From Candidatus Paracaedimonas acanthamoebae (GTDB lineage Bacteria > Pseudomonadota > Alphaproteobacteria > Caedimonadales > Caedimonadaceae), in the NCBI GenBank assembly GCA_000743035.1, contig CP008936.1, positions 1,650,001 through 1,682,000 of the forward strand: 32,000 bases of DNA, in the 5' to 3' direction. The translations under genes were made by a program, and so were the position numbers. Positions 1 through 32,000 of the stretch are shown piece by piece; the first letter of the stretch is position 1; every line of letters starts with the position of its first letter. The notes beneath the pieces were generated by a model, which was not told the origin of the DNA, did not search any database, and was given only the letters and a program-made list of their open reading frames with translations.

Positions 1-1631
1 TCATCGTGCTGAATATCCACAATAATAACTTTAACGTCTGTCGTCATTTGCCGTGCAAACCTTAATGCCTCAAGAGTTCCTTTGTGCACTCTCGAAACAG
101 GAACAATCACAGTTGAAGCTTTAGAATGACTAAATTTTTTGTTGATATTTTTTTCTATTGTAATGTCGACTTTAAGTTGTTTTTCAATTTCATTATAATG
201 TTTTTTCACGCTGTAACATAAACTCACAATTATAGGCACGACGATAACGGTCAAGAAAGCACCCTCAGAAAATTTGGCTTCAAAAGTTACAAGAAGCGCT
301 ATCCCGGTTAAGCAGGCGCCAAATGTATTCAACATCATCTTGCAGCCAGTTGCGGACCAAAAAGATTGAGAGGTTTCTTTAAGATGCTGACGCCAATATT
401 TAACCATTCCCAGTTGGCTTAATGTGAAGGCGCTAAAAACCCCAATTGCGTAAAGCGGAATTAAAGCATGGGTATCACCTCTAAAGATTAATATTAAAAG
501 GCTGGCTAAAATAGCGAGCCATAAGATTCCTTTAGAAAAGACAAGGCGATCACCAATAGCTGAAAGTTGACGTGGTAGCCAGCCATCTTTTGCGAGGATA
601 GCACTTAATTTAGGGAAACCCGCGAAGACAGTATTGGCTGCGAGAAATAAAACGGTTGCTGTTAAAATTTGAATGGCATGATAAAGAAGGCTATCTCCCC
701 ATAGATTGCGGGTTAATTGGCTTAATAAGCTTTCTGAAAGCATGGGTTTTAGGTCAAGATTTTGAGAAATAATAGTAATGGATAGGAATGTACAGCCAAG
801 AATGACACCAAGCGCTAAGAGAATTTGGCGGGCAACCATTGAGCTAGGGTTTGTCAGCATGTTACCTGCATTCGCAACAGCTTCAATCCCTGCCATGGCT
901 GTGCAACCACCCGCAAAAGCTCGTAAGACAACAGCAAAGGTTGCTATATCCAAGAACACATCAAAAGATGAAAAAGCTTGTTTTTGAAAGGATATACCGG
1001 TCTTGAATAAACCATCAATGCATAAACAAATGATAAGGATGATAAAAGCACCTACGGGGAAAGCAACGGCATAGGCTGACTCACGAATCCCTCTTAAATT
1101 AATCCAGGTTAAGAGCCAAAGACCAGAAAAGCACAGAGATAGTTTAAAGTTAAGTAGGTATGGAAAAGCAGAGCAGATGGCTCGAATGCTCGCAGTCATA
1201 GAAACAGCTACTGTTAAAACATAATCAATCAGCAATGAAGAAGCTGCAACTAGAGCAAAGGGGATTCCCAAGTTGTTGCGCGCGACAATATATGCCCCTC
1301 CCCCTTCTGGATAAGCTTGAACCGTTTGTCGATAAGAGGCGATGAGAGAAGTCAAAACTATCACAATGGTAAAGGCAATTGGGATGGATAAAACTAAAAA
1401 GTGACTTCCAGCTAAAGAAAGTGCAATTAAAATTTCTTCTGTTGCATAAGCGATGGAAGAAAGAGCATCTACAGCCAAGAGAGGAAGGCCAAGAAAAAAA
1501 CCTAGCCGTTCTCGATGTTGAGCTGAACTTTTGAGAGGATGCCCAAGCAATAATGTGCGAAGACGAGTAATAGGATGAGTATGAGGTAAAACACGTTGAA
1601 AAGGAAAAGAGAGAATTTTCATTACGCTCAT
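1..1631 (-). CDS. APC-superfamily permease (amino acid/cation transporter with a cytoplasmic C-terminal extension, KimA/YbeC-like). The 3' end runs off the window.
   Basis: Absent from the supplied ORF track because it is open to position 1. My translation of the minus strand from the ATG at 1631 gives MSVMKILSFPFQRV...LPLLAVDALSSIAYATEEILIAL...YRQTVQAYPEGGGAYIVARNNLG...FAGGCTAMAGIEAVANAG...FAGFPKLSAILAKDGWLPRQL. It has many hydrophobic helices and APC-type motifs. A second in-frame ATG lies at 1622. Confidence 0.8.
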   Translation of the reverse strand, partial: MSVMKILSFPFQRVLPHTHPITRLRTLLLGHPLKSSAQHRERLGFFLGLPLLAVDALSSIAYATEEILIALSLAGSHFLVLSIPIAFTIVIVLTSLIASYRQTVQAYPEGGGAYIVARNNLGIPFALVAASSLLIDYVLTVAVSMTASIRAICSAFPYLLNFKLSLCFSGLWLLTWINLRGIRESAYAVAFPVGAFIILIICLCIDGLFKTGISFQKQAFSSFDVFLDIATFAVVLRAFAGGCTAMAGIEAVANAGNMLTNPSSMVARQILLALGVILGCTFLSITIISQNLDLKPMLSESLLSQLTRNLWGDSLLYHAIQILTATVLFLAANTVFAGFPKLSAILAKDGWLPRQLSAIGDRLVFSKGILWLAILASLLILIFRGDTHALIPLYAIGVFSAFTLSQLGMVKYWRQHLKETSQSFWSATGCKMMLNTFGACLTGIALLVTFEAKFSEGAFLTVIVVPIIVSLCYSVKKHYNEIEKQLKVDITIEKNINKKFSHSKASTVIVPVSRVHKGTLEALRFARQMTTDVKVIIVDIQHD

Positions 1632-1797
1632 ATTATATAGATTGTTTCAACTTTAAATCAAGCGTGCTAATGATGCAACAATAACGCTTTTTTATAGGTC
1701 ATCAGAAAACAATCATCTTGAGTTGAATTGAGATCTAAGACCAATTATTCTTCATTTAAGAATATAGCTAAAAATTTACTTTTAAAAGAGGTGTTTT

Positions 1798-2211
1798 ATG
1801 ATCTCGGTTAGCATCAATGATGGAAAATCTCTTTCGCCTGTGAGTGAAAATGAAAGCTCTCTTGAAAGCTCGTCCCTTGCAAACCATCTTCCTAAAAATA
1901 AGGTAGATCTTAATGAGCACCTCATCAAAAATCCGACAGCAACTTTTTTTCTTAGAGCTGCCAGTGATGCATTAAAAGGGGCCGGAGTTTTTAGGGGAGA
2001 TTTACTTGTTGTTGATCGTAGTTCTCAGCCAACCTCTGGCGATATTGTTATTGCGGAGCTTGATGGCGAACTTTCTGTCAGAAAATATAAAAAGAAAGAA
2101 TGCAAAATTCTTCTTTCCACAGATTATTCTCATATAGAGTTTTTTCACACCAATGATTCTAGTGAGATTCCTATATGGGGAATCGTTACAGCCGTTATTC
2201 GCTCTTTATGA
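1798..2211 (+). CDS. Peptidase S24 (LexA C-terminal/UmuD-like) domain protein. It has no N-terminal HTH, and the catalytic dyad appears substituted.
   Basis: 137-aa ORF with AAGAGG 8 nt upstream of the ATG. It aligns without gaps to E. coli UmuD from [24 protein letters not shown]...GDLLIVD...HGDIVIAAVDGEFTVKKL. The sequence here is VDLNEHLIKNPTATFFLRAASDAL...GDLLVVD...SGDIVIAELDGELSVRKY. Confidence 0.75.
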   Translation: MISVSINDGKSLSPVSENESSLESSSLANHLPKNKVDLNEHLIKNPTATFFLRAASDALKGAGVFRGDLLVVDRSSQPTSGDIVIAELDGELSVRKYKKKECKILLSTDYSHIEFFHTNDSSEIPIWGIVTAVIRSL

Positions 2212-2335
2212 TTTGGGTATACTCTGTTCAGAGGGCCTTAAATGTATCTGCAAAAATATAAAACTAATATCCTATCTTAGCTAAACTTAATGAGGACAAT
2301 TCCTCGACAGGTAATTATCGTAATGTTTAGCTTTG

Positions 2336-2376
2336 TTATCTATGTGAAGAGAGAACTAAATCTTGAACATAGATAA
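2336..2376. promoter_or_regulatory. Perfect 10-bp inverted repeat (TTATCTATGT-N21-ACATAGATAA) upstream of the LuxR/STAND gene. A second small palindrome, AATACT-TT-AGTATT, lies at 2393-2406.
   Basis: Read directly from the sequence. The repeat lies about 70-110 nt upstream of the ATG at 2446. Its function as an operator is only a guess. Confidence 0.3.
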
Positions 2377-2445
2377 AAACATACTTAGGATTAATACTTT
2401 AGTATTCTTTAAAAGCAATACACCAAAATAGGGTTTAATTGGGTT

Positions 2446-3996
2446 ATGCAAAATTTAAAAATGAATTTATTTCAAAAGATTGACCCTAAAGATCTAGAAA
2501 AAATAAATGGCGTAAAATTTACTTTTAGAGAAATTGATATTTTAGCTTTTATGTTTCATGGGAAATCAACTAAGAAAACAGCTTCTTTACTCTCAATCTC
2601 TCCGCGAACTGTTGAAAATCATGTGCGCAATATTATGGTGAAAGTTGAGTGTAATTCGCGCGAAGCTATAATAGATTTTATAGAAAAATCTAAAGAAGTT
2701 TATGTACTTAAAAAATATTATTCAAATTTAAGAATTGAATCAGCATTTAAAGAATGCTTAAGAGAAATTTCACTCTTAATGGAGAAGAAAGCTTTAAAGT
2801 GTAAAATTGAAACTATTGGGAATGAGTTTTGGGGCCATACGCTAGAAAGCTATCTCAAACTTGCGGGAGTTAACATTCTAAAGGGAAAAGAGCAAAAATC
2901 TAAAACTCTTGGGGCTTTCAAGACTGAAGAAGCTTCAATAGATTATGTACTTTGTCCTCTCACGAGCTTAGAAGCAGGGGAAATTTCCCTTATAAAAGAA
3001 AAATTTGGGTGTTATTTTCAACAAACTTCTCCATCGTTTCCTCCTTTAATTTTTCTCATTCAAAATAAAGAACTGAATAACTTTTCATCCCATCTGATAT
3101 TAAAAGACAACAAAAATGTAATAATGGTAGATTTTCAAGAGAATGATTATTTTTCATTTTTCGAACTTTTGAAAAAAATGCTAGCACCTCTTAGTTTAGA
3201 GAAAATAATTTTAAAATTTCTCAAGAAATGTGAAGAATTAAAGCTTACTTTAGAGACTGATTCTCTACCAAATACTCTAGCAGCCTCTTCTCCAGCGTTG
3301 AAACAAATCTCTCAAAATGTAGATGTAAATGATCATAAAAAGTTGAGATATTATTTAATAAGAGGACTCGCTTTTAGTCTTGTAGGGAGTTTGATCTTAT
3401 TTTTAGGCCTCTATCAACCTACAAACGTTAAACTTTCGTCAAAGAATATCATAAGATCTGACCTTCCTATTCCTGCTGAAACGATCCTTTTACCGCGTCC
3501 TCAAATACTCGCTCAAATCCAGGAAAAGTTAAGTAAAAAACAAGGCATTCAAGTTATTGCATTAGTGGGAATAGGAGGCGCTGGAAAGACAACAATTGCT
3601 CGCCAATATGCGCGCTTACAAAAAACAAATGTTATATGGGAAATAAATGCAGATACGAAAGAAAGCTTAATTAATTCATTTGAGAATCTTGTGTATGCTC
3701 TTTGTAAAACAAAAGAGGAAAAAAAGATATTAAGAGATCTTCAAGAGATAAAAAACCCTCAAGAAAGAGAGGAAAAAATAGTCCTTCTCTTGAAAGATAA
3801 GTTAAAAGCAATTTCAGAATGGTTGTTAATCTATGATAATGTTGAGAAGTTTACAGATATTCAGAGATATTTTCCTTATGATCCAATAAGTTGGGGGATG
3901 GGGAAAGTAATTATCACAAGTAGGGACAATAATATTGAAAATAACAGTTATGTGAGTCACGCTATTCAAGTCAAAGAATTAAGTATTAAGTATTAA
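2446..3996 (+). CDS. N-terminal fragment of a LuxR-HTH / NB-ARC (STAND NTPase) / TPR protein, truncated by a frameshift.
   Basis: - LuxR/GerE-type HTH: FTFREIDILAFMFHGKSTKKTASLLSISPRTVENHVRNIMVKV (aa ~25-68).
- Hydrophobic segment: GLAFSLVGSLILFLGLY (aa ~307-323).
- Walker A: GIGGAGKTT (nt 3568-3594).
- Walker B-like: LLIYDNVE.
- Sensor-like: KVIITSRD.
- The ORF stops inside the NB-ARC domain. Confidence 0.85.
   Translation: MQNLKMNLFQKIDPKDLEKINGVKFTFREIDILAFMFHGKSTKKTASLLSISPRTVENHVRNIMVKVECNSREAIIDFIEKSKEVYVLKKYYSNLRIESAFKECLREISLLMEKKALKCKIETIGNEFWGHTLESYLKLAGVNILKGKEQKSKTLGAFKTEEASIDYVLCPLTSLEAGEISLIKEKFGCYFQQTSPSFPPLIFLIQNKELNNFSSHLILKDNKNVIMVDFQENDYFSFFELLKKMLAPLSLEKIILKFLKKCEELKLTLETDSLPNTLAASSPALKQISQNVDVNDHKKLRYYLIRGLAFSLVGSLILFLGLYQPTNVKLSSKNIIRSDLPIPAETILLPRPQILAQIQEKLSKKQGIQVIALVGIGGAGKTTIARQYARLQKTNVIWEINADTKESLINSFENLVYALCKTKEEKKILRDLQEIKNPQEREEKIVLLLKDKLKAISEWLLIYDNVEKFTDIQRYFPYDPISWGMGKVIITSRDNNIENNSYVSHAIQVKELSIKY
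3982..3995 (+). repeat. 7-bp tandem duplication, AGTATTA|AGTATTA, that creates the stop and frameshift between the two STAND ORFs.
   Basis: The sequence reads GAATTA AGTATTA AGTATTA AAGAAAAA. Deleting one copy gives GAA TTA AGT ATT AAA GAA AAA CTA ATT CTT TTT ACT GAA ATT ATG, which joins ...QVKELSIK to EKLILFTEIMRIGN... in one frame. Confidence 0.85.
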
Positions 3997-4024
3997 AGAA
4001 AAACTAATTCTTTTTACTGAAATT

Positions 4025-5749
4025 ATGCGAATTGGAAATGTGCACCATTCTGAAATTAAATCTAAGAAGTTTTTGGACAACATTCCTCCTTTTCCTTTAG
4101 ATGTATCTACAGCAGCTTATTATTTAAAAGCAACAAATGTTTCTTTAGAGGGATATCTAAATCATTTAATTAGTTATAACAAGGAATTTGCAGCAACTCA
4201 GGAACATATCCTTAAGGAAGCCTCAGACTATACAAAAACGCGATATGGTATAATTACCTTATCTTTAAAAAAAATTATTGATACACAAAAAGAATTTGAA
4301 CCATTATTATTATTAATTAGCTTGTTAGATTCTCAAAACATCCCTAAAGCATTATTAGATGCTTGCGGAAATAGTTCACTTATTGATAGTCTTTTTTATC
4401 ATTTAAATAAGTATTCATTGATTGTTAATGAGTCTTATAGGAATTCAATTCCTGTATTTTCCATACACCGAAGCACTCAAAAAATAAGTTTGGCTTACCT
4501 CAAAAAAACCTTAGCCTTAGAGAAAAACAACCCTCTATTAGATAAGGTTGCTCATATATTTGAAAATTATGTGACAGAAATTATAGATAAAGAAGACTTT
4601 TTACAAATGAAGCTTCTATTATCTCAGGGCGATGCTTACTTAAGGCATGATGACCTCCTCAGAGATAATATTAAGAACAGTCTTAAAAGCTCTCTAGGAT
4701 GTATATATTATTATTTAAGTGATTATATAAAGGCTAAACAATTTCTTGAGGAAAGTCTTGTAAACTTAATAAAAGACTACCATAAAAATCATCATAAGGT
4801 CGCACGTATTTTAATGTATTTAGGAAATGTCTATAGAACCCTTGGGGATTGCGAAAAAGCAAAAAATTTACTTGAAGAGAGTCTTTCGATTTATGCTCAA
4901 TATCCTGGTAATTATATGGGGAATGGACGTGCTTTAGGATATTTGGGAATTATTTATAGAGGGCTAGGTGACTACTCAAAGGCAAGAAGCTTGCTTGAGA
5001 AAAGTCTTGGAATATATCAAGAGCATTCACAGAACAGTATTGGACATGCCTGGATTTTATCGCATTTAGGAAATACTTATCTAATATTAGGGAACTATGA
5101 GCAAGCGCGGATTTTACTTGAACAAAGCCTTGATATCTATAAAAAGCATTCTGAAGATTATGTTGGTGTTTCTTGGGTTCTTGGATATTTAGGAGATGCT
5201 TATAGAGCTTTAGGCGACTATAAAAAATCTCAAGAGTTACTTGAGCAAAGTCTTATTATTTGCCGAAAACATTTTCCTGAAAATCATGTCTATATCGCTT
5301 CTTCTTTAGCATATTTGGGAAATCTACATGCTGAAATAGGAGAGTATCAAATGGCACGCAACTTATTGGAAAAAAGTCTTGAAATTTCAGAAACAAGCTA
5401 TGGGAAGAATCATATACAAACGGCACGTATTTTGAGAAGTTTGGGACGAATTTATCTTTTGGAAGGAAAAATGCAAGAAGCTGAGAATTTCCTTCAAAAT
5501 TCTTTAAATATCTTTCAACAACATAAATATAGCGAAAGTTATATGTCTCTGGAAAACTTAGCAGACTTATATCTCATGAAATTTTCACAACAGCCTCTCT
5601 CCAATGATAGGCAGAAGTTTCATCAATCAAAAAATCAAGCTCTTGAGTATTTAAGGCAAGCGTTAGAGATTGTTAAAGCGCATTTCCCAAATGATTCTTC
5701 TCATATCATTAGAATTCAAAACAAATTAATGAATCAAGGCATTAAATAG
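4025..5749 (+). CDS. C-terminal fragment of the same STAND gene: the rest of the NB-ARC domain (GLPL-like motif) plus about 8 TPR repeats.
   Basis: - IPPFPLDVSTAAYYL matches the NB-ARC GxPLA motif.
- The repeated 40-42-aa units (LGNVYRTLGDCEKAKNLLEESLSIY, LGIIYRGLGDYSKARSLLEKSLGIY, LGNTYLILGNYEQARILLEQSLDIY, and others) are TPR_12-type.
- The frame stays open upstream of the ATG at 4025, back into the duplication. Confidence 0.85.
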   Translation: MRIGNVHHSEIKSKKFLDNIPPFPLDVSTAAYYLKATNVSLEGYLNHLISYNKEFAATQEHILKEASDYTKTRYGIITLSLKKIIDTQKEFEPLLLLISLLDSQNIPKALLDACGNSSLIDSLFYHLNKYSLIVNESYRNSIPVFSIHRSTQKISLAYLKKTLALEKNNPLLDKVAHIFENYVTEIIDKEDFLQMKLLLSQGDAYLRHDDLLRDNIKNSLKSSLGCIYYYLSDYIKAKQFLEESLVNLIKDYHKNHHKVARILMYLGNVYRTLGDCEKAKNLLEESLSIYAQYPGNYMGNGRALGYLGIIYRGLGDYSKARSLLEKSLGIYQEHSQNSIGHAWILSHLGNTYLILGNYEQARILLEQSLDIYKKHSEDYVGVSWVLGYLGDAYRALGDYKKSQELLEQSLIICRKHFPENHVYIASSLAYLGNLHAEIGEYQMARNLLEKSLEISETSYGKNHIQTARILRSLGRIYLLEGKMQEAENFLQNSLNIFQQHKYSESYMSLENLADLYLMKFSQQPLSNDRQKFHQSKNQALEYLRQALEIVKAHFPNDSSHIIRIQNKLMNQGIK

Positions 5750-6308
5750 AACAAAGTAACACTCGTTTCTGTTATTCAACCATGTAAATATATAAAGTAT
5801 TTTTTGATTTTTATCGAATTTTCTTGAATTTTGTATCATATTGTGGTAGCCTGATAGTATAGATGGTTAGATGATTTTCATCTCTTATGAAAACCTAAAA
5901 GATCTTCATAATTCTTCCATAAAATCCAACTGTCTCATTAAAATAATAAGGGAATTAAAAAAACCTAAGTTATTAAAGAGAATAAGCCTTTTAACGCTCT
6001 TTTTGAGCGAATACCCTCTCTTTGCCTTTTTCAGAGGTCGATTCCTCTGCAAAAAGAATAACTGAAGCGTCCTGATCAAACGCTTAACCCAGAAAATTTC
6101 GAATCTCTGGGGAGAGAAAAAGGTATGCCAACAGTTGAGTAAATGAGGATAATGATAGGCATGTCGTGAAATGGAAGAAACGATCTGTCCTGACCTCAAC
6201 CTCTCAAACAAAAGCAAAAGGCTTCCCAATTCCTTCCTGTGCACAAACTGCACAGGAAGGGAGAGGGGAAAACAATAAAAACAAGAAACATAAACAAGGA
6301 GATATAAA

Positions 6309-6581
6309 ATGATAAAAACACATGAACAAAAACCAAATGGTAAGAAAGAACTAGGGGCACAAAAACGTCTGGACCCATCAACAATCAAGAAAAGGGTGCT
6401 CAGTGCTGTTTTGAGGAGAGAAACAGGTTGTTTCAATCCCTCTCAAAGAGACAAACGTATGAAGGTCTATCAACAGAGCTTCAACCGCTGGTGGGACCTG
6501 ATTTTTGATCAGGGAAGCAGGAAACGAATGGCGATAGGCAACCAAGAGATGTGCATAGGTACCAGGAGATCCTATGCATAA
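6309..6581 (+). CDS. Possible small basic protein (90 aa) of unknown function. Doubtful.
   Basis: AAGGAG lies 7 nt upstream of the ATG (acaAGGAGatataaaATG). However, it sits in a strongly purine-rich, otherwise non-coding stretch where SD-like strings arise by chance. I recognise no domain. Confidence 0.25.
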   Translation: MIKTHEQKPNGKKELGAQKRLDPSTIKKRVLSAVLRRETGCFNPSQRDKRMKVYQQSFNRWWDLIFDQGSRKRMAIGNQEMCIGTRRSYA

Positions 6582-6638
6582 GACGTAGGATTATATGGAA
6601 GGGGTATAAGATATGAGTCAGAAGAGAAAAACACATGA

Positions 6639-6710
6639 ATCAAAAATTATCCCCTGACAAATAGACCCTAGGATGTTCTTTATGTTGGCGTAACGAATAA
6701 CCTAGTATAA
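6639..6710 (+). pseudogene. Relic of a GIY-YIG (UPF0213/YhbQ-like) nuclease gene.
   Basis: One frame reads ...YPLTNRP*DVLYVGVTNNLV*. The VLYVGVTNNL string is the signature N-terminal GIY-YIG block (Y-[IV]-L-x-n-LY-[IV]-G-[VI]-T-N-[ND]-L). An in-frame TAG lies at 6669-6671 and a TAA at 6708-6710. No recognisable continuation follows. Confidence 0.4.
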
Positions 6711-6855
6711 CGTTGCTTGCTAAAGTTGATCTTAACAAAGATAAGGACGGTTTTTCGTTTGTCTTGTAAGATAAAGAAGGTTTTAATGGCTACTTAAAAT
6801 ACGAGCGTTTTCTGTGCGGTATTAAACATACACGCCTGAGAGTTATAAGTATGAA

Positions 6856-7419
6856 TCAACTTTTGCTCATATCAATATCAGAACCAACAAATGGGATTTC
6901 TTTATTCCAAAATTTGTTTAGGCTATCCCACCATAAGCTAGTTTGAGACGTAAGTATTTTTGAAAACTTATCTAAATCATCGCTTCCGGTTAAACGAAAC
7001 TGTATTCCCTCTAATATGCCAATAACAGCCCACTCACTTACTTTCTCATCAGGATGTTTAATAAGACAATGAATCAAAGCTGAGATATTCCTTAATTCTT
7101 TCTGTAAAGGAGGCTTTACTTTAGGGTTATTGCTTGCCTCCTTGTATAAAGCAACGATATACTCTGCAAAGTCTCCGGCAATACTATAAGGCAAGTCCTT
7201 ATCATCAGAAGATAGAAAAATTTCTTCAAAAGCAGGACAAGTTTGTAAAACAATTTCATAAATTTGGCGTAAGGTAACCTTTGTAAAATATGAACTTTCA
7301 TACCTTTCTGTTAAGCTTTTACGCATTTTAATAAAGGAAACTCCATTCTTTTCAATAAACTCACCTTCAGGAATATATGAATTTTTATCAAAAAATTTAA
7401 TGCAGAGTCTACAGCACAA
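6856..7419 (-). CDS. Last ~35 aa of a GNAT fold followed by a ~150-aa domain of unknown function. This is the downstream part of a frameshifted GNAT-fusion gene.
   Basis: After its TTG start the ORF begins CCRLCIKFFDKNSYIPEGEFIEKNGVSFIKMRKSL. From KFFDKNSY... onward this is a typical GNAT C-terminal strand/helix (xFYxKNGYxxxGE...MxKxL). It then continues with TERYESSYFTKVTLRQIYEIV...WAVIGILEGIQ...WWDSLNKFW, which matches nothing I can name. Confidence 0.6.
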   Translation of the reverse strand: MCCRLCIKFFDKNSYIPEGEFIEKNGVSFIKMRKSLTERYESSYFTKVTLRQIYEIVLQTCPAFEEIFLSSDDKDLPYSIAGDFAEYIVALYKEASNNPKVKPPLQKELRNISALIHCLIKHPDEKVSEWAVIGILEGIQFRLTGSDDLDKFSKILTSQTSLWWDSLNKFWNKEIPFVGSDIDMSKS

Positions 7420-7664
7420 CAGTAAATTTCTTTAAATCCTTTTAGCCAGGCCCAATCTTCACAATATGTTAGAATTCTTGAGCCTAAACCTTCATTGCGC
7501 ATATTATTTACGACAACGATATATTTTATTTCACAATAGCTATCCTCAGGCACAAGAATCGCCATAGCTATTATTTTATTTTCTTTAATGGCTGTTATTT
7601 GTTTATAAGGCTTGTTCTTTGAACAGTTTTTTTGAATTTTTAATACTTGAACTTCGTTCGACAA
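7311..7664 (-). CDS. GNAT N-acetyltransferase, N-terminal part. It runs out of frame after residue ~90.
   Basis: The acetyl-CoA motif region reads IKYIVVVNNMRNEGLGSRILTYCEDWAWLKGFKEIYCCAVDSAL. After N90 the translation (FLIKIHIFLKVSLLKRMEFPLL) loses GNAT character, while the -1 frame continues the fold. Confidence 0.7.
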   Translation of the reverse strand: MSNEVQVLKIQKNCSKNKPYKQITAIKENKIIAMAILVPEDSYCEIKYIVVVNNMRNEGLGSRILTYCEDWAWLKGFKEIYCCAVDSALNFLIKIHIFLKVSLLKRMEFPLLKCVKA

Positions 7665-8257
7665 TTCTATCCACGCACATCTGTTTTATTATAGTTATTA
7701 TCTTCGTAGCTTGTGATTTTGAAGGAGATGTTATTCAATCTTAACATGATAAATTTTATGGAATAATAGATATTTTATTATTTTCTCTACAATTCCCAAT
7801 ACCTTGTCAACGACGATTTAAAATTGATACACCTCTGTTAAGAATTTTTAACTATTTTAATGGGTTATGATCTTGCATTTCCTTTTCTGATGTCAATTTG
7901 GTTGAGATGAGCCCTGCTTTTTCCTTTATCATCCCTGGTCTTCTACCGGGGATCTCAGAAAAACATGAAGATGCTGATAAGTGCTAAGAAACCTCAATTG
8001 GAAGAAGCGCGTGATTCATGCGCCTTCGCTTGAGTTAAAAGAAATTTGCTAAAAATTTAATAAAATTTTAACCTTTGATTCATGTTTTGTTAATCAATTC
8101 AAAAAATGAGATATAAGTTTTTTATCGCAAAAAATGATGTAAAAACGAATAAAATCAATAACTTTTCACTTGAAATTAAAATTTCATCTGTTATGCTAGT
8201 TTTTAGATAGGCATGCGGGGGATGCCTTAGCCTCACCAAAGATCCAAAGACGAGTTA

Positions 8258-8266
8258 GGGGGGGGG
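8258..8266 (+). repeat. G9 homopolymer tract in an AT-rich non-coding region.
   Basis: Read directly: gagttaGGGGGGGGGaacttc. Confidence 0.9.
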
Positions 8267-8624
8267 AACTTCAGATAATGATAATAATAAAGAGAACACA
8301 GGGAGAGCTAAAAGGTCACAGCATCACCCCCACTAAATTTTACAGTCTTTATTGCTTAAAAAGCTGCTGAAGGCTCAGGACTATTTGATGGTTACAGCAG
8401 AAGATGAGTATCAGGAAATCTTAGATGATTTTTGGGTACAGTCAGAAAATCTTTGGGAATCTGTTGGGACGCAGTTAATTGAAGCAATTAAAGCCCAAGA
8501 TGTAGTTTAGATTCTTGTCGTATGTGGCACTCATGATTATCTCAAATGCAAGTTCTTGATAGAACAAAATTATCTATTATTCTGAAGGGGTTGTAGAAGG
8601 CATTGTATAATTAAAATCGACCTT

Positions 8625-9047
8625 TTGAAAAACCATCCACAAGCTATACCAATGCTTGCAAATATTTGGCATGAAGTTTTAGGTAAAATCTGGATGCCAA
8701 AGATAGGAATTAAAGAAATTGAATCTTTGTATGATGGAGAGTTGAATCATGATATGCCTCTTACTTACATTGCGCTAGACGGTGAAATTCCTGTAGGTTC
8801 ATGCACATTGCAGCTAAATGAGGATATTCGGCCAGATTTAGGACTTTGGATTAGTGATTTGACCGTTGATCCAGAATATCAAAAACAGGGGATCGGCAAA
8901 ATGCTAGTTGATGTCACAGTCGAGAAAGCAAAAGAGCTTGGCTTTGAAAAGCTTTACTTATTTGCCTTTGATCCTACCATACCAGAGTATTATGGGCTCC
9001 TTGGATGGAGAAAATTGGGGAGGATAAATTTAAATCTCATCCTGTAA
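8625..9047 (+). CDS. GNAT family N-acetyltransferase, with a non-ATG start and a probable C-terminal frameshift.
   Basis: The motif A region is LWISDLTVDPEYQKQGIGKMLVDVTVEKAKELGFEKLYLF...YYGLLGW. TTG is the first canonical start. The frame is open back to the TGA at 8583-8585 with no ATG or GTG. Confidence 0.75.
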   Translation: MKNHPQAIPMLANIWHEVLGKIWMPKIGIKEIESLYDGELNHDMPLTYIALDGEIPVGSCTLQLNEDIRPDLGLWISDLTVDPEYQKQGIGKMLVDVTVEKAKELGFEKLYLFAFDPTIPEYYGLLGWRKLGRINLNLIL

Positions 9048-9214
9048 CAATGATGGAGATCGATTTATGCAGATAAAAATGCTAACATAAAAAAAATGGA
9101 ACCTTCAAAAATAGCTAACCGTAAGTTTTAACATGAATGGCCCCTCTATAAACGACTGATAAATTGTAAGTCTTTTCATAGCTGGCTTTAATTACATCTT
9201 ATTATGTAAATTCT

Positions 9215-9907
9215 CTAACTTGATTTTATCAAAGACCCATCCTTGGGAGAATAAATATAAGGGCCTTCAATGCGTTTACCTTTCTCATATACCATATAAG
9301 AAGCAACATTTCCGTTTTCAAAATACTTCGTCGAATTTCCTTGCAGAAGCCCTTGTTCATAAGCTTCTGTTTGTAAAAGATTCCCTGATGGGTAATAAGC
9401 CTTCATAATGCCGTGCTTAATGCCCTTTTCATAGGGAATAGTTGCCGTAATGTAACCTAAGGGATTGTAGGTGATCATTTCCCCATGCATTTTCCCTTCG
9501 ATATAAGGAACTTCATGTTGAAGAGCGCCCCCTTTCGTATAAAATTTCGCAACCCCATGAATCTTTCCTTTTCGATAGGGAATTTCTGCTGAAATTATTC
9601 CTTTCTCATAGGTTTCAGCTAATCCCTCCAAAAGTCCTTCTTTAAAGTGATATTTACGGTGCGGTTTCCCTTCTTTATCGTAAACAAGAGTGGGGCCTTC
9701 CCGTAAACCATTCGAGAAGGTCGCTCGTTTAGTAATATTTCCTTTATTATCATAATATTCAGCAACTCCATTTCGTTGCCCCTCTTTAAAAGGAATCCGT
9801 CTTAATAGCTTTCCTTTTGCCGTTTTCATCTCTTGAACACTATCAAGAATCTCTGCGGTTTTTTGGCTCGCCGGAAGTTGCATTTGTTGAAGTTGCGTGT
9901 TGCTCAT
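9215..9907 (-). CDS. MORN-variant (MORN_2) repeat protein, YwqK-like.
   Basis: About 7 tandem 23-24-aa repeats of the form Y..G.....(a)..Y..G..hG. Examples: GQRNGVAEYYDNKGNITKRATFSNGLREGPTLVYDKEGK..., YRKGKIHGVAKFYTKGGALQHEVPYIEGKMHGEMITYNPLG..., YEKGIKHGIMKAYYPSGNLL... It has no signal peptide. It starts 15 nt after the vgrG stop on the same strand. Confidence 0.8.
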   Translation of the reverse strand: MSNTQLQQMQLPASQKTAEILDSVQEMKTAKGKLLRRIPFKEGQRNGVAEYYDNKGNITKRATFSNGLREGPTLVYDKEGKPHRKYHFKEGLLEGLAETYEKGIISAEIPYRKGKIHGVAKFYTKGGALQHEVPYIEGKMHGEMITYNPLGYITATIPYEKGIKHGIMKAYYPSGNLLQTEAYEQGLLQGNSTKYFENGNVASYMVYEKGKRIEGPYIYSPKDGSLIKSS

Positions 9908-9922
9908 TTTCTTTCTCTATTT

Positions 9923-12900
9923 TTAAGCTAATGTAACTGCTGCGCCTGTTATCTGAGTACTGCCTTCTCCTCCTATGGTTGCTGTAGCCTCACCTGCAAC
10001 TGTGACAACGGCTCCTGACATTGTCACACCTGCAGTTCCTTCAAGCATAAGCTCAGTTTCAGCCACCACATTAACTTCAGAAGCGTTCAATGTTGTTTCG
10101 CCCGTCGATTCAAACGTGGTTGCTCCCTCACTGGTAAGGGTTAAGCCAGCTGCGGACATTGTCGTTTCTCCTTCTGCAGAGATCGTCATCGCGGCACCTG
10201 CATTTACTGTCATTTCAGTGCCAGACTCAAGCGTTGTTGCGGCTTCACTTTGAAAAGTTGCAGCGCCTGTGCTTTTAATAGTGACCGTGCCGCCTACAAT
10301 AATTTCAAAATTACCATCAATCTTAAGCGTATAGTTGCCTGTAATTGACTCTTCTACATCCCCTGCCACTTTAATTGTTTGGTTTGCTTGTAAAGTTACG
10401 GATTGGTCACCTTGAACCATAATTGCTTGTGTGCCTTGTTGAATAGAAATTTCTTGGTTACCTTCTTCAACAATTGTTGTGTAGTTGCTTTTAATTTTTT
10501 CAAAGAAAAGTCCTTCTTTCACAAGAAGAGTTGCATCCCCATTTGTTAGCTCTTTGTAATCATTCCCTTCTTTTAGAACAAGAGAGTGATCCCCTTTTGT
10601 CAGGTGAGTGGTGATATTCCCTTCACTTAAATGAGTGTGGATATTTCCTTTTTCAAGCGTAAGTGTTGCATCCCCTTTCTCAATAAAATGATCCGAATTT
10701 CCTTCTTTTTGTTGGATAAAATAATCCCCTTTGTTCAGAAGTTCTAAATTATTTCCTTCTTCAATCTCAAGATAACGATCACCCTGGTTGATAAGGATGT
10801 TATAGTTGGCATCTTCCTCGCTTTTAAGCTGCATTGTACGACTTCCTTTGAGAAGAGTAAGATTATCATCTCCTTTCCCTGCAGGAAGATCTTGGCCTTT
10901 TGGTGTCGTTTTAGAGACCGACTCATCTTCTCCGGCTAAAACAACTTCTCGATTCCCACGATCAATCCACCACCAATAGCTTCCTTTTTTAACCCAATCA
11001 TTAACCGTCTCATTCACTCGTATTGTTAAATCCTTTTGTGAATGAAAGAAGACCTCTTCTGATTCTTTTAAATCTTCAAATCTTAACTCATTAAAGCCTT
11101 CTGGTCCTTTCTTTGTTGACCGGCTCTTAATCGTACTCTTTGTGGGCTGTTCAGGAAGATATGGCGGCATGTTATCTGAATTATAAACAGTCCCAATCAC
11201 GAGAGGACGATCCGGATTCCCTTCAAGGAACGTTACAACAACTTCCATCCCAACCCGTGGTGTGAAAAGAATCCCCCAATTATTTCCTGCCCATCCCTCA
11301 GCCACCCGAACCCAACAAGAGCTATCTTGTTCATCTTTAATATTTCCATCCTCTTGAGCGTTGTGAGTTTCTGATGGATCTTGTTCGTTTTGTGTTTCTT
11401 TTTCTAGCTGGCTTCCTTTACCGACATCAGTCCCGTTCGATTGGATATCCCAATGAAATCGAACTTTAATGCGACCATATTGATCTGTCCAAATTTCTTC
11501 ATTTTTGGGTCCAGTAACACGAGCTGTTTGGGTTGAATAAATTTTAGGCTTGGGTGTCTTGATGCCAGTTTTATAAGCAATACTAAAAGGAAATGCCGTA
11601 AACTGATTGCGATAATGACTATCATGAACCCCTAGACCACCTGTTATATTGGCTTCATGAATCACAGTATGAAGAACATAAAGCTTATTAACATCTTTTC
11701 GAGTATGGCCTCGCATTTGAAACTTATAGCCAGGTGCAAAAAAGGGAATGGTTGATGTTGCATCAACTGATTTACTCGGTAATTCATCCGCTTGAATTCT
11801 CAATGTTGAAACTGTTTCTAGCTTAACTTGTTTGGGCAGGTCCTCATGATCAAAAAGCCCAGGATAAGAGTAAACCTTTCCCCCTAATCCAGTCCCATTT
11901 GATAAGCTCGAAATCTTGGTCGAAGCCGTCGTAAAATTGTAATCAACAAGAGAATGAGATTTGGGAACTACTCGCTCAAGAACTTTACAAGTGATCAGCT
12001 TATTGAAATAATCAACGCCTGCAACGGCTTTCTCAAATTCCGCTGTTTGAGCCCCTGGGCAATCCTCATGACTTGAAGGCGCTTCACCCAAAACTAAAGT
12101 ATGTTGCCCATGCTTGTGCTTAAAATAGTAAAAAATTCCTTCTTCTTCGAGAAGACGACTTATAAAATCAAAAGAGCTTTCATTATACTGAACGCAATAT
12201 TCACGTGGAGTGCGACCACAATCCTTCGTTTTGTCTTCGATTTCAAGGACACCATTTTCTCTCAAAACTTGTTTGATGATATCAATGGCTGATTGGTTTT
12301 GAAAAATACGACAATCTTGCGTGAATTTTAGCATCCAGAGTTGAGGATAAATCTTTGCTTCATAATAAGTAACATTGTCATCACTTTTACGCGCCGTGTG
12401 AAGCTGCGTAAATTGCCCAATAACACCATTAAAATAACGAATTGTTGGGCTCTCTTCCTGAGGAGAAGAATCTTCATCTGCTAGAAAATCTTGGTCTTGG
12501 TTAATTCCTCGTTCTTTAATATAGCGCTTTCCCTCCTCCGCAGTATCTTCTTCACGGTATTGCTTAGCCCCTTGCTGTCCATCTTTTCCCTGAGAAGCAT
12601 TGGTATGTTTTTCATGACAATCAATTGAAATTGTTACCGTTTTCCCAATCATATCAGCAAAATTAATCGCTGGGTCATCTGAAATCATAAGAACGGTATA
12701 CTCAAAAGGTTCTGAAATCGTTTCAATCCCCTGAAATTGTTGCAAGACGAGATGACGATTTCTATTGTCTGTGGTAGAAAAATCGCTTTGAGATAGAGAG
12801 GTGCGCCGGTCCATTTGCCGGCGTTCTACCGCTCCTTCGCGGGACTCACTATTTTTACGCTGATTTTCAAACCGCTTTTCTGTTTTTGAAGAAATGTCTG

Positions 12901-13012
12901 TCCTGCGATGAAGCGGTAGATTTTCTGGAAGACTTGATTCTTCTTCACCTTGATAATCAATATCAATTTTTAGCGAAATAGGTTTTTGACGTACAAGCGT
13001 TGTTGAAACCAT
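9923..13012 (-). CDS. vgrG: Type VI secretion spike protein VgrG (gp27-like + gp5 OB-fold + beta-helix), 1029 aa, with unusual insertions and a long C-terminal helix extension.
   Basis: - N-terminal VgrG signature: FQGIETISEPFEYTVLM.
- gp27 core: IRYFNGVIGQF...YYEAKIYPQLWMLKFTQDCRIFQNQSAIDII...FDFISRLLEEEGIFYYF.
- gp5 OB-fold: GRIKVRFHWD...SCWVRVAEGWAGNNWGILFTPRVGMEVVVTFLEGNPDRPLVIGTVYN.
- Then EGN/KGD octad-like beta-helix repeats.
- GGAGG lies 3-4 nt before the ATG at 13012. Confidence 0.9.
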   Translation of the reverse strand: MVSTTLVRQKPISLKIDIDYQGEEESSLPENLPLHRRTDISSKTEKRFENQRKNSESREGAVERRQMDRRTSLSQSDFSTTDNRNRHLVLQQFQGIETISEPFEYTVLMISDDPAINFADMIGKTVTISIDCHEKHTNASQGKDGQQGAKQYREEDTAEEGKRYIKERGINQDQDFLADEDSSPQEESPTIRYFNGVIGQFTQLHTARKSDDNVTYYEAKIYPQLWMLKFTQDCRIFQNQSAIDIIKQVLRENGVLEIEDKTKDCGRTPREYCVQYNESSFDFISRLLEEEGIFYYFKHKHGQHTLVLGEAPSSHEDCPGAQTAEFEKAVAGVDYFNKLITCKVLERVVPKSHSLVDYNFTTASTKISSLSNGTGLGGKVYSYPGLFDHEDLPKQVKLETVSTLRIQADELPSKSVDATSTIPFFAPGYKFQMRGHTRKDVNKLYVLHTVIHEANITGGLGVHDSHYRNQFTAFPFSIAYKTGIKTPKPKIYSTQTARVTGPKNEEIWTDQYGRIKVRFHWDIQSNGTDVGKGSQLEKETQNEQDPSETHNAQEDGNIKDEQDSSCWVRVAEGWAGNNWGILFTPRVGMEVVVTFLEGNPDRPLVIGTVYNSDNMPPYLPEQPTKSTIKSRSTKKGPEGFNELRFEDLKESEEVFFHSQKDLTIRVNETVNDWVKKGSYWWWIDRGNREVVLAGEDESVSKTTPKGQDLPAGKGDDNLTLLKGSRTMQLKSEEDANYNILINQGDRYLEIEEGNNLELLNKGDYFIQQKEGNSDHFIEKGDATLTLEKGNIHTHLSEGNITTHLTKGDHSLVLKEGNDYKELTNGDATLLVKEGLFFEKIKSNYTTIVEEGNQEISIQQGTQAIMVQGDQSVTLQANQTIKVAGDVEESITGNYTLKIDGNFEIIVGGTVTIKSTGAATFQSEAATTLESGTEMTVNAGAAMTISAEGETTMSAAGLTLTSEGATTFESTGETTLNASEVNVVAETELMLEGTAGVTMSGAVVTVAGEATATIGGEGSTQITGAAVTLA

Positions 13013-13098
13013 TTTCCTCCCCTAACAGATGAATCCCCTTAATCGATCAAGTTTAAAGAACTTTTAAGGCGACTTCAAGTTTTGCAGTGAGAATAAAT

Positions 13099-13434
13099 TT
13101 AAGAATTTCCGGGTTTTGGGCTAAAATGGTTGGGAAACTTATTGGGAACATCTTTCCACTCATCAGCATCACTTGGAGATTCTCCTTTAAGCGTGATACG
13201 GGGCCACTCAAGAGCATATTTTTGATTCATCTCAACCCAGAATTCAGACCCATCAACTGTATCTGCTTGAATCGCATCAATCGGGCATTCAGGGACACAC
13301 ACCCCGCAATCAATACATTCTTCAGGATTGATCACAAGCATGTTTTCGCCTTCATAAAAACAATTGACAGGGCAGACTTCAACGCAATCCATATACTTAC
13401 ATTTGATGCAAGCATCCTTAACAATATAAGTCAT
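13099..13434 (-). CDS. fdxA: 7Fe ferredoxin ([3Fe-4S][4Fe-4S], Azotobacter FdxA type).
   Basis: [55 protein letters not shown] carries the canonical Cys pattern CxxCxxxDCxxxCP...CxxCxxCxxxCP. Length is 111 aa. Confidence 0.9.
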
Positions 13435-13447
13435 TTTTTCCTCCTGA

Positions 13448-14242
13448 TTATTGAGGGCTAGCCCTATATGCCATTTGGATAAGCCGCCGTGCGACTATAC
13501 GCATAGGATCAATAAAGTTTTCTCTCTCAGCATTCTCGAGATCTTCAAAAGCCAATGGGAATTCTGTGCACCCTAGAATAACTCTTTCAGCACCTTGATA
13601 TCTCAATGTATGCACATAATTTCTAAGAAGTTCTTTCGTACGCTCTGAAGCTTTTGAAAGTGCTTTCAAGCCATCGACAGGATTATAAATGGCATCATCA
13701 ACTTTTATCTGTTCTTCGTTTGCCACTTGGATTAGTTCTATGCCTTGTGCTTCAAGCGCTTGCGCGTAAATTAATGTTTTACGGGTTCCCGATGTCGATA
13801 ATAGCCCTACTTTTTTAATGTTGGGAAAAGTTTCAGCGATCCCCAAGACTGTTTCTTTTACAAAATCATAAAGAATAAACCATTCATCAAATTCTTCCTG
13901 TTTAATACGATTCATAAGATCATTAAATAAGATAGGTGCATGAAAAGTATTGCAGGGGACAACACTGATAATAGGCCGTTTGAATTGCTTTCCTACAGAA
14001 ACAGCACCTTTTACAATCTCAATCAGGACATCAACGGGATTTGGTTGATTTTGATCAAAAATATAAGTCGCACGATCTGGAATAATAGAAGGAAGCGCGA
14101 AATGCAAAACGTCACAATGATCTTGGTCTTGGCCTATGTGACGCAACTTTTTAGTTTCTTCAATAATGAGGCCATGCAAGATTCGGCCTGCCTCAGGTCC
14201 CATCCCTCCAATAATTCCAATAATTGCAGCTTTTTGTAACAT
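13448..14242 (-). CDS. Aspartate racemase family protein (Asp/Glu/hydantoin racemase).
   Basis: [10 protein letters not shown] near the N-terminus, plus VVPCNTFH and ILGCTEFPL (the two catalytic Cys blocks). I prefer the ATG at 14242, which has AAGGAA 9 nt upstream, over the TTG at 14281 given in the ORF track. Confidence 0.8.
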
Positions 14243-14341
14243 TATAGTGTTCCTTATCCCACTAATATCTCTTATAAACAATTTTTAGTAAGAGCCGATT
14301 TCCTTATACTGAAGCAAAGACGGCCTGTCGATCAAACTCTT

Positions 14342-15229
14342 ATGTTGGAGAGAGAAATGATGCAACAAATTACTTTTTATTCTGGTCTTTCTGACCTTCA
14401 AGATCGTTATGATTCTTTTATTGTTGATTTATGGGGAGTCATCCATGATGGAAGCCAGCTTTTTCCAAATGTTCTCGCTGCTTTAAAAAAACTTTCTGAG
14501 GCTCAAAAAGAAATCGTTTTTCTTTCAAACTCACCGCGCCGTTCTTCAATTTTAGCAAAAAACCTTCATGAATTACAGATTCCTGATACACTTTATAAAG
14601 CTCTTTATAGCTCTGGCGAAGATGCTTACAGAGCGTTAAAGATGCCTCGTAAAGCTCCCTACGATCATTTAGGTCTTAAGGCCTATGTTTTAAGCCAGCC
14701 AATGCATCAAGGCCTTTATTATGATCTTGACCTAGAAATCGTTGAAGCAATTGAAAATGCTGACTTTATCTTAAATACGGGACCACAAAATTTTAAGCCT
14801 GAAGAATATCAACAAATTCTGCATCAAGCCGTTACCCTCAAATTACCCATGGTTTGTGTTAATCCTGACATTTCTGTTGTGCACGGTGGGAAATTAATTT
14901 TGTGTGCAGGTGCCCTTGCTGAATATTATCAAAAAATTGGCGGAGAGGTTCGTTATCATGGAAAGCCTTATCCAAATGTTTATCAATCTGTGATCGAAAT
15001 GTTTACGGTAAAAGATTTAAAGCGAACGTTGGCAATTGGAGATTCTCTTATAACGGATATTAAAGGTGGTAATACTTTTGGGATTGATACAGCTTTAGTG
15101 ATGACAGGACTTTTTGAACAAGAGTTTGGGCGTGATTTCGATCCAGAATTAGACATGCCTAAACTAATAACCGCATGCCACCAAAAAGGCGTGCAACCTA
15201 CTTATCTATTCCCGCAATTTCAATGGTAA
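14342..15229 (+). CDS. HAD-superfamily hydrolase, subfamily IIA (TIGR01459-like).
   Basis: FIVDLWGVIHDG (the DxxG nucleophile block), FLSNSPR, YHGKPYP and AIGDSLITDIKGG are the HAD-IIA motifs I-IV. Confidence 0.8.
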   Translation: MLEREMMQQITFYSGLSDLQDRYDSFIVDLWGVIHDGSQLFPNVLAALKKLSEAQKEIVFLSNSPRRSSILAKNLHELQIPDTLYKALYSSGEDAYRALKMPRKAPYDHLGLKAYVLSQPMHQGLYYDLDLEIVEAIENADFILNTGPQNFKPEEYQQILHQAVTLKLPMVCVNPDISVVHGGKLILCAGALAEYYQKIGGEVRYHGKPYPNVYQSVIEMFTVKDLKRTLAIGDSLITDIKGGNTFGIDTALVMTGLFEQEFGRDFDPELDMPKLITACHQKGVQPTYLFPQFQW

Positions 15230-15230
15230 T

Positions 15231-16037
15231 CTATTTCTGAAGTATTTTTAGCAAAGGCTCATAAAGATAAGCATTTGTTGCTAAGATAGATCCCGATTTT
15301 AAAGGGTCTTTTCCTCCCTTTATTTCAGAAGTATACCCGCCCGCTTCTCGCACAAGAATGAGCCCTGCTGCTAAATCCCATGGAGCAAGCTGAGGCGAGA
15401 TAAAACCTTCGCTGCGACCAGCAGCAACATAAGCCAAATCAAGAACAGACGCTCCAAACTGGCGCAAAGCTGCTACATGGGGACGAATATTTTCACATAT
15501 TAAAGAAAAATTTTCCGTTTCGTCTGAACGTTTATACGGCCTTTCTGTAAGAATAAGAGCATCACTCAACTCTTTACGAGCCGAAACTCGAAGACGGCGA
15601 TCATTTAAATAAGCCCCTTTACCTTTTTCGGCATAGAAAAGTTCGTCTTTAATAGGATCATAGATAACCCCAGCAATAATTTCGTTTTCAAATTGAAGGC
15701 CTATTGAAATGGCGAAATGCGGAATACCATGAAGAAAATTTGTCGTTCCATCAAGCGGATCAACAATCCAACGATGATGAGGATCTGGCCCGGGAATCTC
15801 CCCAGATTCTTCGAGTAAAAATCCAAAATCTGGTCGCGCTTTTTGCAGCTCAAAGCGAATCGTTTTTTCAGCACGGTGATCTGCTGTTGAAACAAAGTTG
15901 CCAGGTCCCTTTTTTGAGACTTGTAGATGCTCGACCTCATTAAAATCATGGATAAGGCCTTTGGCTGCTTTCAGAGCAGCCGAAGACATGACGGTCATTA
16001 AAGACGATTTAATTTTAGTGCGAGTTGCTGTTAGCAT
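15231..16037 (-). CDS. suhB: Inositol monophosphatase family protein (SuhB-like).
   Basis: FLLEESG, WIVDPLDGTTNFLHGIPHFAISIGL and WDLAAGLILVREAGG are the IMPase signature blocks. Confidence 0.85.
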   Translation of the reverse strand: MLTATRTKIKSSLMTVMSSAALKAAKGLIHDFNEVEHLQVSKKGPGNFVSTADHRAEKTIRFELQKARPDFGFLLEESGEIPGPDPHHRWIVDPLDGTTNFLHGIPHFAISIGLQFENEIIAGVIYDPIKDELFYAEKGKGAYLNDRRLRVSARKELSDALILTERPYKRSDETENFSLICENIRPHVAALRQFGASVLDLAYVAAGRSEGFISPQLAPWDLAAGLILVREAGGYTSEIKGGKDPLKSGSILATNAYLYEPLLKILQK

Positions 16038-16039
16038 AA

Positions 16040-16606
16040 TTAGTCTTTTGCTCTTTCAACGTAGGTATTATCAGCGGTATTGACAACAATTCTTGTTTCA
16101 GACTCAACATGAGGTGGAACCATAATGCGAACGCCATTTTCAAGGATTGCTGGTTTATAAGACGAAGCCGCAGTCTGCCCTTTCACGACAGGTTCAGCCT
16201 CAACAATTTTCACAATCACGGTGTCGGGAAGGCTAATACCAACAATTTCACCCTCATATGAGGACACGGTGACAACCATACCTTCTTGTAAATACACAGC
16301 AGGTTCGCCCACAATTGCAGGATTCACGGTGATCTGATCAAATGTTTCTTGATCCATAAAAGTTAATTCGTCATCTGTTCCATAAAGGTATTGATACTCT
16401 TTCTCGTCAAGACGAACTCGCTCGACAGTTTCACTGGAACGAAACCGTTCATTTAATTTAGTTCCACTACGGATGTCTTTTAGCTCAACCTGCATATAAG
16501 CTCCGCCCTTACCAGGTTGTGTATGCTGAATTTTGGTTGCAACCCAAAGTCGGGACTTATGCTCAATAATGTTTCCTGGACGAATATCATTCCCATTGAT
16601 TTTCAT
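16040..16606 (-). CDS. efp: Translation elongation factor P.
   Basis: MKINGNDIRPGNIIEHKSRLWVATKIQHTQPGKGGAYMQVELKDIRSGTKLNERFRS... is a full-length EF-P match, 188 aa. A GAGAGGAA RBS is present. Confidence 0.95.
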   Translation of the reverse strand: MKINGNDIRPGNIIEHKSRLWVATKIQHTQPGKGGAYMQVELKDIRSGTKLNERFRSSETVERVRLDEKEYQYLYGTDDELTFMDQETFDQITVNPAIVGEPAVYLQEGMVVTVSSYEGEIVGISLPDTVIVKIVEAEPVVKGQTAASSYKPAILENGVRIMVPPHVESETRIVVNTADNTYVERAKD

Positions 16607-16677
16607 TGTTTGTTCCTCTCAATTCTAATTTGTCTCTGTTGTAGCGTTTTTGAGGGGCAAAAGACAAGAAGAGAAAA

Positions 16678-16754
16678 TGGCGGGAGTGACGGGACTTGAA
16701 CCCGCGGCCTCCTGCGTGACAGGCAGGCGCTCTAACCAACTGAGCTACACCCCC
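16678..16754 (-). tRNA. tRNA-Asp (anticodon GUC) with encoded CCA.
   Basis: The minus strand folds as follows:
- GGGGGTG acceptor;
- TA;
- GCTC-AGTTGGTTA-GAGC D arm;
- CCTGC-CTGTCAC-GCAGG anticodon arm, loop C-U-GUC-A-C;
- GCGGG-TTCAAGT-CCCGT T arm;
- CACTCCC-G-CCA.
The acceptor pairs 7/7, with one G-U pair. Confidence 0.9.
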
Positions 16755-16831
16755 ATTTATAATGGTGCCTCTTTAGGTACCTCTGTTTCTCACCAACGTC
16801 AAGTAAAAATTAGCCTTAATCTTCTCTAAAA

Positions 16832-18244
16832 CTAATTACGCACTATAAAATCCTCATCTTTACAAAAACCTGGCGCACAACGTCCTACCATCTCATAAGC
16901 ATAATTGAAAGCATCCTCTTTAGCCTGATGAAAATCTTCTTTCCCTGGGATTTGAGGACAGAGAAATAAAGTCCCAAATTCAGTTTCTTCCCAATTAATT
17001 GACCTTAAATAGTCATAAAACGCTTCTTCATGCATTTGACTTATAGTAATTTTTGTATCTTCACTGTCTTCAGCATCTGCAAACCAACTTGCCTCATTCA
17101 TAAATGGCTGAAATTTTTTTGAAAACATTATTTCTTTTAAAGCTTCCCTGTAGGGAATTTCCTTTTGAGGAACATTGTCACTGGGAGCTGTCAGTTGCAT
17201 CCAATAATTTAGCAAGCGACTTTTCGATGGGATATTATAATGATAAAAGGCTTTAAATGTTGGTTCTTTTTTAAGAGAAACTGGACTGTTTGCAGGCTCA
17301 TTTTTTTGATTTGTATCCTCCGCAGCCACCGTCTGAACATGGATTTCTTTCTTCTCTGATGATGTACTTATTGTGCAAATTGAGCCTTCAGAAAGAGGAC
17401 TTTCAAGCTTTTCCTCTTCTAAAAACTCCTCTTGAGCAGACTTTTCTTGATCTTCTTCACGGAAAGATCCCAAAAGGGGGTCAGGATTAACAGGATCAGG
17501 TTCCATGGACGGCATTTCGTTTCCACCTTTTAGGTAAAAAGAAACGCTATCGTTGAGAGGTGCTAGATTTAAGGGATTTATACCCTCTTCAGTAACAGTC
17601 TGAGCAAAGGGATCTTCTTTTTCTGGCGTAGTCTCAATATTATGAGCTAAAGGCGCAGAAAGAGGATTTTTATGTTTTTGCTCCTCTAGCAAAGCCTTTA
17701 AAATACTTTGGGTGAAACTTTCTTGAACGTCTCCAAGAGAGGATACAAAGAGAGGCTCAGGATTAAAAGGATCAGATTTTATAAAATACATTTCATTCCC
17801 ACCTTTTAAATGAAAAGAAACGTCATTGCTCGGAAATACCGGCGAGGCCTTTAAAATGAGCGCTTCACTATCCATTATTCCAGGAAATAAATCACCATTA
17901 TTTTTCAAAACATTAACAATAAATTCGTGAGAATTTAAAGGAGATTTAAAAGGGCGCTCTATTTGTAGATCGGATGAAGCTTGCTTTGCTGAATCCCTAA
18001 AATAAATGCGAAAAAGAGGTAATACTTCCTTAAGGGCAGCTTCATAAGCTTGGTTAGTTTGTAGGTCTTCTTCTTGGATGTCATAAGAAGTGTTAGCAAA
18101 GTTATTTCTTTGAGAGTGTTGAGAATAATGGGCAAAAACAGCGATTTGCAAAAAAGTAATCATAAATAAAATGTTTGGAAATTCAGGTATAAACTTAAAA
18201 TTTTTAGTCAATGCCTGAAAAGTAAATTGCATGGCTTGTCGCAT
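16832..18244 (-). CDS. Hypothetical membrane-anchored protein (470 aa) with an internal duplicated motif. It is the only gene downstream of the cobalamin riboswitch.
   Basis: - It is a long open frame in AT-rich DNA.
- N-terminal hydrophobic segment: FPNILFMITFLQIAVFAHY.
- Two copies of [ND]DVSF[HY]LKGGNEM...DP[FV]NP[ED]PL.
- Acidic linker.
- Cys-containing C-terminal region: ...LFLCPQIPGK...GRCAPGFC.
- I recognise no family. Confidence 0.7.
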   Translation of the reverse strand: MRQAMQFTFQALTKNFKFIPEFPNILFMITFLQIAVFAHYSQHSQRNNFANTSYDIQEEDLQTNQAYEAALKEVLPLFRIYFRDSAKQASSDLQIERPFKSPLNSHEFIVNVLKNNGDLFPGIMDSEALILKASPVFPSNDVSFHLKGGNEMYFIKSDPFNPEPLFVSSLGDVQESFTQSILKALLEEQKHKNPLSAPLAHNIETTPEKEDPFAQTVTEEGINPLNLAPLNDSVSFYLKGGNEMPSMEPDPVNPDPLLGSFREEDQEKSAQEEFLEEEKLESPLSEGSICTISTSSEKKEIHVQTVAAEDTNQKNEPANSPVSLKKEPTFKAFYHYNIPSKSRLLNYWMQLTAPSDNVPQKEIPYREALKEIMFSKKFQPFMNEASWFADAEDSEDTKITISQMHEEAFYDYLRSINWEETEFGTLFLCPQIPGKEDFHQAKEDAFNYAYEMVGRCAPGFCKDEDFIVRN

Positions 18245-18344
18245 GGCTAATCGAGCCCCTTTATTTAATATGGTTAAAGGCTGTCACCAACGAGGATTTC
18301 GCTTTCGTTTGTCTTCACCGCCAAACAAAGAGATGACATTTAAA

Positions 18345-18511
18345 GGCAGGTTTCCTGGCTGAGCCGATCCTTAAGTGACCTTCCCAGCTTGAGCCAGTGG
18401 CATTTCACTTAAACGAGCTTCTTACAGTTGCGGGAGCAGCTACATTTTGCGCTTTGTATTAAACAAGCGTTATTGTATTCCCTTTTAACTCTTATGAGCA
18501 CCCTTAATACC
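18345..18511 (-). promoter_or_regulatory. Cobalamin (AdoCbl/B12) riboswitch aptamer.
   Basis: The minus strand reads GGUAUUAAGGGUGCUC..UUAAAAGGGAAUACA-[hairpin CGCUUGU..ACAAAGCG]-AAAAUGUAGCUGCUCCCGCAACUGUAAGAAGCUCG...AUGCCACUGGCUCAAGCUGGGAAGGUCACUUAAGGAUCGGCUCAGCCAGGAAACCUGCC. The blocks AAAGGGAA, GCnGCnCCCGCAACUGUAA, GCCACUGG...GGGAAGG and the B12 box AGCCAGGAAACCUGCC match the conserved cores of RF00174 as I remember them. Confidence 0.85.
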
Positions 18512-18515
18512 AAAG

Positions 18516-18543
18516 ATCATAATTTAAAACGAAAGAGAGTCAA
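18516..18543 (-). promoter_or_regulatory. Predicted sigma70-type promoter for the riboswitch transcript.
   Basis: The minus strand reads TTGACT-16 nt-TATGAT. The -10 element ends about 5-7 nt before the first G of the aptamer (ctttGGUAUU). Confidence 0.45.
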
Positions 18544-18652
18544 GAGAGAAGAATCATAAAATTTTTACATTTTAAATCAATTAGTTACTAAAATTTGATT
18601 TTATCTTTTTTTAGGTTATTTTATGAGCTATTCACTGCAGACTTTCAAGACT

Positions 18653-18678
18653 AAAAATGTTTCACGTGAAACATTTTT
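18653..18678. repeat. 26-bp perfect palindrome, AAAAATGTTTCAC|GTGAAACATTTTT.
   Basis: Read directly; the centre lies between 18665 and 18666. It could be an AT-rich bidirectional hairpin or a dimeric transcription-factor site about 110-135 nt upstream of the riboswitch promoter. Confidence 0.6.
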
Positions 18679-18753
18679 TCCTTAAAAAAAATCTATTCAA
18701 TTCAAGTAATTATTGATCAAATTAAAACTTAATAAAGATTTGCTTTTCTTACA

Positions 18754-18784
18754 TAAAAAAAAGCCCTAGGAAGATCCCAGGGCT
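18754..18784 (-). terminator. Rho-independent terminator of ppiC.
   Basis: On the minus strand, about 25 nt after the stop, the sequence is AAAAAGCCCTGGG-atcttc-CTAGGGCTTTTTTTT: a GC stem followed by a T8 run. Confidence 0.7.
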
Positions 18785-18806
18785 TTTTACAAGATCCGTC
18801 AATACC

Positions 18807-19691
18807 TTATTTTTTAGCTGGCTCTTCTGCTTTTTTTTCTTCTTTCTTTTCGCCACCAATTTCAGGCTTACCTTCTTGGTTGAAGCGCTCAATCTTTGCT
18901 TTATCCCGGAGGCTTGTCACAAGCTTAAGCATGCTCTCTTCAAGCACAGCCGCTTTCAATTGCTCTTGCACTTCTTCAAATTTAGGTGCTTTAACTTTGC
19001 GCTTATCATCCACCTTAATCACGTGCCAACCAAATTGTGTTTTAACAGGAGATTCTGTAATTTTCCCTGGAACCAAAGCAAAAGCAGCATCGGCAAATTC
19101 TTTCACCATATCCCCTTTACGGAAGTAACCAACGTCACCCCCTTCTTGAGCACTTGCCTTATCAATGGATTGTTCACGTGCAATCTTCAAGAAATCCGCC
19201 CCCTTCTTAAGATCTTCAATAATTTTTTTAGCCGCGCTTTCATCTTTGACAAGAACGTGACGTGCTTTAACTTCCATTTCGTCCTTAGGCATATCAGCAA
19301 CTAATTTGTCATAGCGTGCCTTAACTGCTGCATCTGTGACAAAATTCTTTAATGATTTAGAAAGGAAAGCTTGAACACGAACTTGCTGTGCTGCTTGTTC
19401 AATTGCCTTTTGAACCTCAGGATCTTTATCAAGCCCAGCTTTGTCAGCTTCTTCAGTGATAAGCGTGATATCGATCATTTGATCGCGTAAGGTCGTAAAT
19501 AATTTATCTTTATCTTTGGCTCCATTTATAACTTGAGGAGGAAGAGCCTTTTCTAAGCGTTGTACTTCCTTCAGTTTAATTTCTTTGCCATTCACTTTCG
19601 CCACAACCGCTTCTTCATTTTGAGCTAACGCTTGAGATCCAAAAGTAAGAAAAGCCGCAAAAGCTGTTGTAATCATAAAACGAGATAACAT
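18807..19691 (-). CDS. Periplasmic parvulin-type peptidyl-prolyl cis-trans isomerase (PpiC/SurA-like).
   Basis: Signal peptide MLSRFMITTAFAAFLTFGSQALA. Rotamase domain ARHVLVKDESAAKKIIEDLKKGADFLKIAREQSIDKASAQEGGDVGYFRKGDMVKEFADAAF...TQFGWHVIKV. It is divergent from secA, as in many alphaproteobacteria. Confidence 0.85.
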   Translation of the reverse strand: MLSRFMITTAFAAFLTFGSQALAQNEEAVVAKVNGKEIKLKEVQRLEKALPPQVINGAKDKDKLFTTLRDQMIDITLITEEADKAGLDKDPEVQKAIEQAAQQVRVQAFLSKSLKNFVTDAAVKARYDKLVADMPKDEMEVKARHVLVKDESAAKKIIEDLKKGADFLKIAREQSIDKASAQEGGDVGYFRKGDMVKEFADAAFALVPGKITESPVKTQFGWHVIKVDDKRKVKAPKFEEVQEQLKAAVLEESMLKLVTSLRDKAKIERFNQEGKPEIGGEKKEEKKAEEPAKK

Positions 19692-19875
19692 TTAAATTCC
19701 TTTCTTAACGTTTTTTAGATAATTTATTTATTAATGTGCATATGGTACGAGGAATTCATAAGAACGCAACAAAAATCTTATGGTTATAGTATTTATGCTT
19801 GCTTATCTCTTGCAAGCATGGGTAAATCACCTCATTTAGTTAATTAAGAGTAATTTTAAGGTTCGAGGTCTTTTG

Positions 19876-22662
19876 ATGTTTGTCACCCTTATTCAAAAAG
19901 TTTTTGGTTCAGCCAATGAGCGCACCATTAAAAAGCTGAAGCCACAAGTTGAGGCAATTAATGCTCTTGAGCCTGAACTACAAAAATTAAGTGATACGGA
20001 ACTTAAAGCCCGGACAGGATGGTTTAAAGAGCGTTTGGCAAAAGGGGAATCTTTAGACAGCCTCCTTATTGAAGCTTTTGCAACTGTTCGCGAAGCCAGT
20101 AAGCGCGCGCTCCAAATGCGTCATTTTGATGTCCAACTCATAGGCGGAATCATGCTTCATCAAGGAAACGTCATTGAAATGGCAACGGGTGAAGGAAAAA
20201 CTTTAATTGCAACACTCCCCGCTTACCTTAACGCTCTCGAAGGTAAAGGTGTCCATGTTGTTACCGTTAACGACTATTTGGCCCAGCGCGACGCTAGTTG
20301 GATGGGGAAGCTTTATGAATTTCTCGGTCTCAGCATTGGATGTATTCAACATGAATTGAGTGATGTTGAGCGCCAAGAAGCATACAATTGTGATATCACC
20401 TATGTGACGAATAATGAACTAGGGTTCGATTATTTAAGAGATAATATGAAGTTCCGTTTGAGTGATATGGTTCAACGTTCATTTAATTATGCTATTGTGG
20501 ATGAAGTTGATAGTATTTTGATCGACGAGGCTCGAACTCCCTTGATTATTTCTGGTCCTGCCGAAGATTCTTCGGAACTATACCAGGAAGTAGACACCTT
20601 AATTCCCCAATTAGAAGCTACGGATTACGAAAAAGAGGAAAAATCTCGCTCAGTGACTTTAACAGAACAAGGTTCCCAAAAAATTGAAGTTCTGCTTGAA
20701 AAAATAGGCCTCCTTAAAGGTGGTTCTCTTTATGAGATTCAAAATATTTCTCTGGTTCATCATGTCAACCAAGCTTTACGCGCTCATAAATTATTTACCA
20801 AAGATGTCGACTATATGGTGAAAGACGACAAGGTCATCATTATTGATGAATTCACTGGACGTATGATGGAAGGACGACGCTATTCAGAAGGACTTCATCA
20901 AGCTCTTGAAGCAAAAGAGCGCGTCACCATTCAAATGGAAAATCAAACCCTTGCATCGATTACTTTTCAAAATCTTTTCCGGATTTATTCAAAACTTTCC
21001 GGCATGACAGGAACAGCAAAAACAGAAGCTGCAGAGTTCAATGATATCTATAAACTTGATGTGGTACAAATTCCTACCAATCTGCCAATGGCTCGCCAAG
21101 ATTTAGATGATGAAGTCTATCGAACAGCTAAAGAAAAATATAATGCGATTATTACCCTTATTGAGGAATGCCACCAGAAAAAGCAACCGATTCTCGTAGG
21201 AACAACAAGCATTGAAAAATCTGAGCTTCTCTCAATGCTTTTAAAACAACGTCAGATCCCTCACCAAGTTTTAAATGCTCGTTACCATGAGCAAGAAGCT
21301 ATTATTGTTGCTCAAGCTGGGCGTCCAGGAGCCATTACCATCGCAACCAATATGGCTGGGCGAGGAACTGATATTAAATTAGGCGGTAACATTGAAATGC
21401 GGGTTGCTCAAGAATTAGAGAAAGTTACGGATGCCAAAGAACGAGAACGCCTAACGAAAAAAATTCGAGAAGAAGTTGCCCAAGCAGAACAAGAAGTGAA
21501 AGCATCGGGTGGACTTTATGTTATTGGAACTGAACGTCATGAAAGTCGACGGATTGATAACCAATTGCGTGGGCGCGCTGGGCGACAAGGAGATCCTGGA
21601 AAAACTAAGTTTTTTCTATCGCTTGAAGATGATTTGATGCGTATCTTTGGCTCTGATCGTTTGGACAATATGCTACAAAAGCTTGGCCTTCAAGAAGGGG
21701 AAGCCATCATCCATCCTTGGATTAATAAAGCTCTTGAACGAGCTCAACAAAAAGTTGAAGCTCGCAACTATGATATTCGTAAGCATCTCCTAAAATATGA
21801 TGATGTTATGAATGATCAACGTAAAATTATTTATGAGCAACGCCGTGAAGTCATGGATACAGATGATGTTTCTGAGCTCATCCAGCATATGCGTGAAGAT
21901 GTCATTGATAAATTAATGAATACTTTTATTCCTGCAAATGCTTATCCCGATCAATGGGAAGTAAATGGTCTTCATGAGGAATGCTTAAGACTGTTTAACC
22001 TTGATTTGCCTATTTCTGCATGGGCTCAAGAAGAAGGCATTGCCGAAGCGGCCTTAAAACAGCGAATTGTTGAAGCTGTTTCTGAAAAACTTGCCGCCAA
22101 ATCAACCTTGTATGGAACAAGCATGATGCATATGGCAGAAAAAAGTATTCTTTTGAGAGTGTTGGACCAAACATGGAAAGATCACCTTCATGGACTTGAT
22201 CATTTACGCCAAGGTATCAATTTGCGTGCTTACGCTCAGCGTGATCCTTTAAATGAATATAAGCATGAGGCATTCCTTATGTTCCAAGAGATGCTCTCTC
22301 GGACGCGTGAAATGGTCGTTTCAGCACTTGCTCATCTTGAACTTTATCAAGAAACAGAAGAAGAAGTCTTTGATGCTGCCATTGAAGACCTTGAAGAACA
22401 AAATAAAAAAATGAAGCTTGAGCAAACTGAGTTTTCAGATACAAAAACTACCCAAAATGCACCTCTATCTCTGACAAAGCGCCTTTCGGAAGCAAAAAGA
22501 AAACAAAAATCTCTTCTTTCTTCAAAAAAAACTGATGCGACCCCTAAGGTGAAAAAAGCGATTTCAAAAAGTGATACACTATCCCCGACCCCGATGCGTA
22601 ATTCTTTATGTCCTTGCGGTTCTGGTAAACGCTATAAGCATTGCCATGGTCAAGATGTTTAA
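19876..22662 (+). CDS. secA: Preprotein translocase ATPase SecA.
   Basis: [20 protein letters not shown]..., Walker [29 protein letters not shown] and [14 protein letters not shown] are present, along with the C-terminal zinc motif [15 protein letters not shown] start at the ATG at 19876, one codon after the TTG in the track. Confidence 0.97.
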
Positions 22663-23546
22663 AGTTGGGTCATAAGCTCTCTTAAATCAACGATGTTATG
22701 CGGCTGATTTGATGGGTTTTCATCACGATCATATTGTTGCACCATAATAATTTGTTTTTTAGGATAAATATAAAGACGTTGCCCCAAATACCCTTGCGCT
22801 GCAATGATGGTAGGATTTTCATAAATCCACCAGAGTAGAGCACAAGCCGGTGCCCCAATTGATGTTTTTGTTGTCATTAATGAAAGCCATGCTGGACTCA
22901 ATAGAGAATGCCCATCCCATTTACCTTCATCGAGAACAAGTTTTCCAATTTTTATAAGTTCTTCAGCGGCGATCTTAAGTCCTGCTGCGCCATAAATATT
23001 TCCTTTTTTATCTTGGCGCCATTCAAAATTTTGTATTTTTAAGGGGTTGAAAAGGGACTCATTAATGAAATTTTCGGCTGATTTCCCTGTTATTCTTTCA
23101 ATCACACCAGGGATTAGATTGGTTGCTTTATTATTATAGTTATATTTTTCTCCTGGTAAGCTTGTCAGTTCCGCACATAAGGCTAATTGGATTGAATCCG
23201 GCGCTCTTATAATGTCTTCATAAGTGGGATCATCTTGTAGGCCCGACGTATGAGTCAATAAATGCCATAATGTGACCTGTTGCTTATACCCTTGATCCCA
23301 TTCCGGAAAGAAATGATAAATAGGTGTATGAAGTTCATTTAAGAGTTTTTGATCCCATAGCAACCCAATGGCAAGGCCCATAATCGACTTTGTAATTGAG
23401 TATGATTGCAAAAGAGCTTGAGGTTTTCCCCAATCAAGAAGAACGTCATCCTCTTGCTGAATAAAGACACGTGCTAAATTTGAAGCGGTTGCTTGTTCTT
23501 GGATATCATTCAGTGTCTTAGATGACATTTTTTTACCTTTTTTCAA
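22659..23546 (-). CDS. Serine hydrolase of the beta-lactamase/transpeptidase-like (class C/esterase) family.
   Basis: An SxxK motif in [15 protein letters not shown] and a YxN motif in YNYNNKATN. Length is 295 aa. No obvious signal peptide. Confidence 0.8.
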
Positions 23547-23589
23547 TGCTTGACCACTATATTTTTTTCAAAAAGAAAGGCAATCATCA

Positions 23590-23624
23590 AAAAGAAAATG
23601 CTACCTATTTAAAGTAGCATTTTT
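23590..23624 (-). terminator. Probable rho-independent terminator after the KGG-repeat gene.
   Basis: The minus strand reads AAAATGCTAC-tttaaatag-GTAGCATTTT followed by CTTTTTG. Confidence 0.55.
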
Positions 23625-23648
23625 GCATGAAACTGCAGCAATATTATA

Positions 23649-23894
23649 TTAGCGATTTATACCACTTTTATTTGCAATTTCCTTGACTTTGTCTTTGATC
23701 ATAGAAGCAAATCCTTGCTTAGCTCTTGAGGACTTATTGCTGCCTTTTTCAGTTCGACTATTGGATGAACCACCGCTATGAGAGGACTTCCCCCCTTTTC
23801 TTGCAATTTCTTTTACTTTGTCTTTAGGCATTGAAGCAAAGCCTTGTTTACCGTGTTCAGTGCGAGCAGCTTTTGTTCGATTTTTCATCACCAT
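23649..23894 (-). CDS. KGG-repeat general stress protein (YciG/Con-10-like).
   Basis: Two copies of KQGFASM[PI]KDKVKEIA[RN]K[GS]G in 81 aa. AGGAGG lies upstream. Confidence 0.75.
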   Translation of the reverse strand: MVMKNRTKAARTEHGKQGFASMPKDKVKEIARKGGKSSHSGGSSNSRTEKGSNKSSRAKQGFASMIKDKVKEIANKSGINR

Positions 23895-24007
23895 CTTTTA
23901 ACCTCCTATTGAGTTATTTATGTCCCCTCTTGAGACAATTTAATTTTAAAATGGAACAGTAAACGGAATGAAGTTGCAAATAAGATATGGTTTAAACACC
24001 TCTTATT

Positions 24008-24703
24008 CTAGTCAATTTTTTTTATCGGACATGCTTTAACCTGACCTACTGCCAAATCACCCAGACTATAAGGTCCATACGCGACTCGGATAAGGCGTGA
24101 AACTTGCACATTTAAATAGGTCATCAAATTTCTTACTTCCCGATTTTTCCCCTCAAAGATTGAAATTTCTAACCATGTGTTCATTCCCGAACGCTTTAAA
24201 ATGGTTATTTCCGCTCCTTGATAATGGATACCTTCAAAGTTGATACCTTTGGCGATTTCCTTAAGTTTAGTCTCATAGAGATGACCATAAACGCGGACAT
24301 GATAAACTCTTTTTAAGTGTGTGGAAGGAAGTTCAAGCTTACGCGCTAACTCCCCATCATTGGTTAGTAACAGTAATCCTTCTGTCATTTTATCAAGCCG
24401 TCCTACAGAAATCACCCGAGGAAGATTTTTAGGTAAAGCTTCAAAAATTGTTGGACGATTTTCAGGATCATTATGGGAAGTGATGAGACCTTTTGGTTTA
24501 TGATAAAGCCAAAGGCAGGCAGACTCCTTAGAAGGCAATAGTTTCCCATCAACAACAACGATATCTTGTTCTGATACAGTGAGAGCAGCAGACTGTAAAA
24601 GCATTCCATTAACTTGAACACGCCCTTCCTCAATCCAACGCTCAGCCTCACGGCGTGAACACAAACCTGAGCGAGCCATCAATTTAGCAATTCGTTCTCT
24701 CAT
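24008..24703 (-). CDS. rRNA pseudouridine synthase, RsuA/RluB family, with an N-terminal S4 domain.
   Basis: The S4 region is RIAKLMARSGLCSRREAERWIEEGRVQVNG. The catalytic block is GRLDKMTEGLLLLTNDGELA. The ATG at 24703 overlaps the upstream stop as ATGA. The track's earlier start at 24712 is a TTG. Confidence 0.85.
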   Translation of the reverse strand: MRERIAKLMARSGLCSRREAERWIEEGRVQVNGMLLQSAALTVSEQDIVVVDGKLLPSKESACLWLYHKPKGLITSHNDPENRPTIFEALPKNLPRVISVGRLDKMTEGLLLLTNDGELARKLELPSTHLKRVYHVRVYGHLYETKLKEIAKGINFEGIHYQGAEITILKRSGMNTWLEISIFEGKNREVRNLMTYLNVQVSRLIRVAYGPYSLGDLAVGQVKACPIKKID

Positions 24704-25431
24704 AGCGCGCAAGCAGAGATAAAGGCTTCAAAAATTTTATAATCGTAAGGTGTACTTAAATATTCTGGGTGCCATTGAACGCCTAAACAAAACCTTTTTT
24801 CGGTGCTTTCAATTGCTTCAATAATACCATCAGGTGCGTAAGCAACCACTTTTAGGTGATCTCCAACTTTTTTTATGGCTTGATGATGTGTGCTATTCAC
24901 TTGAATTTCTGATATGCCAGATAACTCATAAAGTAAACTATCCTTTTCAAGCTGAATCCAATGGGTTGGATGATGTTTTGGTTCTTTTTGTTCATGCACA
25001 ATTGATGAGGCAATCGCGGTAGGAATATGCTGTATCAATGATCCTCCCATCATCACATTAATCAATTGGTGTCCCCCGCAGATACCCAAAATAGGAAGGT
25101 CTTTTTGATAAGAATCTTGTGCGAGTTTCAATTCAAAATTCGTTCGAGGAGCCTTACAAAGAACACGCTCATGACAAATTTCTTCTCCATAGTGAACAGG
25201 ATCAATATCATAATCGCCACCAGGGATTAAAAGACCTGAAATAAGATCCACATATTCTGGAATTTGATCACCATGATATGGTAAAAGGATGGGTATCCCT
25301 CCTGCCTGCTCAACTGCTCGCGCATAATTCTCTCGTAAAGCATACCACGGGTAGGCTGAATAAGAAGGACGATCATCCCAATCTAAAACAATTCCAATAA
25401 CAGGTTTAGCCATAAAAGTTAGAGGGCCCAT
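24700..25431 (-). CDS. Class I glutamine amidotransferase / peptidase C26 (gamma-glutamyl-GABA hydrolase PuuD-like).
   Basis: Nucleophile elbow LGICGGHQLINV, then NSTHHQA and WHPE. The start is chosen at the ATG at 25431, which has GGAGG about 8 nt upstream. Confidence 0.8.
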   Translation of the reverse strand: MGPLTFMAKPVIGIVLDWDDRPSYSAYPWYALRENYARAVEQAGGIPILLPYHGDQIPEYVDLISGLLIPGGDYDIDPVHYGEEICHERVLCKAPRTNFELKLAQDSYQKDLPILGICGGHQLINVMMGGSLIQHIPTAIASSIVHEQKEPKHHPTHWIQLEKDSLLYELSGISEIQVNSTHHQAIKKVGDHLKVVAYAPDGIIEAIESTEKRFCLGVQWHPEYLSTPYDYKIFEAFISACAL

Positions 25432-25498
25432 TGACCCTCCCTCCAAAATTCTCTTTAATACGGTTCATTTTAAAGTGTTTAAGTTGAAAGAATCAATC

Positions 25499-26416
25499 AT
25501 GAATTCAGGAATCTCTTTTGAGGACATTATTCACCCTTTAAGCCGTCCAAAATTTTTGCAGGATTTTTTTGATCAAAAATATTTCTATTATGAAGGCGTT
25601 GAGGATCGCTTTAAGGATCTTCTTACTTCCGCTCAGTTAATGGAGTTTATTAAAATTTCTCCTTTATGGAATGAGGCCAACTTAAAACTCTACCATCAAG
25701 GACAATCCATCCCCTCTGAGCTCTTCTGCCAACCTTCATCAACTTTAAACCAAGGGATAACACTGAAGCCGACCCTTGAACTTATCCATTCTCATTTAAT
25801 GAAAGGCGCAACTCTTGTTGCAAATGATATTGGGACATTAACACCAAGATTAAGAAAAATTTCTCATGCACTTGCAGAAAGTTTAGAGGCACCTGTTCAA
25901 GCAAATCTTTATTATTCTGTGAAAGCTCAACCAGGTTTCTTAAGTCATTTTGATGTGCATGATGTTTTTGTTTTTCCTCTTGAAGGCGAAAAAAAATGGC
26001 GCCTTTATGAAGGAAAAGCTGTTTCCCCTATTCATCACCCCATTTTTAATAATCTTACGCAAGAAATGCATGAGACTCAAAAAGGCCCCCTTTTAAAAGA
26101 AATTCACTTAAAACCAGGAAGCTTTTTATACATTCCTCGAGGAATGTATCATGATGCTCTTGCTCTCACAGATCATTCTCTGCATATCTCTTTTGGGGTG
26201 ACACGCCCAATAGGGCTCAAAGCTATAAGCTTACTTTTTGAAGCCATGCTTTATGAAAAGATTGCGCGCCAAAATTTTCCATTTCTCAATGATTCTCAAC
26301 AATTTTCAGCGCATCTTCAAGCACTTGGGAAATGTGCTAATGACATTTTAAACAGTCCTCATTTTCAAGACCAATTAAAAGCCCAACTTGTTTCAGAGTA
26401 TAAGGCGGGGACCTAA
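25499..26416 (+). CDS. JmjC/cupin_4-type Fe(II)/2-oxoglutarate oxygenase-like protein (YcfD/RoxA-like).
   Basis: An HxD...H facial triad is plausible in LSHFDVHDVFVFPLEGEKKWRLY ... YIPRGMYHDALALTDHSLHISFG. An alternative GTG start lies at 25475. Confidence 0.7.
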   Translation: MNSGISFEDIIHPLSRPKFLQDFFDQKYFYYEGVEDRFKDLLTSAQLMEFIKISPLWNEANLKLYHQGQSIPSELFCQPSSTLNQGITLKPTLELIHSHLMKGATLVANDIGTLTPRLRKISHALAESLEAPVQANLYYSVKAQPGFLSHFDVHDVFVFPLEGEKKWRLYEGKAVSPIHHPIFNNLTQEMHETQKGPLLKEIHLKPGSFLYIPRGMYHDALALTDHSLHISFGVTRPIGLKAISLLFEAMLYEKIARQNFPFLNDSQQFSAHLQALGKCANDILNSPHFQDQLKAQLVSEYKAGT

Positions 26417-26670
26417 AATTTATGCATTTAAGCAAAACCTAGCAAACTTTTTCTTTTTTCCCTCTGTTGCACTTAGGCCACAGGTATTCTTAAATCAGGC
26501 AACTTTATTTTTTCTAGATTGCCTTTGAAAGCAAGGATCTATTTTATAAAATTTGAATAAATATTGTAACGAGTTTTAAGGTGACTTGTTTAATAACCTC
26601 CCTAAATTGTTTTAGGAAAAGTAGGTTTGTTCAGGTTTCCTTATAACTGACCACTTTTAGGAGAATTAAA

Positions 26671-27960
26671 ATGAAAAAAATTTTATTAACAAGCACAGCT
26701 GTTGCTCTTGCTTTACCATTCGCGGCTGAGCACGCTTCTGCGGCTATTGAAGGACAAACACCTCGCCTACAAATTTCAGGTGAATTATCCCCTCAATTCC
26801 ATGTTCTTACCAATAAAAAACGCGAAGAAAACAAAGGTAAAGGCTTCGGACAACATTTAGCCATTGAAGATTCACGTATTAACTTCGACGTCCTTGGCAA
26901 GACAGATGCTTTAGGCGGCCTTGAATACGGTTTCCTTGCAGGTATGTCGCTTGATACCAATGAAACAAACAACATTGAAGAAGCGCGTATCAGCCTTAAG
27001 AATCAATACGGAACTATCATGGTTGGTGATACACGCGGTGTTGATGACTTCATGGCGGTTGGTCCTTGGAAGGTCATGGGCGGTACTGGCGGTGGTATTT
27101 ATGGTAACATGACCAGCACATACCAACCAACTTCAGGCGTTCGTTTCTCAGGTGACCTCGTTGGCACCCCAAAGGATGCGACAAAAATTAACTATATCAC
27201 ACCTCGTTTTGCTGGTTTCCAAGCAGGTGTTACATATACACCACATTCTGCGCATGATGGTGCTGCAAAGCTCTTTTCACACACCAATAGTGGAAGAGTC
27301 ACACAACACTTTTTCCCTGCTCAACCTTTTGATCAAGCCCAAATTGGTGTAGGTGTAAACTATAAGAACACTTTCCAAAATGGTTTGAATGCACAGCTCT
27401 CTTTCACAGGACTTTTTGGACATACAAAGAATGGAAAGAACTCCACTGAAGCCTATCTTCCAAGTGCAACAGCTATAAACAATCTTGTTGATAACATACC
27501 TTCTAAAGTTAGAAATACAAAGGCGTTTGCTCTTGGTGCTGTCGTTGGTTTTAAAGGTTGGCAGATCGGTGGAGAGTATATCAACAATGGTAAATCTGGT
27601 GAGCCCCGCGCTTTAAAAGGCAGCAATGCAGGCCATGTTTACAGCGCTGCTATTGGTTACAGTTGGAATGTTAACAGCGTTGCAGCAGGATATAGCCATA
27701 CAGCACGCAAGCTTGGTACAGGCTTCAGCAAAGCAAAAGCTGATGTTTACACGCTAACTTACGATCACAAGTTTGCACCAGGCCTTGAAGGTTTCATTGA
27801 AGGTAACTTTGCGAAGCAAAAAACGGATGCAAAGTACGTTAACTTTGTTAACAGTGTAAAAACACTATCCGCAGATAAAGATAGCTTTAAAGCAACAAAC
27901 GATGCGGTTGGCAACAGCAATACAAAGGGTGTTATGATTGGAAGTCGTATCCGCTTCTAA
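26671..27960 (+). CDS. Outer-membrane porin (alphaproteobacterial general porin type).
   Basis: Signal peptide MKKILLTSTAVALALPFAAEHASA. The body has alternating beta-strand patterning rich in G/Y/T/N. The C-terminus is ...GSRIRF, ending in Phe. GGAG lies upstream. Confidence 0.85.
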   Translation: MKKILLTSTAVALALPFAAEHASAAIEGQTPRLQISGELSPQFHVLTNKKREENKGKGFGQHLAIEDSRINFDVLGKTDALGGLEYGFLAGMSLDTNETNNIEEARISLKNQYGTIMVGDTRGVDDFMAVGPWKVMGGTGGGIYGNMTSTYQPTSGVRFSGDLVGTPKDATKINYITPRFAGFQAGVTYTPHSAHDGAAKLFSHTNSGRVTQHFFPAQPFDQAQIGVGVNYKNTFQNGLNAQLSFTGLFGHTKNGKNSTEAYLPSATAINNLVDNIPSKVRNTKAFALGAVVGFKGWQIGGEYINNGKSGEPRALKGSNAGHVYSAAIGYSWNVNSVAAGYSHTARKLGTGFSKAKADVYTLTYDHKFAPGLEGFIEGNFAKQKTDAKYVNFVNSVKTLSADKDSFKATNDAVGNSNTKGVMIGSRIRF

Positions 27961-27978
27961 TTTTAAAGAAGTTACGTT

Positions 27979-28008
27979 AAAGGGGAGTTTCGACTCCCCT
28001 TTTTTTTG
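27979..28008 (+). terminator. Rho-independent terminator of the porin gene.
   Basis: AGGGGAGT-TTCG-ACTCCCCT (27981-28000) followed by T7. Confidence 0.8.
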
Positions 28009-28067
28009 TCTTGACGATAGCTTAGCAACGCCGCATATCTGTAAGCATATCTGCAAAAGGAAATACT

Positions 28068-28580
28068 ATGTTTAGAAAAAGTTCGCTGATTGTTTTGAGT
28101 GGTGCCATTTTCTTAAATGCTTGTGAGGGCATGAAAGTTTCTAATGACGATGAAATTAAAACGAGGCGCGAGCAAAAATATCGCGATATGGATAAAGTTT
28201 TTGGGGATGATGCTTTTACCCTTGGTGGAGATCGTAATTCCTCAAACAAAGGCGAAGTTGGCGTCGGCGTCAATAGCTTCTTATGGCGTGCGGCACTCGA
28301 TACAATTTCTTTTATTCCTTTAAAGAGCGCAGATCCTTTTGGTGGTATTATACTTACCGAGTGGCATACGCCAAGTGCCACACCGAATGAACGCATTAAG
28401 GTTGATATTTTAATCATTGATCGCCAATTGCGAGCAGATGGAATAAAGGTTTCTGTGTTCAGGCAAAAGCGTCAGGGAACTGAGTGGGTGGATCAACCTG
28501 TAGATACTCAAACAGCAATCCAACTTGAAAATGTTATCCTGACGCGTGCCCGTCAGTTACGTATTGATAGTGGTAAGTAG
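28068..28580 (+). CDS. DUF3576-family lipoprotein.
   Basis: Lipobox [10 protein letters not shown]. The conserved core is [35 protein letters not shown]. It occupies the usual alphaproteobacterial position immediately upstream of leuS. Confidence 0.8.
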
Positions 28581-28588
28581 AGGAATTT

Positions 28589-31159
28589 ATGGTTGAGCGC
28601 TATAACCATCGCATTGCAGAAGCTAAATGGCAACAACGTTGGAATGAATTAGGTTCCTTTAAGGCTACGACTGATCCTCAAAAGCCCAAGTATTATGTGC
28701 TTGAGATGTTTCCTTATCCCTCTGGACGTATTCATATTGGGCATGTGCGGAATTATTTAATTGGGGATGTCATCGCACGCTTTAAGAAAGCTCAAGGCTT
28801 TAATGTAATGCACCCAATGGGATGGGATGCCTTTGGCTTGCCCGCAGAGAATGCCGCGATGCAAACAAAGAGCCATCCAGCTCACTGGACTTATAACAAT
28901 ATTAAAATTATGCGGGACCAATTGAAATTAATGGGCCTTGCGTATGATTGGGATCGAGAACTTGCCACCTGTCATCCAGGTTACTACGGTCATGAGCAAC
29001 AGCTATTCCTTGAACTTTACAAGCAAGGCCTTATCTATCGAAAAGAAAGTTTTGTAAATTGGGATCCCGTTGAAAATAGTGTCCTGGCCAATGAGCAGGT
29101 GATTGATGGACGCGGGTGGCGCTCCGGTGCTAAGGTTGAGCGCCGTAAATTATCTCAATGGTATTTAAAAATTACAGCTTATGCAGAAGAGTTGCTTGAA
29201 GGTCTCGATTCACTTAAAGATTGGCCAGAGCGCGTTGTTACCATGCAACGCAACTGGATTGGGCGATCAGAAGGGGCTCAAATTACCTTTAAGCTGAAAG
29301 AGTTACCTGAAACAATTACCATCTTTTCAACTCGCCCAGATACCCTCTTTGGCGCAAGTTTTTGTGCTTTATCGCCTCATCATCCGCTCACGGAAAAGCT
29401 GGCAAAAGACACCCCTTCTCTGAAAGCCTTTATTGAAGAATGCAATAAGACGAGCATTAACGAAGAAGCAATTGAAAAAGCCGAAAAACTTGGCTTTAAC
29501 ACAGGGTTTCATGTCGAACATCCCTTTCTTAAAGATCACTTTTTGCCTCTTTACATTGCAAACTTTGTCCTTATGGAGTATGGAACAGGCGCTATTTTTG
29601 GCTGCCCTGCTCATGATGATCGAGACTTTGAATTTGCAAAGAAATATCAGCTTGAGATTCTTCCTGTTATTCATCCATCTGACCAAACACCGGCGACTTT
29701 TAAGATTACAACGGAACCTTTTACAGAAGACGGTATCTTGTTTAATTCAGAGTTTCTTAATGGTCTTTCAGTTCAACAAGCAAAAGATTGTGCAATTGAA
29801 AAGCTATCAGAATTAAAACTTGGTGAGAAAGTTACGACTTATCGTCTACGTGATTGGGGCATCTCACGGCAAAGGTATTGGGGGTGTCCGATTCCCATGA
29901 TTCATTGTCCTTCGTGCGGGATTCTTCCTGTGCCCGAGAATCAGCTTCCTGTGGCTCTTCCTGAAGATGTCGATTTTGACGCACCAGGAAATCCATTAGA
30001 TCGGCATCCTTCTTGGAAATTTACCTCTTGCCCTTCCTGCCATCAGCCTGCTGAACGTGAGACAGACACTTTAGATACCTTTGTTGAATCTTCATGGTAT
30101 TTTGCCCGTTTTTGTGCTCCTCGGTTTGATCAACCGATTTCTCAAGAAGAAACAGCTTACTGGCTTCCTGTTGATCAATATATTGGGGGCATTGAGCATG
30201 CTATTCTCCATCTTCTTTATGCCCGTTTTTTCAGTCGAGCCCTTGCTAAAAGTGGCTTTTTAACTTGCAAAGAACCATTCAAAGCCCTTTTGGCCCAAGG
30301 CATGGTGACTCATGAAACTTTTCAAACCGAAGACCAAGAATGGGTTTTCCCTTCGGACGTGGGCACCAATAAACAAGGAGAGCTTATTCGGATAACGGAT
30401 GGTGCACGGGTGATCAAAGGTCGCTTGGAAAAGATGAGCAAATCTAAGAAAAATGTTGTTGCTCCAGAAGTGATTACTCAAGATTATGGGGCAGATACAG
30501 CCCGTTTATTCTTAATTTCCGATAGCCCGCCTGATCGTGATTTAGAATGGACAGATTTAGGGGCACAGGGCATATGGAAATACCTTAATCGTATTTGGGC
30601 CCTCGCTGAAAGCTTTAAGCCTTTCCTAGCCCCATTTACGACGAAAATTCCTGAAATGTGCACTGAAGAAGAAAAAAAGCTTCGTCAAATAGCTCATCGT
30701 ACTTTAAAAGATGTGACAGCTTCAATTCAGGCCTTCCATCTCAACCGCTATGTGGCCTATCTTAGAGAATTCAGCAATTACCTTGGAAGTCTTAAGGATC
30801 TTTCTCAGATCAATGGAGCTATTTTAAGGGAATCGCTAGAGTTTCTGATTATCGCAATAAACCCGGCAACCCCTCATATTGCAGAAGAAATGTGGGCATC
30901 TTTAGGGCATACCACCCCTCTGGTGAATACAGCATGGCCTCTTTTTGATGAGGCTCTAACGCAAGAGTCATCCATGACTATTGCTGTTCAAGTCAATGGA
31001 AAGCTTCGTGGCACTTTTGTATGTGTAAAAGATCAAAATCAAGCTGAACTTGAAAAGATAGCGCTTGCGCTTGAAAATGTTCAAAAAGCCATTGCAGGCC
31101 AAAGCGTCCGTAAAATTATCATTATTCCAAATAAGGTTGTGAACATTGTTGTGGCTTAA
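28589..31159 (+). CDS. leuS: Leucyl-tRNA synthetase.
   Basis: HIGH motif in [20 protein letters not shown] motif in [10 protein letters not shown], and a CP1 editing domain. Length is 856 aa. Confidence 0.97.
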
Positions 31160-31649
31160 TACTCTCATTATTCTTAGTGGCTTAGCTTTAAATGGGTGCG
31201 GTTTTCAACCCTTGTATGCGCCCTCAACGCAAGCAAATGACAAACTTGCACAAATAAAAATTAAACCAATCCCTGACCGAATGGGACAGGTTTTGCACAA
31301 TCATTTACTGGATATTCTAACACCTTATGGAGAACCTAAAAATCCAGAGTATATTTTAAAAGTTACCGTTAAAGAGCAACGCACAGATTTAGCTATGCGT
31401 AAAGATGCCACCGCGAAGCGGGCCCAGCTTCAATATACCGCGAATATTACTTTGACTCATGCTATTTCTCATAAACTTATCTTATCAGATCAACTTTATT
31501 TAATGTCAGGGTTTTCTATTGGCTCTCACGCTAACTTTTCTTCAATTCCTGCGCTCGTCAGTGAAGAGAAAGCGCGCCTTCGCGCAATGGAAATTCTTGC
31601 GCAAGATATTAAATCTCTTCTTGCGAGTTATTTGAGTTTAAAAAATTAA
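31146..31649 (+). CDS. lptE: LPS-assembly lipoprotein LptE (RlpB).
   Basis: Lipobox [13 protein letters not shown], immediately downstream of leuS and overlapping it by 14 nt. The start is a TTG. Confidence 0.75.
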
Positions 31650-31707
31650 TGAAATCCTCTTAAATAATGCAGTATGTACTCTTTTAGAGGGGTAATTTAT
31701 TTTTAAA

Positions 31708-32000
31708 ATGATGTATCAAAGTTTTTTCACACAAGAGCTTGAACGACTTCGGCACGAAAAGAGATATCGAACATTTTTAAATCTTGAACGATGCGTCGGC
31801 GAATTCCCATATGCTATAAGTGGAGACTCAAAACAAAAAATCACAGTGTGGTGCAGTAATGATTATTTGGGGATGGGTCAACATTCTCAAGTTCGCAAAG
31901 TAATGATTGAGACGCTTAAGCGAAGTGGGACAGGATCAGGAGGTACTCGCAATATCTCTGGAAATACCTATTCCCATGTGGCGCTTGAAAAAACTTTGAG
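31708..32000 (+). CDS. hemA: 5-aminolevulinate synthase, N-terminal 97 codons. It runs off the window.
   Basis: My translation from the ATG at 31708 is MMYQSFFTQELERLRHEKRYRTFLNLERCVGEFPYAISGDSKQKITVWCSNDYLGMGQHSQV...SGTGSGGTRNISGNTYSHVALE. It matches the ALAS N-terminus (RYRTF..., ITVWCSNDYLGMGQHP, GAGSGGTRNISG). It is not in the ORF track because it has no stop in the window. Confidence 0.9.
   Translation, partial: MMYQSFFTQELERLRHEKRYRTFLNLERCVGEFPYAISGDSKQKITVWCSNDYLGMGQHSQVRKVMIETLKRSGTGSGGTRNISGNTYSHVALEKTL

Follow-up and report, generated by a model that had tools for sequence, protein, structure and literature searches.

A vgrG-linked MORN_2 repeat gene in a Holosporales endosymbiont and its likeness to the VgrG3-TseF locus of Pseudomonas aeruginosa

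Background

The only vgrG-linked MORN protein that has been studied experimentally is TseF (PA2374) of P. aeruginosa, and its locus is a close described counterpart of the one considered here. TseF was reported to occur in supernatants in an H3-T6SS-dependent manner, to be recovered in pull-downs of VgrG3 and VgrG1b and to be mostly co-localised with a VgrG homologue; its extracellular partners are PQS/OMVs, FptA and OprF, and its secretion is reduced but not abolished in T6SS mutants (PMC5379069). A second published case is T6SS-b of Paraburkholderia phymatum, where vgrG (Bphy_5985) is followed by a YwqK gene (Bphy_5986, MORN_2, 240 aa) and then by a PAAR-like DUF4280 gene (Bphy_5987).

For the Holosporales themselves, four conserved T6SS loci have been described that lie scattered in the genomes of Bodocaedibacteraceae, Paracaedibacteraceae and Caedimonadaceae, and [ywqK-vgrG] is one of them (Midha 2021, ISME J). 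A YwqK-family gene adjoins vgrG in all endosymbionts that the authors of two studies examined (George 2020, Curr Biol; Midha 2021), and this adjacency is described by George 2020 and Hug 2021. According to published analyses, nearly all Holosporineae conserve the T6SS, its core genes in these families are dispersed among at least four loci, and even the endosymbionts with the most reduced genomes keep the MORN gene together with vgrG. The MORN protein has been called an immunity protein or antitoxin from annotation alone (George 2020; Midha 2021). In the literature searched, we found no paper linking TseF with Holosporales.

The T6SS of Holosporales is regarded as having a central part in the interaction with the host, and we know of no secreted protein of this system; the vgrG-linked MORN protein is the most obvious first candidate for a substrate or spike accessory. 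The namesake of the YwqK family in Bacillus subtilis carries MORN_2/COG2849 repeats itself and is regarded as an antitoxin that counters the LXG toxin YwqJ.

Organization of the gene pair

The window analysed here is the whole stretch of 32,000 nucleotides from Candidatus Paracaedimonas acanthamoebae, in which the following features are of concern.

8625..9047, plus strand: GNAT gene, convergent, the next gene after the MORN gene
9215..9907, minus strand: MORN_2 repeat gene (PF07661), candidate TseF-like, 230 aa
9908..9922, minus strand: vgrG-MORN spacer, 15 nt, TAA-aaatagagaaagaaa-ATG
9923..13012, minus strand: vgrG (tssI), 1029 aa, with gp27-like domain, gp5 OB fold and long C-terminal beta-helix
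13013..13098, minus strand: fdxA-vgrG intergenic region, 86 nt, sequence read
13099..13434, minus strand: fdxA, 2x[4Fe-4S] ferredoxin with DUF3470, by Pfam

The ORF calls and the spacer sequence agree with the first-pass annotation, in which vgrG was followed 15 nt later by a same-strand gene for a 230-aa MORN protein and the pair was flanked by GNAT and fdxA. The VgrG belongs to the T6SS VgrG/TssI family, with 494 bits for TIGR03361 (TssI/VgrG) against a cutoff of 186 and 352 bits for TIGR01646, and its Pfam matches are Phage_GPD, Phage_base_V and Gp5_trimer_C (PF05954, PF04717 and PF22178). The "C-terminal helix" once ascribed to it is in fact a gp5-type beta-helix, which covers approximately residues 690-1029 and reaches the last residue, and no toxin domain was found by Pfam scan, orthologue alignment or inspection of the C-terminal end. 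This end resembles that of other VgrGs, and a C-terminal motif specific to MORN-linked VgrGs was rejected as the linked and unlinked ends look alike. The protein is 79% identical to its orthologue in L001 and 91% to that in L002, and three charged low-complexity loop insertions (approximately residues 26-85, 134-188 and 526-563) vary among these three.

The downstream protein is a member of MORN_2 (PF07661, 60.4 bits where the cutoff is 29.6, E = 5e-17), in which 8-9 beta-hairpin repeats of 23-25 aa together span residues 26-215 and the N-terminal 20 or so residues are disordered and hydrophilic. Neither a signal peptide nor an enzymatic domain was found in it, and it matches no Pfam family other than MORN_2 and SET7_N. 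Its AF2 model (pLDDT 92.5) has 18 beta-strands, and Foldseek matches this model best with MORN1 and junctophilin, giving 6t69, 6t4d, 6t68 and 7rxq at probability 1.0 and TM 0.52-0.59. In the sequence search of solved structures, the profile matches were eukaryotic MORN-like domains only, the SETD7 N-domain and MORN4 among them, with no bacterial MORN_2 or TseF structure. The eukaryotic MORN-repeat proteins (MORN1, junctophilins, MORN4 and the SETD7 N-domain) have the beta-hairpin repeat fold in common with the window protein; however, their sequence identity to it is only 12-17%, they have no connection with secretion systems, and their ligand specificities are not transferable to it.

Comparison between species shows purifying selection on both genes (dN/dS 0.03-0.10 in the MORN gene and 0.08-0.09 in vgrG), and therefore they are not chance ORFs. 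Among 111 profile hits no VgrG-MORN or PAAR-MORN fusion was seen, and PF03544 and PF02493 were the only families accompanying MORN_2.

Linkage to vgrG across genomes

Our comparison revealed that linkage to vgrG is strict in the orthologous group of the MORN protein. Orthologues stand directly after vgrG in L001, L002, L005, L006, L008 and L014-L018, and the same-strand adjacency with a gap of 1-92 nt extends over five Holosporales-type lineages. In the 'Caedibacter'-like genus of Holosporales from which the window comes, and which is related to the Caedimonadaceae, the order racemase-fdxA-vgrG-MORN is shared by three species separated at dS 0.5-1.5 or more, and it is kept in L001, L002, L014, L015 and L018. 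Upstream of the pair, fdxA is conserved as the anchor of this genus-level syntenic block, although it is not itself a T6SS component. Outside the genus, in Caedimonas, a Paracaedibacteraceae genome and two metagenomic lineages, the neighbourhoods of vgrG and MORN differ (L005 of Caedimonas, L006 of Paracaedibacteraceae, L008 and L017); the adjacency was confirmed in Caedimonas varicaedens and in one Paracaedibacteraceae genome. Moreover, in a metagenome scan vgrG lies directly upstream in 5/5 MORN relatives at identities of at least 34%, several of which are duplicates of lineages already seen, and in 0/16 generic MORN_2 loci whose upstream sequence extends for at least 2 kb. Conservation of the adjacency in relatives, which had been proposed as a check, is thus borne out, and the suggestion of a functional tie between the downstream gene and VgrG holds up as well.

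The same comparison bears on the supposition that the pair is a recently acquired orphan island among housekeeping genes, in a genome without a functional T6SS. In line with the first-pass annotation, the window ORFs of at least 100 aa have no profile match to T6SS core, Hcp, PAAR/DUF4280, DUF4123/DUF1795/DUF2169 or toxin families, and no Hcp/PAAR/DUF4280-like small ORF was seen among the window ORFs of 30-100 aa, of which the intergenic ones of at least 50 aa were read by eye without a profile scan; the DNA past the MORN gene is low in GC, variable and partly degraded. However, in GC content the pair (0.38-0.42) is like the housekeeping side, the block from racemase to MORN is syntenic over the dS range given above, and scattered T6SS loci are normal in Holosporales. 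The words "inserted" and "orphan" in the earlier description consequently do not hold, and we regard such an island as very improbable. A lone vgrG beside housekeeping genes is, in these bacteria, normal genome architecture rather than an island.

Comparison with the described systems

The Holosporales [ywqK-vgrG] locus is the same thing as the pair in the window. Further afield, the order tssF-tssG-clpV-vgrG-MORN-DUF4280 is found in the canonical clusters L055, L056, L011 and L010 and in the H3-T6SS of P. aeruginosa (L013), with DUF4280 present in L010, L013, L055 and L056, and clusters having vgrG-MORN-DUF4280 span alpha-, beta- and gamma-proteobacteria. On pBPHY01 (L010) we verified the published P. 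phymatum order of vgrG, MORN_2 and DUF4280, which L056 matches; that pair, however, belongs to a full T6SS cluster that includes a PAAR-like gene, and its bearer is a free-living or nodulating betaproteobacterium, unlike the endosymbiont lineage of the window. It had been remarked at first that no described vgrG pairing was of this kind, which is contradicted by the publications on Holosporales, on P. phymatum T6SS-b and on P. aeruginosa VgrG3-TseF. The vgrG-MORN pair is an already known, standard part of the scattered Holosporales T6SS and no new system.

In L013, vgrG3 (PA2373) at 3954-5960 and TseF at 5971-6507 follow each other on the same strand. As in the window, TseF is a standalone protein of MORN_2 repeats only, without a signal peptide and directly downstream of vgrG, and VgrG3 is of the plain beta-helix type with a C-terminal end similar to that of the window VgrG. 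The architecture of a repeat-only protein of about 180-245 aa, without signal peptide and encoded on the same strand right after vgrG, is also that of the window protein. On the other hand, TseF is shorter, with 178 aa and about 6 repeats against 230 aa and 8-9; it lies in a complete T6SS cluster adjoining a DUF4280 gene, whereas the window pair has none; and its ligands PQS, FptA and OprF are specific to Pseudomonas, PQS being irrelevant to the bacteria of the window.

By BLASTP the window MORN protein and TseF share 27% identity (E = 1e-18), a similarity no better than that to unlinked MORN_2 proteins. An HMM built from the linked members of P. aeruginosa, Azospirillum and P. phymatum gives scores that track the repeat number and do not separate linked from unlinked proteins; as an orthology test, this HMM of non-Holosporales linked members was rejected since unlinked MORN_2 proteins score about as well. 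Because sequence does not make this separation, the relationship with TseF rests on synteny and architecture.

Possible roles of the MORN protein

We propose, with a probability of roughly one half, that we are dealing with the vgrG locus of a T6SS which Holosporales endosymbionts carry in dispersed form, and that the MORN protein is a TseF-like partner loaded on the spike and co-secreted with it. By analogy with TseF, the window protein probably binds VgrG and is secreted. The 230-aa protein would be the TseF counterpart of this lineage, cytoplasmic and made of repeats only, and it probably binds the VgrG spike non-covalently and leaves the cell together with it upon sheath contraction. Once outside, its elongated beta-sheet would bind some ligand of the protist host or its vacuole, be it a lipid, a membrane or a protein, although any such target is a guess. 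Of the possibilities named by the first-pass annotation, a repeat-only cargo loaded on VgrG is the one that comes closest to TseF, yet the pairing is not "new" as was then supposed, being already published. More tentatively, the so-called YwqK immunity protein may be a conserved TseF-type cargo, that is, a MORN effector injected into the protist to bind a membrane lipid or host protein, and the sole effector kept in the smallest genomes. If true, this would provide a first concrete candidate substrate for the long-uncharacterised T6SS of Holosporales, and the family-wide "antitoxin" label would be wrong for the vgrG-linked clade.

Alternatively, the MORN protein may stay in the producer cell as a non-secreted adaptor, chaperone or assembly factor of the VgrG spike. 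Its task there might be to keep the long beta-helix stable, to bring in a PAAR-like cap or to load an effector whose gene lies elsewhere. Its position is fixed between vgrG and DUF4280 in core clusters of three proteobacterial classes, a conservation typical of accessory genes and not of variable effectors; it accompanies vgrG even in the most reduced genomes; and it is a pure binding-repeat fold without a catalytic domain. Nevertheless, TseF is found in supernatants in dependence on H3-T6SS and has extracellular partners, none of the Holosporales loci examined has an effector gene after the MORN gene, and the protein matches none of the adaptor families DUF4123 (Tap-Tec), DUF1795 (Eag) and DUF2169. 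We consider a non-secreted role less probable than co-secretion, though a real possibility. An adaptor of the known kind, with one of these domains and an effector gene downstream, was rejected, the Pfam families being unmatched and the next gene being the convergent GNAT gene.

Several observations count against the TseF-like reading. Among them are the unspecific sequence similarity to TseF, the irrelevance of PQS to these bacteria and the incomplete loss of TseF secretion in T6SS mutants. Further, the Holosporales pairs lack a neighbouring DUF4280/PAAR-like gene (none was identified beside vgrG-MORN in L005, L006 or L008), unlike the canonical clusters; and, as regards a niche effector, uniform conservation inside one T6SS subtype suits an accessory component better.

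It is also conceivable that the MORN protein is a YwqK-type immunity protein or antitoxin against a T6SS toxin that is borne by VgrG, lost or encoded elsewhere. It shares the MORN_2/COG2849 repeat class with B. subtilis YwqK, it is named accordingly in the Holosporales papers and by PGAP, and the Imm32 genes downstream in L002 show that the region can carry immunity genes. But the B. subtilis gene stands after that of an LXG deaminase toxin, which leaves this Gram-positive bacterium through a type VII system, whereas here the upstream gene encodes a VgrG whose beta-helix continues to the final residue without a toxin domain, and no toxin gene adjoins the pair in the vgrG-MORN loci whose neighbours were inspected. 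A signal peptide, needed by an immunity protein acting in the periplasm, is absent, and in P. aeruginosa this PGAP label falls on TseF, which is reported to be a secreted substrate. Since the PGAP/COG name "YwqK family antitoxin" is given to TseF too, the name is no evidence of immunity after vgrG, and the "immunity" label of the Holosporales protein is probably an annotation carry-over. An orphan immunity gene whose toxin has been lost, as envisaged earlier, is disfavoured because the toxin is absent and purifying selection is strong (dN/dS 0.03-0.10), and lineage-wide retention likewise speaks against a relic; on the whole we judge an immunity function improbable. A YwqJK-type antitoxin in particular was rejected, there being no LXG/deaminase toxin in VgrG, its neighbours or the inspected loci of relatives. 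Contrary to the published immunity interpretation, the evidence here favours a TseF-like partner of VgrG.

Expression signals and downstream region

The vgrG-MORN spacer is purine-rich (AGAGAAAG) and weakly Shine-Dalgarno-like, and a scan for promoters and terminators found no terminator-like site between the two genes; as the spacer is without a terminator, vgrG and the MORN gene are probably co-transcribed. In the fdxA-vgrG region the scan gave nothing above background and no convincing promoter or terminator, and hence vgrG may be transcribed either by read-through from fdxA or by way of a promoter that escaped recognition. The vgrG ATG is preceded at 5 nt by GGGGAGG, a strong Shine-Dalgarno sequence. 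In L002, two Imm32 immunity genes are located shortly downstream of the pair.

The vgrG-MORN pair

Both genes lie where the first-pass annotation had placed them, separated by a spacer of 15 nt that reads as purine-rich:

9923..13012, minus strand: vgrG, 1029 aa
9215..9907, minus strand: MORN gene, 230 aa

The upstream gene is unambiguously vgrG: its product scores 494 bits against TIGR03361 (cutoff 186) and further matches Phage_GPD, Phage_base_V and Gp5_trimer_C. A gp5-type beta-helix forms the final ~340 residues and reaches the last one; the C-terminal helix previously assumed is absent, as is any toxin domain. Three charged low-complexity loop insertions (residues ~26-85, 134-188 and 526-563) vary between species; compared with the orthologues, the first two are missing in L002, a 'Caedibacter sp.' MAG, and the third is present in all three proteins.

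The downstream protein scores 60.4 bits for MORN_2 against a threshold of 29.6, and consists of about eight repeats of 23-25 aa each behind a hydrophilic N-terminus, in which no signal peptide was detected. Its AlphaFold2 model is composed of all-beta hairpin repeats (18 strands, pLDDT 92.5) with residues 1-20 disordered, and the top structural matches are junctophilins and MORN1 of Toxoplasma, Plasmodium and Trypanosoma. Moreover, dN/dS is 0.03-0.10 for the MORN gene and 0.08-0.09 for vgrG, thus both genes are maintained by selection.

Conservation of the locus

Relatives were sought by scanning one genome per species, and two close ones were found, L001 (37-49) and L002 (38-128), both MAGs named 'Caedibacter sp.' (Holosporales). 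The order efp-suhB-HAD-racemase-fdxA-vgrG-MORN is kept in both, with secA also present further upstream in L002, and the racemase-fdxA-vgrG-MORN block recurs in the metagenomic contigs L014, L015 and L018. Identities to L001 and L002 are 79% and 91% for VgrG, and 77% and 87% for the MORN protein. While this upstream order is kept, the sequence beyond the MORN gene differs: the window has a convergent GNAT gene, a DUF7674 gene and then a low-GC STAND/TPR region, whereas L002 has two Imm32 (PF15566) immunity genes in the place equivalent to window 5906-8624:

L002, 13511-13753, opposite strand: Imm32 immunity gene
L002, 13810-14058, opposite strand: Imm32 immunity gene

The pair therefore forms the end of a conserved block and is not inserted next to housekeeping genes, as had been proposed. 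That it is an orphan insertion is highly improbable, being at odds with synteny, with composition and with the literature.

The linkage extends beyond the genus. For example, Caedimonas varicaedens (L005) has a 215-aa MORN_2 protein of 43% identity encoded 7 nt after vgrG. A MORN_2 protein of 216 aa and 29% identity also comes after vgrG in a member of Paracaedibacteraceae (L006), as does a 202-aa homologue in a JGI contig (L008; 30% identity, E = 2e-36), and the gene neighbourhoods around the two genes are different in all three. A metagenome scan gave 41 MORN relatives; vgrG lies directly upstream in 5/5 of those with at least 34% identity, several of which are the same species as the earlier loci. 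Among generic MORN_2 loci, the 16 with 2 kb or more of sequence upstream all lack it there. A counter-example shows that some endosymbiont MORN_2 genes occur without vgrG linkage: a 212-aa MORN_2 protein (L057:6001-6639, 28% identity to the window protein) is not beside vgrG, therefore the linkage marks one orthologous group and not every MORN_2 protein. Other genes of this contig code for a Fic protein and a TLC ATP/ADP translocase, so its source is probably an intracellular bacterium.

In fact, the pair is real but this type of locus is already known. Midha et al. reported it in Holosporales families; a YwqK-family 'immunity' protein adjoins VgrG in all diplonemid endosymbionts (George et al. 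2020); and the order vgrG, YwqK, PAAR-like is present in the T6SS-b of Paraburkholderia phymatum (Hug et al. 2021). The pairing had thus been described before, contrary to the first-pass annotation. According to a 2025 review, nearly all Holosporineae have kept the T6SS.

Comparison with TseF and the possible role

A tblastn search of plasmid records with the window MORN protein matched a P. aeruginosa record carrying the H3-T6SS (L013, NZ_CP137515), which is filed as a 91-kb 'plasmid' yet carries chromosomal-type H3-T6SS genes. The genes there run from tssH through two others to tssI (vgrG3), a MORN gene and DUF4280:

L013:5971-6507: 178-aa protein at the TseF/PA2374 position, NCBI name 'toxin-antitoxin system YwqK family antitoxin'

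By size and position this protein is TseF. According to Lin et al. 2017 (PMC5379069), TseF has 178 aa and MORN motifs, its gene adjoins vgrG3, its release depends on the H3-T6SS, and VgrG3 and VgrG1b pull it down. The same paper names vesicles that contain PQS as binding partners, together with two receptors, FptA and OprF, and describes the homologues of TseF as 'mostly co-localised with a VgrG homologue'. We verified the order vgrG-MORN-DUF4280 in P. phymatum pBPHY01 (L010), and found tssF-tssG-clpV-vgrG-MORN-DUF4280 in two metagenomic T6SS clusters (L055, L056) and clpV-vgrG-MORN on an Azospirillum chromid (L011). The window protein is 27% identical to TseF (E = 1e-18), a value that unlinked MORN_2 proteins equal or exceed, and a profile built from non-Holosporales linked MORN proteins did not separate linked from unlinked ones. 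The relationship is consequently one of gene order and architecture and not of a diagnostic sequence signal. No paper linking TseF with Holosporales was found among those searchable.

The best-supported reading, with a probability of about 0.5, is that the MORN protein is a TseF-like partner of VgrG, expelled with the spike and then binding a host ligand. It would be made in the cytoplasm, probably on the transcript of VgrG, and by analogy with TseF it would bind the spike and leave the cell with it; outside, the MORN sheet may serve as a binding module for a lipid, membrane or protein of the host, the target being a guess. Among the earlier proposals, a VgrG-loaded, repeat-only effector comes closest in spirit, although it is not new. 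A non-secreted spike accessory or adaptor is the main rival, less probable but favoured by the position of the MORN gene, which is invariant inside core clusters of three proteobacterial classes. Immunity, the reading given in the literature, appears unlikely: the cognate toxin is absent at every locus inspected, and PGAP applies the name on which this reading depends to TseF as well, a protein reported as a secreted substrate. The 'YwqK immunity' label in Holosporales is thus probably an annotation carry-over. Moreover, for the Holosporales T6SS, a system with no known secreted protein, the MORN protein is the candidate to consider first as a substrate or accessory; with the probable carry-over, this gives the locus a modest residual interest.

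Other genes of the window

Among window ORFs of at least 100 aa, no match to another T6SS gene, adaptor or toxin family was found, as noted earlier, and the short ORFs between genes, which were inspected by eye alone, contain nothing like Hcp or PAAR. The housekeeping genes are DUF3576, leuS-lptE, secA, efp, suhB and fdxA with DUF3470, and GC is near 0.39; together these features indicate an alphaproteobacterium.

The low-GC block (1798-5749, plus strand, GC 0.30-0.33) contains an S24 (LexA/UmuD-like) peptidase gene, followed by a LuxR(GerE)-NB-ARC STAND NTPase (516 aa) and, directly after the latter, a 574-aa TPR protein; it resembles a split or two-part STAND regulator or defence-like module. 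Neither L001 nor L002 shares this DNA. Just past the MORN gene, 5906-8624 is variable and partly degraded, with a family-less 176-aa ORF, a DUF7674 ORF (6856-7419) and a truncated GNAT ORF (7311-7664) that overlap, and then ~960 bp without any ORF longer than 52 aa.

Between tRNA-Asp (16678-16754) and a PpiC/SurA-like gene lies a 470-aa ORF (16832-18244, minus strand) without Pfam or NCBIfam match, and ORFs of 327-356 aa occupy the matching position in L001 and L002. An 81-aa KGG-repeat (PF10685) stress-protein gene (23649-23894, minus strand), shorter than the 100-aa limit of the ORF listing, is located between beta-lactamase-like and rluA-like genes. Finally, a 124-aa ORF (13087-13461, plus strand) antisense to fdxA, with a similar one in L002, has most likely stayed open by chance over a conserved gene.

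Follow-up and report, generated by a model that had tools for sequence, protein, structure and literature searches.

A cobalamin riboswitch conserved upstream of a candidate B12-linked envelope protein in Candidatus Paracaedimonas acanthamoebae

Riboswitch association has repeatedly exposed missing parts of B12 biology, and the B12-uptake proteins BtuG, BtuH, BtuM and CbrT were all recognised through it. Targets of corrinoid riboswitches include biosynthesis, uptake, B12-independent isozymes and other functions, and the riboswitches tested repress, all but one (PMC10327014). We analysed a stretch of 32,000 nucleotides (the window) of Candidatus Paracaedimonas acanthamoebae, an obligate symbiont of Acanthamoeba (contig CP008936.1, positions 1,650,001 to 1,682,000), where an initial annotation had placed a cobalamin riboswitch before a 470-aa open reading frame and proposed that its product may be a new B12-related factor. 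As in the case of BtuG, BtuH, BtuM and CbrT, an uncharacterised envelope protein, predicted to lie outside the cytoplasm, is encoded behind the riboswitch; unlike them, it has no sequence or fold similarity to such proteins and no adjoining transporter genes, and its binding of B12 is conjectural.

At the level of the RNA, the closest described systems are the E. coli btuB and env8 riboswitches. Both they and this locus have an RF00174 aptamer, in which the UCCCG of L5 is complementary to the loop of a downstream P13 hairpin, and a leader that lacks a terminator and can sequester the Shine-Dalgarno sequence. Unlike in btuB and env8, P13 here belongs to a conserved three-way module (an outer helix, P13 and a small hairpin) that precedes the Shine-Dalgarno sequence by 40-60 nt and whose 3' half provides the sequestering strand in most lineages; the gene regulated encodes no known kind of transporter. 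The activating cobT riboswitch of Alkalihalobacillus halodurans likewise depends on a kissing loop and has a ligand-stabilised P13 compatible with the 'on' conformation, but it acts on transcription, with P13 as the antiterminator (PMC10327014), whereas the control predicted here is translational.

The riboswitch and its transcription unit

A cmscan search matched RF00174 at 18520..18328 on the minus strand over the full model (positions 1-189 of 189), with 86.2 bits against a gathering score of 31.5 and an E-value of 3.8e-20. By its score and coverage, this element can be taken as a genuine full-length cobalamin riboswitch. All of the hallmark blocks named by the initial annotation are present: AAAGGGAA, the P5/L5 region GCUGCUCCCGCAAC (18427..18440, minus strand), which holds the UCCCG kissing-loop consensus (PMC10327014), and, as read in the sequence, the core block GCCACUGG (18401..18394, minus strand) and the B12 box AGCCAGGAAACCUGCC (18345..18360, minus strand). 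Across lineages, GCCAGGARACCUGCC, GCCACUG and AAAAGGGAA are invariant or nearly so, and the B12-box core GCCAGGARACCTGCC lies upstream of the family gene in 17 loci. Membership in this riboswitch family predicts that the aptamer binds a corrinoid and that expression responds to the ligand.

The best sigma-70-like site of the region, TTGACT-16-TATGAT (18516..18543, minus strand; 10/12 matches), precedes the aptamer, in agreement with the near-consensus promoter proposed earlier. Because promoter-like sites are in total no more frequent in the region than in shuffled sequence, it is conservation that supports this promoter, both hexamers being invariant at five orthologous loci (L001-L005). On the other side, the upstream gene for a PpiC-type PPIase is closed by an intrinsic terminator (18758..18788, minus strand; a 14-bp stem with 6 G-C pairs, then a T run), which marks the riboswitch and the open reading frame as a separate transcription unit, predicted from these signals. 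A tRNA-Asp(GUC) gene lies 78 nt downstream of the stop codon (16678..16754, minus strand), outside the regulated unit; it is present at the syntenic loci L002, L003 and L022 and absent downstream of distant family members.

The leader RNA and the mode of control

The start codon is located 84 nt past the end of the Rfam match and 100 nt past the B12 box, which fits the distance of about 100 nt given previously. Our scan of the region detected no terminator-like site between aptamer and ATG, in line with the reported lack of a strong stem followed by a U-tract. In the alifold consensus, this interval contains a conserved post-aptamer module (18283..18337, minus strand), whose outer helix GUCAUC/GGUGAC encloses the P13 hairpin (18330..18302, minus strand; L13 loop GGCGGUGAAGA) and a small GCGA/UCGU hairpin. 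Across the alignment, paired cells make up 93.7% of this module, where slid partners give 35-55%, and compensatory changes occur at 4 pairs. The L5-L13 kissing helix comprises five pairs, with 94% of cells paired and one compensatory C:G to U:A change, a covariation signal that is modest because most columns are invariant. Covariation thus supports a leader with a conserved post-aptamer module and an L5-L13 kissing loop.

The Shine-Dalgarno region and its sequestering partner follow (18245..18282, minus strand) and are nearly invariant in close orthologues. The proposed pairing of AGCCUUUA (18282..18275) with UAAAGGGGCU (18263..18254) does form, at -8.5 kcal/mol, within the minimum-energy fold of the platform, and a small hairpin, GGCUCGAUUAGCC, ends 1 nt ahead of the AUG. 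Helices sequestering the Shine-Dalgarno sequence were found in every lineage, at energies of -8.5 to -15.5 kcal/mol; they show compensatory changes as well as shifts in register. Among close relatives the leader is 83-92% identical, and conservation in close orthologues extends to the Shine-Dalgarno sequence, the start codon and the codons right after it. The fold energies of the leader are no different from those of shuffled sequence (z = +0.43 and -0.34), so that our structural claims are based on conservation and covariation and not on energy. An extension of P1 into the GUCAUC strand was considered as a switching element and dropped, being not conserved across lineages.

With these sequestering helices and a leader devoid of a terminator, translational control, as suggested by the initial annotation, appears more likely than control by termination. 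Its sign is a separate matter. Mutually exclusive structures exist in the leader; their layout in the clade of the window fits repression, and that in distant clades could fit activation. The outer helix, which is anti-sequestering, is compatible with P13 in most lineages, and under the rules described for other corrinoid riboswitches (PMC10327014) such coexistence would predict activation by B12. A role in uptake requires repression by B12; the platform is compatible with either sign of control, and we infer translational repression.

A protein family paired with the riboswitch

The 470-aa open reading frame described in the initial annotation is present at 16832..18244 on the minus strand and corresponds to IM40_08910, with 100% identity to the NCBI protein. 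It has no match in Pfam, NCBIfam, PDB sequences or PDB folds. A Pfam search of 26 family members gave nothing but a lineage-specific Biotin_lipoyl insert, a profile search against PDB sequences gave no match, and neither did the C-terminal domain in PDB folds or BFVD. The protein had been said to resemble no btuB, btuF, metE or nrd gene product, and indeed we detected no similarity to known btu, cob, metE or nrd proteins, nor any sequence or fold similarity of BtuB, BtuF, BtuCD, BtuM, BtuG or CbrT to the family protein. The classical, Rossmann-like B12-binding domain (PF02310, DxHxxG) has no Pfam match in the window protein or the 26 members; all that comes near its motif is a loose D-x-H-x-x-(N/K) string around H439, a nearly invariant residue of the helical domain.

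Three parts recur in the family members: at the N-terminus a conserved hydrophobic helix, then a variable linker, and at the C-terminus an all-helical domain of about 135 aa. The helix, a putative signal-anchor by family alignment and hydropathy, spans residues 18-40 (18125..18193, minus strand) and is predicted as a helix over residues 21-49 at a pLDDT of about 75. Over its most hydrophobic 19 residues, the Kyte-Doolittle mean reaches 1.59 in the window protein; values of 0.8-2.1 occur in the family, many members being below the hydrophobicity usual for a membrane span. On its N side the helix has a net charge of +3 in the window protein, most members having +1 to +3, which fits the positive-inside rule, and it carries conserved polar residues (N, S/T, Y, H). 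The signal-anchor-like helix of the earlier description therefore exists and is conserved in the family, but it is only marginally hydrophobic for a transmembrane segment; that the protein is membrane-anchored is plausible from these sequence features.

The linker is disordered, rich in proline and serine and very variable in length, and it is nearly absent in some members (P0013, 185 aa; P0021, 192 aa). In the window protein it is acidic, as claimed (24% D+E over residues 259-325), and holds the duplicated motif reported before: VSFHLKGGNEMYFIKSDPFNPEPLF at residues 142-166 (17747..17821, minus strand) and VSFYLKGGNEMPSMEPDPVNPDPLL at residues 234-258 (17471..17545, minus strand), 16/25 identical. 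Close orthologues have 1 to 3 copies of this repeat. The family-defining C-terminal domain comprises residues 331-466 (16847..17254, minus strand); it is predicted at a pLDDT of 90-97, and profile search recovers it in the family with E-values from 1e-8 to 1e-29. A first AlphaFold run with 5 sequences had been uninformative (pLDDT 39.7). The model points to a fold without known match. The cysteines that the initial annotation emphasised in this domain, C429, C456 and C461, are not conserved in the family.

This architecture resembles that of bitopic proteins of the TonB, TolA and ZipA type, in which an N-terminal anchor helix with conserved polar residues is followed by a long, variable, proline-rich or acidic spacer and a small C-terminal globular domain. 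In contrast to them, the C-terminal domain here is all-helical, with no Pfam match to TonB_C (PF03544) or another such family in the 26 members, and some members are nearly without a linker; the S-x3-H motif of TonB and TolA is also absent.

Overall dN/dS of the gene is 0.25-0.50; in the C-terminal domain it is 0.09-0.11 against L001 and L003, which argues for a real coding gene, and reaches 0.56 in one lineage, so that strong purifying selection is seen in two of three comparisons. Between close relatives the protein is 20-54% identical, compared with 87-92% for SecA and 94-95% for EF-P.

RF00174 lies directly upstream in 14 of the 16 distinct family genes with readable upstream DNA. These riboswitches score 72-99 bits (the window, L001-L005, L006/L007, L008, L009, L010/L011, L012, L014, L019, L022 and L027), and they include those of homologues only 20-27% identical to the window protein and surrounded by unrelated genes. 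Whether orthologues keep the riboswitch thus has a strongly positive answer, and this recurrence indicates that the RNA-gene unit is old and conserved; two lineages have the family gene without a riboswitch. The best explanation is that riboswitch and protein family have travelled together as a unit, and their recurring pairing in related bacteria makes the protein a credible but unproven new B12-linked factor.

An exhaustive profile search of 1.8 billion representative proteins retrieved only about 30 relatives. Two word-indexed alignment searches added almost none, and a protein-pattern scan of metagenomes gave no match. Plasmids and phages, searched by tblastn, gave none either and thus provide no hint that the family arose on a mobile element. 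This distribution is best explained by a family confined to protist-associated, Holosporales-like Alphaproteobacteria. Orthologues might have been expected beside btu or cob genes, but no btu, cob or TonB-system gene adjoins any family member at the loci examined. Their neighbours include genes for a TLC ATP/ADP translocase, Sel1-repeat proteins and a VgrG, and at two loci genes for EamA-family transporters precede the family gene on its own strand. A conserved partner gene was also sought, and the 553-aa and 577-aa proteins that adjoin two family members proved unrelated to each other. In the literature on Paracaedimonas or Holosporales with cobalamin, we found no statement on the B12 metabolism of the group; B12 is added to the culture medium of the host (PMC13070001).

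Possible roles of the protein

We propose that the riboswitch has a promoter of its own and, with its L5-L13 kissing loop, governs the initiation of translation at a single gene. A short cytoplasmic N-terminus would be followed by the moderately hydrophobic helix, probably an N-in/C-out signal-anchor, and the disordered acidic linker would carry the C-terminal all-helical domain outside the cytoplasm. Made at low intracellular B12, the protein would help to acquire or handle cobalamin in the cell envelope of intracellular bacteria that do not produce B12. We hold this whole model tentatively, at a probability of roughly 0.4. In its favour, the small non-enzymatic domain is unlike what is expected of a B12-independent isozyme. 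Against it, we note that the protein resembles no protein or fold known to bind or transport B12; further points are the lack of adjoining btu, cob or TonB-system genes, the two lineages without a riboswitch, the coexistence of the outer helix with P13, which would predict activation, and the weak hydrophobicity of the helix in many members. Divergence as fast as that of this protein would also be exceptional where a cofactor is bound and is commoner in proteins at the host interface.

This divergence, so marked next to SecA and EF-P, together with the disordered linker of changing repeat number and the dN/dS of the C-terminal domain in one lineage, would also suit a protein that does not bind B12 at all. 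In such a scheme, B12 is a cue for host or nutritional state, and the riboswitch, possibly an activator, times a fast-evolving envelope or host-interface protein; this could act in intracellular life as an adhesin-like or secretion-associated factor or by binding host proteins. The restriction of the family to endosymbiont-like genomes, with neighbours such as the TLC translocase, Sel1-repeat proteins and VgrG, agrees with this idea. However, no riboswitch is known to us whose ligand acts solely as an environmental signal, with a target function that has nothing to do with that ligand. The conservation of the C-terminal domain in deep lineages and the strong purifying selection on it in two of three comparisons also speak against a cue, and neither a secretion signal nor an effector domain was recognised in the protein. 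The compatibility of the outer helix with P13 is the layout of the sole known activating corrinoid riboswitch, yet the other characterised ones repress (PMC10327014). Host-dependent bacteria usually lose cobalamin riboswitches (PMC4779614), so retention here implies a specific use, which also speaks for a cue; on the whole, we regard this role as unlikely. An accessory factor (partner, chaperone or regulator of an envelope or metabolic process) for a B12-sparing or B12-independent state at B12 scarcity, rather than for uptake, seems distinctly improbable to us: riboswitches classically target B12-independent alternatives (PMC10327014), the polar residues of the N-terminal helix suggest docking onto a membrane partner and the EamA-family genes at two loci might be relevant, but the protein has no enzyme-like domain and no conserved partner gene nearby. 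The riboswitch might instead regulate tRNA-Asp and efp by read-through or be a relic, with the open reading frame incidental, decaying or spurious. The open reading frame, tRNA-Asp, efp and an IMPase gene do lie on the same strand, the terminator scan of the region found no clear minus-strand terminator after the open reading frame, and orthologue L005 is split into two open reading frames. Nevertheless, the genes that follow distant riboswitch-bearing members are entirely different and often encoded on the other strand. Moreover, dN/dS stays well under 1, profile search recovers the C-terminal domain, whose predicted fold is confident, and the translation start is conserved; this possibility is largely refuted and has very little probability left.

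The clean and conserved riboswitch-gene unit described here encodes a protein without a homologue of known function or a known fold, and it is restricted to uncultivable endosymbionts whose protist hosts require B12; bacteria of this group usually lose riboswitches. We also consider, as a rather doubtful proposition, that the retained riboswitch couples the level of host-derived B12 to a fast co-evolving envelope or host-interface protein of new fold. The protein could be of a new cobalamin-capturing kind and take B12 away from the trafficking system of the host; alternatively, should the switch turn out to be an activator, B12 could tell the bacterium 'I am inside a host'. Kissing-loop regulation gains a new variant in this conserved three-way expression platform. 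Cobalamin binding by the C-terminal domain, if it occurs, would reveal a B12-binding fold not described before and account for the way in which these bacteria compete for the vitamin with their host; without such binding, the locus would be a rare case of riboswitch control over a function unrelated to the ligand.

The riboswitch locus and its surroundings

When the whole window was scanned with Rfam, the minus strand yielded a cobalamin riboswitch (RF00174, full-length, 18520..18328; 86.2 bits, gathering score 31.5, E 3.8e-20); one tRNA was the only other RNA match. The riboswitch blocks quoted in the initial annotation were all located, as was the 470-aa ORF that it placed downstream of the aptamer on the minus strand (18244..16832), and the promoter it proposed (TTGACT-16-TATGAT, 18543..18516) is the top-ranking sigma-70-like site of the region. 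Because they have their own promoter and a strong terminator (18788..18758) ends the upstream PPIase gene, the riboswitch and the ORF make up a separate transcription unit. A second promoter-like site, TTGATT-16-TATGAT (18553-18580 (-), 9/12 matches), is located 37 nt farther upstream than the main promoter and is less conserved in orthologues. On the same strand, 78 nt past the ORF stop, is a tRNA-Asp(GUC) gene (16678-16754 (-)), an arrangement kept in the related loci L002, L003, and L022. The scan gave no clear minus-strand terminator between the two, and the tRNA may be co-transcribed with the riboswitch-controlled mRNA.

At 100% identity, the ORF corresponds to "hypothetical protein IM40_08910" of Candidatus Paracaedimonas acanthamoebae, a member of the Holosporales and obligate cytoplasmic symbiont of Acanthamoeba with a 1.7 Mb genome of 38% GC (PMC11909080; PMC8163844). 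The surrounding window genes are a mix of housekeeping genes and genes typical of endosymbionts, none of them B12-related; they include SecA, a PpiC-type PPIase, EF-P, inositol monophosphatase, LeuRS, and a porin. Also encoded there is a VgrG spike protein of type VI secretion (1029 aa, 9923-13012 (-)), also present in the syntenic locus L002, followed by a 230-aa MORN-repeat protein (9215-9907 (-)), a possible cargo or adaptor. A LuxR-HTH and NB-ARC STAND NTPase (516 aa, 2446-3996 (+)) is followed 29 nt on by a TPR protein (574 aa, 4025-5749 (+)); this pair may be a split copy, since the same architecture is one 1074-aa ORF in the distant locus L009 (273-3497 (-)). The region 5906-9047, which may be partly degraded, contains short ORFs only: one of 176 aa that is unknown, one for a DUF7674 protein, and two of 117 and 140 aa that resemble GNAT acetyltransferases and face in opposite directions.

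Conservation of the RNA-gene pair

Whether orthologues keep the riboswitch, a check proposed initially, could be answered: RF00174 lies upstream of 14 of the 16 distinct family genes with readable upstream DNA. It is present in all four close orthologues (87.6-92.6 bits), which are syntenic (SecA / PPIase / leader and ORF / tRNA-Asp / efp). Distant members carry it at 72-99 bits, its 3' end ~80-100 nt before the start codon; these are P0010 (L006, an NCBI assembly), the genes of three GTDB "Alphaproteobacteria bacterium" MAGs (L007-L009), P0026 (L010/L011), P0027 (L012), P0024 (L014), and P0016 (L027). Probing with lineage-specific leader sequence recovered three more metagenomic riboswitch loci, with a family gene downstream where the DNA extends (L019, L022). 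Two lineages are riboswitch-less: the P0011 subgroup (L015/L016), where no aptamer is present and a terminator and promoter are found ~100 nt upstream (L015 4651-4756), and P0022, whose 191 nt of available upstream DNA contain no B12 box (L013 1-191). The P0011 subgroup adjoins a NamZ gene, and its protein ends in a C-terminal CxDIxC string. In L005 (2407-3901 (+)) two overlapping ORFs (232 and 274 aa) take the place of a single gene behind an intact riboswitch (89.1 bits), reflecting either pseudogenization by frameshift or a faulty assembly. A public call of a 57-aa protein in L027 (5679-5852 (-)), antisense over the aptamer (5728-5920, plus strand), is almost certainly spurious.

Genes flanking the distant members differ in every lineage, for example arginase, aminotransferase, and accA; AspRS and AcrB; BioY and three EamA genes; TyrRS; TLC translocase and a Sel1-repeat protein; or cytochrome bd. 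None of the neighbors in any lineage examined is B12-related, and no family member has a btu or cob gene next to it. Such unrelated neighbors, together with the 14 retained riboswitches, indicate an ancient and self-contained RNA-gene unit that is usually maintained. Directly upstream of the family gene and on its strand, L010 has three tandem EamA-family transporter genes and BioY (2875-5673 (+)), and the P0009 locus one EamA gene and a SPOUT methyltransferase gene; connecting these with SAM or with one-carbon metabolism would be speculation.

The controlled ORF itself has diverged rapidly, at 20-54% identity among relatives in which SecA, PPIase, EF-P, and IMPase are 81-95% identical. Compared with the window (amino-acid identity for proteins, nucleotide identity for the leader), SecA, PPIase, the full-length ORF, and the leader reach 92, 91, 54, and 92% in L001, 89, 84, 42, and 90% in L002, 87, 81, 36, and 88% in L003, and 88, 89, 20, and 83% in L022; EF-P is 95% identical in L002 and 94% in L022, and efp is not in the DNA retrieved for L001 and L003. 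In the L022 ORF (about 6856..5880, minus strand), the N-terminal motif alone is clearly recognizable, and the remainder aligns marginally with the family profile (hhalign E 0.029). Against close orthologues, dN/dS is 0.25-0.50 over the whole ORF and 0.09-0.11 for the C-terminal domain in two of three comparisons, rising to 0.56 for that domain in the L002/L005 lineage. By these measures the ORF is genuinely coding. Deep conservation with episodic fast change is atypical of B12 enzymes or transporters and resembles the behavior of host-interface proteins.

An unusual expression platform

Leader identity among close relatives is 83-92%, first codons included, and conservation does not stop at the Rfam aptamer but extends into a module that spans 18337..18283. 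This module consists of an outer helix (GUCAUC/GAUGAC) around a hairpin, P13 (CUUCGUUUGG-CGGGAAAGA-CAAACGGAAG), and a small GCGA/UCGU hairpin. In ten leaders, 93.7% of its cells are standard pairs (35-55% with slid partners), four pairs show compensatory changes, and the covariation score was equalled in one of 500 shuffles. The P13 loop, GCGGG(A), is complementary to the aptamer loop L5, (U)CCCGC, which agrees with the published L5 consensus UCCCG (PMC10327014), and in the most divergent leader both sides are altered together, from C:G to U:A. The complementarity corresponds to the L5-L13 kissing loop of the btuB, env8, and Priestia metE riboswitches. We classify the riboswitch as an ordinary RF00174 member with an unusual, conserved expression platform.

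Control of the ORF is most likely translational, judging from the leader sequence. The terminator scan agreed with the initial reading that the aptamer-to-ATG interval lacks a terminator-like element, and the suggested pairing over the Shine-Dalgarno was recovered: in the window's clade, UAAAGGGGCU pairs with AGCCUUUA directly after the module (-8.5 kcal/mol). The latter strand mimics the 3' strand of P1 and can alternatively pair with the P1 5' strand (-10.3 kcal/mol). On paper this layout is classical for repression: with ligand bound, P1 would form and free the mimic to sequester the Shine-Dalgarno; without ligand, the free P1 5' strand would hold it.

In distant lineages sequestration falls to another strand: the module's own 3' half, (G)UCUC(G)U..GAUGAC, pairs in two parts with a CGUCA- or UCAUCUA-type copy and the GGAGA/GGGAG Shine-Dalgarno (-13 to -15.5 kcal/mol). 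Register shifts and compensatory changes occur in L012 (GAUGAUA/UAUCA), L010 (CUUCUCC/GGAGA), and L008 and L027 (UAGAUGA/UCAUCUA). This helix and the module outer helix (-9 kcal/mol) are mutually exclusive, and the outer helix is compatible with P13, which ligand binding would stabilize via the kissing loop. Under the rules of PMC10327014 this layout would predict activation, unless the three-way junction sterically prevents P13 from docking onto L5. That alternative structures exist and are conserved is an observation; which of them B12 favors we infer, and because all but one of the characterized corrinoid riboswitches repress (PMC10327014), we hold repression by B12 to be somewhat the likelier sign.

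A protein family under riboswitch control

The 470-aa protein has no Pfam or NCBIfam match. A word-indexed search of 5.8 billion proteins returned four relatives only; HMMER, run exhaustively with a profile against 1.84 billion cluster representatives, gave 30 matches, ~20 of them distant proteins of 185-504 aa. All aligned members share one architecture. A conserved, moderately hydrophobic N-terminal helix (family consensus ..INTFFALSIASYYV..HH.P; FPNILFMITFLQIAVFAHY in the window protein) had been called signal-anchor-like; the surrounding charge bias is consistent with an N-in orientation, but hydrophobicity is borderline for a membrane span (Kyte-Doolittle 19-residue mean 1.59, 0.8-2.1 over the family). 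The linker that follows, ~20 to 300 aa and proline/serine-rich or acidic, is highly variable in length and sequence; the duplicated motif reported earlier corresponds to a 25-aa linker repeat, SF(Y/H)xKGGNEMxSxEPDPxNPxxLF, present in 1-3 copies in the Paracaedimonas clade. The conserved C-terminal domain (~135 aa) has the consensus W.TY..S..LL.FWLMKLAPG...EIPFR.ALI.TLLS..FQP.I...WE and, after an acidic stretch, R..F...Y...I.W..T.F..LF...ED.HQVNE.AY.YAY.FP..LG...Y.DEDF. Near-invariant residues are the aromatic W387, W418, Y336, Y412, and Y450, plus R366, H439, and D465; its cysteines, emphasized initially, are not conserved in the family alignment.

AlphaFold2, run on a 26-sequence alignment, predicts this domain (residues 331-466) to be all-helical (pLDDT 90-97), the N-terminal helix at pLDDT ~75, and a disordered middle. 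No significant match was found by Foldseek in PDB (best E 2.3) or BFVD (best E 0.085), or by profile in PDB sequences (best E 0.035, a beta-glucosidase). Across all 26 members, Pfam detected nothing but a Biotin_lipoyl domain (E 4.7e-14, residues 258-315) inserted in the linker of one distant member (L009 7035-8390 (+), also P0018). The insert has an MKM string resembling a biotin-attachment motif, and accA adjoins the gene on the opposite strand, which may be coincidence. The protein falls outside every described family. Its layout recalls TonB, TolA, and ZipA, in which a spacer likewise connects an anchor helix with a small C-terminal domain; TonB membership was rejected, as TonB_C and the S-x3-H motif are both absent and the C-terminal domain is entirely helical. 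As first noted, the ORF is unlike known B12 genes: it is unrelated to BtuB, BtuF, BtuM, BtuG, and CbrT, and also to the classical B12-binding domain.

The conserved riboswitch-gene pairing is the strongest evidence that the role of the protein is tied to B12 status. We tentatively favor (probability about 0.4) an envelope protein made when B12 is low that would function in cobalamin acquisition or handling, because this pairing is conserved, because a small non-catalytic domain poorly suits a B12-independent isozyme, and because these bacteria live in a host that is cultured in B12-supplemented medium (PMC13070001). In the main rival, which we consider rather unlikely, B12 level would be a host-state cue that controls, possibly through activation, a host-interface protein with no B12 binding of its own; the episodic divergence and the platform of the distant lineages are in keeping with it. 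An accessory role in a B12-sparing state seems less probable still. The ideas that the riboswitch governs tRNA-Asp/efp through read-through, or is a relic, can essentially be dismissed, since the downstream genes are not conserved across the family while the coding sequence is under selection.

We found no literature linking Holosporales or Paracaedimonas to cobalamin or riboswitches. The cobalamin riboswitch is among those repeatedly lost in host-dependent bacteria (PMC4779614, a survey), and Rickettsia has no B12-dependent enzymes (PMC5615194), which makes its retention here notable. The sensor is known; what is new is a variant of its expression platform and an uncharacterized protein family under its control.
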